Assembly (NCBI GenBank): GCA_963719225.1 | Contig: CAVRAY010000001.1 | Coordinates: forward strand, 288,001-352,000 | Direction: 5' to 3' | DNA from: Thermoanaerobaculia bacterium | GTDB lineage: Bacteria > Acidobacteriota > Thermoanaerobaculia > UBA5066 | DNA: 64,000 nt | Part shown: positions 1-64,000 of the stretch, one piece after another | How the letters are laid out: each line of letters begins with the position of its first letter | Position numbering within the stretch: position 1 is the stretch's first letter | Notes under the pieces: generated by a model | Database searches by the model: none | Told to the model about the DNA's origin: nothing | Seen by the model: the letters and a program-made list of their open reading frames with translations, nothing else | Made by a program: the position numbers and the translations under genes

Positions 1-529
1 TGACGTCGGCGAGCGCGGAATGGGCGCTCGTGTGCTCGCGTCCGGCGAAGAAGCGCACCGCCGCCGCGAGGTCGCGCGGCTCCTTCTTGAAGTAGATCGT
101 CTGCATGTCCACGATGCGCCGGTTCTCGATCGGGAACACGACGTTCGCGAGCTCGAATTCGCGCAGCAGCACGGGCACGTCGAAAGCGCGCACGTTGTAA
201 CCCGCGAGGTCGGCGCCGGCGAAGAACTCCAGGACGCGCCCCGCGATCTCGAAAAACGCCGGCGCCCCGGCCACGTCGGCGTCGGAGATGCCGTGGATGC
301 GCGTGGACTCGCGCGGGATTCTCACTCCCGGATTGACGCGGGACTCGAACGTGGCGACTTCGCCGGCCGGCCCGAATCTCAGAGCGGCAATCTCCACGAT
401 CCGGTCCGTCAGGCGGTCGGCGCCCGTCGTCTCGAGGTCGAAGACGACGAGAGGCGTGTCCCCGCAAAGAGAGGCGAGGGCCGCGAGTGTCTCGGGTGGA
501 AGTGCGGACGCGGTCACGCCCCGCATCAT
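1..529 (-). CDS. DEDDh 3'-5' exonuclease (DnaQ/Pol III epsilon-like); 3' end runs off the window
   Basis: Manual translation from ATG at 529 (ATGA overlap with the RluA stop): ..VVFDLETTG..IHGISD..LAGYNVRAFDVPVL..AHSALADV, i.e. Exo I/II/III motifs. Absent from the ORF track because it is truncated. Confidence 0.9.
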   Translation of the reverse strand, partial: MMRGVTASALPPETLAALASLCGDTPLVVFDLETTGADRLTDRIVEIAALRFGPAGEVATFESRVNPGVRIPRESTRIHGISDADVAGAPAFFEIAGRVLEFFAGADLAGYNVRAFDVPVLLREFELANVVFPIENRRIVDMQTIYFKKEPRDLAAAVRFFAGREHTSAHSALADV

Positions 530-1260
530 GGCCCAGGAAGGAAAGCCGCGGGGAGCGGCGCCGCCCAGGTCCAGGTCGTGCCGGACGGCATTCCGGGAGG
601 ATCGGCCCAGCGGAGCTCCGCCGCGTGCAGGAGCGGGGGAGATCCGCCGTCCGCGCGCCCCGGGTCGTACGCGGTGTCGCCGAGAAGGGGAGTTCCGAGG
701 GCGAGCAGATGAATCCGGAGTTGATGCATGCGGCCCGTCTCGGGCACCAGCTCGACGAGCGCCGTCTCGCCCCGATCCTCGAGCATGCGATAGCGCGTCG
801 CCGCCTGGCGGCCTGCGGGATGGGCCGCCGTCCGGCCGGGCGGGGGCAGCGGCGGGATCGCGAGAACGCGGCGGCCCGAGAGGAGGTGTCCCGCCCGCGA
901 AGGGCCGTAGGCCGCCACGATGGCGCGCTTCAGGAGGTCCGGCCGCGACGTGCGGTGTTCGAGGAGAGGGACGTCCACGCGGCCCGCAGGGGGATCGGGG
1001 ACTCCCCTCGTGACGGCGACGTAGGTCTTCGTGACGTTCGACGGCCAGGCCGCGTGTGCGGCGCGGAGGGCGTCCGCGTTCCGTGCGAGGAGGAGGACGC
1101 CCGACGTCTCCTTGTCGAGCCGGTGGACGAGCGCCAGCCCCTCGCCGAAACGCGCGCGAAGCTCACCGAGGAGGCCGCCCGGGCCGTGGACCGCGATTCC
1201 GGGCCGCTTGTCGATCGCGAGATAGGCCTCGGCCCCGGTCGGGGACGAGAGGATCCTCAC
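526..1260 (-). CDS. RluA-family pseudouridine synthase
   Basis: KRPGIAVH, HRLDKETSG (catalytic Asp), TGRMHQLRIH, GDTAY and LHA motifs. Confidence 0.93.
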   Translation of the reverse strand: MRILSSPTGAEAYLAIDKRPGIAVHGPGGLLGELRARFGEGLALVHRLDKETSGVLLLARNADALRAAHAAWPSNVTKTYVAVTRGVPDPPAGRVDVPLLEHRTSRPDLLKRAIVAAYGPSRAGHLLSGRRVLAIPPLPPPGRTAAHPAGRQAATRYRMLEDRGETALVELVPETGRMHQLRIHLLALGTPLLGDTAYDPGRADGGSPPLLHAAELRWADPPGMPSGTTWTWAAPLPAAFLPGP

Positions 1261-1499
1261 GCGTCCTTGCGGAAACGCAGCGCCGAAAGGATGACGGCGA
1301 GGCTGCCCACGATGTTCGCCGCCATGCCGATCACGATGGGCATCTGGCGGAAGCGGATCCCGTAGAGGAGGTAGATCACCTGCCCGCCGAGAAACAGCCC
1401 GTACGTGAGGACGGAGACGTCCTCGGAGCTCCTCCGTCTCCAGATGCGGGCCGCCTGCGGCACGTACGCGGCTCCCGTGGCGATCCCCACGACGGACAC
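1257..1499 (-). CDS. SemiSWEET/PQ-loop family small transporter
   Basis: YVPQ motif, S-x-DVS loop, three hydrophobic helices, final AN motif; start uncertain. Confidence 0.8.
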   Translation of the reverse strand: MSVVGIATGAAYVPQAARIWRRRSSEDVSVLTYGLFLGGQVIYLLYGIRFRQMPIVIGMAANIVGSLAVILSALRFRKDA

Positions 1500-1545
1500 A
1501 GCCCAGGCAAGGAAGGAGTCGAAAGCTCCCGGGCTCTCGATGGCT

Positions 1546-2268
1546 CTACCTGCGGTTTCCGAAGAGCCTGAGCATCATCAGGAAAAGGTTGATGAAGTCG
1601 AGATAGAGGGCGAGCGCGCCGGAAATCGCTCCGCGCCGGCCCGCTTCGGAGCCGCCGTCCACCTCGGCCGCCATCATCTTGAGCCTGCGCGTGTCGTAGG
1701 CCGTGAGGCCGACGAAGACGATGACGCCGACACAGCTCACGACGAAGCCGAGCATGTCGGACCTGAGGAAGATGTTCACGACGGACGCGATGATCACGCC
1801 GATGAGCCCCATGAAGGCGAAGGAGCCGAGGCCGTCGAGGGTCCGGTGCGTCGTGAGGCCGTAGACGCTCATGGCCGCGAACGTGCCCGCCGCGACGAGG
1901 AACGTCGAGGCGATGGAGCCCGTCGTGAACGCGAAGAAGATGACCGAGAGCGTGACGCCGTTCAGGGCGGAGTAGAGGAGAAAAACGGCCGAAGCCGCGA
2001 CGGACGAGAGCTTCCCGACGAGGCCGGACAGCCAGACGACGAGTCCGAGCTCGGCGAACAAGAGCCCGTAGAACACGAGCTTGTTCCCGAAGACGGCGCG
2101 GAGGACGGTCTCGTTCGAAACGGTGAAGAGGGCGGCGCCGGCCGTGACGAGAAGGCCCGTCGCCATCCAGCCGTAGACGCGGGCGAGGAAGCCCGACACC
2201 ACGAGTGATCCGGACGGGCTGATCGGGCGCGGCGAATCGAACGGTCGCGGCGGAAGCTCGGTGGGCAT
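1546..2268 (-). CDS. Bax inhibitor-1/YccA family membrane protein
   Basis: About 7 TM segments; LTAYDT and ALALYLDFINLF motifs. Confidence 0.95.
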   Translation of the reverse strand: MPTELPPRPFDSPRPISPSGSLVVSGFLARVYGWMATGLLVTAGAALFTVSNETVLRAVFGNKLVFYGLLFAELGLVVWLSGLVGKLSSVAASAVFLLYSALNGVTLSVIFFAFTTGSIASTFLVAAGTFAAMSVYGLTTHRTLDGLGSFAFMGLIGVIIASVVNIFLRSDMLGFVVSCVGVIVFVGLTAYDTRRLKMMAAEVDGGSEAGRRGAISGALALYLDFINLFLMMLRLFGNRR

Positions 2269-2324
2269 TTAGGGATCTCCTCTCGAACCTCCATCCTAAC
2301 GCGCCGGGGCTAAGATTCATTCCC

Positions 2325-2780
2325 ATGAAACGAATCGCACCCTCTCTCCTGCTCCTCCTGCCGCTCTGTCTTCTCGGCGCCGCCGGGAAGGCCGGCAAGT
2401 TCGGCGCGCCGCTCGGCGACGCGCCGAAGGTCGCGCTCGCCGACCTCGTGAAGGATCCCGCGATCTGGTCCGGCAAGACCGTGAAGACCGAAGGGGTCGT
2501 CTCGGCCGTCTGCCAGGGTTCGGGCTGCTGGATGACCTTGAAGTCGGGCGACACGTCCGTTCGCATCACGTTCAAGAGCTACGGCTTCTTCGTCCCGATC
2601 GATTCCGCCGGCGCCACCGCGGTCATGGAAGGAGTCTTCAGCGTGAAGACGATCCCCGAGGCGACCGCAAAGCACTACGCCGGAGAGACTCCAGGCGGCA
2701 AGCCCGACGCCATCAAAGGCGACCAGAAGGAGCTGAGCTTCGTCGCGTCCGGGGTCGAGCTCGCGCGGCCGAGGCGGTAG
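2325..2780 (+). CDS. DUF4920-type exported protein (OB-fold-like)
   Basis: Signal peptide; VCQxxGCWM and FKxYGFFVP motifs. Confidence 0.85.
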   Translation: MKRIAPSLLLLLPLCLLGAAGKAGKFGAPLGDAPKVALADLVKDPAIWSGKTVKTEGVVSAVCQGSGCWMTLKSGDTSVRITFKSYGFFVPIDSAGATAVMEGVFSVKTIPEATAKHYAGETPGGKPDAIKGDQKELSFVASGVELARPRR

Positions 2781-2902
2781 ACTTTGAGCAGAGAAGTCTT
2801 CCTCGAAAAAGCTTCTAATTGCAGAAACCAAAAAGCTTCTACCTGCAGAAGCTTCAACCGCCAAGCCGGGAGGAAGTTTCTGCTAATAGAAACCTCCTCC
2901 GA

Positions 2903-2921
2903 GGCCTAATACTAGTTAGAC
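2903..2921 (+). mobile_element. Integron attI-like recombination site
   Basis: GGCCTAATACTAGTTAGAC resembles the attI simple site (CCTAA..GTTRRRY). The core GTTAGAC (2915-2921) is the exact complement of the downstream attC R'' GTCTAAC. Confidence 0.6.
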
Positions 2922-2995
2922 GACCGAATGGGAGGGAAGAACCGCGGCATAGCGTCCGTCGTCTTCCGCCACCAGAGTTCTCGAGGTACTCAATC

Positions 2996-3367
2996 ATGGA
3001 CATGTCTATGATGGCGGTTGACGTCGACGGCACGCTTGGGAGCCCTCTTATCCTCGTACTGGTTCTCCTTTACGCAACGGGTTTGGCTGCCTTAACCGCA
3101 ACGTTCGTCTTGCTGTGGTTGCGGGGCGGAAGCAGTCGCCTCATGGCCGCGGTCATGGCGTTGTTATTTGTCCTGGCGTGCGTGTTCAACGTCGCAGCGG
3201 TTCGCGCCATCGCTGCGGCAATCATCGCGTTCCCGACGCGTGAGGGAGTACACGTAGGCGTGGGCTTTTTCGGAAGCCACCCCTCGTGGCTGGCTCCGGC
3301 GCTCGGTATTGCAGCAGGCCTGCTCGTGTCGGCTCGTATCCGCCGAGTCAGGGCGGCGGTCGTCTAA
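2996..3367 (+). CDS. Integron cassette 1 ORF, hypothetical membrane protein (about 3 TM)
   Basis: Lower GC than its flanks; ATG at 2996; the stop TAA (3365-3367) lies inside the attC R'' box GTCTAAC, as is typical of cassettes. Confidence 0.7.
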   Translation: MDMSMMAVDVDGTLGSPLILVLVLLYATGLAALTATFVLLWLRGGSSRLMAAVMALLFVLACVFNVAAVRAIAAAIIAFPTREGVHVGVGFFGSHPSWLAPALGIAAGLLVSARIRRVRAAVV

Positions 3368-3421
3368 CAACGCGCTGCAGCGGACTCGCTACGCTCGCCG
3401 CTGAGCTTGATATCGTTAGGC
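3362..3421 (+). mobile_element. Integron attC site (59-base element), 60 bp
   Basis: R'' GTCTAAC, 5-bp spacer, L'' GCTGCAGC ... L' GCTGAGC (L'' has the extra unpaired G), R' GTTAGGC; inner arms CAGCGG/CCGCTG. Confidence 0.9.
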
Positions 3422-3460
3422 AGCAAACACCTTGCGTGTTGCCAAAGAGGGAGGGTCGCC

Positions 3461-3940
3461 ATGAGCCTGAAGTCGGGAGCGTTGTTGCTGGTGCTTTGTT
3501 TACTGCGGGCAACGGAAGTCGTCGGTCAGGAAGCCGTCACCGCACTTGACCGTACTCTCTCGAAGACCCACATGCGACAACACATCACTTCCGTCGCGAT
3601 CGCCGACGCGCCAGTGCAAGCATTCGCTCCGACGACGATTCAGTGCGGAAAGCAGAGTTGCACGGTGAGGGTTGAGGTCTCCAGCCAGTTTTTCAACGTC
3701 ACTTCCGGAAACGCCGTTAGACTGCATGTCAAAGCGGATGGCGCCCCCTTCCCAGTCACAGGATTTGAAATCGATGGCGGAATCAACAGACCGGTGGCGC
3801 ATCTCACCACGGTGTCATCACTGAAGAGCGATCTCAGTCCTGGACCACACACCATTTCGGTGGACTTCGACATGCGATCGCCGGGTGGCAAAGCGGAGGC
3901 ATCCATTCGTACATTGACCATTCAAGTGTTTACTCCTTGA
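3461..3940 (+). CDS. Integron cassette 2 ORF, hypothetical secreted beta-rich protein
   Basis: RBS GGAGGG before ATG 3461; signal peptide; lower GC; flanked by the attC1 R' box and a second R'' box. Confidence 0.75.
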   Translation: MSLKSGALLLVLCLLRATEVVGQEAVTALDRTLSKTHMRQHITSVAIADAPVQAFAPTTIQCGKQSCTVRVEVSSQFFNVTSGNAVRLHVKADGAPFPVTGFEIDGGINRPVAHLTTVSSLKSDLSPGPHTISVDFDMRSPGGKAEASIRTLTIQVFTP

Positions 3941-3962
3941 ATAATTTAGAAATCGCAGTGCT

Positions 3963-3989
3963 GTCTAACAACGCGGAGCGGCGGACTCG
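3963..3989 (+). mobile_element. Degenerate attC (left half only)
   Basis: GTCTAACAACGCGGAGCGGCGGACTCG matches the first 27 nt of attC1 at 24 of 27 positions; no L'/GTTRRRY partner found. Confidence 0.7.
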
Positions 3990-4089
3990 GCAGTGGCTAC
4001 CCCGAGCAAGGTGGTGGCAGGTTGCCCTCGCAGTGCCCCCGGGGGCAAGGCGCAAGAGAAGCTGAAGGACGCGGCCCCTTCGCTCACGC

Positions 4090-4722
4090 ATGAATAGAAG
4101 GACCATCCTCGTCACCGCTGCGGTCGTCCTCGTCCTCCTGCTGGGGATGTCGGGGCTTCGCCCGCATGACCGGCTCACGTGGGTGCTCGAGGTGTTCCCG
4201 ATCGTGATCGTGCTTCCGGTCCTCTTCCTCACCTATCGCCGCTTTCCGCTGACGACGCTGCTCTATGCGCTGATCTTCGTCCATGCCGTCGTCCTCATGA
4301 TCGGCGGTCATCACACGTACGCCCGCGTCCCTTTCGGTTTCGCCCTCGCCAGGGCTTTCGGCCTGCACCGGAATCCCTACGACAAGATCGGTCATTTCTT
4401 TCAGGGCTTCGTGCCCGCGATCGCGATCCGGGAAGTTCTCGTTCGCGGCCGCTACGTCCGAACGCGCGGCATGCTCGCGTTCGTCGTGATCTCGATCGTC
4501 CTCGCCATCAGCGCCGCGTACGAGCTTTTCGAGTGGGCGTCGGCGGTCGCGCTCGGCCAGGGCGCAGAGGACTTCCTCGGCACGCAGGGCGATCCCTGGG
4601 ACACGCAGTCCGACATGTTGATGGCCCTCGTCGGCGGGGGCGTCGCCCTGCTCGGCCTCGGACGAACTCACGACCGGCAAATCAGCGCCCTTCAGGAGAG
4701 CGATCACCTGCAATTTCGATGA
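4090..4722 (+). CDS. DUF2238/YjdF family inner membrane protein
   Basis: GGHHTYARVP, RNPYDKIGHF, FLGTQGDPWDTQSDM. Confidence 0.92.
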   Translation: MNRRTILVTAAVVLVLLLGMSGLRPHDRLTWVLEVFPIVIVLPVLFLTYRRFPLTTLLYALIFVHAVVLMIGGHHTYARVPFGFALARAFGLHRNPYDKIGHFFQGFVPAIAIREVLVRGRYVRTRGMLAFVVISIVLAISAAYELFEWASAVALGQGAEDFLGTQGDPWDTQSDMLMALVGGGVALLGLGRTHDRQISALQESDHLQFR

Positions 4723-4757
4723 TGACGTAGACCTGGTCGTCACGCGGCCACGCGCGT

Positions 4758-5447
4758 TCAGGGCGCCCCGCAGCGCCGCATCCTCTCGTTCTCCAGCCGG
4801 AAGATCCCGCGGATCGTCTCGCCGTCCGACGGCCCCTCGGCGAGCGTCTCGGGATTCCACTGGCTCCGGGCCGAGTCGAAGAAGTCGCCGCCATAGATGT
4901 GGATGCCGCCCGTGAAACGCGCGAGCGGATTCGTGACGGAGTGGATCGCGTCCCTGGCGAGCACGACGGTGTCGCCGGCGAAGAGGGCCTTGGCGCCGAA
5001 CGCCTCGATCCGTTCCGGGGTCCGTCTCCAGAGGATGTTGTCCTCGCGTCCCGCGTAGATGCCGATCGCCGCCCACATCCGGTGGTTGTGCGGCATCAGG
5101 TTCATGTTGGGCGTCCACGTCGCGCTGAAGATCGTGAGAGACTTCGATCGCTGCAGGACGCGGATTGCCGCTTCCCTCGGTTCCCCCAGGGCGGTTCGCA
5201 TGGCGGCGGGGCTCTCGACCGCCTTCGCGAGCACCTCGAGGACGGCCGCCTGCGGCTCGGGTTCCCGGCTCGCGGCCACGCAGTCCGCGACGAAACGGTC
5301 GAGGTCCATAGCGGCCGCTCTCGACGGCCGGGATGGAGCTTCGCTTCGCGCATTCCAGGCGGACATGAGGAGAGAGGGTGCGCCTGCGGCGGCGAGGAGA
5401 AAGTCCCGACGCGAATTTCCGACGCGATCTTTCGGAGTCTGGGCCAT
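4758..5447 (-). CDS. Metal-dependent double-stranded beta-helix (cupin, cysteine-dioxygenase-like) enzyme with Tat-like leader
   Basis: PHNH..W, IHSVTNP, IHIYGGDF motifs; SRRDFL twin-arginine leader; GGAGG RBS. Confidence 0.8.
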   Translation of the reverse strand: MAQTPKDRVGNSRRDFLLAAAGAPSLLMSAWNARSEAPSRPSRAAAMDLDRFVADCVAASREPEPQAAVLEVLAKAVESPAAMRTALGEPREAAIRVLQRSKSLTIFSATWTPNMNLMPHNHRMWAAIGIYAGREDNILWRRTPERIEAFGAKALFAGDTVVLARDAIHSVTNPLARFTGGIHIYGGDFFDSARSQWNPETLAEGPSDGETIRGIFRLENERMRRCGAP

Positions 5448-5511
5448 CGTTTCCTCCCTGAAACCGGAGTTGCCGGCGGGACAAAGTTAGGCCGGCGGAT
5501 GCGCGCGCGGA

Positions 5512-5550
5512 AGTGCGAAGATCGGACCAAGGCGGTCCGAATTTCGGACT
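5512..5550. promoter_or_regulatory. Tandem 17-bp pseudo-palindromes, candidate operator of the adjacent HxlR-type regulator
   Basis: AGTGCGAAGATCGGACC (5512-5528) and GGTCCGAATTTCGGACT (5534-5550) in a divergent intergenic region. Confidence 0.5.
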
Positions 5551-5583
5551 GGCTCGACTTCGTGCGACGCGGGAGGATGCCGC

Positions 5584-6303
5584 ATGGCCAGATACAGGCA
5601 GTACTGTCCCGTCGCGCGCTCCTCCGAGATCCTCGCGGATCGCTGGACGCCCTTGATCGTGAGGGAGCTGCTCGCGGGCAGCCGCCATTTCAACGAAATC
5701 GAGCGGGGACTTCCCGGGATCTCCCGATCTCTCCTCGTTGCGCGTCTTCGGCATCTGGAGAAGAACGGCGTCGTCGAGCGTCGCGTGAGCCGGGAGCCGG
5801 CTACCGTCGAATACCTGCTGACGGAAGCCGGAAGCGATCTCCGGCAGGTGGTCGAGCAGTTGGGCGCCTGGGGTGTCCGATGGGCCTTCGGCGAGCCGAG
5901 AGCGGACGAGCTGGACCCGGTGCTTCTGCTCTGGAAGGTCCACCAGCGGATCAACCGGGAGGCCTTGCCCGCGAGACGCACGGTCCTCGAGTTCGATTTC
6001 ACCGGCCGGAACGGGCGGCGGCTGTGGCTCGTGCTCGAGCCGCACGAAGTCTCGATGTGCCTGAAGCCGCCGGGCTTCGATCCGGACCTCCGCGTGCGCG
6101 CGGATCTGAGGTACTTCTACAGCGTCTGGCTGGGCTCCATCGATTACGACGACGCCCTGCGCTGCGGCGGCATCGCGGTCCAAGGCCCACCGGCCCTGGC
6201 ACACGCCCTTCCGCGGTGGTTTCTCTGGAGCCCGATGGCGAAGTTCGTGCGCGCGCTCGGGCCGGAGGCTCGTGGAAATCGCCGTGCGTCGGCTAGAACT
6301 TGA
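5584..6303 (+). CDS. HxlR-family winged-helix regulator with C-terminal SCP2-like domain
   Basis: YRQYCPVA..DRWTPLIVREL..FNEIERGLPGIS. Confidence 0.9.
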   Translation: MARYRQYCPVARSSEILADRWTPLIVRELLAGSRHFNEIERGLPGISRSLLVARLRHLEKNGVVERRVSREPATVEYLLTEAGSDLRQVVEQLGAWGVRWAFGEPRADELDPVLLLWKVHQRINREALPARRTVLEFDFTGRNGRRLWLVLEPHEVSMCLKPPGFDPDLRVRADLRYFYSVWLGSIDYDDALRCGGIAVQGPPALAHALPRWFLWSPMAKFVRALGPEARGNRRASART

Positions 6304-8407
6304 ACGTGAGCTCCCCGAGAAACCTCCGAGGCGGCGCGACGTAGAGCTGGCCGTCGCCGATCTCGCTGTCGCTGACGTAATGCCGATCGTCGCCGAGGTT
6401 GCGGCCGACGAGAGAGACGCGTCCCCACGAGAATTCCCACGACGCCCCGGCGTCCCATTCGTAATAGGAATCCGCGAAGAAGGTGTTCCGCCGCGTGAGA
6501 GTGCGAATACCCTGATGGCGCACCGCCCCCCAGATGCCGAGGCCGGTCTTCGGCGCGTATGCGAGGCGGGCGTTCCAGAGGTCGCGCGGGACGAGCTCGA
6601 GCCTTTTCCCGTCCACGACGCGCAGCTCGCCGTCGGGCGTGAGGAAAGAGAAGGTCACGTACGTCGCGTCGTGGTGGGCATACCCGGCGGCCAGCGACCA
6701 GCCTTCGAGCTTCGGCAGCGCCCACACGAGCTCGGCGTCCATGCCCTGGAATCGCTCTTCACCCGCGTTCGTGAGCTCGGGCTGCCCGAGAGGACCCGCG
6801 GTCGAGACGACGAGGTTCTCGAATTCCATGTGGAAGAACGTGACGTCGAGAGACAGCTTGCCGCCGGCCCAGCGCGACTTGAGCCCGAGCTCGCCGGATC
6901 GCGTGCGCTCCGGCTCCAGAATCCGCGCGCTCTCGGCCTCGAGGATGTTCGGAGCCGCGGGCTTGAAGTTGCTCTTGGCCGAGACATAGACGTTGAGCGC
7001 GTTCAGGAAGGAAGCCCTTGGCTTGTCGACGAGGCGCACCAGAGCCGAGACGCCGCCCGACCATTTCCCGTCCGTCCGGCTGTCCTCGACGACGTCCGGA
7101 GCGGGGGCGTCGGCCTCCTTCCCGGAAGCCGACAGCGTCTCGGAAGCCCGGTCGTACCGGGCGCCGAAGGTGAGCGTGAGAAACCTCCACGGCGTCCACT
7201 CGTCGTTCGCATAGAAACCCAAGAAAGTCCGGCGGTCCTCCGCCGCGCGGTTGTCGCCCACGGGGACGTCGTCGAGTGTCGGAACGTCGGGATTCGGGCC
7301 GGTCGTCAGCGTGAAGTCGAAGCCCGTGCCGGAGACGGTCGTCCGGCCCCACGTGAGCGCCGTACCCACGACGAGGCGGTGGGCGCCGAGCGTCGCCACG
7401 AGCCGCAGGTCGTCGAAGACGCTCGTCTCGACCGGACGGAGCGACGTGCCATCGGCGGTAGCCGTGCTTCCGTCGACGCCGTCGATGAAGGAGCGCACGG
7501 CAATCTGCTCGTCGCGCGTGAGGCCGAGCGTGTTGTCGATGCGGACGGTCTTCGAGAGCTCCTGCGACAGGGTGGAGGCGAGGGAGTACACGCGGTGGTC
7601 CATCCGCGCGCCGCCGACGGCGTAGTTCCGGTCGATCTCGAAACCGGGCACGGGCTTTCCCGCGTCGACGGGGAGCGGCGATCCGAAATACGACGTGTCG
7701 CGGACGACGCCGAGCGTGACGTCCACGGAGCCTTCCTTCGTGCGCCGCGTGAAGCCGAGGGAAAGCCGGTCGACGGAGGCGTCCGTGCCGTCCTGCCAGC
7801 CCTTGTTTCGCGCCATCGAGCCGAAGAGGCGGATCGTTTGTTCGCCCTGGGTCGCCGTGTAGGACAGGTTGCCGTGCTTGTCGGTGAAAGAGCCGCCGCC
7901 AAGGGTGAGCGCGCCTCCCGCCTCTTTCGAGCGGCGCGTGAAGACCTGGATCATTCCCGCGAAAGCGGAGACGCCGTAGAGCGTCCCCTGCGGGCCCTTG
8001 ACGATCTCGATGCGTTCGACGTCCTCGACGGGAATCTGCGCGAGGGAGGGATTGAAGGGGCCTCCCGCGGGGACTCCGTCCACCGTGACGAGGAGGGCGT
8101 CGAATTCCTTCAGGCCCCACACTCCGATGTTCGCGAGCCGGCTGCCGTTGTCGGACCCGTTGCCGGTATCGAGCCCCGCGACGTCCTGAAGAGCCTCGGC
8201 GATCGTCCGCGCACCGTGCCGCCGCAGCTCGTCGCCCGAGATCACGGTGACGGGCGCCGCGACGTCGAGCGCGTCCTCTTCGGACTTCGTCGCCGAAACC
8301 ACCATCGTCGACGTCGCGCCGATCTGGGCGGGAGCCTGGGCGAGAAGCGACGTCTCGAGCGCGAGCAGGGAACAGGCGAGCGGGAGTGCGGCGCGCGAGA
8401 ACTTCAT
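6293..8407 (-). CDS. TonB-dependent receptor
   Basis: Signal peptide; TonB-box-like MVVSAT; plug motif ERIEIVKGPQGTLYG; C-terminal NLGD..Y..PPRRF..F. Confidence 0.93.
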   Translation of the reverse strand: MKFSRAALPLACSLLALETSLLAQAPAQIGATSTMVVSATKSEEDALDVAAPVTVISGDELRRHGARTIAEALQDVAGLDTGNGSDNGSRLANIGVWGLKEFDALLVTVDGVPAGGPFNPSLAQIPVEDVERIEIVKGPQGTLYGVSAFAGMIQVFTRRSKEAGGALTLGGGSFTDKHGNLSYTATQGEQTIRLFGSMARNKGWQDGTDASVDRLSLGFTRRTKEGSVDVTLGVVRDTSYFGSPLPVDAGKPVPGFEIDRNYAVGGARMDHRVYSLASTLSQELSKTVRIDNTLGLTRDEQIAVRSFIDGVDGSTATADGTSLRPVETSVFDDLRLVATLGAHRLVVGTALTWGRTTVSGTGFDFTLTTGPNPDVPTLDDVPVGDNRAAEDRRTFLGFYANDEWTPWRFLTLTFGARYDRASETLSASGKEADAPAPDVVEDSRTDGKWSGGVSALVRLVDKPRASFLNALNVYVSAKSNFKPAAPNILEAESARILEPERTRSGELGLKSRWAGGKLSLDVTFFHMEFENLVVSTAGPLGQPELTNAGEERFQGMDAELVWALPKLEGWSLAAGYAHHDATYVTFSFLTPDGELRVVDGKRLELVPRDLWNARLAYAPKTGLGIWGAVRHQGIRTLTRRNTFFADSYYEWDAGASWEFSWGRVSLVGRNLGDDRHYVSDSEIGDGQLYVAPPRRFLGELTFKF

Positions 8408-8433
8408 GGATTCATGTTAACTAAACTACCGAC
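8408..8433. promoter_or_regulatory. Back-to-back -10 elements for two divergent, apparently leaderless genes
   Basis: TAAACT (8422-8427, +) is 6 nt before ATG 8434; TAACAT (8419-8414, -) is 6 nt before ATG 8407; no SD sequence. Confidence 0.6.
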
Positions 8434-9930
8434 ATGAGACTCGGGGTCGACTTCGGCACCACACACACCGTCGTCACGGTCGTGGATCGCGGCAACTATC
8501 CCGTCGTCTCGTTCGACGGCGGCGACTTCGTGCCCTCGCTCGTGGCGGTCAGGGACAGGACGGGCGAGCGGCGCTTCGGCTGGGGAGCGTTCGCGGTGCG
8601 GCACGAGCCCGGCTGGACGGTCGTCCGGTCGCTCAAGCGCGCGCTCGACGCCGCCGGCCCCCAGACGAGCGTTGCGATCGGCTCCTGGCGCCTGTCTCTC
8701 CTCGACCTCACCTCCGGCTTCTTCTCCGCCCTCCACCGCGAGCTCGTCGAGCGGTCGAACGCGGGGCTGACGGCCGATGAAACGCTTCACGCCGCCGTCT
8801 CGGTGCCCGCGAACGCGACGACGGCCCAGCGGTTCCTGACGCTGGAGGCGTTCAAAGCCGGCGGCTTCGAGGTGGAGGCGCTCCTCAACGAGCCCTCGGC
8901 CGCGGGCTTCGAGTACGCGCACCGCACCCGGCGCGCGGATCCGAAACGCGAGCACCTCGTCGTGTACGACCTCGGGGGAGGCACGTTCGACGCTTCGCTT
9001 CTCAGGATGACGGGAAGGACGAACGAGGTCGTCGCCACCAACGGCGTCCGCCGGCTCGGCGGCGACGATTTCGACGAGGCGATCCTCGCTCTCGTTCTGG
9101 ACCGGGCCGGGGTGGGCGCGCTCGACGAGGCGTCCCGGGCCCTCCTCCTGGAAGAATGTGCGCGCCAGAAAGAGAACCTCTCTCCGAATACGCGCCGCGT
9201 CCTCGTGGACCTCGCGGCGATCGGCAAGGAGCCCCTCGTCCTGCCCGCCGACGAGATCTACGCGGCCTGCGCTCCGCTGGTCCAGGCCTCGATGGAGGCC
9301 GTCGAGCCCCTCCTCTCGGGCTCCGACCCTGAAAGCGCGATCGCGTGGAGCGACGTCGCGGGGCTCTATGTCGTCGGCGGCGGGGGCCTTTTCCCGCTCG
9401 TGACGCGAGTCCTGAAGGAACGCTTCGGCGAAAAGCGCGTCCGCCGCTCGCCGCATCCCTTCGCCGCGACGGCGATGGGGCTCGCGATCTTCCTCGACCG
9501 CGAGGGCGGCTGGGCGCTCGAAGACAGGCTCTCGCGGCACTTCGGCGTCTTCCGCGAGAGCGAAGCGGGAAAGGACATCGCGTTCGACTCCATCTTCCCG
9601 AAGGGGACGATCGTGCCGGCGCCCGGCGAGGCGCCCGTCAACGTCACGCGCCGCTATCGCGCGGCGCACAACGTGGGCCACTTCCGGTTTCTCGAATGCA
9701 CCCGTCTCGAGGACGGTCGACCCGATGGAGACGTCACGCCCTGGGACGAAGTGCTCTTCCCGTTCGAGAGCGGACTCAGAGGCCGCTCGCTCTCCGCCGC
9801 GGACGTGAAGCGCCGCGCCGACGGGCCCGAGGTCGCCGAGACCTACACGCTGGGAAGCGAAGGAGCCGTGACCGTGACGATCACGGACGCGACGGACGGT
9901 TTCACGCGCACGTTCACGCTGAGGCGGTGA
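8434..9930 (+). CDS. Hsp70/DnaK-like ATPase family protein (non-canonical, short C-terminus)
   Basis: GVDFGTT, LNEPSAA, VYDLGGGTFD, LGGDDFD, VVGGG motifs. Confidence 0.9.
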   Translation: MRLGVDFGTTHTVVTVVDRGNYPVVSFDGGDFVPSLVAVRDRTGERRFGWGAFAVRHEPGWTVVRSLKRALDAAGPQTSVAIGSWRLSLLDLTSGFFSALHRELVERSNAGLTADETLHAAVSVPANATTAQRFLTLEAFKAGGFEVEALLNEPSAAGFEYAHRTRRADPKREHLVVYDLGGGTFDASLLRMTGRTNEVVATNGVRRLGGDDFDEAILALVLDRAGVGALDEASRALLLEECARQKENLSPNTRRVLVDLAAIGKEPLVLPADEIYAACAPLVQASMEAVEPLLSGSDPESAIAWSDVAGLYVVGGGGLFPLVTRVLKERFGEKRVRRSPHPFAATAMGLAIFLDREGGWALEDRLSRHFGVFRESEAGKDIAFDSIFPKGTIVPAPGEAPVNVTRRYRAAHNVGHFRFLECTRLEDGRPDGDVTPWDEVLFPFESGLRGRSLSAADVKRRADGPEVAETYTLGSEGAVTVTITDATDGFTRTFTLRR

Positions 9931-9961
9931 ACGAGTAGAGAAAGCCCCAGACGAAAACGCG

Positions 9962-11548
9962 TCAGCGCAAACCAAACGGCGCGCCCCGAATTCGCGCGTA
10001 CATCGTGTCGAAGACCTTCAACGTCTTCAAATTCGGGACACCATCAGTGTAAGTCGGATCGCCAAGATACAGAACCCGGTTGTCCTGAGACGTGAATTCT
10101 GGCCAGCGGGGAAGCCCGGCGCCGTTCGGACTTCCTGACTTAGCGAAGTTCGTCCAATAGCGCGACATGACGTCCGCCAGTCTCCTGTCGGCCGTGCTCC
10201 AGCGCCAATGCTCCTGGTCAAGATGATCGAACATATACCAGAGCTCGGCGTAGTGGCTCGCTCCCCAGCCTTCATGAACCGATTCCTTTGGAAATGGCGG
10301 CTTGTGCACAAAATGATAGTAATACACGGGGTTTTTGCCCCTCGTGGCCTGCAGCCGTGCCCACGCCCACATGTCCCATCCAAAGCGAAGGTCGCGTTCG
10401 AAATCGAGGCGCGCCTTCACCGCCTCTTCATCGGTGGTATGCGGATACGCGTCAAGGAGCTGCTGCGGAAGGGGACCCCATCGCTTCGTGATCCCCTCAG
10501 AGAAGCTCGAGGCGGTGACTGAGTTCAGGTCGGGGACGAGCGCACGGGCTTCGTTGGCATTCGACCCGATGAGAATTGATACATCGTGTTGCCGGCCTCC
10601 CGCAAATGCGTCATAAGGCGATTCAGGCAGCACATAGGGCTCGATCACAGGATGCGAAAGGGCCCCCACCTTCCCTGTGAGAAGGTCGCTTGCTGGCAGC
10701 GCGCGCATTTCGGCGACAGAATGCACAGGCAGCGAGGCGGCGTAGGCCTCTCCCTCGCATTCGGCGTTCGCGAGCAGAAACTTTGGCGCTAGCTGGAGGG
10801 GCTCGAACAATCCACCGCTTTGCGCGATGGCCCGTTCGAATAGACCTTTGGCGAGTGGCGACGCCATCAGGACGCTGACCGATATCGCTCCCGCGGACTG
10901 TCCGAAGATCGTCACGCGTCCAGGATCGCCACCGAACGCCCGAATGTTGCGCTGAATCCATCGGAGTGCTGCGATCTGATCCAGCAGGCCGTAGTTTCCG
11001 GAAGTGTGGTGCGGCGACTCGCGGGTCAGGTCCGGATGGGCGAGGAAACCAAATGTCCCGAGCCTGTAAGAGAAGGTGACGACGATTACGCCCTTGCGGG
11101 CCAGGCGGTCGCCCCAATAGAGCGGCATGGACGCCGAGCCGCTGGAAAAGCCTCCCCCATGAACCCAGACCATCACCGGGAGGCGCGCATGGGCGTTTTG
11201 GGCGGGCGTCCAGATGTTCAGGTAAAGGCAATCTTCGCTGATGGCCGGCGGTGTTTCGCCAGGCATGGAGACGCCGTTCTGCATACAGGCGGCCGCAAAC
11301 GCTTCCGCTTTGCGCACGTCGTTCCACGGATTGACACTCTGAGGCTCGCGCCAGCGCAGCAAGCGGACTGGCGGAGCCGCGAAGGGAATTCCCTTGTAGA
11401 CAGTCAGAGGACCGGTCCGAACGCCCCTAACGAGACCGGCATCGGTCTGCACAGCATCCGCGAGGGTTGGCAGCGGGGCCAGCATCAAAGCAGTCATTAG
11501 AGCCGCTGTAGGTATCAAGGTCTCACCTTCGGTGCGAACGGATTTCAT
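9962..11548 (-). CDS. Type-B carboxylesterase (PnbA-like), secreted
   Basis: KGIPFAAPP, SEDCLYLNIW, HGGGF, GNYGLLDQ, FGQSAG (catalytic Ser). The real start at 11548 overlaps the upstream stop (TGATG); the track ORF is over-extended. Confidence 0.93.
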   Translation of the reverse strand: MKSVRTEGETLIPTAALMTALMLAPLPTLADAVQTDAGLVRGVRTGPLTVYKGIPFAAPPVRLLRWREPQSVNPWNDVRKAEAFAAACMQNGVSMPGETPPAISEDCLYLNIWTPAQNAHARLPVMVWVHGGGFSSGSASMPLYWGDRLARKGVIVVTFSYRLGTFGFLAHPDLTRESPHHTSGNYGLLDQIAALRWIQRNIRAFGGDPGRVTIFGQSAGAISVSVLMASPLAKGLFERAIAQSGGLFEPLQLAPKFLLANAECEGEAYAASLPVHSVAEMRALPASDLLTGKVGALSHPVIEPYVLPESPYDAFAGGRQHDVSILIGSNANEARALVPDLNSVTASSFSEGITKRWGPLPQQLLDAYPHTTDEEAVKARLDFERDLRFGWDMWAWARLQATRGKNPVYYYHFVHKPPFPKESVHEGWGASHYAELWYMFDHLDQEHWRWSTADRRLADVMSRYWTNFAKSGSPNGAGLPRWPEFTSQDNRVLYLGDPTYTDGVPNLKTLKVFDTMYARIRGAPFGLR

Positions 11549-13611
11549 CAGGGCGTACTTCGCACGATCGAGGCCTGAGCAGACACCAGATCCTCGATCC
11601 TCAGGACGAGGAGCGTCCGGTCGTCCTCGGTGTCGGGACGGTCCGTGAAAGCACGCTGCGCCTGGAGGATCCGGTCCTTCAAGGCGGCCGCGCTCTCCGC
11701 CTGGCCGGCGCGCAGCACTTCCTCGAGGCGCGCGAAGCTCCAGGACTCGTCCGACCCCGCGCGTGTGGCCTCGACGAGGCCGTCCGAGAAGATGACCCAG
11801 AAGTCGCCGGGCACGAGGGGAGTCGTGACCGTGTGCCAACCGCCGTAAAGACCGAGGCCGAGCGGGCGGGCGGGATTCACAAGCGCCTCGACCGTTCCGT
11901 CCCGGCACACGCGGTACGGATAAGGGTGTCCGGCGTTCGTGTAGGCCACCGTCCCGTTCGCGAGGTCGAACACGAGATGCGCGAGGGTCACGAACGTCCG
12001 CCGTTCGGTCGTCCGGACGATCTCCTCGTGGAGCAGCTCCATGAGACGGACACCGCCTGCGCCTGTCCGGGCCAGCATGCCGAGGGACGCCTTCGCGGCG
12101 GCCATCACGAGCCCCGTCGGCAAACCGTGACCCGACACGTCGGCCATGCACACGGTGAGGACGTGTTCCGCGTACGAGAGATCGTAGAAGTCGCCTCCGA
12201 TGGCGGCCGCGGGCGCGAAGTCCACGGCGATCCCGACGCCCGGGCACGCGAAGTCCGCGGGGGGAAGGAGGCGCCGCTGGAGGTCGCGTGCGACGGTGAG
12301 CTCGCGCTCGAGGGCCTCCTTCTCGGCCTTCTCCGCGACGCTCGCGCCGAGATGCGCGGCCATCGCGTTGAAGCTCGCGACGAGAGCCGCGAGCTGATCC
12401 TGACCCTTGAAGACGACGCGATGCGCGAAGTTCCCCTTCTCGATCTCGCGGAACCCCGTCGAGAGCCGCCGGGTGGCGCGCGCGATCCGATAGACGAGAA
12501 GACCGGCGAGGAGAGAGGCTCCCGCGAAGATCACGAGGGTTGCGATCCCGAGCCCGCCCATGACGCCGAGGACGACGCGGCTCAGCTCGAGGCGCTCGGA
12601 TCCGGCGACCTTGAGGTCTCCGAAGAGCGCGCGCGCCTCCCGCTCGAGCGAAGACCGCGCGAGGATGAGGACGGGGCGGCCCGCGAGCGGCTTCCCCGTC
12701 TCCCAGCCGAGGACGGGCTCGGACAGGAAGAGCGGAAACGCGGTCCAGCGCGCGGACCACGGGCCCGAGCCCGCAGGCGGTGCCGCCGTTTCGCCCGGCT
12801 TCGCTTCCTCGCCGCCGGAGTCCGGTGCGCTCTCGATGTTCGTCGTCCTGCCCTTCTTGCCCGTGTCGAGCGAGAAGCGCACGCCGCCCTTGCCGACGTT
12901 GACGGGCTCTTCCTTCACCCGGAAAGCCCCGTGGAACCGAACGACGTTCCCGGTCTCTTTCTCGAGCTCGCGGCGTAAAGCGGAGCGGAGCGGCAGCGTG
13001 AGAACGAGCGTGCCGTCGGGGCCCGGCTCGACGGCCGCCGCGAACACGTTCGTTCCAACCTTCGAGATGAGGGATGCGCGGGAGGTCATCCAGGGCCGCG
13101 GCGCGAGGTCCGGGGCGGCGGCGGTCCCGGCTCTCTCGACGGACCCGCCCTTCGATTGCCAAACCATCCCGATCTCGGGCAGGGTGGGCGACGCAGCGGC
13201 GGCCTCCGCGAACGCGCGTGTCCGCGCGGCAGGGTCTCGCGACTTCTCCAGACGCGGCGCCAGCTCGTGCGCAAGCGCGGCGACGGCGGCCCGTCGCCTT
13301 TCGAGGGCGGCCTCGACGCGGCGCGTCCCGAGCTGGCCCGCGACGACGAGGAGGCCCGCGTAGAAGAAGAACGTCGCGAAGACGACCGCCGAGAGAAGGA
13401 GAAGGTACGAGACGGCGAGGCGGCTCCCGACCCGCCACAGGAGGCCGCGCAGGAGGTGCCGGGCCGCGCTGACGCCGAAGACCGGGATGCCGAGGACGAG
13501 GAGGACGATGCCGAAAGAGTGGAGGCTCGTTCCGGCGCGGGCGAGCGAGACGACGATGACGCCGGCCGCCGTCAGCAGGCCGCTGACGCGAAACGTCCTC
13601 GTCGGCCTCAT
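11548..13611 (-). CDS. Membrane HAMP + PP2C/SpoIIE (RsbU-like) phosphatase
   Basis: TM segments, HAMP, GGDFYD, ADVSGHG, NAGHP, SDGLVEA, DDRT; ATG 13611 overlaps the MscS stop. Confidence 0.9.
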   Translation of the reverse strand: MRPTRTFRVSGLLTAAGVIVVSLARAGTSLHSFGIVLLVLGIPVFGVSAARHLLRGLLWRVGSRLAVSYLLLLSAVVFATFFFYAGLLVVAGQLGTRRVEAALERRRAAVAALAHELAPRLEKSRDPAARTRAFAEAAAASPTLPEIGMVWQSKGGSVERAGTAAAPDLAPRPWMTSRASLISKVGTNVFAAAVEPGPDGTLVLTLPLRSALRRELEKETGNVVRFHGAFRVKEEPVNVGKGGVRFSLDTGKKGRTTNIESAPDSGGEEAKPGETAAPPAGSGPWSARWTAFPLFLSEPVLGWETGKPLAGRPVLILARSSLEREARALFGDLKVAGSERLELSRVVLGVMGGLGIATLVIFAGASLLAGLLVYRIARATRRLSTGFREIEKGNFAHRVVFKGQDQLAALVASFNAMAAHLGASVAEKAEKEALERELTVARDLQRRLLPPADFACPGVGIAVDFAPAAAIGGDFYDLSYAEHVLTVCMADVSGHGLPTGLVMAAAKASLGMLARTGAGGVRLMELLHEEIVRTTERRTFVTLAHLVFDLANGTVAYTNAGHPYPYRVCRDGTVEALVNPARPLGLGLYGGWHTVTTPLVPGDFWVIFSDGLVEATRAGSDESWSFARLEEVLRAGQAESAAALKDRILQAQRAFTDRPDTEDDRTLLVLRIEDLVSAQASIVRSTP

Positions 13612-15239
13612 CGTTGCGAGGCGGGGGGCTGCGGCGACGTGCCGCCGGGCTCCAGGGACCGCGCTTCGGGCGCGAGGTACGTGGTCGAGGTCGGGAACGC
13701 GAAGCCGCTCCCGGCGTCCTCGACGACGCGCATGAGGGCAAGAAGGAGCTCCTCCTGTGCAGCGAGAAACGCGGCCCAGCCGGGGGCGAGGATGTATGCG
13801 AAAACTTCGACGTCGAGGGTGTAAGCGCCGAGCCTGAGGAGGCGCACGTAGAGCGTCTCCCGCTCGACCCGCGCGTCGGCGGCCATTCGCGCCCGGCTTC
13901 CCTCGAGGACGGCCCGGAGCTGGTCGGCTGTCGTATCGAATGTGAGGCCGAGCGTATGACGGAACAGGAACTTGTCCCGGCGGCTCAGGTTCTCGATCTG
14001 CGACGTCATCATCACGCCGTTCGGTATCGAGACGACGACGCGCTCGAGGGTCCGGATCCGCGTCGCGTAGAGCGTGACGTCCTCGATCCCGCCGAGGACG
14101 TTCCCGACACGGACGAAGTCGCCGACGTGCACGACCTTGTCGGAGAGGACGACGAAGCCGCCGAACAGGTTCTCGAGGCTCTTCTGCGCCGCGAACGCGA
14201 CGGCGATGCCGCCGATTCCGAGACCCGCCAGCGTCGCCGTCAGGTTCACGCCTGCGATGCCGAGGATCACGAGCGCAGTCCCGATCACCACAAGGCCCTG
14301 GAGGACCTTCCGTCCGATCGTCAGCGACGACGCGGCCGTCTGGCCGGAAGCGACGAGGCGGAGAGTCGCCCGCGAGGTCAGGAACGCGATGAGGCGGACG
14401 AAGATCCACCCGATCGCGATCGCCGCGACGATCCGGGCCGCGCGCGCGTACGAGTAGCGGCCGAGAAGAGGAAGGCCGAGCTGCGAAACGAAGAGCGCGT
14501 GGAGGAGGACGCCGATCAGAAGCGCGAACGGAGGGCGGAACGTCGCGAGCAGGCCCGTGGGGGCCGCGCCGGCCGGGCGCCGGCGGGCCGCGAGTCTCAG
14601 GAGGCCGAACGAGAGCAGCCGTGCGGAGAGCCACGCGACGGGGAGGAGGACGAAGAACGCGAGAAGCTGCCAGATGCGGAGCGCGCCTCGGACCGGACCG
14701 CGCAGGGCTGCGGGCATCAGCGAGTCGAGCGCCGGCGCGCGGAGCCCGCGGAAGGCGGCTGGGACCTCGCGGAGCGTCTGGGGGGACACGAGCCAGATCG
14801 GGGGCCCCTCGGACGGCTGCGTCCGCAGGAGGAGGACGTCGAAGGGCTCGTTCCCGTGGACGACGGTGCCCACCCGATCGAGATCGGGGGAGAGCCCGTC
14901 GTTCACGTCGCCGAGCGGCGAGCGGCTGACCTTCTCGAGATCGCCCGAGAGGCGCTCGTCGAGGACGGCCTTGAGCTGCTTGGCCATCTGCTCGGGAGAC
15001 GTGGTCGACCCCTTCGGCCACTGGAGGTACTCGGTCGCGGCGGCCCAGTTCTCACGGGCCGCGGCCCGCATGTACCCGAAGAAAGCGCCGTGCGGCGTCT
15101 CACGCTGATAGGGATCGCCGGCGGGTTCGACCGCCGCGGGCGTGGGGGACGTGACGGGCAGGAGCTGCGCGGGAGCAGGCGAAACGGGCCCCGCGAGGAC
15201 GACGGCCAGAACTTGGGCCCGAAACGGAGGACGCATCAT
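13608..15239 (-). CDS. MscS-family mechanosensitive channel with periplasmic N-terminal domain
   Basis: LAGLGIGGIAVAFAAQKSLENL, VGDFV, IPNG, FAFPTST; ATG 15239 overlaps the tag stop. Confidence 0.92.
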   Translation of the reverse strand: MMRPPFRAQVLAVVLAGPVSPAPAQLLPVTSPTPAAVEPAGDPYQRETPHGAFFGYMRAAARENWAAATEYLQWPKGSTTSPEQMAKQLKAVLDERLSGDLEKVSRSPLGDVNDGLSPDLDRVGTVVHGNEPFDVLLLRTQPSEGPPIWLVSPQTLREVPAAFRGLRAPALDSLMPAALRGPVRGALRIWQLLAFFVLLPVAWLSARLLSFGLLRLAARRRPAGAAPTGLLATFRPPFALLIGVLLHALFVSQLGLPLLGRYSYARAARIVAAIAIGWIFVRLIAFLTSRATLRLVASGQTAASSLTIGRKVLQGLVVIGTALVILGIAGVNLTATLAGLGIGGIAVAFAAQKSLENLFGGFVVLSDKVVHVGDFVRVGNVLGGIEDVTLYATRIRTLERVVVSIPNGVMMTSQIENLSRRDKFLFRHTLGLTFDTTADQLRAVLEGSRARMAADARVERETLYVRLLRLGAYTLDVEVFAYILAPGWAAFLAAQEELLLALMRVVEDAGSGFAFPTSTTYLAPEARSLEPGGTSPQPPASQR

Positions 15240-15787
15240 CGTTTGGAGAGCGTATCCCACCGCATCCAGGGAGGCCGCCGGCGGGCGATGCGGGCGGCCA
15301 CGGGGCACGAAGGCCGGTGCGCCCCCGGCAGCCAGCCCGTCGACACGAGGAACTCGTTCACGATTTCTCCTCCCGTGAAACGGAACGTGGCCCGAAAGAG
15401 TTTCACCCACTGGTCCTTCGAAAGAGGATGGTGGGCGTCGATCCACGCAGCGAAAGAGCCGTGACTCTTCCGGAGCGCGAGGAGAACCGCTGCGTTGTGG
15501 ACGACGGCCTCGACCTTGAGGCGGTTCCGGACGATCCCGGCGTCGGCGAGCAGGCGCCTCTTCTCCCGGGCGCCGTAGCGCGCCACGACCTCCGGATCGA
15601 AGCCGGCGAACGCAGCGCGAAAGTTCTCCCGCTTCCTGAGGATCGTCGCCCACGAAAGGCCCGCCTGGTTGATCTCGAGCGCGAGGCGCTCGAGGAGCTC
15701 CGAGTCCTTCCTCAGCGGAAACCCGTATTCGCGGTCGTGATACGGCCCGTGCAGGGGATCGCCGGGCGCGAAGTCGCAATAAGACAT
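15236..15787 (-). CDS. tag: DNA-3-methyladenine glycosylase I
   Basis: YHDREYG, LEINQAGLSW.TIL.KR, IVRNRLK, GAH..C. Confidence 0.93.
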   Translation of the reverse strand: MSYCDFAPGDPLHGPYHDREYGFPLRKDSELLERLALEINQAGLSWATILRKRENFRAAFAGFDPEVVARYGAREKRRLLADAGIVRNRLKVEAVVHNAAVLLALRKSHGSFAAWIDAHHPLSKDQWVKLFRATFRFTGGEIVNEFLVSTGWLPGAHRPSCPVAARIARRRPPWMRWDTLSKR

Positions 15788-15851
15788 GGGGAAGCCATTC
15801 TCGCGCGCCTCGCGGCGTCCGCAAGAGCTTCAAGCAGGCCGGGAGCGGACG

Positions 15852-16862
15852 CTAGATCGCGGCGGGCTCCGTGAGCTTGTAGCTCTGGAGGACGCGCGCG
15901 TAGTTCGCGCGCTCGTAGGCCGCGGGATCCGGGCAGGACAGGAGGCTCATGCTGCCTCTCATCTGGGCCAGCGATTCGTATTCGTGCTCTTCCAGGAACC
16001 GCGTGACGTCCGCGCGCACCTCGGCCAGCGCCTTCGGGCCGCGCAGGAGGAGCGCCGAGACCATCTGGACGGCGTCGGCTCCGGCCATGATCGCCTTGAC
16101 CGCGTCGCGCGCGTCGTGGACCCCGCCCGTCACCGCGAGGGACGCCTTCACGCGGCCCGAGAGCATCGCGAGCCACCGGAGCCGGAGGAGCAGCTCGTCG
16201 TGCGTCGAGAGCCTGAGCGAGGGCGTGACGTCGAGCGTCTCGGGATCGATGTCGGGCTGGTAGAAGCGGTTGAAGAGGACGAGCCCGTCCACGCCCATCC
16301 CGTCGAGCTCGGCCGCGAACGAGCCGAGGGAGGAGAAGAACGGCGACAGCTTCACGGCGACGGGGATCCTCACCGCGCTCTTGACGGACCGCACGATTTC
16401 GAGGAAACGCCTCTCGAGCGAAAACCCGGGCTCGCCCTCGTGCGCGCCGAGATCGTAGAGGTTCAGCTCGATCGCGTCGGCCCCCGCGAGGGCGATGCGG
16501 GTCGCGAACGTGACCCATCCCCCCGGCGTCGCGCCGTTCAGCGAGGCGATCACGGGAATCCGCACGGCTTTCTTGAGACGCTGGATCTGGTCGAGGTAGC
16601 GCTCGGGGCCGAGCAGGAACGCCTCCGGCTCCGGAAAATACGTCAGGGCTTCCGGATACGAGCCCGAGATGATCTCCATCTGCCGGATCGTCCCGACCTC
16701 TTCGCGCGTGATCTGCTCTTCGAACAACGAATGCATGACGATCGCTGCCGCGCCGGCGTCCTCGAGGCGGCGCACGAGGTCCAGGTCGTCGACCATCGGC
16801 GAGGCGCCCGGCATGAACGGGTGGGGAAGCGTGAGGCCGAGATAGCGGGTCGTGAGGTCCAT
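15852..16862 (-). CDS. Dihydroorotate dehydrogenase-like flavoprotein (PFOR-associated)
   Basis: DLTTRYLGL, SLFEEQI, IPVIASLNG, VAVKLSPFF, LFNRFYQPDID. Confidence 0.9.
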   Translation of the reverse strand: MDLTTRYLGLTLPHPFMPGASPMVDDLDLVRRLEDAGAAAIVMHSLFEEQITREEVGTIRQMEIISGSYPEALTYFPEPEAFLLGPERYLDQIQRLKKAVRIPVIASLNGATPGGWVTFATRIALAGADAIELNLYDLGAHEGEPGFSLERRFLEIVRSVKSAVRIPVAVKLSPFFSSLGSFAAELDGMGVDGLVLFNRFYQPDIDPETLDVTPSLRLSTHDELLLRLRWLAMLSGRVKASLAVTGGVHDARDAVKAIMAGADAVQMVSALLLRGPKALAEVRADVTRFLEEHEYESLAQMRGSMSLLSCPDPAAYERANYARVLQSYKLTEPAAI

Positions 16863-16872
16863 CGTCGTCTCC

Positions 16873-20493
<3,621 letters not shown>

Positions 20494-20618
20494 GAGAGCC
20501 TCCCTTTTTCGACCGGCCGGCCGGGGGCCCATCATGGAATTCAGAGACGAATTCCCGGAATGATGCCGATGTATCACATAGGCGAGACAGGGTTTACGTT
20601 ACGGAGCGTCCTGCCGAG

Positions 20619-23357
20619 TCACGGCGCAGCGGGCGCCTTCGCGAAATCGCCCGCGCGGACGACCGTCAGTTTTTTGGGATCGAGACGCCGGCCCAGGGCG
20701 TCCCGGATCTGGTCGGGCTTGAGCTCGCCCACTTTCTTCTCGAAGTCCGCGTCCCATTGGAGGGTCCGGCCGAGATAGAGCTCGCCCGCGAGCGTGCTTG
20801 CGAGCCCCTGGTCGTTCGCGCGCTGCACCTGCCGGCTCTGCAGCCAGCCGGACTTCGCCTCCGTCACTTCCTGATCCGTGAACCCTCCCTCGAGCGCGCG
20901 GGCGATCTCCTCCCGAAGGGCCTTTTCCAGCTTCGCGGTGTTCTGCGGCGCGTGAATCGCGAAAACGCTGAAGCGGCCCGAGGCGTCGAGCGCGCGCGCC
21001 GAGAGCTGCGAGCCGACGCCGTAGCTCAGGCCCTCCTTCTGGCGGATGCGGACCGCGAGCCGCGAGTTGAGAAAGCCTCCGCCGAGCATGTAGTTGCCGA
21101 GGACGAGCGCCGGGTAGTCGGGATCGGAATCTTTAAGAGCGAGGTTCATTCCGGCCAGGAAGACCGCGTTCGCCTTGTCGGGCGCTTCGAGCTTCTCGCT
21201 TCCGGCGGGCACGTCGTGGAACGGACGCTCGATCCGCGCGTACGGCTTCGGCGCCGCCCATCCGTCGAGGAGGGAGCGGACGAGATCGGACGTCTCTTTC
21301 GCGTCGAAGTCGCCGACGACCGCGAGCTCACCGTGCGAGGCGCCGAGGAAGCCGGCATGGAACTCCTTCGCCTGGGCGACGGTCGCGGCCTTGTACTCGG
21401 CGATGAGCTCGTCCAGCGTGGGCTCGTAACGCGCGTCCTCCTTCGCGTACGGCGCGAGGCGCCGCGCGATCGCCCGCTGCGCCATCGCCTGCGGCTCGCT
21501 CCTTTCCTGCTCGAGACCGGCGAGGTTCTCCTGCCGGAGCTGCTCGAACTGGTCGGCCGGGAACGTCGGCTGCCGAAGGGCCTCCGCGAGGAGCTTCAGA
21601 GTCCCGGGGAGGCTCTCGCGGACGGTTTCGACGCGCGCGCGAACCGTGTCGAGATCTCCCGAGATCGAAAGCCGCGCTTTCAGCTTGTCCAGCGCGTCCG
21701 CGAACTGCTGTCGGGTATGGACCGCGGTGCCGCGGGTGAGCATGTCGATCGCGAGGTCACTCGCGGCCCGCCTGCCACGCAAGCTGGCCTCGGTGCCGCC
21801 GTGGAGCGACAGAATCGCCACGACTGTCCCGCCGCGCGTCTTCTTCGGAAGCAGCGCGAGCTTCAGGCCGCCGGGCAGGGTCGACCGCTGCGTGCGCGCC
21901 TCCACGCTCGCGGGGGAGGGATCGAAGACCTCGCCTGCCGCGATCGCCTTGTCCCCGGCGTAGCCCTGGAGCAGCGCCGACGCTTCGGGCGCCTGAGGCA
22001 CCTCGGCCCGGTCCGGCTTCGCGGTCGGGAGGAACTCGCCGAGCGTCCGGTTGGAGGCCTTGAGGTACTTGACCGCGACGCGCTGCACGTCCTCGGCCGT
22101 CACCTTCCGGATGCGGTCGCGGTTCAGGAAGAAGAGCCGCCAGTCGCCTTTCGCGATCCATTCCGAGATCTGCAGTCCCACGACCTCGGACTGGTTGAGC
22201 GCGAGCTCGAAGTCCTTCAGCGACTTCGTGCGCGCGCGTTCCAGCTCCTCCTTGGAGACGGGCGTCGCGGCGAGGACGTCGATCGTCTCCAGGAGAGTCT
22301 TTTTCGCGTCCTCGAGAGGCTTCTCCTGCCTCACCTCTGCGCCGAAGAAGATGAGCCCCGGCTCCCGGAGGTTGAAGGCGAACCCGAATGCCGAGGACGC
22401 CTTCTGCGTCTCGACGAGCGCCTTGTGCAGACGGCCGGCGGGAGTGTTGCCGAGCACGTACGCGAGCATCTGGAGCGGAACCGCGTCCTCGTGCAGCCCG
22501 GAAGGCACGTGATAAGCAGCGATGAGGACCTGCTCGTCTCCCACGCGGCGCAGCGTCACTTCTCTCTCGCCGTCCTGCACGGGCTCGACCGTGTACGTGG
22601 GGATCAGGACGCGCTCGGGCTTCGGGATGGACCCGAACGTCGTCGCCACGAGCACGAGGACTTTCGCTTCCTCGAACCTGCCCGTGACGGTCAGGACGGC
22701 GTTGTCGGGCTGGTAGTAGCGCCTGTAGAACGCCTGCAGGCGCTCGATGGGGGCGTTCTCGATATCCGAGCGCGCCCCGATCGGCAGGTGACGGTAGTTC
22801 TGCTCCTGGTAGGCGGCCGCCAGAAGGCGCTTGATGAGGACGGTCTGCGGGTTGTTCTCGCCGGACTCGTATTCGTTTCGCACGACCGTCATCTCGGTGT
22901 CGAGATCCTTCTTCCAGACGTGCGAGTTCACCATCCGGTCAGCCTCGAGCTCGAGCGCCCACTTCAGGTTCTCGTCCGTCGCCTGGAAGGTCTCGAAATA
23001 GTTCGTCCGGTCGAACGACGTCGTGCCGTTCGGCCGTGCGCCGTGGGCCGTCAGCTCCTGCGGGATGTTCGGGTGCTTGTCCGTCCCCTTGAAGACCATG
23101 TGCTCGAGGAGGTGGGCCATGCCGGTCTCGCCGTAGCCTTCGTGTCGGGCGCCGACGAGGTACGTGATGTTCACGGTGATCGTCTGCTTGGTGGGATCCG
23201 GGAAGAGAAGGATCCGAAGCCCGTTGGCGAGCTTGTATTCCGTGATCCCTTCGACCGAGGTCACCCGCTGCGGCTCCCCCGCGGCGCGCGCCGTGACCGG
23301 GAGAGCGAGGACGACGGCGAGGGCGAGGATGGTATGAAGGCGGAAGGCTCGCGGCAT
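20619..23357 (-). CDS. M16-family zinc protease (PqqL-like), secreted
   Basis: Signal peptide; HLLEH inverted zinc motif; SRL..IRQKEGLSYG. Confidence 0.93.
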   Translation of the reverse strand: MPRAFRLHTILALAVVLALPVTARAAGEPQRVTSVEGITEYKLANGLRILLFPDPTKQTITVNITYLVGARHEGYGETGMAHLLEHMVFKGTDKHPNIPQELTAHGARPNGTTSFDRTNYFETFQATDENLKWALELEADRMVNSHVWKKDLDTEMTVVRNEYESGENNPQTVLIKRLLAAAYQEQNYRHLPIGARSDIENAPIERLQAFYRRYYQPDNAVLTVTGRFEEAKVLVLVATTFGSIPKPERVLIPTYTVEPVQDGEREVTLRRVGDEQVLIAAYHVPSGLHEDAVPLQMLAYVLGNTPAGRLHKALVETQKASSAFGFAFNLREPGLIFFGAEVRQEKPLEDAKKTLLETIDVLAATPVSKEELERARTKSLKDFELALNQSEVVGLQISEWIAKGDWRLFFLNRDRIRKVTAEDVQRVAVKYLKASNRTLGEFLPTAKPDRAEVPQAPEASALLQGYAGDKAIAAGEVFDPSPASVEARTQRSTLPGGLKLALLPKKTRGGTVVAILSLHGGTEASLRGRRAASDLAIDMLTRGTAVHTRQQFADALDKLKARLSISGDLDTVRARVETVRESLPGTLKLLAEALRQPTFPADQFEQLRQENLAGLEQERSEPQAMAQRAIARRLAPYAKEDARYEPTLDELIAEYKAATVAQAKEFHAGFLGASHGELAVVGDFDAKETSDLVRSLLDGWAAPKPYARIERPFHDVPAGSEKLEAPDKANAVFLAGMNLALKDSDPDYPALVLGNYMLGGGFLNSRLAVRIRQKEGLSYGVGSQLSARALDASGRFSVFAIHAPQNTAKLEKALREEIARALEGGFTDQEVTEAKSGWLQSRQVQRANDQGLASTLAGELYLGRTLQWDADFEKKVGELKPDQIRDALGRRLDPKKLTVVRAGDFAKAPAAP

Positions 23358-23480
23358 GAAATCCTCCATCGGCCCGCGGTTCAGACGTGCCGATCGGCAA
23401 CCATATCGCAAAGCTGGAGCGCCAAGTCCCGCGCACGTTTGCACGTTGGACGAGCGGTGGCCGCGCCACTTCCCCATGAC

Positions 23481-24416
23481 GTGACCAGCAAGCTCGCCGT
23501 TGTCGTGACGCTCCTTGCGATCGGCGTGAGCCCGCGCGGTTCAGCGGCAGAGAACGAAGGTTCCGCAGGCACCATCGTCCGCCCGTCTCAATGGACGCCG
23601 ACGTCCCGCGTCGGGGCGCCGCCTCCTCTCGTGAATCCATTCGCGGTCTGGACCGGATCGAGAATGCTGGTCTGGTCCAATGGCGGCGGGCTCTACGACC
23701 CCGAGACCGACAGCTGGACCACGATCTCGAAGACGGGTGCACCAAGGTTCGTTGGGGGGGTCATCGCCGCTGCATGGACGGGTTCGCGCATGTTTGGGGA
23801 GAGACGGAGTCCGGACCGCGGGCGCGTGGTACGAACCGGAAGGCGATCGATGGGGTCCCATCTCTTCGGCGCCGTTCCTGTCAGGGCGACGCTTCGTTTC
23901 CACGGTCTGGACCGGTTCCCGGGTGATCGTGTGGGGCGGCTTGGGCTCCGCGTTTTTCAACGCTGGACGCCGTTTCCCTCGGACTATCCGATGACGGGGC
24001 CCAGGTGTGATTCCACGCTCGGCGGGTACAGGATCTCGCCGACGCTCGTGTGGACCGGCCGCACGATGGTCGCGTGGGGCGGTCATTGTTCGAGAAGAGG
24101 CGGGATCTTCGACCCGGAGTCGGGACGTTGGACGTCGACCCCGCTCCTTGGGGCACCGGCTGGAAGATACGGACACGCGGCAGTCTGGACCGGTACGAAG
24201 ATGATCGTCTGGGGCGGGAACGACTTCTGGCAAGACCTCGATACGGGCGGCGTCTGGAATCCCGTTCCGGAACGCGAGGAGCGTCGCGGGCCCGCGCGCG
24301 TCGGTGGGGAAGAGATCCCCTTAGGTCCTGGGCTGAATGGGGAGAAAAAGTTGGTACCGCGTACGGGATTTGAACCCGTGATCTCCGCCTTGAGAGGGCG
24401 GCGTCCTAACCGCTAG
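23481..24416 (+). pseudogene. Kelch-like (WTG..M.VWGG) repeat protein gene with compensating frameshifts
   Basis: Signal peptide and repeats in frame 0; one repeat (about 23800-23975) reads only in the +1 frame; the ORF runs on antisense into tRNA-Glu. Confidence 0.65.
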
Positions 24417-24427
24417 ACGAACGCGGC
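24352..24427 (-). tRNA. tRNA-Glu (CTC)
   Basis: Cloverleaf; anticodon arm CCGCC-CTCTCAA-GGCGG; GTTCAAATCC; encoded CCA. Confidence 0.96.
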
Positions 24428-24506
24428 ACATCCCGATTTCGGGGGGCTCTTCGGCCCGCGGGGAGGCGAAATCTAGCATGCGGCCGTTCGGAGGCACAAT
24501 CCCGGC

Positions 24507-25580
24507 ATGGAATTCGGCATCCTCGGGCTCGAGCTCTCGGGCAAGACGACTCTCTTCTCCCTTCTGACCCGCCACCAGACAGCCGCCGCGCCGCACAAGC
24601 GCGAGGCGCACGTGGGCGTCGCGCACGTGCCCGATCCGCGGCTCGACAGGCTGACCGCGATGTTCAAGCCGAAGAAGCACACGCCCGCGACCGTGAAGTT
24701 CGTGGACGTGCCGGGCGTGACGAAGGGCGGCGGACAGAGCCTGAACCTCCCCGAGCTCCGGATGATGGACGGTCTCGCGGTCGTCGTGCGGGGCTTCACG
24801 TCCGACGCGGTCCCACATCCCGAAGGCTCCGTCGATCCCGCGCGCGACCTCGAGCTTCTCGAAACGGAGATGCTCCTCGCCGACCTTTCGGTCGTCACGA
24901 ACCGGCTCGAGCGCGTCCTCAAGGACATCGCCAAGAAGAAGACGCCCGAGCTCGAGTCGGAGAAGAATCTCCTGACGCGCTTCCGGGACGCGCTCGACAA
25001 GGGCGAGCCCCTCAGGCCGTTCGAGGTCTCTCCGGACGAGGAAAAGCTCGTGCGCGGCTTCGGACTCCTGACGCGGAAGCCGATGCTCGTGATCCTGAAC
25101 GCGAGCGAGGACGAAGCTTCGGATCTCGCCGGGGCGCTCCAGCGCGCGAAGCTCGACAAGTGGAAAGGGCAGCCGAAGGTCGCCTTCAGCGAGGTCTCGG
25201 CCCCGATCGAGCAGGAGATCGCCGCGATGTCGTTGGAGGACCAGGCCGAATTCCTGAAAGGCCTCGGCCTTCCGGACCGCGCGCTCGACCGGCTCCTCCA
25301 CGCCGCGTACGACCTCCTCGGCCTCGTCTCGTTCCTGACCGCGGGCGAGGACGAATGCCGGGCGTGGTCGATCCCGCGGGGGACGCACGCCGCCCAGGCG
25401 GCCGGCGTCATCCACACCGACTTCGAGAAACACTTCATCCGCGCCGAGGTCGTGCCCTTCCAGACGCTCGTGGAAACAGGCTCGCTCGCCGCATGCCGCA
25501 CGCACGGCACGCTGCGTCTCGAGGGCCGCGACTACGTCGTGAAGGACGGCGACGTCATCAATTTCCGGGTGTCGGCCTAG
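24507..25580 (+). CDS. ychF: YchF/Obg-family ATPase
   Basis: P-loop GLELSGKTT, VPDPRLD, AAGVIHTDF, FIRAEV, EGRDYVVKDGD. Confidence 0.9.
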   Translation: MEFGILGLELSGKTTLFSLLTRHQTAAAPHKREAHVGVAHVPDPRLDRLTAMFKPKKHTPATVKFVDVPGVTKGGGQSLNLPELRMMDGLAVVVRGFTSDAVPHPEGSVDPARDLELLETEMLLADLSVVTNRLERVLKDIAKKKTPELESEKNLLTRFRDALDKGEPLRPFEVSPDEEKLVRGFGLLTRKPMLVILNASEDEASDLAGALQRAKLDKWKGQPKVAFSEVSAPIEQEIAAMSLEDQAEFLKGLGLPDRALDRLLHAAYDLLGLVSFLTAGEDECRAWSIPRGTHAAQAAGVIHTDFEKHFIRAEVVPFQTLVETGSLAACRTHGTLRLEGRDYVVKDGDVINFRVSA

Positions 25581-25609
25581 GAGCCTTCCTGATTGATCAC
25601 CCCGCGCCC

Positions 25610-26458
25610 ATGAGATCCGGACGTCGGGGGGTCCCTACGTTCGGCGTGGGGATGCTGGTCGTGCTTCTCCTGGTGGTGTTTCAGCTAGCCGTGGCAATCG
25701 CGGTGGTCATCGGCACGGCGGTGCTGAAGGTGAAGCGCAATGACACGGTGTCGCTGGTCGTCGACTTCTGGGTGGTATGCGTGGCTGCCTTACTCGTGCT
25801 CGTCTGGGCGAGCGGCGCGCGCCGCGAGCCCCTGCGGCCGCTCATGGTCCCGAACCCCGTCGCGCCCGTGTCCCTTGTGCTCGCGCTCGTGGCGACCCTC
25901 GGAGCCTACGTCGTACTGTCGCAGGTCGACAACTGGGTGAACTGGCTTTTCCCGCCCGGACCCTTCATGAGTGAACTCTGGTCCCTCCTCGAGCGGGGAA
26001 GCCTACCGCTGATTCTCGCCGTCGTCGTCCTTGCGGGTCCGGTGAGCGAGGAGCTGATCTTCCGCGGCGTCCTTCTGCGGGGGTTCCTCGAGAACTATCG
26101 TGCGTGGGTCGCGATCCTCCTTTCGAGTCTCCTCTTCGCCTTCATTCACCTGAACCCGTGGCAGGGCGTGTCCGGGTTCTTCATCGGCTGTCTCTTCGCC
26201 TGGTTCGTCGCCAGGACGGGGTCGCTCCTCCCGGCGATCACGGGCCACATGATGAGTAACGGGCTCTCGGTGGTCGTTTGGCGCTTCCGCGCGATTCTAG
26301 GGATTACGATGGAAGGATTCCCTCCCTGGTGGCTGACCGCGCTGGGCGTCCTCGTGACAGCGGGGGGCCTCGTCGCGTTCCACCGCGCGACGCGGGTCGA
26401 ACGGAATGCGAGCGCCGAGGTGGTGGCGTCCGCCCGCCGGACACTTGAACTACCGTGA
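25610..26458 (+). CDS. CPBP (CAAX/Abi) intramembrane metalloprotease
   Basis: EELIFRG, FAFIH, H..SN motifs; multiple TM segments. Confidence 0.9.
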   Translation: MRSGRRGVPTFGVGMLVVLLLVVFQLAVAIAVVIGTAVLKVKRNDTVSLVVDFWVVCVAALLVLVWASGARREPLRPLMVPNPVAPVSLVLALVATLGAYVVLSQVDNWVNWLFPPGPFMSELWSLLERGSLPLILAVVVLAGPVSEELIFRGVLLRGFLENYRAWVAILLSSLLFAFIHLNPWQGVSGFFIGCLFAWFVARTGSLLPAITGHMMSNGLSVVVWRFRAILGITMEGFPPWWLTALGVLVTAGGLVAFHRATRVERNASAEVVASARRTLELP

Positions 26459-26492
26459 CGGCGACCGCAGTTCGTGCCGTCCGCGAGGGCGC

Positions 26493-26532
26493 GGGACCGG
26501 GGACGGCACCACGTCGGTGACGCCCCGGTCCC
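26493..26532. terminator. GC-rich hairpin between convergent genes
   Basis: GGGACCGGGG ... CCCCGGTCCC inverted repeat; no clear U tract. Confidence 0.4.
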
Positions 26533-26552
26533 CGCCTTCCCGTCTAAACGGG

Positions 26553-27455
26553 CTATTTCTTGGCCAGCTGGTCGGCCATCTTTTTCAGCGACGCGATCTC
26601 GCGCTGCAAGCGCGCTCTGAGCTGATCCGGAGGCAGTGCCGCGAACATCCGAGCGACGAAACCTCCCCAGGGATCGCCGGGCCCGCCCGGTCCGAACGGC
26701 CCCTCACCCTCGGCGCCCTTCTTTCCCCAGAACTCGGCCCAGTAATCGAACGCGGCCTCGTAGAAGTTCTTGCCGACGACGCGGTGCCCGACGCTGTGGC
26801 CGAAGAAGGCGAGCACGAGGGCGCTCTTGCCCTTCGCGCACGACGCCACCTTCGTCATGGCGTCGATCGTGACGGGGCCCACGACGGGCTGCCAGTACTT
26901 GAAGTCCTTCGGCGGCTCGCCCGGCGGCTGCGTGCTCAACGGCGCGGGGAAATTGAGATGCGTTTTCGGCGTCGCGGTGACCGCGGCCGCCGATGTGAAG
27001 ACGCTGTGGTTATTCGGCCCCGCCCAGGCTGCCTTGGGAGTCGCCGAGAAGATCGGCGTCTCCTTGCGGAAGCCGTTCAGGTCGACGTCGAACGAGCGGC
27101 AGCGGAGGTTGGGCTCTCCGCCGTCGCCTGGGCCGCCCGGGGCGTACCAGGCCGTGGCGTGGACGACCGTGCCGGGTGGCTGCAAGGGAACGTTGAGCTT
27201 GCGCTGCGGATCCGCCGTCGGGTAGCCGGGCAGCGCGTCGGTGCCGTTCGTGGCGTTCCAGAAGACGAAGTCGAGGCCGTCATACGTGGCGGGCGCCGGG
27301 AAACCCACCACCGGGTCGCCGACGCTGCCGAAGTTCTCGAGCTCGATGCTCCCCGGATCCGACGAGCTGCCCTCCAGCTCCCACACGTTGTTGTTGTCGT
27401 CTTCGTTTGGACCACCCCAGGAAATCGAACGAAAGTCGATCAAGACCGTTCCCAC
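26553..27455 (-). CDS. Hypothetical protein (beta-rich, helical C-terminal tail)
   Basis: AAGGAGGT RBS before GTG; GC3-biased codons; follows the protease gene by 29 bp. Confidence 0.8.
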   Translation of the reverse strand: MGTVLIDFRSISWGGPNEDDNNNVWELEGSSSDPGSIELENFGSVGDPVVGFPAPATYDGLDFVFWNATNGTDALPGYPTADPQRKLNVPLQPPGTVVHATAWYAPGGPGDGGEPNLRCRSFDVDLNGFRKETPIFSATPKAAWAGPNNHSVFTSAAAVTATPKTHLNFPAPLSTQPPGEPPKDFKYWQPVVGPVTIDAMTKVASCAKGKSALVLAFFGHSVGHRVVGKNFYEAAFDYWAEFWGKKGAEGEGPFGPGGPGDPWGGFVARMFAALPPDQLRARLQREIASLKKMADQLAKK

Positions 27456-27484
27456 GATGAACCTCCTTCTTTAGGTTTGTCTCT

Positions 27485-29689
27485 TCACTTGCCCCTGGAG
27501 ACCGTCGTCGTCAGAAGCGAATTCGGCAGGAGATCGGGCCGGAGGCTGGAGCCCGGGGTTCGCGACTCCGCCTCCTGCTTGAGGTCGCGCTCGGCGCGCG
27601 CGTACGTGGCGTCGAGCTCCGCGAGGGCGGAGGCGAGACGCGGATCGGCGGCCTTCCGCTCCTCGGCGAGGTCGCGCCGCGCTTCGCGGAGCTGCTTGCG
27701 GCGGGCCTCGAGGACGGCGGTGGCGAAGGACGCTTGCGCGGCGCGGCGCGTCTTCTCGTACGTCCCGTCCGTGAGCGACTCCCGCGTGAGCGACGAGAAG
27801 GTCTCCAGGGCCTTCCGGCGCGCGCCCTCCACGTCGTCGTGGAGCGTGCGCGCGAGCTCGAATCGCCGCGCGCTCAGCCGGTCGAGGGCCGCGTGAGAGG
27901 ACGCGGACAGACCTTTCGGGGGTCGCAGCTTCAGGACGCTCTTTTTCGCCTCCGGCATCGGCTTCGGGGCCGCCCCGAACGGGTGGCCGCCGGGGAAAGG
28001 AGTCTTGATCGCGATCGCCGCGGTGGGGGTCGGCGTCGGCCCCGGGGTCCGCGCGAACGTCGGCGCGCCCGGGAACGGCTTCTTGATCGTCATCCCGCAC
28101 GTCGGGTTCCGCTTCATGAACTCCGCGCGGTACTCGTCGACCGAGTGGAAGGAGTTCGGGCCGGCGTCCTTCATCGTCTGCCAGAGGCGCCCGAAGCCGC
28201 CGCACGTCTGTGCGAGGTTGAAGAGCTGGTTCGCGACGTCGCCCTCGACGTCGTCGCCCGAAGGCGAGCCCCACGTGCCGTTCGGGACGAACGTGCCGGT
28301 CGCGGCGGGGTTGAATGCGCTCGTGGTGAAGTAGGCCCACCCTTCGTTGAACGCGAAACCCTCGTTCGACACGTCCGTGGGGGAGTGGCTCCGCGCGTAG
28401 ACGAACCGGGTCGCGTCGTGGTTGAAGTGGTCGCGCCCGCCGTCGGCCGCGTGGCGGAGGCGGTGCCCGAACTCGTGGTCGAACGAATCGAAGCTCGTGG
28501 TCTTCGGGCCGTGGTAGGGCCAATGGATGGTGTCCCATGTGGTGTAGGGAGATTCCCCGATGAAGACGGTCGGGTATTCGACGCCGACGAGGCCGTCGTG
28601 GCCCGGAACCCGCGTGTCCCCGGTCAGCTTTTTGTTCAGGTCCACGAAGTTCTGGTACGCGCGCTGCGCGCGGAAGTAGAGGATCGCGTCGAGCTCGGCC
28701 CCGGACCAGTCCTGCTCGCCGAACTCCGCGTCGCCGCACGTGTTGACCATCGTCTCGGTCCTTCGCCGCGCGGTGTTCTCGAGAGGGTCCTTCACGTCCA
28801 CGCGGTGCGGCTCGCGGAGCACGAACTCGACGTAGGGATCGGGGCGCTTGCAGCCCGCGCCGATGCAGTTCGAGTCGCTGCCCTTGCCGGTGAGGTCGAA
28901 CCGGCCCTGCGCGTCCGTGAACCCGCGCGACATCTCGTGGTCGGTGGGCCCGAAGTCCTCGTCCATGAGCTTGACCCGCACGCGCGCGAATGGCTGTCGC
29001 ACGCCGCTCTCGTCCGTGAAGAAGAGCCGGCCCGTCGCGCGGACGGACTGGCACACGGAGGCCGGGTCGGGCGCCGCGGTCTTCAGGAAGAACGTCCAGC
29101 TGATCGCCCCGCTCATCGAGCGCGCGACGCGCACCTGGTCGAACGGGACGTCGTTCGCCGCGCGCTCGTTCGTGCTCCCGCACTTGAAGAGGAGCTCGTT
29201 CGTCGCCTTCGGGAGGTCCGCCGTGAGCGCCTCGCTCGCCTTGACGCTGACCTTGCCGTTCAGGCCGTCGAACGTGACGAGGTTTCCCTTGTCGCAGCCG
29301 TCCTGCGTGTCGCCCGTCTTCGACGAGGTCCCGGGCTTTCCGGTCGCCTTCGGATCGGGAGGCAGTCGGAAGAATGTCCACGTCATCGCGCCGTTGGCCA
29401 CGCGCTTCAGGCGCACGCGGTCGTACGGCTCGTCGTTCGACGAGAACTCCTGCGAGTCCCCGCAGAACCACTCGATCTCGCGCACGGGAGCCGTCAGGTC
29501 CCGCGTCTCCTCGCCGTTCGCCTTCACCGTGACCTTCTCGCCGCCCTTCGCCCGGAACGTGACGACGTCCGACTTGTCGCATTTGTCTTTCGTGTCGCCG
29601 ACTTCCGTCTGGGCCGACGCGGCCAGGGAGATTCCTGAGAGGAACAGAAAAGTCAGAATCGTGCGCGAAAGGTCTCGTCGATTTCCCAT
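27485..29689 (-). CDS. Secreted multidomain zinc metalloprotease (gluzincin-like)
   Basis: Signal peptide; two repeats of about 80 aa; transthyretin-like segment; HEFGH + NEGWA; Pro-rich linker; coiled coil. Confidence 0.8.
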   Translation of the reverse strand: MGNRRDLSRTILTFLFLSGISLAASAQTEVGDTKDKCDKSDVVTFRAKGGEKVTVKANGEETRDLTAPVREIEWFCGDSQEFSSNDEPYDRVRLKRVANGAMTWTFFRLPPDPKATGKPGTSSKTGDTQDGCDKGNLVTFDGLNGKVSVKASEALTADLPKATNELLFKCGSTNERAANDVPFDQVRVARSMSGAISWTFFLKTAAPDPASVCQSVRATGRLFFTDESGVRQPFARVRVKLMDEDFGPTDHEMSRGFTDAQGRFDLTGKGSDSNCIGAGCKRPDPYVEFVLREPHRVDVKDPLENTARRRTETMVNTCGDAEFGEQDWSGAELDAILYFRAQRAYQNFVDLNKKLTGDTRVPGHDGLVGVEYPTVFIGESPYTTWDTIHWPYHGPKTTSFDSFDHEFGHRLRHAADGGRDHFNHDATRFVYARSHSPTDVSNEGFAFNEGWAYFTTSAFNPAATGTFVPNGTWGSPSGDDVEGDVANQLFNLAQTCGGFGRLWQTMKDAGPNSFHSVDEYRAEFMKRNPTCGMTIKKPFPGAPTFARTPGPTPTPTAAIAIKTPFPGGHPFGAAPKPMPEAKKSVLKLRPPKGLSASSHAALDRLSARRFELARTLHDDVEGARRKALETFSSLTRESLTDGTYEKTRRAAQASFATAVLEARRKQLREARRDLAEERKAADPRLASALAELDATYARAERDLKQEAESRTPGSSLRPDLLPNSLLTTTVSRGK

Positions 29690-29929
29690 TTGTTTTCCTC
29701 CTTGCGCTGGCCGATCGAGACGACAGAAGAAGAACGCGGGAAACGTAACGTCCGCTTTTCGATCTCTTTGTCCGTTCCCCTCTCAGGAACGAGAGGTCTG
29801 GCCTCAAAATATACCGAGACGCAGTATCAAAGTGAACCCCCCGCGGTTCCGCTTGCCGCCGGATGAGGCAAATGCCTCATGCCCGCTTTCGGCTCGGAGC
29901 CCACGTTGAAAGCGGAGGGGATTGCGATC

Positions 29930-31672
29930 ATGGAAACCTTTGCTCTCAGATACGAATCCAGGGGTGCGGCGGCCTCCGAAGTGCCCTACCGCGGCACGCG
30001 GCTGCTCCGGCATCCCATGTACACGAAGGGTTCGGCCTTCAACGCGCAGGAACGGAAGGACTTCGGGCTGGAAGGACTCCTGCCGAACGCCGTGAGCTCG
30101 ATGGATCAGCAGGAACGCCGGGTCTACGCGAACATCTCCCGGAAGACCGACCCGCTCGAGAAGTTCATCGGCCTGGCCGCCCTGCAGGACCGCAACGAAC
30201 ACCTCTTTTACCGGCTCCTGATCGACCATGTGGAAGAGTTCCTCCCCATTGTTTACACGCCAACGGTCGGCCGGGCGTGCCAGGAGTTCAGCCACATCTT
30301 CCGGCGGGCCCGCGGACTCTGGATCACGCCCGCGCACCGCGGTCGCATTTACGAGATCCTCGGCAACGCCCCGTTCGACGACGTCCGCCTCATCGTCGTG
30401 ACCGACAACGAGCGCATTCTCGGCCTCGGCGACCAAGGGGCCGGGGGCATGGGGATTCCGATCGGGAAGCTCGCGCTCTACACGACGGCAGCGGGCATCC
30501 ATCCATCGCAGACGCTTCCCATCAGCCTCGACGTCGGCACGGACAATGAAGCGCTCCTCAATGACGAGCTGTACCTCGGCTGGCGGCTTCCGCGCCTGCG
30601 CGGCCCCGAGTACGACTCCCTGGTCGAGGAATTCGTCCAGGCCGTGAAGAAACGTTTCCCGAAGGCGCTCCTGCAGTGGGAGGACTTCAAAAAGGTCAAC
30701 GCGTTCAGGCTGCTCGACCGCTATCGGAAGTCGATCACCTGCTTCAACGACGACATCCAGGGAACCGCGGCCGTCGCCACGGCCGGCATGATGGCCGGCA
30801 GCCGGGCCACGGGGATTCCTCTCAAGGACCAGCGCGTCGTCATCCTGGGGGCGGGCGCCGCGGGAATCGGCATCGCGCGGCTGCTGCGCGACACGTTCCG
30901 GCGAGCGGGGCTCACGGGCGAGGCGCTCACACGCGCCATCGCGAACCTCGACAGCCAGGGGCTCGTCGTCGACGACACGGAGATCAAAGACGTCCACAAA
31001 CGGGACTTCGCGTGGCCTTCGGCCCTGGCGGCGAAGATGGGCCTCAAGAAAGGCTCGCCGCGGGATCTCCTGGCCGTCGTCAGGGCCTTGAAGCCCACGT
31101 TCCTGATCGGCACGTCCGGGGAGCCCGGGACGTTCACGGAAGCGATCGTCCGGGAGATGGCGAAGCACGTCGAGCGCCCCGTCATCTTCCCGATGTCGAA
31201 TCCGACCAGCAAGAGCGAAGCGAAGCCCGCGGACATCGTGGCCTGGACGAACGGCCGCGCTCTCATCGCGACGGGAAGCCCGTTCGACCCGGTGCCCCAT
31301 CAGGGCCGCTTGATCACGATCGGCCAGGGCAACAACGTCTTCATCTTCCCCGGAGTCGGTCTCGGCGCCCTCGTGGCCGAGGCGAAGGAAGTCACCGACG
31401 GAATGTTCGCCGTCGCCGCCCAGAAGCTCGCGGACGAGGTGAAAGAGTCGGACCTCGCGTCCGGGAGCCTCTTCCCCTCTGCAACCGAGATCCGGCGCGT
31501 CAGCCGGTGCATCGCCGAGGCGGTCGTGGCCGAAGCCCGGAACGCGGGCGTCGGGCGGCAGATTCCCGACGCGGAGATCCCGAAGGCCGTCGCCGCCATG
31601 ATCTGGGAGCCGGCCTATCTTCCGATGGTTCCGGTTCCGACGCGCGCGGAGATGCCCGTTCTGGCTCTCTAG
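29930..31672 (+). CDS. maeA: NAD-dependent malic enzyme
   Basis: LPIVYTPTVG, VTDNERILGLGDQG, FNDDIQGT, GAGAAG, MSNPT. Confidence 0.95.
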   Translation: METFALRYESRGAAASEVPYRGTRLLRHPMYTKGSAFNAQERKDFGLEGLLPNAVSSMDQQERRVYANISRKTDPLEKFIGLAALQDRNEHLFYRLLIDHVEEFLPIVYTPTVGRACQEFSHIFRRARGLWITPAHRGRIYEILGNAPFDDVRLIVVTDNERILGLGDQGAGGMGIPIGKLALYTTAAGIHPSQTLPISLDVGTDNEALLNDELYLGWRLPRLRGPEYDSLVEEFVQAVKKRFPKALLQWEDFKKVNAFRLLDRYRKSITCFNDDIQGTAAVATAGMMAGSRATGIPLKDQRVVILGAGAAGIGIARLLRDTFRRAGLTGEALTRAIANLDSQGLVVDDTEIKDVHKRDFAWPSALAAKMGLKKGSPRDLLAVVRALKPTFLIGTSGEPGTFTEAIVREMAKHVERPVIFPMSNPTSKSEAKPADIVAWTNGRALIATGSPFDPVPHQGRLITIGQGNNVFIFPGVGLGALVAEAKEVTDGMFAVAAQKLADEVKESDLASGSLFPSATEIRRVSRCIAEAVVAEARNAGVGRQIPDAEIPKAVAAMIWEPAYLPMVPVPTRAEMPVLAL

Positions 31673-33039
31673 TCCGCCTGCATCGCCCAGCGGAAGATCT
31701 CGGGCAGAGTGGGCTTCTTGCCGTACATGAGGATGCCGACGCGGTAGATGCGCCCGGCGAACCACGCGACGGCGACGATCGTCGCGACGAGGAGCGCGAC
31801 GGACGTTGCGATCTGCCAGAGCGGCGGCGTCTGCACGGAGATGCGCATGAACATCATGAGCGGCGCCGTGAAGGGGAAGAACGACAGCACCGTGGCGAGT
31901 CTTCCGTTCGGCTGGTTGAACGCAAAAAACCACGTCGTGGAGGTGAGCATCAGCATCAAGCCGGGGATCATGACGAACTGCTGCGCCTCCTGCTCCGTGT
32001 TGAAGGGCGCCGAGAGCGCGGCGTAGAGCGAGGAGTAGAGGAAGTACCCGAGCAGGAAGAAGAGGACGAAGGCGCCGATCGTCCGGACGGGAATGTGAGG
32101 CAACCCCTCGCCCATGCCGATCACGGCCGCGGCGCCCGGGAGAGTGATCGCGAGCGCGAGGCACGCCCAGACGGCGTATTGCGTGAGGCCGACGAGGCCG
32201 ATTCCCAGGATCTTTCCGAGCATGAGCGTCGTCGGCTTCACGGAGGAGACGATCACCTCCACGATCCGGTTGTTCTTTTCCTCGAGGACGCCCCGCATGA
32301 TGTAGGCGCCGTAGATGAAGATCGACATGTACATCAGGAAGAAGAACACCCCCGAAATCGCGAGATTCATCCCGACGTTCTTGCCGCTCTCGCCGCTCTC
32401 GATCTCTTTCGCTTCGTGCGCCTCGAGATCCACGCGGATGCGCGCGGCGTCGTACAGCTTCGGGTCGACGCCCCGGTCCTTGAGGCGTTCTTTGGTCGCC
32501 GCGCGGGAGACGTAGCTCGCGATCTGCTCGCGCATGACGACTTCGGCCTTGACGGACTGCGCACGCCATTCGGCGGCGCCCGTCTCGAGCGTCTGCGGCG
32601 TCAGGACGATGTACGCCTTGATGCGCTCCTTCTGGACGTCCTCGTTGAGCTTCGTACGCACGGCCGGAAGCGTCTCGGGCGTCGCGTCGACCTTGAAGAG
32701 GTCGAGCTGCGTCGTGAGCTTCGGCTTCTGAGCCTGGGTCGCCTTCTCGAGAGTCTCGGCGTCCCGAAGTCTCTCTTTCTTCTTCGCGTCGGTCTTCTTC
32801 GACTCGTCCTCGTCTCCGGGCCGCGCGCGGTATTCGGCGACGATCCCGTCGTAGAGACGCCCGGAGAGATCCACGACGCCGATGCGGCCCTTCGCGACGA
32901 GCGTCCTCGAGAGCGCGACCTGGATGAAGATGAAGGCGAGGCCGAGGGACGGAATCAGGAACGTCGCGATCCAGAACGCCTTCGTCCGGACCTGCTGGAG
33001 ATACTCGCGCCTGATGATCGCGAAAAGCTTGGAGTCCAT
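31669..33039 (-). CDS. ABC-2 type exporter permease (NatB/YhaP-like)
   Basis: RREY..VRTK.F, GVLEEKNNRIVE, IYRVGILMYGKKP. Confidence 0.92.
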   Translation of the reverse strand: MDSKLFAIIRREYLQQVRTKAFWIATFLIPSLGLAFIFIQVALSRTLVAKGRIGVVDLSGRLYDGIVAEYRARPGDEDESKKTDAKKKERLRDAETLEKATQAQKPKLTTQLDLFKVDATPETLPAVRTKLNEDVQKERIKAYIVLTPQTLETGAAEWRAQSVKAEVVMREQIASYVSRAATKERLKDRGVDPKLYDAARIRVDLEAHEAKEIESGESGKNVGMNLAISGVFFFLMYMSIFIYGAYIMRGVLEEKNNRIVEVIVSSVKPTTLMLGKILGIGLVGLTQYAVWACLALAITLPGAAAVIGMGEGLPHIPVRTIGAFVLFFLLGYFLYSSLYAALSAPFNTEQEAQQFVMIPGLMLMLTSTTWFFAFNQPNGRLATVLSFFPFTAPLMMFMRISVQTPPLWQIATSVALLVATIVAVAWFAGRIYRVGILMYGKKPTLPEIFRWAMQAD

Positions 33040-33041
33040 GG

Positions 33042-33827
33042 CTATTTCAGCTCCTCGGCGGTCGGCGCCTCGAGGCCCGACTCCTGAACGCATTTGATGA
33101 AGATCTTCTCCAGCTCGGGCTCGGGCTCGACGGGCGGCGGCAGCGGCACCCTCCCGAGATAGGCATGCTTTATCTCCTTCACGGTGCCGCCGAGGATCTT
33201 CTTCGCCCGATAGAGGAGCGCGATGCTCTCGCAAAGGCGCTCGGCCTGCTCGAGGACGTGCGTCGAGAAGACGACCGTCTTTCCGCTCCGCTTGAAAGCG
33301 GTCAGGAAGTCCTTCACGAGGACGACGTTGATCGGGTCGAGGCCGGAGAACGGCTCGTCCAGGATCAGGATTTCCGGGTCGTGCACGATCGTGCCGAGGA
33401 ACTGCACCTTCTGCTGCATGCCCTTGCTCAGCTCCTCGGTCTTCTTCTGGAGCCAGGGCCTCAGGTCCATCGAGTCGATCCACGGCGAGAGGCGCCTCAT
33501 CGCGTCCTGGCGGCCCACGCCTTTGATCGTCGCGAAGAACAGGAGCTGGTCGACGACCTTCATCTTGCGGTAGAGCCCGCGCTCCTCGGGCAGGTATCCG
33601 ATGCGCTCCTGCAGCTTGTCGTTCATCTTCTCGCCGAGGACGCGGATCTCGCCCGCATCAGGTTTCGTGATGTTCATGATCATCCGGATCGTCGTCGTCT
33701 TCCCGGCGCCGTTCGGGCCGAGGAGTCCGAACGTCGTCCCGTGCGGAACCTCCAGATCGAGGCCGTCGACGGCCGCGAACTTCCCGAAACGCTTCACGAC
33801 ACCGTGGAGAGAGATCGCGGCCGTCAT
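33042..33827 (-). CDS. ABC transporter ATP-binding protein
   Basis: GPNGAGKTT, LSKGMQQK, ILDEPFSGLD. Confidence 0.95.
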   Translation of the reverse strand: MTAAISLHGVVKRFGKFAAVDGLDLEVPHGTTFGLLGPNGAGKTTTIRMIMNITKPDAGEIRVLGEKMNDKLQERIGYLPEERGLYRKMKVVDQLLFFATIKGVGRQDAMRRLSPWIDSMDLRPWLQKKTEELSKGMQQKVQFLGTIVHDPEILILDEPFSGLDPINVVLVKDFLTAFKRSGKTVVFSTHVLEQAERLCESIALLYRAKKILGGTVKEIKHAYLGRVPLPPPVEPEPELEKIFIKCVQESGLEAPTAEELK

Positions 33828-33984
33828 GCGGGTGTTCCTCCTCGAGGTTCCGGGACGATATACGAGGCGGGTGGGGATGAAGTTTAGGAGGCCAGGGACG
33901 AGCGTCCCCCATGCGCCTCCAGCGCAGGGACTTGCGCCGTCCGCCCCCTTCCGCTAGTGTCCCCTTTCCGCGCGGTTCTCGCGT

Positions 33985-34062
33985 GCGCCCATAGCTCAAC
34001 TGGATCAGAGCGTTTGACTACGGATCAAAAGGTTGGGGGTTCGAGTCCTCCTGGGCGCACCA
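33985..34062 (+). tRNA. tRNA-Arg (ACG)
   Basis: Cloverleaf; TTTGA-CTACGGA-TCAAA; CCA end; TTGCGC-N17-TAGTGT promoter upstream. Confidence 0.96.
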
Positions 34063-34208
34063 ATCGCAATCCAAGACTGGTCGAGATCGAACCGGTGGGG
34101 GGCGCCCGGGGTTGCCATGGGCCATCCGGCCCGCTGGAGCAGCGTTAGTTCACGGACCCGGCGATATGATCCCGGCGCAATCGCGCGTTTTCGGAGCGAT
34201 CGACGAAC

Positions 34209-37200
34209 GTGATTGTGTTTGCCAGGCTGCGCGTCGTTCCTGCCCGCCGGACAGTCCATGTCTGCGCTTTCGCGGGCCTCGCTTTTCTCGTGGGCGTTGC
34301 ACGCGCCGACGTCGACGTCTGGAGCAGCGTCGGGCCGGACGGAGGGAACGTGTTCGCCCTCGCGATCGATCCGCACGCGCCGGCGACGATCTACGCGGGC
34401 ACCGGCGGCGGAGCCCACAGGTTCAACAGCGCCGGCGGGGGCGGCGTCTTCAAGACCACGAACGGCGGGGCGAGCTGGGCCGGCGCCGGTACCGGCTTGC
34501 CGGGAGATGCCGTTCTTTCTCTCGCGATCGATCCGTTCACGAGCACGACCGTGTATGCGGGTACCAGAAGCCGCGGAGTCTGGAAGAGCACCGACGGCGG
34601 GACGAGCTGGACGGCGGCCGGCCTGACGGGAAGCAGGGTCTGGACCCTTGCGATCGACCCCGTGACGTCGTCCACACTCTATGCGGGCACGGCCAGCGGT
34701 GTCTTCAAGAGTACCGACGGCGCGGCGACCTGGACGGCCGCGACGAGCGGCATCGGAGCGCAGCAGGTCTTCGCCCTGGCAATCAACCCCGTCTCGCCCT
34801 CGATTCTCTATGCGGGCACGAGGGACAACGGCGTCTTTCGGACCTCTGATGGCGCCGCGACGTGGACGGCGGCCTCGATCGGCCTGACGGGGGCGGCGAA
34901 GAACGTCACCACGATCGCGATCGACCCGAAGACGCCCTCGACTCTCTACGCCGGGACGAACGGGAGCGGCGTCTTCAAGAGCACCGACGGCGCGGCGACC
35001 TGGAACGCGGCCGCCTTCAAGGGATTCAGCTTCGCCCTGGCCATCGATCCCGTCACGCCGACCACGGTCTATGCCTGCGCCAACGCCGTGCAGGTCGCGA
35101 AGAGCCTCGACGGGGGCGCGACCCTGAACAGGGTGACCGGCGGCATGCCGAACCCGACCATCAACGCCCTCGCGGTCGACCCGGTGACGCCCTCGACCGT
35201 CTACATCGGCGCGTCGACCGGCTTCTTCAAGAGCACGAACTCCGGCGTGACGGCGAGTATTTCAAATGCGGGCCTGACGGCGCACAAGATTTTCTCGCTC
35301 GCCGTCGATCCGAACCTGCCCGCGACCCTCTATGCGGGCACGGACGTCGGCCTTTACAAGAGCACGAACTCCGGCACGTCCTGGACCCTCGTCGCGTGGA
35401 ATCCGGGCGCGGCGAACGTCTACGCGCTCGCGATCCTGCCTGACTCGAGCATCCTCGCGGGGACGGATGCAGGCGGATGGCGGAGCACCGACGGAGGCGC
35501 GACCTGGACGTCCCTCGTCGGCGTGGGTGTGGCGTTCGCGTGGGCGGTGGACCCCGGATCGCCGATGACCGTCTATGCCGCCGGGGGGGTCGGCACGCCC
35601 GCAGCCCCCACTCCCCCGACGCAAGGAATCGCGTGGAAGAGCACCGACGGAGGCGCGACGTGGGCGACCTATGGTGACTCGAACGCCCCCCTGCCCCTCT
35701 TCGAGAGTGTTGTGGTCCCCGCGCCGGGGGCGACCGCGGCCGTCGGGACGGACTCCGGCGTCTACGGGATCTTCATCCACGGAGGGGGCCGATACGAGTG
35801 GGTCACGAACAACGCGCTGGCCGGCAAGATCGTCTACGCGCTGGCCGTGGACCCCGCCTCCTCCTCGACGCTGTGGGCCGGCACCAACGCCGGGCTGTAT
35901 CGCTCGACGGACGGCGGCGTGGGCTGGGCGCCGGTCACGAACGGCCTGCCCACGGCGACGATCACGGCCCTGAAGTTCGATCCCGTCTCGCCCTCGACGC
36001 TCTACGCGGCCACTTTCGTCGGACTCTTCAGGAGCACGGACCGCGGGGCCAGATGGACGCCGCTGAACGCGGGCCTCACGAACACCTTCGTGAACGCCTT
36101 CGCGATCGCACCGGGCTCGGCAACGCTCTACGTCGGCACTTTCGGACAGGGTGTGTACCGCTTCCCGACCCCGCCTCCGGTGGCGGACTTCACGTGGGCC
36201 GGGATTCCGATCGCCGGCCGGCCCTTCGACTTCACGGACCTTTCGAGCGGAAACCCGACGTCCTGGGCCTGGGACTTCGGCGACGGCGGCGCCTCGACGG
36301 CGCCGTACCCGACGCACACGTTCGCCGCCGCGGGCGCGTACCCGGTCTCGCTGACGGTGACGAACGCCGCCGGCCCGAACACCAAGACGCAGACGGTCAC
36401 GGTCGCGCCGGCGATCACGGGCAGCACGGTCACGAAGGTCGTCCCCATCGTCCTCGACGTCGCGGGTGTCGGCGGCGCGCGGTTCTCCTCCGAGCTGACG
36501 CTCACGAACCGGGGCACGACGGCCGCGACGCTCCAGATCACGTACGTCGCCGCGACGTCGCTCGGCGCCTCCGGAAGCGGGACCGTTGGCGAGACGCTCG
36601 GACCGGGACGGCAGATCATCATCCCGGACACGCTGGCGTACCTTCGCGGGAAAGGGCTCGCGATCCCGACGGGCTCGAACCAGGGGGGCGAGCTCTTCGT
36701 CACGTTCGAGGGGCTCTCGTCCGATACAGTCGCCTTCGCGGGCGCGCGCACGACGGCGCCGTCCGCGGGCGGCCGGGCCGGTCTCGCGTATCCCGGCGTC
36801 CGGCTCGACGACGGCTTCACCGGGCTCGTCTACCTGTTCGGCCTCCGCGAGAACGCCGCCGACCGGAGCAACCTCGCTCTCGTGAACATGAACGCGGCGG
36901 TCCCGAACACGCTCCGGGTGACTCTCTACGCGGGCGCCGACGGACGCTCGACCGTCCTTCCGAACGTCGTGCTCGGGCCGGGCCAGTGGACGCAGATCGG
37001 CCGCGTCCTCTCGGGGCCCGGTTACGACAGCGGCTGGGCGACCATCGAGCTTCTCTCGGGACCGGGACCCTTCTACGCGTATGCCGTCTTCAACGACAAC
37101 GTCACGTCGGACGGTTCCTTCGTTCCTCCGATGCCGCTCAGTCCGGGGAATCCCCAGACCCTGTCGGTGCTCGTGGAGACGGGGACGTTCCAGAGCGAGC

Positions 37201-37880
37201 TCGTCCTCGGAAGCCCGTACTTCGAGCCGATCACCGTCACGATGACGTACGTCGAGTCGCTGAGCCCCGCGGGCGGTGCGGGCGGCGTCGCCGTGGAGAC
37301 TCTCCAACCACACGAGCAGAAGATCATCCCCAACGCCCTCGACTACCTGCGCGGGAAAGGCGTCGCGATAGGACCAAAGGGGTCGGCTTCCTACGCGGGC
37401 GCGCTGCAGATCAGCGCTCTGCGCAACGGCAATCTCGCGTGGCTCTTCGTCGGGGCACGGACGGGAGCGCCAGCCGCTGGCGGCGGCCAGTTCGGCCTCT
37501 TCTACCGCGCGACACAGGTGTCCGAGGCCGCCTCCGGCCAGGCCTGGGTCTTCGGCCTCCAGCAGAACGCGGCGAACCGCTCGAACCTCGCCGTCGTGAA
37601 TTTCGCGAACGTCGCGGTGACCGACGGATACCGTGTCGACGTCTACGATGGGGATACGGGAAAGCTGGCCGGCAGCACGGCAGTGCAGAACCTGCCCGCC
37701 GGCGGGTGGTATCAGTTCTCGCCTATCCTCACGGCCTTCGGCGTCGCGAACGGCTACATCCACGTCGTGCGGACATCGGGCTCGAGCGCGCTCTACGCGT
37801 ACGGCGTGGTCAACGACGGCGCCACGTCGGGCAGCGGTGCGACGAACGACGGAAGCTTCGTTGTGTTCTCCAACCGCTAA
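34209..37880 (+). CDS. Large secreted BNR/Asp-box beta-propeller + PKD protein with duplicated C-terminal module
   Basis: Many S-T-D-G-G-x-T-W Asp-boxes; WDFGDG PKD motif; two copies of an SEL.L..RSNLA.VN..ND..DGSFV module; start uncertain. Confidence 0.88.
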   Translation: MIVFARLRVVPARRTVHVCAFAGLAFLVGVARADVDVWSSVGPDGGNVFALAIDPHAPATIYAGTGGGAHRFNSAGGGGVFKTTNGGASWAGAGTGLPGDAVLSLAIDPFTSTTVYAGTRSRGVWKSTDGGTSWTAAGLTGSRVWTLAIDPVTSSTLYAGTASGVFKSTDGAATWTAATSGIGAQQVFALAINPVSPSILYAGTRDNGVFRTSDGAATWTAASIGLTGAAKNVTTIAIDPKTPSTLYAGTNGSGVFKSTDGAATWNAAAFKGFSFALAIDPVTPTTVYACANAVQVAKSLDGGATLNRVTGGMPNPTINALAVDPVTPSTVYIGASTGFFKSTNSGVTASISNAGLTAHKIFSLAVDPNLPATLYAGTDVGLYKSTNSGTSWTLVAWNPGAANVYALAILPDSSILAGTDAGGWRSTDGGATWTSLVGVGVAFAWAVDPGSPMTVYAAGGVGTPAAPTPPTQGIAWKSTDGGATWATYGDSNAPLPLFESVVVPAPGATAAVGTDSGVYGIFIHGGGRYEWVTNNALAGKIVYALAVDPASSSTLWAGTNAGLYRSTDGGVGWAPVTNGLPTATITALKFDPVSPSTLYAATFVGLFRSTDRGARWTPLNAGLTNTFVNAFAIAPGSATLYVGTFGQGVYRFPTPPPVADFTWAGIPIAGRPFDFTDLSSGNPTSWAWDFGDGGASTAPYPTHTFAAAGAYPVSLTVTNAAGPNTKTQTVTVAPAITGSTVTKVVPIVLDVAGVGGARFSSELTLTNRGTTAATLQITYVAATSLGASGSGTVGETLGPGRQIIIPDTLAYLRGKGLAIPTGSNQGGELFVTFEGLSSDTVAFAGARTTAPSAGGRAGLAYPGVRLDDGFTGLVYLFGLRENAADRSNLALVNMNAAVPNTLRVTLYAGADGRSTVLPNVVLGPGQWTQIGRVLSGPGYDSGWATIELLSGPGPFYAYAVFNDNVTSDGSFVPPMPLSPGNPQTLSVLVETGTFQSELVLGSPYFEPITVTMTYVESLSPAGGAGGVAVETLQPHEQKIIPNALDYLRGKGVAIGPKGSASYAGALQISALRNGNLAWLFVGARTGAPAAGGGQFGLFYRATQVSEAASGQAWVFGLQQNAANRSNLAVVNFANVAVTDGYRVDVYDGDTGKLAGSTAVQNLPAGGWYQFSPILTAFGVANGYIHVVRTSGSSALYAYGVVNDGATSGSGATNDGSFVVFSNR

Positions 37881-37913
37881 GAACGCGGTTGGGGCCACGC
37901 CCTACAATGAATC

Positions 37914-38669
37914 GTGTTCGACAGGCATTTCGAGGCGTTCCTCGCGGATACGGAGCCGGCTCGGGAGACGCACTACCGAATCCGCTACCAGGTCTACTGC
38001 CGGGATACCGGCTGGGAACCTGCCGAGAAGTTCCCCGACCAGATGGAGCGCGACGAATACGACGCGTCTTCCATGCCCTTTCTCGTGCGCCGGCGTTCCT
38101 CGAAGGGCTGGATCGCCACGATGCGTCTCATCCGGAAGCCTCTCGAAGCGCTGCCGATCTCGTGTTTCACGAATCTCCGCCCAGGCCGCCTTCCCGCCTC
38201 GGCGGGGGGCCGGACGGTCGAGCTCTCGCGCCTCGCGGTGGTCAAGAAATACCGCCGCCCTACTCTCCAACGCATCAGCGGCGAGAGGGCGGAGCCGCAG
38301 CCGCCCCGGGATTTCGACGATTCGTTCCTGGCCAGCGGATACCGCAGGAGCGAATCGTGGATCTTCATGGGCCTCGTCCGCGCCAGCTGGCAGTGGAGCA
38401 TCCAGAATGACGTCGGCTACTGGCTCTGCTTCATGGCGGACGCCCTCGCCCGCATCGTGCGGCGATCCGGGTTCTCGGTCGAGCCGGTAGGCGACGAGGT
38501 GGAGCACCGGGGACTCAGGCGGCCGTACCTCTTCGAGATCCCGCGCGGCTCGCCGCCCGTGAACCGCGACGTCCCGGAGGTCTATGCAATGTTTCAGGAG
38601 TTGCCGGCGTACCGCAAATTCTCCGACCTGAGCCTTCAGTCCAGGGGCGTGCGACGCGGCCCACGATGA
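37914..38669 (+). CDS. GNAT-fold acyltransferase (PEP-CTERM/exosortase-associated, FeeM/LuxI-like fold)
   Basis: IRYQVYC...E.DEYD, ELSRLAV, VEHRGLRRPY. Confidence 0.8.
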   Translation: MFDRHFEAFLADTEPARETHYRIRYQVYCRDTGWEPAEKFPDQMERDEYDASSMPFLVRRRSSKGWIATMRLIRKPLEALPISCFTNLRPGRLPASAGGRTVELSRLAVVKKYRRPTLQRISGERAEPQPPRDFDDSFLASGYRRSESWIFMGLVRASWQWSIQNDVGYWLCFMADALARIVRRSGFSVEPVGDEVEHRGLRRPYLFEIPRGSPPVNRDVPEVYAMFQELPAYRKFSDLSLQSRGVRRGPR

Positions 38670-38792
38670 CGGGACTGAGATCCTCCGGGCCGAGCTCGAG
38701 CGCGTCCTCGCCCCGGGTCGCGTCCTCGCGGACCGGCCGCTACATCGGCGACGTCTCCGAACCATGCCCGCCGGCAACCGAGCGGGTGCGCG

Positions 38793-39059
38793 TCAGCCCC
38801 CGAGCTTCAACCTCGGGATCGATCCGGAGATCCGCGCGCGAAGGCTGTTCCAGCGCGCTTCCGAGATCTCGATCGTCGGCTCGGAAAGCAGCTTCCCCAG
38901 CCCGAACGGCAGCTTCTTGAGCTTGCTCTCGTGCGCAGCCTCGGCCTGCACGGCCTCGAAGAACTCCGCGTCCTCGCGGCGCAGGAACGCGCGCTCTTTT
39001 TTCTCCGGGTAAACGAGCTCGAAGATCGAGGCGTTGAATCTCGAGATCTCGACCTTCAC
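38793..39059 (-). CDS. Hypothetical protein
   Basis: AAAGGAG RBS before GTG; coding-like codon bias. Confidence 0.65.
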   Translation of the reverse strand: MKVEISRFNASIFELVYPEKKERAFLRREDAEFFEAVQAEAAHESKLKKLPFGLGKLLSEPTIEISEARWNSLRARISGSIPRLKLGG

Positions 39060-39105
39060 GGGCGCGCTCCTTTAGGGGTCGACGTCGAGAGTCGACGGCG
39101 CATGC

Positions 39106-40011
39106 TCATCTTCGGCGGACGCGCGTGGGGTCTTCCGGGTTGACGAGCTTTTCCGGCGGCGTCTTGACGTCGACTTCGTGGAACGAAGAGATCCTCCACT
39201 CGCTTCCGGTCTTGATCATCACCTGGAGGAGCCGCGCGCGGATGACTTTCTCGGCGTCGAGGAAGACCGCGGGGGGTGCCTTGTGGAAACGCGACACCTC
39301 GGCGTCGATCTCCACGAGCGCGACGTCCGGCCTGAGAAGACGGATCCTCCTCACCTTGAGGGCGAGAAGGCCGCCCTTGAAGTAAGACGTGAAGAGCTCC
39401 GACTGGCGGCGCTCGATCTCCGTTCGACCGTGCGAGACCGCGCCGAGGAGGTCCGTGAACGTGCCTTCATCCTCGAACCGCGCCGCGAAGGCTTTCGCGT
39501 CGGCGCGATTCCAGGCGTCTTCCTCCGCGTCGACGGTCTTCCGGATCAGCGGCTCTTCGGCGGCCGCGACGGCGTCCGGCTGAAGAGTGCCCGGGGGGAA
39601 CATCGCGGGCTTTCCTTCCGGCAGCGCGGCGGCGCCCGGCGGCGTCGCCGCGACGGCCGGAGCGCTTCCGCCCGCCGGCGGCTCGTATTCGGAAGAGAGG
39701 ATCCTGCCGTCGCCGGCGTCGACCGTGATTTCCTGAACCCCTCCCTTGCTCGCGAAGCGGAGATCGAACGGCCACGCGAGACACCCGTTCACGACCTCCA
39801 CGCCGGAGGACATCACCGACGTCACCCTTTCCGGCGCGACGGACGCGATCGCGCGAGCCTCGGCGTCCTTCGGGGACAACCTCGCCATGCGCGCGAGGTC
39901 CTCCTGAGAGGTCCCGCGGGGCGGCCGGATGGTGCAGTCCGGCTTCTGGGCGACGGCCGAGGCAGCGGCGAGAAGGAGGAATGTGACGGCGGCGTAGGAA
40001 CGCGGGCCCAT
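39106..40011 (-). CDS. Secreted PepSY-like + SnoaL/NTF2-like (SgcJ/EcaC) fusion protein
   Basis: Signal peptide; E..VDAGDG.IL (PepSY); AWNRADA..FA..F, GR.EI, W.I..FH (NTF2-like). Confidence 0.75.
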   Translation of the reverse strand: MGPRSYAAVTFLLLAAASAVAQKPDCTIRPPRGTSQEDLARMARLSPKDAEARAIASVAPERVTSVMSSGVEVVNGCLAWPFDLRFASKGGVQEITVDAGDGRILSSEYEPPAGGSAPAVAATPPGAAALPEGKPAMFPPGTLQPDAVAAAEEPLIRKTVDAEEDAWNRADAKAFAARFEDEGTFTDLLGAVSHGRTEIERRQSELFTSYFKGGLLALKVRRIRLLRPDVALVEIDAEVSRFHKAPPAVFLDAEKVIRARLLQVMIKTGSEWRISSFHEVDVKTPPEKLVNPEDPTRVRRR

Positions 40012-40044
40012 GGAGGCTCCTCGCGGCATTATGAGCGCGATTCG

Positions 40045-40060
40045 CGGCACACGCCTTGCG
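40045..40060 (+). promoter_or_regulatory. Sigma-54 -24/-12 promoter candidate
   Basis: CGGCACACGCCTTGCG, GG-N10-GC spacing. Confidence 0.55.
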
Positions 40061-40082
40061 GCAAAACCCGCTGGAGGCGCCC

Positions 40083-40541
40083 TTGAAGAAAAGTGAAAAG
40101 GAAAAAAGCGGGCACTCGGCACACCGGGTGGGGACCGCGATCGGCGCCGTGAGCGCCGGGGTCGCCGGAGCGGCGGCGGGCGCCGCGATGGGCGGCCCGG
40201 TCGGAGCCGTCGTGGGCGCGGCCGCGGGCGCGGCCGTCGGCGCGGTCGCGGGCAACAGCTTCACCTCGGAGTTCGACGCCGCCGAGGAAGCGAGCTACTG
40301 GAGCGATCAATTCCAGCTCCGTCCCTACTACCGCTCCGGAACGACGTTCTCGGACTACGAACCTGCGTATCGGTACGGCTGGGAGACCGCGCGCCGTCCT
40401 GAGTTCAGACACCGGACGTTCGAGGAGCTCGAGGACGACCTGGCCGCGGAGTGGCGCCGGGAACGGGGCGCCGTCGGAGACGACTGGAAGCTCTACCGCG
40501 ACGCGGTGCGCGACGCCTGGCACCGGATCCGAAACGGCTGA
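40083..40541 (+). CDS. Glycine-zipper domain protein
   Basis: GAAAGAAMGGPVGAVVGAAAGA zipper; YW..RPYY..DYEPAYRYG; GGAGG RBS before TTG 40083. Confidence 0.75.
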   Translation: MKKSEKEKSGHSAHRVGTAIGAVSAGVAGAAAGAAMGGPVGAVVGAAAGAAVGAVAGNSFTSEFDAAEEASYWSDQFQLRPYYRSGTTFSDYEPAYRYGWETARRPEFRHRTFEELEDDLAAEWRRERGAVGDDWKLYRDAVRDAWHRIRNG

Positions 40542-40559
40542 AGGCCGGCGCGGTCCCGC

Positions 40560-41909
40560 CTACTTCCCGCCCGCGAAGATGGGCAGGGACGGCGCGGAGG
40601 GCGCGGGGGGAGCGATCGGCTCGTGCCCCGCGGGCGCGTCGGCCATGAGGACCGGCAGAATCTGACCCGTCAGCGGATTCCAGACCTTCACGCCCTCTTC
40701 CGTCCTGACCTCGAGCGGCTTTCGAATGAACGTCTCGCGCGCGGCGTTGTGCGCGCACATCGAGACGAAGCCGCGGTCGGTCGCGACCATGAACGTACAG
40801 GCGGCGACGCGCTCGGGATCGAGATCGTTCGCGTCCATGAAGTTGTGAATGATGAGCGTGAGCTTCCGGATCTCCTTCCGCCCCTCCCAGAGGGCGCGCG
40901 CGTGGCGCCCCGTGAACAGGACGAGCCGCTTCAGGATCAGGAAGAGAAAAGCCGGCCGCGCGAGGGACCAGAAGAGGACGCGCGCGCCCGTGCGGAAGGC
41001 ATTGATCCGCGAATAACGGAGGTCGGTCGTCTCGCGAATGATCGCCGCGAAGAGGGCCGCGTCCGTATTCAGGTCGAGGAAGCGGTCCTTCGCGAGAAGG
41101 ACGTAGGACACCGAGTTGCAATCCGGATGGCCGACGCGGATGTTGTCCCAGGAAAGCCCCGTCCCGCACGCCTCCTCGATGCGTCGGCGCACGTTCGGGA
41201 GCGTGATGGCGCTCGTCCTCTCGGTGAGGACGCCGCGTCCGGTCGCGGCCTGGATCTGGAACGAGGCGAGGCCCACGACGTCGGCGTTCTTCGAGAAGAA
41301 CCTCAGGAGGGCCGGAATCTCCGCGAGGTTGCCGTCGAAGACCGTCGTGTTGAAGATGACGTGAAGACCGAGGCCGCGCACCCTCTCGACGTACTCCTGC
41401 CGGATCGCGTTCAGGCTTTCTTCCGAAGCGTAGCCCTTGCGCTCCTGGGTGAGATCGACGTGGATGGCGACGTCCGTGAGTCCGGCTTCCTTCAGCTCCC
41501 GGGCGAGGTCTCGCGTGAGCTTGATGCCGTTCGTCATGAGCGAAGGCTCGAGACCGAGGTGAGCGGCTTCCCTCACGATCGCGACGAGCTCCTCGCGCTT
41601 GCGCAGCGTTGGGTCGCCGCCCGTGATCTGCACGCTCACGCCGTCTCCGTACCGTTCCCGCACGCGCGCGAGGCGCTCGAGGACGAGCGCGAGAGGGATG
41701 TCCTTGACCTTTTCGGACGACTCCGAGAGATAGCAGAGCGTGCAGTCGAGGTTGCAGCGTTGGGTGATCTCGACGGCGACGCATCCGACCGAATACCTTC
41801 GTCCGATGGCCTGCGCCGGGACGCGGAGCTTCGGGTCGAGCTTCTCGAAAGCCGCCTTCAGCTTCGCGCGCCGGCCGGGGAGGTCGTCGAAGACAGGGAG
41901 TCCTTCCAT
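40560..41909 (-). CDS. Radical SAM protein (Tes/MJ0619-like C-terminal motifs)
   Basis: CNLDCTLC, TGGDPT, MTNG, HPDC, FMDA..LD.ER..C..SMC..N. Confidence 0.85.
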   Translation of the reverse strand: MEGLPVFDDLPGRRAKLKAAFEKLDPKLRVPAQAIGRRYSVGCVAVEITQRCNLDCTLCYLSESSEKVKDIPLALVLERLARVRERYGDGVSVQITGGDPTLRKREELVAIVREAAHLGLEPSLMTNGIKLTRDLARELKEAGLTDVAIHVDLTQERKGYASEESLNAIRQEYVERVRGLGLHVIFNTTVFDGNLAEIPALLRFFSKNADVVGLASFQIQAATGRGVLTERTSAITLPNVRRRIEEACGTGLSWDNIRVGHPDCNSVSYVLLAKDRFLDLNTDAALFAAIIRETTDLRYSRINAFRTGARVLFWSLARPAFLFLILKRLVLFTGRHARALWEGRKEIRKLTLIIHNFMDANDLDPERVAACTFMVATDRGFVSMCAHNAARETFIRKPLEVRTEEGVKVWNPLTGQILPVLMADAPAGHEPIAPPAPSAPSLPIFAGGK

Positions 41910-41981
41910 GGGTTTCCATCATCTTATCCGTTTGAGACCCGGTCTCCGGATCACCGGGGCCTCCCGTCGTACCCTTGGCGG

Positions 41982-42461
41982 ATGAAAGCGCCCTCCGACG
42001 AGCGGTTCATGCGGGACGCCCTCGCGACGGCCGGCCGGGCTCTCGCGCATGGCGACGTGCCGGTCGGCGCCGCCGTCGTGAAGGATGGGGCGGTGCTCGC
42101 GCGGGGGCGCAACGCGCGGGAGAGAGACGGCGATCCCACCGCCCACGCCGAGATCGTCGCGATCCGGCGCGCGGCGAAGAAGCTCGGCACGTGGCGGCTC
42201 GAAGGCTGCACGCTGTACGTTACGCTCGAGCCCTGCGCGATGTGCGCGGGCGCGATGGTACTTGCGCGCCTCCCGCGGCTCGTCTACGGCGCCGCGGACC
42301 CCAAGGCGGGATTCACCGGCTCTCTCGGTGACCTCGTCCGGCATCCCCGGCTCAATCATCGAGTGGAGGTCACGGGGGGAATCCTCGGGACGGAATGCGG
42401 CAGAATGCTCGTGGAGTTCTTCAGTGAAAGACGAGCCGAAAAGCCCTACGCGGCGCGCTGA
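41982..42461 (+). CDS. tadA: tRNA adenosine(34) deaminase
   Basis: DVPVGA, DPTAHAE, TLEPCAMC, DPKAG, LNH. Confidence 0.95.
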   Translation: MKAPSDERFMRDALATAGRALAHGDVPVGAAVVKDGAVLARGRNARERDGDPTAHAEIVAIRRAAKKLGTWRLEGCTLYVTLEPCAMCAGAMVLARLPRLVYGAADPKAGFTGSLGDLVRHPRLNHRVEVTGGILGTECGRMLVEFFSERRAEKPYAAR

Positions 42462-43173
42462 GACGCCGTTCGACGCCCCGGAGGCGCCCGCCCTGCGCTG
42501 CCCTTCGTGCGGCGCCGCGGCCACGGAAGGCGATCGCGCGTGCGGGCACTGCGGCTCGCTCCTGTCGACGCGCCGGTGCGCGGTCTGCTTCGCGCTCTCG
42601 CCCCGGGATGCCGAACGCTGTGTGAGGTGCGGCGCGCTCCTCCCGGCCGAGGCTCTGAAACCGGCCGCCGGCAGCTGTCCGGACTGCCGTCAGCCGCTCG
42701 TCGCGCGGACGGCCGGAGTCGCCGGCTTCGCCGAGTGCGCCCGGTGCGGCGGCCTCTTTCTCGGGCAGGAGGTCTTCGACGCGGTTGCGAAGGACGCCGA
42801 CACGCGCCAGAAGGTCCGCGCGTACGACGAGATCCCACAGAAAGGGGCGAAGCCCGAAAAAGGCTTCCATTACCGCCCGTGCCCCGTTTGCCACAAGTTC
42901 ATGAACCGGTCGAATTACGGCGGAGGCTCGGGTGTCATCGTGGACGCCTGCGGGCCGCACGGCGTCTTCTTCGACAGGGGCGAGCTCACCCGCATCGTGG
43001 ATTTCCTCGAGAAGGGCGGCTGGGACCGGGTGAAAAAGCGCGAGAAGCAGAGGATGGAAGAAGAGATCTCCGCCCTGGAAAGCAGAAAGATGGGCGCGCT
43101 CGATCTCGGTTCGGGTCCCGGCGGCGGACTCACGGGAATCCTCGGGTTCCTCGCCTCGATCCGGGATCAATAG
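42424..43173 (+). CDS. Multiple zinc-ribbon (double zinc ribbon + zf-TFIIB) protein
   Basis: Seven CxxC motifs plus a C..HG motif; DAC..HGVFFDRGEL; start uncertain. Confidence 0.8.
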   Translation: MKDEPKSPTRRAETPFDAPEAPALRCPSCGAAATEGDRACGHCGSLLSTRRCAVCFALSPRDAERCVRCGALLPAEALKPAAGSCPDCRQPLVARTAGVAGFAECARCGGLFLGQEVFDAVAKDADTRQKVRAYDEIPQKGAKPEKGFHYRPCPVCHKFMNRSNYGGGSGVIVDACGPHGVFFDRGELTRIVDFLEKGGWDRVKKREKQRMEEEISALESRKMGALDLGSGPGGGLTGILGFLASIRDQ

Positions 43174-43311
43174 AAGTCCTCCGGAACGGAACCGGCTCCT
43201 CCAAATCGGCGGCGGGGTTCGCGGCGCGGGGCTGCTGAAAACGAGCGTGAAACGGGGAGATCTTTTCCCCCTGCGCCTGCTATCCTTTTTCTCGACCAAA
43301 GAGGTGACCAG

Positions 43312-46300
43312 GTGAAGCATGCCGTGCTCCGCGGGATTCTCCCGCTGCTGCTCGTGACCGCCGGAACCGCCGCCGCACAGGATCCCGTCGAAGCCCGGCT
43401 GAGCCGGCCCGTTCCGGCCGACATCGGGAAACCCTCCGAGATCGCGATGCGACGCGCCGCGAGTACGACGATGGACCTGCGCCTTCTCCCGCAGACGAAG
43501 CCTCCCAAGTTCGAGAGGCCTGAGCGCGAGGAGCCGCCGATCACGCGAGTCGAGCTTCCCGGAGGCCCTTCCGTCCCGAGCGCGCCCGTGCCCCCGGTGC
43601 GGAACGCTCCCGCTCCCCCGACGATCGCGAACTTCGATGGGCTCGACTTCACCACGTGGGGCGCCGGGCACCCGCCCGACACGAACGGTGACGTCGGTCC
43701 GAACCATTACATCCAGACGATCAACACCTCGATCGGGATCTACGCCAAGACGGGCGCTTCGATCGCGGCGTTCACGTTCAACACCTTCATGAGCCAGGGC
43801 AGCTTCGGCAATTTGTGCGACACGAACAATTTCGGCGACCCGGTCGTGCTCTACGACTCCTTCGAGGATCGCTGGGTGATCACCGACTTCGCCTTCCAGC
43901 TCAACAGCGGGAACGTCGTCAACCCTCCCGGGTCCTTTCAGTGCTTCGCGGTCTCGAAGACGGGTGACCCGGTGGCCGGCGGCTGGAACTTCTACTCGAT
44001 CAACACGGCCGGCGGGCTGGGCGATTACCCGAAGTTCGGGGTCTGGCCGGACGGCATCTACATGTCGGCGAACATGTTCGGATATCCGTCCGGCGCCCCC
44101 TTCCAGAACCCGCGCGTCTACGCGTTCAACAAGGCGCAGATGTATGCCGGCGCGCCGACCGTCCAGGTCGTCACGTTCAACGCGCCGTCTTCGGACTTCA
44201 CGCTGCTGCCGAGCAACGCGCGCCTTCAGACCGGCACTCCGCCCCTCGGCTCGCCCAACTACTTCGTCTCCAGCTGGCAGTTCCTGAACGCGCTCACGGT
44301 TTACAAGATGCACGTCGACTGGGTCCGTCCCGCGTTGTCGACGTTCACCGGACCGGACACGCCGCTGGCGGCCACGAGCTGGCCGAACGCGGCCGTGCCG
44401 AACGCTCCTTCGCAGGGCGGCAACGCCCTGGACGTCCTCCAGATCCGGGCGATGATGCAGAACCAGTACGTGAACCTGGCGGGCGTGGAGTCGCTCTGGC
44501 TGCCCCACACCGTGAGAAGGGGGAACACGACCGGCTTCGCGGCGCCGCGCTGGTACCAGGTGGACGTCACGGGCGGCACCGTCGCCGCCAACATTCCCCA
44601 GGCCTCCACGTGGGACCCGGATGGCGCGAACGTGATCTACCGCTTCATGCCGAGCCTGGCCTTGGACCGCGCGGGAAACATGGCCCTCGGCTACAGCACC
44701 TCCAACAGCACCACGAAGCCGGCGATCAAGTATGCCGGGCGGTTCGCCGGCGATCCGGTGAACATGCTGCCTCAGACGGAACAGCTCCTCATCCAGGGCA
44801 CCGGTACGCAGACCGGGAACTGCGGCGGCGTGGCTTGCCAGCGCTGGGGCGACTACAGCGCGATGTCGCTCGACCCGGACGGGTGCACCTTCTGGTACAC
44901 GAACATGTACTACGCGGTCGACGGGCTGAATCACCTCACCCGGATCGGCAGCTTCACGTTCGCTCCAAGCAACTGCACCCCGGTCGGGGCGGGCGGGACG
45001 CTCTCGGGCACGGTGACCGCCGCGGTCGGTGGCGCGCCGATCGCGGGAGCCACGATCACCTTCGGAAGCCGGACGACCACGACAGACGGCTCCGGCGTCT
45101 ATTCCTTCACGAGCGTCCCCGCCGGTACCTATCCGAGTGTTACGGCGGGCGCTCCGGGGTACAACCCGAGCACCGCGACGAACATCGTCATCTCCGACGG
45201 CGCAACCACGACCCAGGACTTCTCGCTCGCGACGGCCCCGCGTAGCGCGTGTCTCGCGGACACGACCCAGCTCGACTTCCAGACCGGGGTGCCGACCAAC
45301 ATCGACCTGACGACGAGCCCGGGCGACGTGACGCTGTCCAAACCGGATCTGATCGACCAGCAGAACACCGCGGGTACGACGACCGGGACGGGCTTTGGGA
45401 CGCCCGCCTGGACGGGGCAGACCTTCATTCCGGCGTTGACCGGGCCGCTCGTCAAAGCCGAGGTTCAACTCTTCTGCAATGGTTGCGGAGCGACCCCCCC
45501 CGACCTCACGCTTTCCGTTCGCAGCACGAGCGCCGGCCTGCCGACAGGCGCCGACCTCGCCAGCACGACGATTCCCGGCTCGACGTTCGCGAGCGGGGCG
45601 AGCGTCGCCTTCACGGCGACCTTCGGCTCGCCGGCAGCGCTGACGACCGGAACGCAGTACGCGCTGATCCTGCGTCCCGTGTCGGTTCCGGCCGGGAGCG
45701 GCTATTTCTGGATTCGCTCCAGCCCCAGCACGTACGCGAACGGCTCGCGAGTTCTTTCGGGGGACAGCGGGGGGACCTGGTCGGCCGACGCCACGCGGGA
45801 CTACAACTTCAAGACCTACGTGAACAACGGATACGCGAGCTCCGGGAACCTCGTCTCCTCCGTCAAGGACGTCAACCCCGGCGCAGGGCTCGTGCCGCAC
45901 TGGACAACGCTCTCCTGGACCGGGTCGACCCCCGCGAACACCTCGTTGAAGTTCCAGGTGGCGGCGAGCAACAGCCCCGCCGGACCGTTCGACTTCGTCG
46001 GCCCCGACAGCACCGCGGCCACGTTCTTCACGACGAGCGGCGCCCCGCTCTCGCAGTTCAACGGCATGAGGTACCTGAAGTACGAGGCATTCCTGGACAC
46101 GACGGACTCCGCGGCGACCCCGGTCCTGAACGACGTGACGGTCTGCTTCTGCGATGCGCCGGCGGCGCCGACGATCACGCCGGGAGGACCGACGACCTTC
46201 TGCTCCGGCGGCAGCGTCATGCTGACCTCGTCGAGCGCGTCCGGCAACGAGTGGTACCTGAACGGCAACCCGATCGGCGGCGCGACGGCGCAGACGTACA

Positions 46301-47256
46301 TCGCGACGGCCTCGGGCAACTACACGGTCGTCGTCACGGCGAGCGGCTGCTCGAGCGCGCCTTCCGCCGCCACGACGGTCACCGTCAATCCGGTTCCGCC
46401 CACGCCCACGATCACGCCCGGAGGCCCGACGGTGTTCTGCACGGGCGGCAGCGTCACGCTGACCTCGTCGAGCGCGTCCGGCAACCAGTGGTTCCTGAAC
46501 GGCAACCCGATCGGCGGCGCGACCAGCCAGAGCTACTTCGCCACCGCCTCGGGCAATTACACGGTCGTCGTCACGACCGGCGGCTGCGCGAGCGCGCCTT
46601 CCTCCGCGACCGCGGTCACGGTCAACCCGGCTCCTTCGACTCCGGTCGTCACGGCGCCGTCGTCGGTGTACCCGGGCTCTGTGGGCAACACCGCTTCCGT
46701 TCCCTCGAACGCGGGCTCGACGTACGCGTGGACGATCTCCAACGGAACGATCACGGGCGGCCAGGGAAGCGCGCAGATCACGTTCACCGCCGGATCCATC
46801 GGGACCTTGACGCTCTCGGTCGTCGAAACCGGCGCCAACGGCTGCGCCTCGCAGAGCGGTTCGGCGAACGTCGACGTCGTCGGCTACCAGTTCTTTGCGC
46901 TGACGCCCTGCCGCCTGCTGGACACGCGCGATCCCGACGGCCCGTACGGCGGTCCGGCGCTGCCTGCGCTGTCCTCGCGTACCTTCGTCGCGTCCGGCCA
47001 GTGCGGCATCCCCTCGGACGCGAAAGCCCTGGCGATCAACATCACCGTGACGGAGGGCGCAGCCGGCGGCGACATCGTCATCTGTCAGACGGGCATCGTT
47101 CCACCGGCGGTTCCGATCATCTCCTACGGCACCGGCCAGACGCGGGCCAACAACGGCATTCTGGCGCTCGGGGCCGGCGGCGACTTCATGGTGAAGAGCG
47201 AACAGCAGGCCGGCACGGTGCACGTGATCGTCGACGTGGAGGGTTATTTCCGATAG
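43312..47256 (+). CDS. Large secreted multidomain protein (propeller-like N-terminus, carboxypeptidase-regulatory-like domain, Ig repeats, PCRLLDTR C-terminal module)
   Basis: Signal peptide; PPDTNGDVGPNH, DYPK, RWGDYSAM; Ig-like repeats; ends ..HVIVDVEGYFR. Confidence 0.88.
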   Translation: MKHAVLRGILPLLLVTAGTAAAQDPVEARLSRPVPADIGKPSEIAMRRAASTTMDLRLLPQTKPPKFERPEREEPPITRVELPGGPSVPSAPVPPVRNAPAPPTIANFDGLDFTTWGAGHPPDTNGDVGPNHYIQTINTSIGIYAKTGASIAAFTFNTFMSQGSFGNLCDTNNFGDPVVLYDSFEDRWVITDFAFQLNSGNVVNPPGSFQCFAVSKTGDPVAGGWNFYSINTAGGLGDYPKFGVWPDGIYMSANMFGYPSGAPFQNPRVYAFNKAQMYAGAPTVQVVTFNAPSSDFTLLPSNARLQTGTPPLGSPNYFVSSWQFLNALTVYKMHVDWVRPALSTFTGPDTPLAATSWPNAAVPNAPSQGGNALDVLQIRAMMQNQYVNLAGVESLWLPHTVRRGNTTGFAAPRWYQVDVTGGTVAANIPQASTWDPDGANVIYRFMPSLALDRAGNMALGYSTSNSTTKPAIKYAGRFAGDPVNMLPQTEQLLIQGTGTQTGNCGGVACQRWGDYSAMSLDPDGCTFWYTNMYYAVDGLNHLTRIGSFTFAPSNCTPVGAGGTLSGTVTAAVGGAPIAGATITFGSRTTTTDGSGVYSFTSVPAGTYPSVTAGAPGYNPSTATNIVISDGATTTQDFSLATAPRSACLADTTQLDFQTGVPTNIDLTTSPGDVTLSKPDLIDQQNTAGTTTGTGFGTPAWTGQTFIPALTGPLVKAEVQLFCNGCGATPPDLTLSVRSTSAGLPTGADLASTTIPGSTFASGASVAFTATFGSPAALTTGTQYALILRPVSVPAGSGYFWIRSSPSTYANGSRVLSGDSGGTWSADATRDYNFKTYVNNGYASSGNLVSSVKDVNPGAGLVPHWTTLSWTGSTPANTSLKFQVAASNSPAGPFDFVGPDSTAATFFTTSGAPLSQFNGMRYLKYEAFLDTTDSAATPVLNDVTVCFCDAPAAPTITPGGPTTFCSGGSVMLTSSSASGNEWYLNGNPIGGATAQTYIATASGNYTVVVTASGCSSAPSAATTVTVNPVPPTPTITPGGPTVFCTGGSVTLTSSSASGNQWFLNGNPIGGATSQSYFATASGNYTVVVTTGGCASAPSSATAVTVNPAPSTPVVTAPSSVYPGSVGNTASVPSNAGSTYAWTISNGTITGGQGSAQITFTAGSIGTLTLSVVETGANGCASQSGSANVDVVGYQFFALTPCRLLDTRDPDGPYGGPALPALSSRTFVASGQCGIPSDAKALAINITVTEGAAGGDIVICQTGIVPPAVPIISYGTGQTRANNGILALGAGGDFMVKSEQQAGTVHVIVDVEGYFR
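46168..46630 (+). repeat. Intragenic tandem duplication, 237-bp period (two Ig-like domains)
   Basis: PTITPGGPTxFC...SSASGNxWxLNGNPIGGAT...ASGNYTVVVT occurs twice with high nucleotide identity. Confidence 0.9.
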
Positions 47257-47321
47257 CGCGACTTCGAGCCGCCTTGACGCCCGCCTCCGTTTCGGGGCAA
47301 CCTGCGCGTTCCGCCGCGCGC

Positions 47322-47411
47322 GGACAGGTGTCCGAGTGGTTTAAGGAACACGGTTGGAAGCCGTGCGTAGCCGAAAGGTTACCGTGGGTTCGAATCCCAC
47401 CCTGTCCGCCA
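47322..47411 (+). tRNA. tRNA-Ser (GGA)
   Basis: Long variable arm; CACGG-TTGGAAG-CCGTG; GCCA end. Confidence 0.95.
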
Positions 47412-47500
47412 TCGTTTCGACCCGGAAGAAAAAGATCCGGCACGTCTTTCGCACTCCCCGGTGTGGTGCCGCTCCCCGGTGCCGGAAAGGGGTCTGTCTG

Positions 47501-47974
47501 ATGAAGAACGTACTCCGCCCGACTCTCGCGTGTCTCGGGGTCTCTCTCTCTCTGCTTCTCGCCGCGCCGATCGCCGTGGCCGCGGGCGGCCCGTTGCTCG
47601 AGAAGGAGATCGAGGTCCCGCGCACGACGCGCATCCCACTCGACCTCAAGTGGGAGAAGTGCGCCCTCGTGGACGTCGAGACGCAGAACGAGCCGTCCGA
47701 AAAGACGATAAAGGCGGCAAAGGACCACGACCCGAAGGACCTCACGTTCCTCCTCGTGCGCTTCCGCTACGCGAATACCGACTGGGTCGACCATCGCGTG
47801 CGCCTTCGCGCGGTCTTGCTCGACGCGTCGGGAAACGTCGTCGCGGACGCCGGCCGGACGGGCACGATGGACAAGAACCAGACGGACGACACGCTCAGCT
47901 TCCCGATGAAGGTGAAGACCGTGGACTGGGCGAACGCTCAGAAGATGAAGGTCACCGCGAGCTTTCTGAAGTAG
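47501..47974 (+). CDS. Hypothetical secreted protein
   Basis: Signal peptide; strong codon bias; lies between two tRNA-Ser genes. Confidence 0.8.
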   Translation: MKNVLRPTLACLGVSLSLLLAAPIAVAAGGPLLEKEIEVPRTTRIPLDLKWEKCALVDVETQNEPSEKTIKAAKDHDPKDLTFLLVRFRYANTDWVDHRVRLRAVLLDASGNVVADAGRTGTMDKNQTDDTLSFPMKVKTVDWANAQKMKVTASFLK

Positions 47975-48007
47975 CAGCCCCTATAATCCGCCGTTCCGAT
48001 CGGCCGC

Positions 48008-48097
48008 GGTGAGGTGCTGGAGTGGTTGATCAGGACGGTCTCGAAAACCGTTTTACCCGAAAGGGTAACGTGGGTTCGAATCCCACCCTCACCGCCA
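48008..48097 (+). tRNA. tRNA-Ser (CGA)
   Basis: ACGGT-CTCGAAA-ACCGT; long variable arm; GCCA end; TATAAT upstream. Confidence 0.95.
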
Positions 48098-48174
48098 TTT
48101 CGCCCGTTCTTCTTGCCCGGACGTGAGCAGGCGCCTCGGAACCTCTTTCGGGGGGTTGGCGTATTACGTCCACA

Positions 48175-50427
48175 GTGTCCGAGAGCCGGCTGCGAGGGGT
48201 CGTCGTCCTCTCACTCTTGATCTGCGCCGGCGATGCCGCCGGGAGTGAACCGACGAAGGGCCCGGAGCTCCACGCCTCCCGGGTTGCCGGGCCGATCGTG
48301 GTCGACGGAGATCTCGATGACCCCGGTTGGCAGGGCGCGACCCGCGTGGAGACCTGGTATGAGACGAATCCAGGCGACAACCTTCCCGCCAAGCTGAAGA
48401 ACGTCGGGTACCTCGCCTACGACGACAAGTTCCTCTATGCGGGTTTCATGTTCGCCGACCCCGACCCATCCCGGATCCGCGCGCCCTTCGCGGACCGGGA
48501 CAACGTCTCGGGCTCCTCCACCGACTACGGCGGGCTCATCCTGGACACGAGAGGCGAGGCGAAGAACGCCATTCTCTTTCTCGCGACTCCGCGCGGCATC
48601 CAGTACGACGCCGTGACGGACGACAGCAGCGGCGAGGATTCGTCACCCGACTACCACTGGGAAGCCGCGGGCAAGATCACGAAGGTGGGCTGGCAGCTCG
48701 AGATCCGCATTCCGTTCTCCTCGCTGCGGTATCCCAAGGCCGAAGTCCAGAAGTGGAACGTCCTTCTCTACCGCAATTACCCGCGGGAGTTCCGCTACCA
48801 GATGTTCTCGGCGAAGCTGCCGCGAAACGAAAACTGTTTCATCTGCCACTCGAACCCGCTCTCGGGGCTTCAGGGGCTTCCCCGCGGGGGCAATCTCGTC
48901 GTGGCGCCGTACGGCACCGCGAAGGAGGAGGGCGTGCCGCGGGAGGGCCTCGGGAGCCCGCTCGTCAACCAGCCCGTCAAGCTGGACGGCGGACTCGACG
49001 TGAAGTGGACACCGAACGCCGTCACGGCCCTCGACGGCACGATCAATCCCGACTTCTCGCAGGTGGAATCCGACGTGGCCCAGCTCTCGGTCAACCAGCG
49101 CTTCGCCCTCTTCTATTCCGAGAAGCGCCCCTTCTTCCTGGAGGGAATCGATCTCTTCGCGACCCCGATCCAGGCCGTGTACACCCGGACCATCACGGCG
49201 CCCCGCTGGGGCGCGCGCGTCACGAGCAAGCTCGGGGGCACTTCGTTCACGGCGCTCGTGACCGAGGACAAGGGGGGAGGGAGCGTCATCCTTCCGGGGC
49301 CGAACGGCTCCAGGTTCGCCGACCAGGACTTCAGGTCTTTCGCCGCTGTCGGCCGGGTCCGGCACGAGATCGGAAACTCCTTCGCCAGTCTTCTCGTCGC
49401 CGATCGCGAGGTGCAGGGCGGCGGCTACAACCGGGTCATCGGTCCGGACTTCCAGTGGCGCCCGACGCCGCAAGACACCGTCCGGGGGCAGCTCCTCCTG
49501 AGCGCCTCGGAGACGCCTAATCGCCCCGAGCTCGCGGCCGAGTGGGACGGGCGAAAGCTTTCCGGGCACGCGGCGGACCTTTCGGCGTCCCGCAGCACGG
49601 CCGTCTTCGATGTGTACGGCGAATACAAGGACTTCGGAAAGGAGTTTCGCGCGGACGACGGCTTCGTCCCCCAGGTCGGCTTCCGGGAGGGCTACCTCGA
49701 GACCGGCTACACCCTCCGCCCGAAGAACGCCCCGATCACCCGACTCAGAACCTACCTGATCGGCGATTATCAGGCCGCGACGGAAGGCCCGCTGATCTTC
49801 CGGCAGATCTCTCCCGGGTTCGGGATGGACGGCCTCTGGAGCTCGTTCACGGGCATCCGGGTCGCGTTCGACCGCGTGCGGGCCGGCGACGTCACGATTT
49901 CCCGCACGCAGCTCATCTACACGGTGCAGCTCAGCCCTTCCCGCTTTTTCTCGCGGATCGCCCTCGACGGGTTCCTGGGAGAGGAGGTCGATTTCGACGG
50001 GGCGCGGCCGGGCCACGGGGGCCGGGTCACCGCATCCGCGAACATCCGCCCGACGAACCACCTCGAGCTGCAGTTCGACGGCGACCTCCGCTGGCTGAAC
50101 GTGAAGCCCTTCGAAGGAGCCGAAGCGAGACGCCTCTTCACCGCGGAGGTGGAGCGCCTGAAGGCCACGTACAACTTCACCGCCCGCTCGTATCTGCGGC
50201 TCATCGGCCAATACGTCCAGACGGAACGCGATCCGTCGCTGTACGCGATCCCGGTGAGCGAGCGCGATGGGTTCTTCAGCGGGTCGCTCCTCTTCGCGTA
50301 CAAGCTGAACTGGCAGACCGTCCTTTTCGTGGGCTATGGAGACAACCGGACCCTCGTCGAGGAAAACCGTCTCGAGAAGGCCGACCGTCAGTTCTTCCTG
50401 AAGGTCTCCTACGCGTTTCAGCGCTGA
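48175..50427 (+). CDS. CBM9-like + DUF5916 outer-membrane protein
   Basis: VDGDLDDP.W, EIRIPFSSLRY, INPDFSQVESD, EKRPFFLEG, FFLKVSYAF. Confidence 0.88.
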   Translation: MSESRLRGVVVLSLLICAGDAAGSEPTKGPELHASRVAGPIVVDGDLDDPGWQGATRVETWYETNPGDNLPAKLKNVGYLAYDDKFLYAGFMFADPDPSRIRAPFADRDNVSGSSTDYGGLILDTRGEAKNAILFLATPRGIQYDAVTDDSSGEDSSPDYHWEAAGKITKVGWQLEIRIPFSSLRYPKAEVQKWNVLLYRNYPREFRYQMFSAKLPRNENCFICHSNPLSGLQGLPRGGNLVVAPYGTAKEEGVPREGLGSPLVNQPVKLDGGLDVKWTPNAVTALDGTINPDFSQVESDVAQLSVNQRFALFYSEKRPFFLEGIDLFATPIQAVYTRTITAPRWGARVTSKLGGTSFTALVTEDKGGGSVILPGPNGSRFADQDFRSFAAVGRVRHEIGNSFASLLVADREVQGGGYNRVIGPDFQWRPTPQDTVRGQLLLSASETPNRPELAAEWDGRKLSGHAADLSASRSTAVFDVYGEYKDFGKEFRADDGFVPQVGFREGYLETGYTLRPKNAPITRLRTYLIGDYQAATEGPLIFRQISPGFGMDGLWSSFTGIRVAFDRVRAGDVTISRTQLIYTVQLSPSRFFSRIALDGFLGEEVDFDGARPGHGGRVTASANIRPTNHLELQFDGDLRWLNVKPFEGAEARRLFTAEVERLKATYNFTARSYLRLIGQYVQTERDPSLYAIPVSERDGFFSGSLLFAYKLNWQTVLFVGYGDNRTLVEENRLEKADRQFFLKVSYAFQR

Positions 50428-50433
50428 GAGCCC

Positions 50434-52032
50434 TCAGCGCGACGCGAGCTCGGGCTCGAAGAGGCGGTCGCGGTCGGCGATCGCCGCGAAAGCCACGTCG
50501 TCCACGTACCCCGATTCCGCCATGCGTGCGAGCCGCCAGAAATCCTCCACGTGCCCGCGGATGCGCGCCTCGGCGTAGTCGCGGGAGACTTCGTTGTCGA
50601 TCAGGAACGGCCAGTCGGACGACTGGAGGAGCAGGGCCTGCCGCTCGAGGGCCGCGAACAGCGGAAGTGGGATGTTCTCGCGCCGGTCCTCGAATGCCTC
50701 CAGGGCGCGCTCGGCCGCGTCCACTTCGCGCCAGTACGAGATGGTGTGGTCGTTCCACCACACCTGAAAGTCGCCGCCGCGTCCCCAGGTGCCCGGGGGC
50801 AGCCGAAGGACGACGGGAGGGGGCGCGGCCGCGAGCGCTTCGGAAGCGGTGCGCGGCACGACCCGGTCGTTTCCCGCGAGCCGGGAGAAGACCGCCTCGA
50901 GGAAGTCCACGCCTTCGAACCACCAGTGGCCGAACAGCTCGAAGTCGAACATCGCGACGACGACCGGCGCATCGCCGCCGGGAACAGCGGGTGCGCTCTC
51001 GAGCAGCTTGACGAAGTGGTCGGCGTGCGACGCCAGGGCGCCCGCGACGGCGGCGCGCTCGTAAGGAAGCTTGTCGCCGAGGTCGAGGCTCGAATCCGTG
51101 ACACGCCAGTAGCGGTGGCCGCTCGGAGCGCGCTTCTTGTGGAACTCGAGATAGCGCCCGTCGCCGGGATAGCCGACCTTGCCGGACCAGACCTGCTGCG
51201 AGGAGAGCGGATCCCGTGCGAAGACGCCGACGCGCTCGCCGTGCGCGGCGCGAACCGCGTGGATGCGGTAGGGCGTTGCGCCGCTTTCCGGCAGATCGAC
51301 CTGCCCGCCGTAGGCGGGGACGACCTTGCCGCCCGTGACGAGATGCGTCTCCACGAAGAAGTACTTCAGGCCGCGCACGGCGAGGAACTCCTCGAGGCCC
51401 GAGCGCTCTTCCACGTGTCCGTCCGCGGGAGACGTCCACGGGCCGCCCGGCCGGTACGCGCACTCGGGGAGCCAGATGCCGCGCGCGTCGCGCCGGAAGT
51501 GCCGCCGGTGCGCCGCGAGCCCGGCATCGAGCTGGCGGTCGATGGCGCGATCGTTCGGGAGGAGCGGCAGGAACCCGTGGGTCGCGGCCGAAGCGATCAT
51601 CTCCAGCGCGCCGCGCTCGGCGAGGCGTCGGAAAGACGGCGTGAGGCCGCCCGGGCGTCCGGCGAAGTCCGTGCGCAGGCCTTCGTAGAAAGCCGACCAG
51701 AAACCGGCAACGGCCGCGGCCGAAGAGTCGCCGCCCGCCGAGAGGCGCGCCTCGTCTTCCCGGGCCGCACGCGCGCGCTGCGCGAGATAGCCCTCGAAAC
51801 CGTGCGTGAAGCGCTCGTCCGCGAGCTGTTCGGAGAGCACGGGCGTCATCCCGACCGTCGCCTTCACGGGAATTCCCGCCGCGAGCAGCCGCTCGACGGC
51901 CATGAGGAATGGCTGGTACGTCTCGGCAGCGGCCTCGTAGAGCCAGTTCGCGCCGTGGGGCCACGTCCCGTGTCCGAGAACGTCCGGAATGTGGCCGTGC
52001 AGCACGAGAACGAGCGTGACGGGAGGGCGCAT
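50434..52032 (-). CDS. GH57 1,4-alpha-glucan branching enzyme (DUF1957)
   Basis: LHGHIP, WLYEA..ETY, GIWLPECAY, D.ELFGHWWFEG, QSSDWPF. Confidence 0.92.
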   Translation of the reverse strand: MRPPVTLVLVLHGHIPDVLGHGTWPHGANWLYEAAAETYQPFLMAVERLLAAGIPVKATVGMTPVLSEQLADERFTHGFEGYLAQRARAAREDEARLSAGGDSSAAAVAGFWSAFYEGLRTDFAGRPGGLTPSFRRLAERGALEMIASAATHGFLPLLPNDRAIDRQLDAGLAAHRRHFRRDARGIWLPECAYRPGGPWTSPADGHVEERSGLEEFLAVRGLKYFFVETHLVTGGKVVPAYGGQVDLPESGATPYRIHAVRAAHGERVGVFARDPLSSQQVWSGKVGYPGDGRYLEFHKKRAPSGHRYWRVTDSSLDLGDKLPYERAAVAGALASHADHFVKLLESAPAVPGGDAPVVVAMFDFELFGHWWFEGVDFLEAVFSRLAGNDRVVPRTASEALAAAPPPVVLRLPPGTWGRGGDFQVWWNDHTISYWREVDAAERALEAFEDRRENIPLPLFAALERQALLLQSSDWPFLIDNEVSRDYAEARIRGHVEDFWRLARMAESGYVDDVAFAAIADRDRLFEPELASR

Positions 52033-52046
52033 GGAGGGCGGCGATT

Positions 52047-54197
52047 CTACGCCGGGGTCTGCCGCGCTCTTCTGAGGCTCGCGGGGGACGACGCGGGGCC
52101 GGGCGGGCGGAAGCGGACCCAACCGTCTTCCGGAATCGTCTCCTGCGTGCGTCCGTCGGCGTCGAGGAGCGCGATCCGGAAGGAGAGCGCGGCGCGCGCG
52201 CCGGGAGCCGACGGAACGCGTACTTCGAGCACGCGATCCAATCCCACACGGAGGCTGCCGTCCCCGGTGACGCCGGGCGAGAGCGACAGGTCCGTCTTCA
52301 GGGGAGCGTCGCCGTCGCCGGAAGGTTGGACCTCGATGCGCAGGATCCGCCCGTAAAACGTGGATGCGTCTCTTTCGGGGTCGAGCCTGAGAAAGAGAGT
52401 GTCTCCCGACGCCGAAGCTCCAAAGAGGACCTGCTTCACGAGGCCCGCGCTGCGATGCATCGTGCCGCGGCTTCCTCCGCGGATGCAGCCCGCGCCCGCC
52501 CAGTCCGCTTCGCCGGCGAGGCCGTCGATCGCGGGCCAGAGCGCGCTTCCGGGCGGCATGACCTCGGGGCCGTGCATCGGATCGACGGGCTCGAGGAGCT
52601 CGGGCGGCACGGGACGCGCGGCCGCGCGGTAGGCGGCCGTGAGGTGCCGGCGAAAGAGCGCATCGAAAACGGCATCGTGCGCGGAAGAATGGTCGTCGCC
52701 GAGCCACCAGAACCAGTCGGACGCCTCGGCGGCGAAGAGCGCGGCCTTGGCCGCGGCCGGCGTCGAATCGCCGTTGAGGACCTCGGCGGGGGAGACCACG
52801 GGCGCGGCCGCGATCTCACCCCCGAGAGCTTCGCGCGCATCATGAAGGAGGCTCCAGGCCTTGTTCTTCGGAGGCGCTCCGATCCACGTCGCGAGGTTCC
52901 CGTCGACCCAGGAGCCCGCGACGACGCGCTCGAGGCTCGCGGGCGGGGCCGCGAGGCGTTCGAGGGCTTCCGACGGAGTCACGACCTCGAAGTCCTGCCT
53001 GGCGGCGAGAGCCGCCGCCAGGGCCCGGAGGAACGGCGCGCCGTTGTCGGGATACGACTCCCAGGCGTTCTCGCCGTCGAGGATCACGGGCACGACGAGC
53101 TCGGCCTCGGGCGCGGCCGCGCGGATCGAAAGGAGCCGCGCGACGAAGTCGGCGGCAGCGTCGGAGGGATCCCACGTGGCGTACGAGAAGCCGATCCGGT
53201 CCGAGAGGATCCGGTCGCGGAAGAAGATCGCGGGCGACGGTACGCCCGCGAGGCGCCAGGGGCGGAACACCGTGCGCGCGCGGTCGCCCTCGCCGAAGTC
53301 GCGCTTGCCCGCCGACAGCGATTGCAGGAGGACGGCCTCGTCCGACGCCGTCCAGGCGACGCCGGCCTCTCCGAGGAGCGCGAGCGTCCCTTCCGAGAGC
53401 GCCCCCTCGGGCGGCCACATGCCGCGCGGGCGGAAGCCGAAGTGCTTTTCGAACGTTCCGAGGCCGAGCGCGAGCTGCGACCGCGCGTCGTCGGCGTGCG
53501 AGAAGCGGGGAACCGGAACCGGCAGGTCGGGACGCGCGTCCTTACCCGCGCTCGAGTCCAGGAGGAGGGGCAGGATCGGATGGTGGTACGGGCTCGTCGC
53601 GGCCTCGACGAGCCCCGAGTCGAAGGCGCTCTTCCAGGCGGGAATGACGCGGGAGAGGAAGGCCGCCTGATGATCCAGGAGAGCGTTCTTCTCCGTCTCG
53701 GTGAAGCCGTGCCCGCGCTTGCGCAGGTGGACCACGAGCGCGTCCTTCTGGAGAGCCGGCCCCGACCACGCGAGATGGAAGAGCACGACGAGGTCCGTGA
53801 GGTCGGAAGGCGAGAGGTCCTCTCCTTCGTCGGCGCGCCGCTGGAGCTCCGCGAGGCGCGGGAACCGCTCGAGAATGCGCGGATGCACCGCGAAGAAATT
53901 CTGGCGCGCGAACCGGACGGCGGCCGAATCCCATTCCGCCGCGGGCACGCGCGCGACGTCGAGAAAGGCGTCCGAGCCGCCGCGCGCGAGAAGATCGATC
54001 TGGTCGAGAAGCGCGGGCACGAGGTTCGCGGTGTGATGGATGCGCGGCTCCTCCGAGAGGAGCGCGGGCAGGTCGAAGTAGTCCTTCAGGGCATGGAGGC
54101 GCACCCATGGGAGCGCGGGCGGCACGCCGTCGAACGTCGGATACCACGGCTGGTGGAAATGCCAGAGAAAGACGACGCGGAGAGGCGGGACGGTCAC
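52047..54197 (-). CDS. GH57 glycoside hydrolase (amylopullulanase-like)
   Basis: WHFHQP, PWVRLHALKDY, HPILPLL, GMWPPEG, ILDGENAWE, AEASDWFWW. Confidence 0.92.
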   Translation of the reverse strand: MTVPPLRVVFLWHFHQPWYPTFDGVPPALPWVRLHALKDYFDLPALLSEEPRIHHTANLVPALLDQIDLLARGGSDAFLDVARVPAAEWDSAAVRFARQNFFAVHPRILERFPRLAELQRRADEGEDLSPSDLTDLVVLFHLAWSGPALQKDALVVHLRKRGHGFTETEKNALLDHQAAFLSRVIPAWKSAFDSGLVEAATSPYHHPILPLLLDSSAGKDARPDLPVPVPRFSHADDARSQLALGLGTFEKHFGFRPRGMWPPEGALSEGTLALLGEAGVAWTASDEAVLLQSLSAGKRDFGEGDRARTVFRPWRLAGVPSPAIFFRDRILSDRIGFSYATWDPSDAAADFVARLLSIRAAAPEAELVVPVILDGENAWESYPDNGAPFLRALAAALAARQDFEVVTPSEALERLAAPPASLERVVAGSWVDGNLATWIGAPPKNKAWSLLHDAREALGGEIAAAPVVSPAEVLNGDSTPAAAKAALFAAEASDWFWWLGDDHSSAHDAVFDALFRRHLTAAYRAAARPVPPELLEPVDPMHGPEVMPPGSALWPAIDGLAGEADWAGAGCIRGGSRGTMHRSAGLVKQVLFGASASGDTLFLRLDPERDASTFYGRILRIEVQPSGDGDAPLKTDLSLSPGVTGDGSLRVGLDRVLEVRVPSAPGARAALSFRIALLDADGRTQETIPEDGWVRFRPPGPASSPASLRRARQTPA

Positions 54198-54262
54198 GCC
54201 CCCTCCTTTTATCGTCCGGAGCGGACGGACACAAGTTGCCTCTGGCTGCTAGAATCCGCATC

Positions 54263-54394
54263 CCCCGGGCCCCCGGATGAGTTCGGGTCCCGCGCGACGG
54301 TCCCCTCCGAACCGTGTCAGGTCCGGAAGGAAGCAGCACTCAGGAGAAAGGCCCGGGCGCCGCGGATCGCCCGGACTCATCGGGGGGCTCGGGG
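54263..54394 (+). ncRNA. ffs: Signal recognition particle RNA (4.5S)
   Basis: GTCAGGTCCGGAAGGAAGCAGC domain IV core (54316-54337) within a long hairpin; extended -10 TGCTAGAAT upstream; T7 tract downstream. Confidence 0.93.
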
Positions 54395-54420
54395 CCCTTT
54401 TTTTCGAGTACAGTCGCGAC

Positions 54421-56339
54421 ATGGCCGAGCAGGCTTCCTACGTACCCCTCGCGCGCAAGTGGAGGCCGCGCACGTTCGCAGACGTGGTGGGACAGGACGA
54501 GATCGTCCGCGCCTTGACGAACGCGGTTTCCGCCGACCGGCTGGCGCATGCATACCTCTTTTCCGGCCCGCGCGGCGTCGGCAAGACGACGACGGCGCGC
54601 CTCCTCGCCGCCGCGATCAACTGCAGCTCCTCCGACGGCCCGACGGCGACTCCCTGCGGCACGTGCGCCTCCTGCGTGGAAGTGCTCGAGGGACGTTCTC
54701 TCGACACCCTCGAGATCGACGGCGCCACCCACGGCAAGGTGGACCAGGCGCGCGACCTCATCGAGGTCGTGGCCTACGCGCCGTCGCGCGACCGGCGCAA
54801 GGTCTTCATCATCGACGAGGTCCACGCGATCTCCTCGGCCGCGTTCCAGGCTCTCTTGAAGACGCTCGAGGAGCCGCCGTCGCACGCGGTCTTCATCCTG
54901 GCGACGACCGAACGGCACAAGATTCCCGCGACGATCCTGTCGCGCTGCCAGCGCTTCGACTTCCGGCGCCTCACGGACGACGAGGTGTGCGGCCGCCTCG
55001 CGGACATCGCCGTGCGCGAGGGCTTCGAGGTCGTCGACGCGGGTCTGGAGGCCGAGGGGAAGAAACCGGTCGTCGAGCGCGCGGCGCTGGCCGCGCTCGC
55101 CGCCGCGGCCACGGGCAGTCTCCGCGACGGTCTCTCCCTTTTCGACCAGGCGGCGGCGCGCTCCGGCGGCGGCGTGAGGGCGGAGGACGTCTCGGCGCTC
55201 CTCGGAGCGCCGGACCGGACGGCGCTCGTCAGCCTGCTCGGTGCCGTGCTCGCCGCGGACCGGATCGGCGTCTTCAAGGGTTGCGCCGAGCTCGAGGCCG
55301 CGGGCGCCGAGCCGCGCGCCACCCTTCATGACCTCACCGCGCTCGTGCGCGGCGCCGTGCGCCTCGCCGCCGATCCGGCGGCGGCGCCGCCGACGGGGCT
55401 CTCGGAGGAAGGCGCCGAGCGCGTGCGCGAGTTCGCGCGGCTCACGCCATATTCAACGCTCCTCCGTCTCCTCTCCCTCCTTTCCGAGTCCGACGGCACT
55501 CTGCGCCGCTCGGACGTCCCCGCCCTCGCGTTCGAGGTTCTTCTCCTGAAGCTCGCCGAGCTCCCGCGACTCGTGCCGATAGAGGAAATTCTTGCTGGGA
55601 AGATCCCCGTGCCACCCGCTCTGCCTGGCGCGACGAGTGGCGCGACCGCACCGGGCGGCGGCGCCGGGGGATTCTCTTTGAAAGGTGATTTGGCCGCGGA
55701 GCGCAATGCCAGCGGCGCGCGCACGAGCGGCGCCTCCGCCCCTGAAGCGGCCCCTTCCCCCTCTTCCCCTTCTAAGAAATCTTCAGACGCTGCGGCTGCT
55801 TCGGCGCAGCACGCAGCGGGCAGCCGTGCCGGTGTGCGGTCCGAAGCAGAAGATTCTTCTTCTTCCGACGTCCCCCGGTTCGTCGGGCTGACGCCGCTGG
55901 AGATCGTTCCCGATCCGGTGGCGACGCCGGATCCCGCGGGCGCGTTTCGCGCGGCCGTCGAGAAGAAGCATTCGCAGCTCGGTGCGGTCCTCGACGACGC
56001 CTCGATCCGCTTCGAAGGCAAGGACGTCCTCATCTCGCTCGACCCCCCGAGCGTCGTGACCGAAAAGCGACTGGCCGAGCCTGCGATGGCGAAGGTGCTC
56101 GAGGAGGCCGCCATCGCGGTCCTCGGGAGGGGGGCGAAGGTGACGGTCGAAAGCGTCTCCCCCCCGCGGGCGATCTCACGGCGGCCGCGGCCGTCGCCGA
56201 CCCCAAAACGCTCGAAAGGGACCACCTGAAGATGAAGGTGGCGACGGACGAGCGCGTGAAAAGGATGATGGATCTCTTCGGCGGCGAGATCGCCGACGTG
56301 AAGCGCGACGGCGGGCCCGACCGGGCGAAAGGCCGGTAG
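54421..56339 (+). CDS. dnaX: DNA polymerase III subunit gamma/tau; frame 0 stops at 56229 and the conserved tail lies in the -1 frame to 56339
   Basis: LARKWRP, GPRGVGKTT, zinc-binding Cys cluster, IIDEVH, SRC; tail DERVKRMMDLFGGEI follows a C7 run at 56159-56165. Confidence 0.93.
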
Positions 56340-56342
56340 AGA

Positions 56343-56951
56343 GTGGCCGGCCTCCCGGCGTTCGACCGGCTCGTGGCGGCGCTCGAGAGACTCCCGGGCA
56401 TCGGTCCGAAGAGCGCGCGCCGGCTCGCGTACCACCTCCTGGCCGCGCCCGAGCACGATGCGGGAACGCTGACGGCCGCGCTCGCCGAAGCGCGGTCGCG
56501 CACCCGCTCGTGCTCGGTCTGCCACGCGCTCACCGAAGCCGATCCGTGCGGGATCTGCTCGGATCCGTCGCGTGACCAGCGCCTCCTCGCCGTCGTGGAG
56601 GATGCGGCGGATGCCGACGTCCTCGAGAGGACGCACGAGTTCCGGGGCCGCTACCACGTGCTCGGAGGAGCGCTCGCGCCGCTGCGCGGAATCGGGCCGG
56701 ACGACCTCAACGTCGCCGATCTCCTCGCGCGCGTCGATTCTCCGGCGGCGGGCGAGGGCCTGGAAGAGGTCGTTCTGGCGACGAATCCGAACGTCGAGGG
56801 CGAGTCCACCGCGCTGTACCTGGCCCGCCGTCTCAAGCCGCTCGGCGTGAAGGTCACCCGCCTCGCCCTGGGCCTTCCGGTGGGCGCCGCGCTGGAGTTC
56901 GCGGATGAAGTGACCCTCGGGAGGTCCCTCGCGGGCCGCCGGGAGATCTGA
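56343..56951 (+). CDS. recR: Recombination mediator RecR
   Basis: LPGIGPKSA.RLA, C4 zinc finger, YHVLGG, EVVLATNPNVEGE. Confidence 0.96.
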   Translation: MAGLPAFDRLVAALERLPGIGPKSARRLAYHLLAAPEHDAGTLTAALAEARSRTRSCSVCHALTEADPCGICSDPSRDQRLLAVVEDAADADVLERTHEFRGRYHVLGGALAPLRGIGPDDLNVADLLARVDSPAAGEGLEEVVLATNPNVEGESTALYLARRLKPLGVKVTRLALGLPVGAALEFADEVTLGRSLAGRREI

Positions 56952-56977
56952 TCGGTTAGACTTGCGTTCAAAAGCGC

Positions 56978-57472
56978 ATGTCGGATTTCATTCTTTTTGA
57001 CGAAGAGTTTCACCAGATCAAGGACGTCATCGGACGCCTCAAGGCGGACGCCCAGGCGAAAGTCGTCTTCATCGTCGACAAGAACGGTCAACAAATCGCC
57101 GCCCAGGGGGACATGGAATCGCTCGACACGACGTCCCTCGCGTCGCTCACGGCCGGCAACGTGGCCGCCACGGACGGCCTCGCGCGGCTCATCGGCGAAA
57201 AGGAGTTTCCCGTCCTCTTCCACGAGGGCGAGCGGGACAACGTCTACATCTCGATCGTCGGCCAGAGGGTCATCCTCGTCGTCATCTTCGACGAGCGCTC
57301 GTCTCTCGGCCTCGTGCGGCTGCGCGTGCGCAAGGCGAACGGCGAGCTCGAGCGGGTCTTCGACACCATCCAGAGGAAGGTCGAGAGCGAAAAAACACGC
57401 CGCCAGGAGGGCTACGACTCGCCGTTCGCCGAGATCACCGACGAAGACATCGACAGCCTCTTCCGCGAGTAG
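56978..57472 (+). CDS. mglB: Roadblock/LC7 GAP MglB
   Basis: DKNGQ, SLASLTAGNVAATDGLA.LIGE.EF, SSLGLVRLRV, FAEITDEDID.LF. Confidence 0.93.
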   Translation: MSDFILFDEEFHQIKDVIGRLKADAQAKVVFIVDKNGQQIAAQGDMESLDTTSLASLTAGNVAATDGLARLIGEKEFPVLFHEGERDNVYISIVGQRVILVVIFDERSSLGLVRLRVRKANGELERVFDTIQRKVESEKTRRQEGYDSPFAEITDEDIDSLFRE

Positions 57473-57478
57473 CCGCGC

Positions 57479-58063
57479 ATGACCTTCATCAACTACGCCG
57501 CCCGGGAGATCAACTGCAAGATCGTGTACTACGGTCCCGGCCTCTGCGGGAAGACGACGAACCTGCAGTACATCTACGACCGGACGAACCCGGCCGCCAA
57601 GGGCAAGCTGATCTCGCTCGCGACCGAGACGGACCGGACGCTCTTCTTCGATTTCCTCCCGCTCGACCTCGGCACGGTGCGCGGCTTCAAGACGCGCTTC
57701 CACCTCTACACGGTGCCGGGGCAGGTCTTCTACGACGCGAGCCGCAAGCTCATCCTGAAAGGCGTGGACGGCGTCGTCTTCGTGGCCGACTCGCAGGAAG
57801 CGCGCATGGACGCGAACGTCGAATCGCTCATGAATCTCGAGAAGAACCTCGTCGACCACGGGTTCGACCTGCAGGCGATTCCGTACGTCCTGCAGCTCAA
57901 CAAGCGCGACCTGCCCACGGCCGTCTCCGCCGAGGAGCTCTACCGCCAGCTCAATTTCAAGGGCGAGCCCACCTTCGAGGCCACCGCCCCGACCGGCCAG
58001 GGCGTCTTCGACACGCTCAAGGCCGTGGCGAAACAGGTCCTGATGGAGCTCAGGAAGAAGTAG
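57479..58063 (+). CDS. mglA: Small Ras-like GTPase MglA
   Basis: [34 protein letters not shown]. Confidence 0.96.
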
Positions 58064-58118
58064 CGTCAGGGGGCCAGTGGTCGAGACCAAGAGATCCGGA
58101 CGCCGGAGGAAGGAAGTC

Positions 58119-58280
58119 ATGGCGGTCACCGCGGCCGCGGGCGTGGAAAAGGTCCGCGCCGCCGGTCGGGAAGATGGCCTGGCGGGACTTGCCGGAGGAT
58201 GGAGGGGTTCCGATGCCCTCGTCAAAGAGCTCACGTCTCTGAAGCGGTCGCGCCCGCGCCGCGGTCTTCGGCGGCACTGA
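58119..58280 (+). CDS. Small hypothetical protein, possible antitoxin remnant
   Basis: GGAGG RBS; GLAGLAGGW motif resembles antitoxin C-terminal tails. Confidence 0.35.
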   Translation: MAVTAAAGVEKVRAAGREDGLAGLAGGWRGSDALVKELTSLKRSRPRRGLRRH

Positions 58281-58295
58281 GTCCTGGTCCCGACA

Positions 58296-58526
58296 TCACC
58301 AGGAGCCGCGCTCGCGATCGATCCACTTCTGGATGTTCTTCCCCTTCCAGAACCCGGCCCCGAGCCCTTTGAGGTCGTCGACGGTGTACTTTGGTGCCGG
58401 ACGAATCATCGCTTCGACGAGGAGCATCGTGACTTCACCGCTCAGCGAACGGTGATTCCTCTTCGCCCGTATCTTGAGTTTTCGGTAAAGGCTGTCAGGG
58501 AAGTTCTTGACGTTGAGGGTGGCCAT
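58296..58526 (-). CDS. FitA/Arc-like ribbon-helix-helix antitoxin
   Basis: MATLNVKNFPD.LY..LK.RA..NHRSL..EV; L.GLG..W..ID.ER.SW tail; GGAGG RBS. Confidence 0.8.
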   Translation of the reverse strand: MATLNVKNFPDSLYRKLKIRAKRNHRSLSGEVTMLLVEAMIRPAPKYTVDDLKGLGAGFWKGKNIQKWIDRERGSW

Positions 58527-58577
58527 GGGCATTCCTCCAGAACGCCTCCATTTTGCCTCCACCAGTGACGCAGCCCC

Positions 58578-59705
58578 CTACGTCCCCTTCTTGTACAGGT
58601 ACGCCGACTCCAGGGTCCTCACGCCGTCGTTGTCGCCGACGACGTGCTTGCTGCCGCTCCAGATCGAGGCGCCGGCCGTGCGGCCTTTCGCGTCGACCGC
58701 GTAGAAGCTGACGTTGAAAATCGGGCGGCCCTTCGCGTCGCGGTGGCGGGGGACCTTGTGGGTCTTCTCGTCGATGCGTTTCAGGGCGGCGAGGCAGGCC
58801 TCCTCCGGGCCCTTTCCCTGCCGCATGAACTCGACGACGGTGTGCGAGCCGCAGGTGACGAGATTCGCCTCGCCGCGCCCGGTCGACCCGCAGCTTCCGA
58901 CGCCGCCCTCCGAGTAGATGCCCGCGCCGACGACCGGTGAATCGCCGAGGCGCCCGGGGATCTTGAAGAAGAGTCCCGACGTCGTCGTGACGCCCACGAG
59001 CTCGCCCTTTGCGCTCCTCACGGACATGTGGATCGTGCCCTGCGGCCGGAAGATCTCGTTGCCGTACTTCTCTAGGAACCACTTCACGTCCGGGTCCTGG
59101 GCCTCCTTCGCGGAGAGCTCCCAGTCGTCGATGTCGGACATGCGCTCTTTCCAGTACAGCCAGATCTTCTTCGTCCTCGTCGTCAGGAGGTCCTCGACGG
59201 GGAAGCCGTGCGCGGTCGCGAACTTGCGCGCACCTTCGCCCACGAGAAACACGCGGTCGGTGCGCTCCATGACGAGGCGCGCCACCTTCGATGGGGTCTT
59301 GCAGCCTTCGAGCGCGCCGACGGCGCCCGCCTTCATCGTGCGCCCGTCCATGACGCACGCGTCGAGCTGCACGACGCCTTCCTCGTTCGGAATGCCGCCG
59401 TACCCGACGCTGACGTCGTTCGGGTCCAGCTCGTTCACGTTCACTCCGGCGATCGCGGCGTCGAGAGGGTCGTAGCCCTGGATGAGCGCCTGCCGCGCCA
59501 CCTTCGTGGCCTCGACGCCGTTCGAAGACGTCACGAGGACGTAGGAGGAAGAATTTGCTTCCCCGGCAGACGGGGGGGGCCCGGCCGGGCCTGCGGCCGG
59601 AGGGGTCTGGCCCGCGAGCTTTTCTTCGAACGGGGAAGAGGGGAGAACGCTGGCAACGGAAACCGCGGCTGCCGTTCTCAGGAAACGGCGTCGAGAACTG
59701 GTCAT
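58578..59705 (-). CDS. N4-(beta-N-acetylglucosaminyl)-L-asparaginase (Ntn hydrolase), Tat-exported
   Basis: SRRRFL Tat motif; SVGYGG.P, QGTI cleavage site, TTSG..KIPGRLGDSP, STGRGE. Confidence 0.92.
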   Translation of the reverse strand: MTSSRRRFLRTAAAVSVASVLPSSPFEEKLAGQTPPAAGPAGPPPSAGEANSSSYVLVTSSNGVEATKVARQALIQGYDPLDAAIAGVNVNELDPNDVSVGYGGIPNEEGVVQLDACVMDGRTMKAGAVGALEGCKTPSKVARLVMERTDRVFLVGEGARKFATAHGFPVEDLLTTRTKKIWLYWKERMSDIDDWELSAKEAQDPDVKWFLEKYGNEIFRPQGTIHMSVRSAKGELVGVTTTSGLFFKIPGRLGDSPVVGAGIYSEGGVGSCGSTGRGEANLVTCGSHTVVEFMRQGKGPEEACLAALKRIDEKTHKVPRHRDAKGRPIFNVSFYAVDAKGRTAGASIWSGSKHVVGDNDGVRTLESAYLYKKGT

Positions 59706-59707
59706 CT

Positions 59708-60118
59708 CTACTCCTCCGGCAGCTCGGTCTCTTCCTCTTCCGCGCGCACGCCGCCGGGAAGCGCGTACTTCATGACGATGTCGCCGAGGTGCTGCGAAAA
59801 GGCCGAGCGGGGCAGAACCTGGTCGCAGCCGGCCTTTTCGCCCTTCTCGAGGAGGTCCTTCCTCACGTGCTCGTAGTAGCCCACGACGGCGATGCCTTTG
59901 GTCTTCGGGTTTTTCTTCAGGGCCACGATCGCGGCGAAAGGATCGTCGCGGAGCGCGAGGTCGACGATCACGAGACCCACGCGCCCGGATTCCGCCTTGG
60001 CCGCGAGCTGTGCGGATTTCTCGATGAAGATCCCGGTCGCCTGCGCGGATTTCAGCGTGTGATCGATCTTGGTTTTCCAGAACAGATCGTCCGCCAGGAC
60101 GAGGACGGTGGGGTTCAT
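59708..60118 (-). CDS. Atypical single-domain CheY-like receiver protein
   Basis: VLVLADD, VIVDL, AGCD.V.PRS (Arg at the conserved Lys position). Confidence 0.75.
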   Translation of the reverse strand: MNPTVLVLADDLFWKTKIDHTLKSAQATGIFIEKSAQLAAKAESGRVGLVIVDLALRDDPFAAIVALKKNPKTKGIAVVGYYEHVRKDLLEKGEKAGCDQVLPRSAFSQHLGDIVMKYALPGGVRAEEEETELPEE

Positions 60119-60282
60119 GGAATGCCTCCTCGGGCGAAGCTCGAACCGGTGATCTCAGGATGGGCGTGCGATGGGTCGAGCCAGGACAGTATAGGCCCGA
60201 GGGCCGGTCTTAGGATCGACAAGGCGCCTCGGGGGATGTCAGACTCCCCGGCGGTTTTTCGAAAGACCAGGAGGACAGACGG

Positions 60283-62272
<1,990 letters not shown>

Positions 62273-62283
<11 letters not shown>

Positions 62284-62554
62284 GGCGGCGTTTTCCATCG
62301 CCGCTGCCGTCGCTGGGGCAGGATTCTTTTATCTTTATTTCGTGGACCCGGCTACGTCACCCTTTGCGCCGCCGTGCCTCTTCACGGCGGCGTTCGGGGT
62401 CCGGTGCCCCGGCTGCGGCAGCCTGCGCGCCCTGCACGCGCTCGCGCACGGGGGCCTAAGAGCGGCTCTCGAATTCAACGCGCCTCTCGTATGTGTCCTG
62501 CCCCTCGCGGGTGCTCTCTTTCTCTTTCCCTTTCTAAGAGAATCTTCTTCTTAA
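62273..62554 (+). CDS. DUF2752 membrane protein
   Basis: C.F...G..CPGCG..RA...L.HG....A..FN. Confidence 0.85.
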
Positions 62555-62720
62555 GGCATGGACATACGGCCCGCCCTTTTCGTTCAAGTGTCCCTTTTCG
62601 GCGGCACGAAAACGTGCAGGACGGCTGGCATCAGCGGTTTTCGGCCGTTTTCCCGGGCCTCGCGTTTGCACTGGAGATCGTGTCCCCGAAAAGAAACCGG
62701 GGCAGAAAGAGAGGCCGAAC

Positions 62721-63161
62721 ATGAAGAACCTGATGCGCACCCTGACGCTGTCCGCCGCGGCCCTCGCGGCCCTGGTGGCGGCTCCGAAGTCCGACGCCCA
62801 GCAGGTCCGGCGCGGCGAAACGCACGAGACCTTCCGTGGAAGCCCGGGACGCGGAAACCACGGAAACCCTAGCTACGGAAACCCGAGTCGCGGAAACCGG
62901 AACTACGGAAACCGGAGCTATGGAAACCGGAGCAATGGCGGATACAACCGGGGATTCGTCCGCCCGCCGGCTTTCTACGGTCGCCGTTACGTCTCTCCGT
63001 TCCGGGTCTACGCCGGAAGCCGCTTCTATTCGTACTGCCCGGGGCCCGGCTTCATTTACATCGACGAGCTCGGCTGGGTCTTCCCGCCGTTCCCCGGCGC
63101 GAGATGGTTCCCGGGTTACGTCGACCGGTACGGCGTCCAGATCGACGGCTGCTGGCGCTGA
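62721..63161 (+). CDS. Hypothetical secreted Gly/Asn/Arg/Tyr-rich protein
   Basis: GAGG RBS; signal peptide; GNxxY pentapeptide repeats; C-terminal CPGPG..W.PG..W. Confidence 0.75.
   Translation: MKNLMRTLTLSAAALAALVAAPKSDAQQVRRGETHETFRGSPGRGNHGNPSYGNPSRGNRNYGNRSYGNRSNGGYNRGFVRPPAFYGRRYVSPFRVYAGSRFYSYCPGPGFIYIDELGWVFPPFPGARWFPGYVDRYGVQIDGCWR
62862..62936 (+). repeat. Five 15-bp in-frame tandem repeats (GGAAACC-N8)
   Basis: GGAAACCCTAGCTAC / GGAAACCCGAGTCGC / GGAAACCGGAACTAC / GGAAACCGGAGCTAT / GGAAACCGGAGCAAT. Confidence 0.85.
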
Positions 63162-63177
63162 ACGCGCGCCGCGCGCG

Positions 63178-63870
63178 CTACTTTCGGAAAAGCGGCAGCA
63201 ACGTGGGTTCGAGGCGACGGTACAGCGCGGCCGTCGCCTCGACGTCTTTCCGGCAGTAGTCGGCGATCTCCCGCACGCGCCCCTGCCGGTAGAGCTCCCC
63301 CACGGCATAGCCGTGAATCTCCTCGCTCTTCGGAGACGGGATCCCGAACGCGACGCAGGACGCGTGGAGAGAAGGCTGCTGATCTCTCGCAACCGCGCCT
63401 TGAAAGCTGAGCACTTCCATGAGGTCGACGTGCGTTTCGACAGAGTAGCGATAGCCCGAGAGATTCTTAGAAGGTGAAAGAGAGTGGACGGCGCTTCGCA
63501 CGGAGAGGAAGGGCCCGTCGAAGGAACGGCCGTTGAAGGAGACGAAGCGCTTGAACTTCTCGACGTTTTCCCAGAACTCCCGCAGCATCGTCGGCTCATC
63601 GCAGGCGATGTATTCGAAGAGCTCGTCCTCGGAGAGTCCCGTCGCGCGCCCACCTAGCGCCTCGTACCAGACGATTCCGCGCCCGGTCTCCGGATTCAAC
63701 ATCCCGATCACGATCACCTTGCCCGTGTAAGGAGAGAGCGCCCCGCCCTCTTTCCTTCTAAGAAAATCTTCATGGTCTTCCGAATAGCGCGTGAGCTTCT
63801 CGCGCTGCAGCGCGTCCAGCTCGAGCCACGGAAACGACACCGTTTCGATGTCGAAGACGACCGTCTTCAC
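63178..63870 (-). CDS. Stand-alone PolB-like 3'-5' exonuclease (RNase H-like)
   Basis: VFDIET, FNGRSFD.PFL, HVDLM, YC..DV. Confidence 0.88.
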   Translation of the reverse strand: MKTVVFDIETVSFPWLELDALQREKLTRYSEDHEDFLRRKEGGALSPYTGKVIVIGMLNPETGRGIVWYEALGGRATGLSEDELFEYIACDEPTMLREFWENVEKFKRFVSFNGRSFDGPFLSVRSAVHSLSPSKNLSGYRYSVETHVDLMEVLSFQGAVARDQQPSLHASCVAFGIPSPKSEEIHGYAVGELYRQGRVREIADYCRKDVEATAALYRRLEPTLLPLFRK

Positions 63871-63881
63871 GAGACGGGAGC

Positions 63882-64000
63882 TTACTTCGGTCCGCGCGCC
63901 GGCGGCGTCGGCGCCGCAGGCGGCGGGACGCCGAGGCGCTCGGCGAGCCATGCGAGCGCGGCCCTCTTGGCCTCGGGGTGCTCGCGGAGTACGGCGAGGT
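63882..64000 (-). CDS. 3' end of an upstream gene (partial, unidentified)
   Basis: Open frame LAVLREHPEAKRAALAWLAERLG...GPK* ending at TAA 63882-63884. Confidence 0.5.
   Translation of the reverse strand, partial: LAVLREHPEAKRAALAWLAERLGVPPPAAPTPPARGPK

Follow-up and report, generated by a model that had tools for sequence, protein, structure and literature searches.

The integron integrase IntI integrates circular gene cassettes at attI through the folded bottom strand of attC. Arrays without an integrase occur about as often as complete integrons. They are interpreted as remnants in decay, in part because attI sites cannot be recognized beyond the clinical classes. In the available text of the reports that define them, half of the CALINs lie in IntI-encoding replicons and their cassettes may be excised in trans (PMC4889954, PMC9024848), and these arrays are treated as degraded or as trans-mobilisable donors (PMC4889954, PMC9024848, PMC9668308, 10.1101/2025.06.18.660453). 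As far as the accessible literature describes it, IntegronFinder detects no attI beyond classes 1–3, and attI detection is stated to be confined to class 1; attI-headed orphan arrays are therefore invisible to this program. In the parts of the published texts available to us, with supplements outside the scope, we found no report of several attI sites per genome served by one integrase, or of an attI without intI.

The array described here lies in a window of 64 kb (the whole stretch of DNA analysed). It has no intI nearby, as a CALIN does not, and holds one complete attC and one half site; because a CALIN requires at least two attC sites, the label given to the array by an earlier, sequence-only reading does not formally fit. 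Nor is it the isolated cassette without another att site nearby that defines a SALIN or attG insertion, as an attI is present, and this attI has no adjacent intI of the kind that a complete integron has.

An attI module heads the window array

The array opens with a module of leader and core (2801..2921, + strand) that lacks intI and accessory gene. In the core (2904..2921, +), an L box (2904–2910) and an R box (2915–2921) are separated by a 4-bp spacer; the core spacer of attI1 is 5 bp. The R box is the GTTAGAC core that the sequence-only reading had placed at 2915, and L and R boxes with a G/TT crossover head the array, as expected of an attI. The crossover is fixed between 2915 and 2916 by a homologue of the first cassette gene (ORF1; 67%) in an array of a congener (G008), whose first bases, immediately after an attC, are the same.

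The module aligns without gaps to the intI-linked attI of G008, with 104 of 121 positions identical, an identity similar to that of the DUF4920 genes of the two genomes (301/360), and an orthologue is present in a second congener, G027. The 12-bp attI core (2906–2917) has three copies in the genome (0.0005 expected by chance): at the window site, about 1 kb downstream of intI and at C1:2196758. Each copy stands at the head of a cassette array with attC sites, so that the window site is tied to intI-adjacent sites both through G008 and through the core that it shares with this genome's own intI-linked site. Judged by these alignments, what had been called an attI-like site is a true attI of this lineage. 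In G008, the homology begins within the tail of the small accessory gene, and the window module therefore looks like a platform cut down to its attI. The sequence-only reading had proposed a search of the genome for further copies of 2806–2921; the core is repeated, and the window leader shares 52% identity with the leader of the genome's intI-linked site, which is the level of shuffled sequences.

Two gene cassettes follow the attI

Both ORFs behind the crossover are integron gene cassettes, with the same boundaries in other arrays. Cassette 1 (2916..3415, +) consists of ORF1 (2996–3367, +), which encodes a hydrophobic, likely membrane protein of 123 aa and has its stop within R″ (3362–3368), and of attC1, a complete 60-bp site on the − strand (3362..3421; R″ 3362–3368, L″ 3374–3381, L′ 3400–3406, R′ 3415–3421). 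Cassette 2 (3416..3989, +) consists of ORF2 (3461–3940, +; 159 aa) and of a broken attC2, of which the left half is left (3963..3989, +), with R″ intact, L″ mutated and the right half lost. The coordinates that the sequence-only reading had given for the R box, ORF1, attC1, ORF2 and the second R″ (3963) all hold.

Our own attC covariance model, as distinct from that of IntegronFinder, was built on 16 sites taken from other genomes; its independence as a test is incomplete, because some of its rows belong to the same attC family. The sequence-only reading had staked its case on a match of this kind at the 60-bp site, and attC1 scored 63.7 bits on the bottom strand (E = 5e-13) versus 20 bits on the top strand, with the next-best place in the 64-kb window at 14.8 bits. 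attC2 had no match to the model. The covariation in the attC family was reached in 0 of 500 shuffles, and the free folding energy of attC1 within the array was not above that of shuffles (z = 0.43). attC1 belongs to the genome's own attC family and is identical at 58 of 58 positions to a site in the array at C1:2197791. The second remnant led by GTCTAAC is recognizable as the left half of such a site, with 24 of 27 positions identical to attC1. The predicted complementarity between the first core and R″ of attC1 is exact, with the start of cassette 1 matching the R″ flank at 12 of 12 positions in a 12-mer pair that occurs once in the genome; cassette 2 closes with 10 of 11.

ORF1 had four relatives among 1,379 candidates, and neither ORF gave anything over the cut-off against Pfam and NCBIfam. 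Relatives of ORF2 were found at 68 metagenome loci. At the 36 loci inspected, the start base is nearly always the same, behind very different attC sites; a strict start pattern was matched in 25 of the 36 and a downstream R″ in 22. Most of the metagenome copies (L156–L191) carry another attC family, and those in the window (3963–3989) and at L168 carry the family of the genus, an attC replacement on an unchanged ORF2 cassette. The ORF2 structure model (pLDDT 83; best fold match Z 12.4, rmsd 2.3, 118 residues) predicts an N-terminal hydrophobic helix followed by a TNF/C1q-like jelly roll, a likeness of fold that shows no function.

Flanking genes and transcription

Upstream of the attI lies the host gene DUF4920 (2325..2780, +; PF16267, 73.8 bits) and downstream of the cassettes lies a DUF2238 gene (4090..4722, +; PF09997, 193 bits). 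The lower G+C content that first drew attention to the block between 2781 and 4030 was confirmed (57% versus 67% for the window), and the GC3 values of the two ORFs, 0.71 and 0.62, compare with 0.82–0.89 for four neighbours. A second lower-GC patch (59.5%) is located at 10001–11000 of the window, over a carboxylesterase-like gene. The flanks had been taken for housekeeping genes, a description that does not suit them: DUF4920/DUF2238 is a variable spot in the genus, and the interval from DUF4920 to a TonB-receptor gene is highly variable. No + strand terminator or sigma-70 promoter was found between DUF4920 and the attI, and a scan for sites of the sigma-70 type returned none in 2200–4200. DUF4920 is the likely source of read-through transcription into the cassettes. 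Reads of this organism were found in no public sequencing run: the best share of searched words was 0.15, and six RNA runs gave 0.05–0.07.

One distant integrase and three arrays

The genome (G000; two contigs, 97% complete) encodes one IntI over the TIGR02249 cut-off, at C1:1115046–1115984, 824 kb from the window site. Its frame is open and the catalytic and I2-region motifs are present, so that the genome-wide search for intI proposed earlier ended in a single intact, distant enzyme. As the sequence-only reading had stated, the window holds no tyrosine recombinase; all six PF00589 matches in the genome lie elsewhere, and IntI and the accessory protein as queries detected no remnant within the window. 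Three attI-headed arrays sharing one attC family make up the set, with intI at one only, and all 16 attC-model matches in the genome (150 candidates scored) fall within them. The attI at C1:2196758 heads a 14-kb array without intI. The window array has no cassette in common with the other two; only insertion sequences are shared between arrays.

The sequence-only reading had expected intI to lie divergently upstream of attI. The arrangement in this lineage is another: intI lies upstream of attI in the same orientation, and a small gene stands between the two. In the genome's integron, and in the intI loci with a visible core or attC, intI runs in the direction of the cassettes, with attI on its 3′ side. 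This is the inverted-integrase organization, of which there is reportedly an example in Treponema.

Several further features of the genome were recorded. The second orphan attI is interrupted within its third leader box by an insertion sequence with about nine genome copies (C1:2195400–2196735), which splits leader from core. At least two kinds of 1.5-kb insertion sequences, which may be IS110/IS1111-like, occupy attC sites (C1:1107833–1112942 and 2198825–2210165), one kind being present in both large arrays. Solitary attC halves lie outside the three arrays at C1:1555641, 1680929 and 2621492 and at C2:544366. Behind nuoI (C1:2590545–2592045), where many congeners have an orphan attI, there are fragmented cassette-like genes and no core; this stretch is probably a fossil array. 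The cumulative GC skew of C1 peaks near 2.0 Mb and, so read, the window array is oriented opposite to the two large arrays with respect to replication, in the orientation that lowers excision.

Turnover at the DUF4920 locus in relatives

Among 18 congener stretches at the DUF4920 locus, one (G027) has the attI. G012 has an attC remnant with cassette-like genes, and in G011 DUF4920 is directly followed by DUF2238. An intI or accessory-gene remnant was found in none of 20 relative stretches at the locus. In G027, which was found by synteny and not by motif, the orthologous site is followed by two other leading cassettes and then by the ORF2 cassette. The comparison of the DUF4920–DUF2238 interval that the sequence-only reading had called for returned both other leading cassettes and an empty form, and no relative was found that carries the two ORFs here without att sites.

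Between the window and G027, four-fold sites differ at 8 of 90 in ORF2 and at 22 of 62 in DUF4920 (p = 1e-4), from which we conclude that the ORF2 cassette is younger at the locus than the split of the hosts. An ORF2 tree neither joined the two copies as sisters nor separated them. Evidence from closer relatives comes from single low-depth contigs of mixed samples. In run X1 (depth 3.9), one contig of 546 bases matches DUF4920 and the complete attI at 93–95% identity, with 13 differences in 270 bases and 34 in 497, and continues after 2919, four bases past the crossover, with 49 unrelated bases. Runs X2 and X3 show an empty join, from 2780 or 2778 to 4106; the leader is absent from the empty alleles. 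With at least three different first cassettes at the locus, relatives differ in their cassettes behind the window attI, starting at the crossover base. Because a close relative has a different cassette at the exact junction, the distant IntI likely still swaps cassettes here.

Leader boxes and a small accessory gene

The leader contains three 20-bp quasi-palindromes, assigned no strand: box 1 at 2810..2829, box 2 at 2834..2853 (24 bp after box 1) and box 3 at 2875..2894 (41 bp after box 2 and 9 bp before the L box). With a matrix built from other genomes, they rank first to third genome-wide, and the 9-bp gap from box 3 to the L box is the same at the genome's two other attI sites. A dimeric helper protein probably binds at these boxes, and the product of the accessory gene is possibly that protein. 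LexA boxes were considered as the identity of the repeats and rejected, as no matrix match above 12 bits was found upstream of lexA or recA.

At the intI loci of the genus, the small accessory gene, of about 110–135 codons, stands between intI and attI. Copies were seen in this genome at C1:1114178–1114513 (−) and C1:2194983–2195312 (+), and at loci L054, L055 and L104; a YdeI/OmdA-associated gene (PF13376; C1:1114547–1115040, −) stands between intI and the small gene in G000. The protein has invariant P-G-x-x-G-T and R-Y-R-like motifs and two small domains. Its full-length second copy matched no family in Pfam or NCBIfam, and its Atlas neighbours were unnamed at 0.92, with DUF5710 at 0.78 as a lead only. 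The structure model has a pLDDT of 88.7 but a pTM of 0.54, and a fold search with it returned no DNA-binding fold (best Z 4.8). Some intI-less attI sites are also preceded by the gene, and the leader type tracks its sequence type. Across eight intI-linked loci, leader similarity rises with the identity of the accessory protein (rho 0.63) but not with that of IntI (rho 0.07), in 28 pairs that are not independent; because the tail of the accessory gene overlaps the leader, physical linkage explains this covariation equally well. The accessory type that matches the window leader, as in G008 and G019, was not found in this genome, in which the best copy reaches 43–46%.

Orphan attI sites across the genus

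Of 29 genomes of the genus, 18 contain the exact core, with 35 occurrences in all; it was found in none of 32 other genomes, and a reversed control gave no occurrence. A pattern scan of genome contigs produced seven matches in unrelated taxa, which were taken as chance. Exactly one intI is present in 20 of 28 congeners, and intI was found at three different loci (in 8, 7 and 1 genomes). We examined 37 attI sites in the genus, a census that favours conserved sites because most were found by the exact core: 8 are linked to intI, 9 have the accessory gene only and 20 stand alone, which leaves 29 without intI. As a raw count without control, 13 of the 20 stand-alone sites lie at most 350 bp from the stop of a co-directional long frame. 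Counted by synteny, the core is recognizable behind nuoI in 11 of 26 genomes (6 exact, 5 variant) and intI in none, and behind an ABC-binding gene 8 of 24 genomes have the accessory gene and attI without intI, one has intI and several are empty or decayed.

No pair among the 37 first cassettes aligns, and at 19 of the 29 intI-less sites the first cassette closes with at most one mismatch in 11. In six congeners that carry attI cores, no intI was found at E ≤ 1e-60; four of them, G012, G013, G017 and G020, are 94–98% complete and have one to several cores. Intact-looking orphan sites can therefore exist without any integrase.

Discussion

We consider it likely that the window carries a stand-alone attI with two cassettes, a working satellite site recombined in trans by a single distant IntI. 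Such a satellite site had been suggested by the sequence-only reading: the attI and its satellite character are supported by homology, by the one distant IntI and by the differing cassettes, and service in trans is what we infer from them. The module would derive from a platform of intI, accessory gene and attI from which all sequence as far as the accessory gene's tail was lost. As a diffusible protein, IntI would integrate circular cassettes at the window site (attI × attC bottom strand) and excise them; as integration takes place at attI, the first cassette of an integron is the youngest. The cassettes would probably be read from the upstream DUF4920 transcript instead of a Pc promoter, and the trailer cassette may be in the course of being fixed through decay of its attC. 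At present the site may not be in use, since the matching accessory type was not found in the genome.

The same locus could be a relic, in which a complete integron behind DUF4920 lost its intI and the differences between relatives reflect differential loss from a longer array, with no new capture. We regard this as unlikely. It accords with G028, in which intI is present at a locus that in other genomes holds accessory gene and attI only, with the broken attC2, with G012, which keeps only an attC remnant at the DUF4920 locus, and with the description of CALINs as degraded integrons in the available text of PMC9024848; however, the locus is free of intI and accessory remnants in the 20 relative stretches, divergence in cassette 2 is far below that of the host gene, and differential loss sits poorly with at least three different first cassettes at the locus and a core that is identical across loci. 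Capture might instead be episodic or now dormant, because it needs an accessory protein fitting the leader boxes and the matching platform is missing from this genome, and the covariation of leader and accessory protein, the missing accessory type and the several congeners without intI point in that direction. Linkage through the overlapping gene tail explains the covariation as well, the fold search gave no DNA-binding fold, and the swap in X1 took place within about 5–7% divergence, all of which makes a dormant site quite improbable.

Two further explanations place the origin of the array outside capture at this attI. The high variability of the interval from DUF4920 to the TonB-receptor gene would suit a block of attI and cassettes that moves by homologous recombination in the flanking genes after the cassettes were captured elsewhere, as would a window leader that is closer to the non-orthologous G008 site (83%) than to the G027 orthologue (76%). 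The X1 contig breaks exactly behind the crossover and not in a flank, and as no relative has intI at the locus, capture would still be in trans; we give such a transfer very little weight. According to the available text of 10.1101/2022.09.11.507474, IntI inserts at secondary genomic (attG) sites, which may explain small CALINs and SALINs, so that cassettes might have landed at an attG whose likeness to attI is due to chance. The 121 bp of homology to an intI-linked attI refutes this, the leader is missing from the empty alleles and the core is expected 0.0005 times by chance, and the reading is barely credible. A XerCD-type module, suggested by the short core spacer, was rejected, as the partners are ordinary attC sites.

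Beyond the satellite site that we favour, the genus may harbour a distributed integron in which one integrase serves several attI sites that are fixed behind expressed host genes and capture separately, the intI/accessory module moves between loci or is replaced, and the small protein is a dedicated cofactor that binds three phased 20-bp boxes and chooses attI sites; this broader model is tentative and on the doubtful side. If orphan attI sites still capture cassettes, one enzyme would provide a cell with several first positions, each under another host promoter, and many arrays counted as CALINs or SALINs would be live platforms. The genus offers a defined test set, in which the core is short and conserved, orthologous sites differ in their first cassettes and one gene is a candidate helper.

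Compared with described systems, the window array shares with CALINs (Cury et al. 2016, PMC4889954; Neron et al. 2022, PMC9024848) the attC cassettes without an integrase nearby; in the available text of these papers CALINs are donors or degraded arrays, whereas a full attI heads the window array and appears to accept cassettes. It shares with SALINs (Loot et al., 10.1101/2022.09.11.507474) one complete attC and no integrase, but its cassettes are inserted at a conserved attI, which has a 100-bp leader and is used again at fixed loci, and not at scattered positions as the accessible part of that study describes for attG. The Xanthomonas CALINs (10.1101/2025.06.18.660453) are likewise integrase-less arrays at positions conserved across species; as far as the available text goes, they are explained by ancestral activity and no attI is reported at their head. 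The inverted-integrase sedentary chromosomal integron, as presented in the available text of PMC3575428, has a co-directional intI with attI on its 3′ side, as does the integron of this genome, which differs in the small gene between intI and attI, the 4-bp core spacer and the extra attI copies over the chromosome. The window site would be filed as a SALIN or a small CALIN and fails both definitions; it works like the attI of a sedentary integron.
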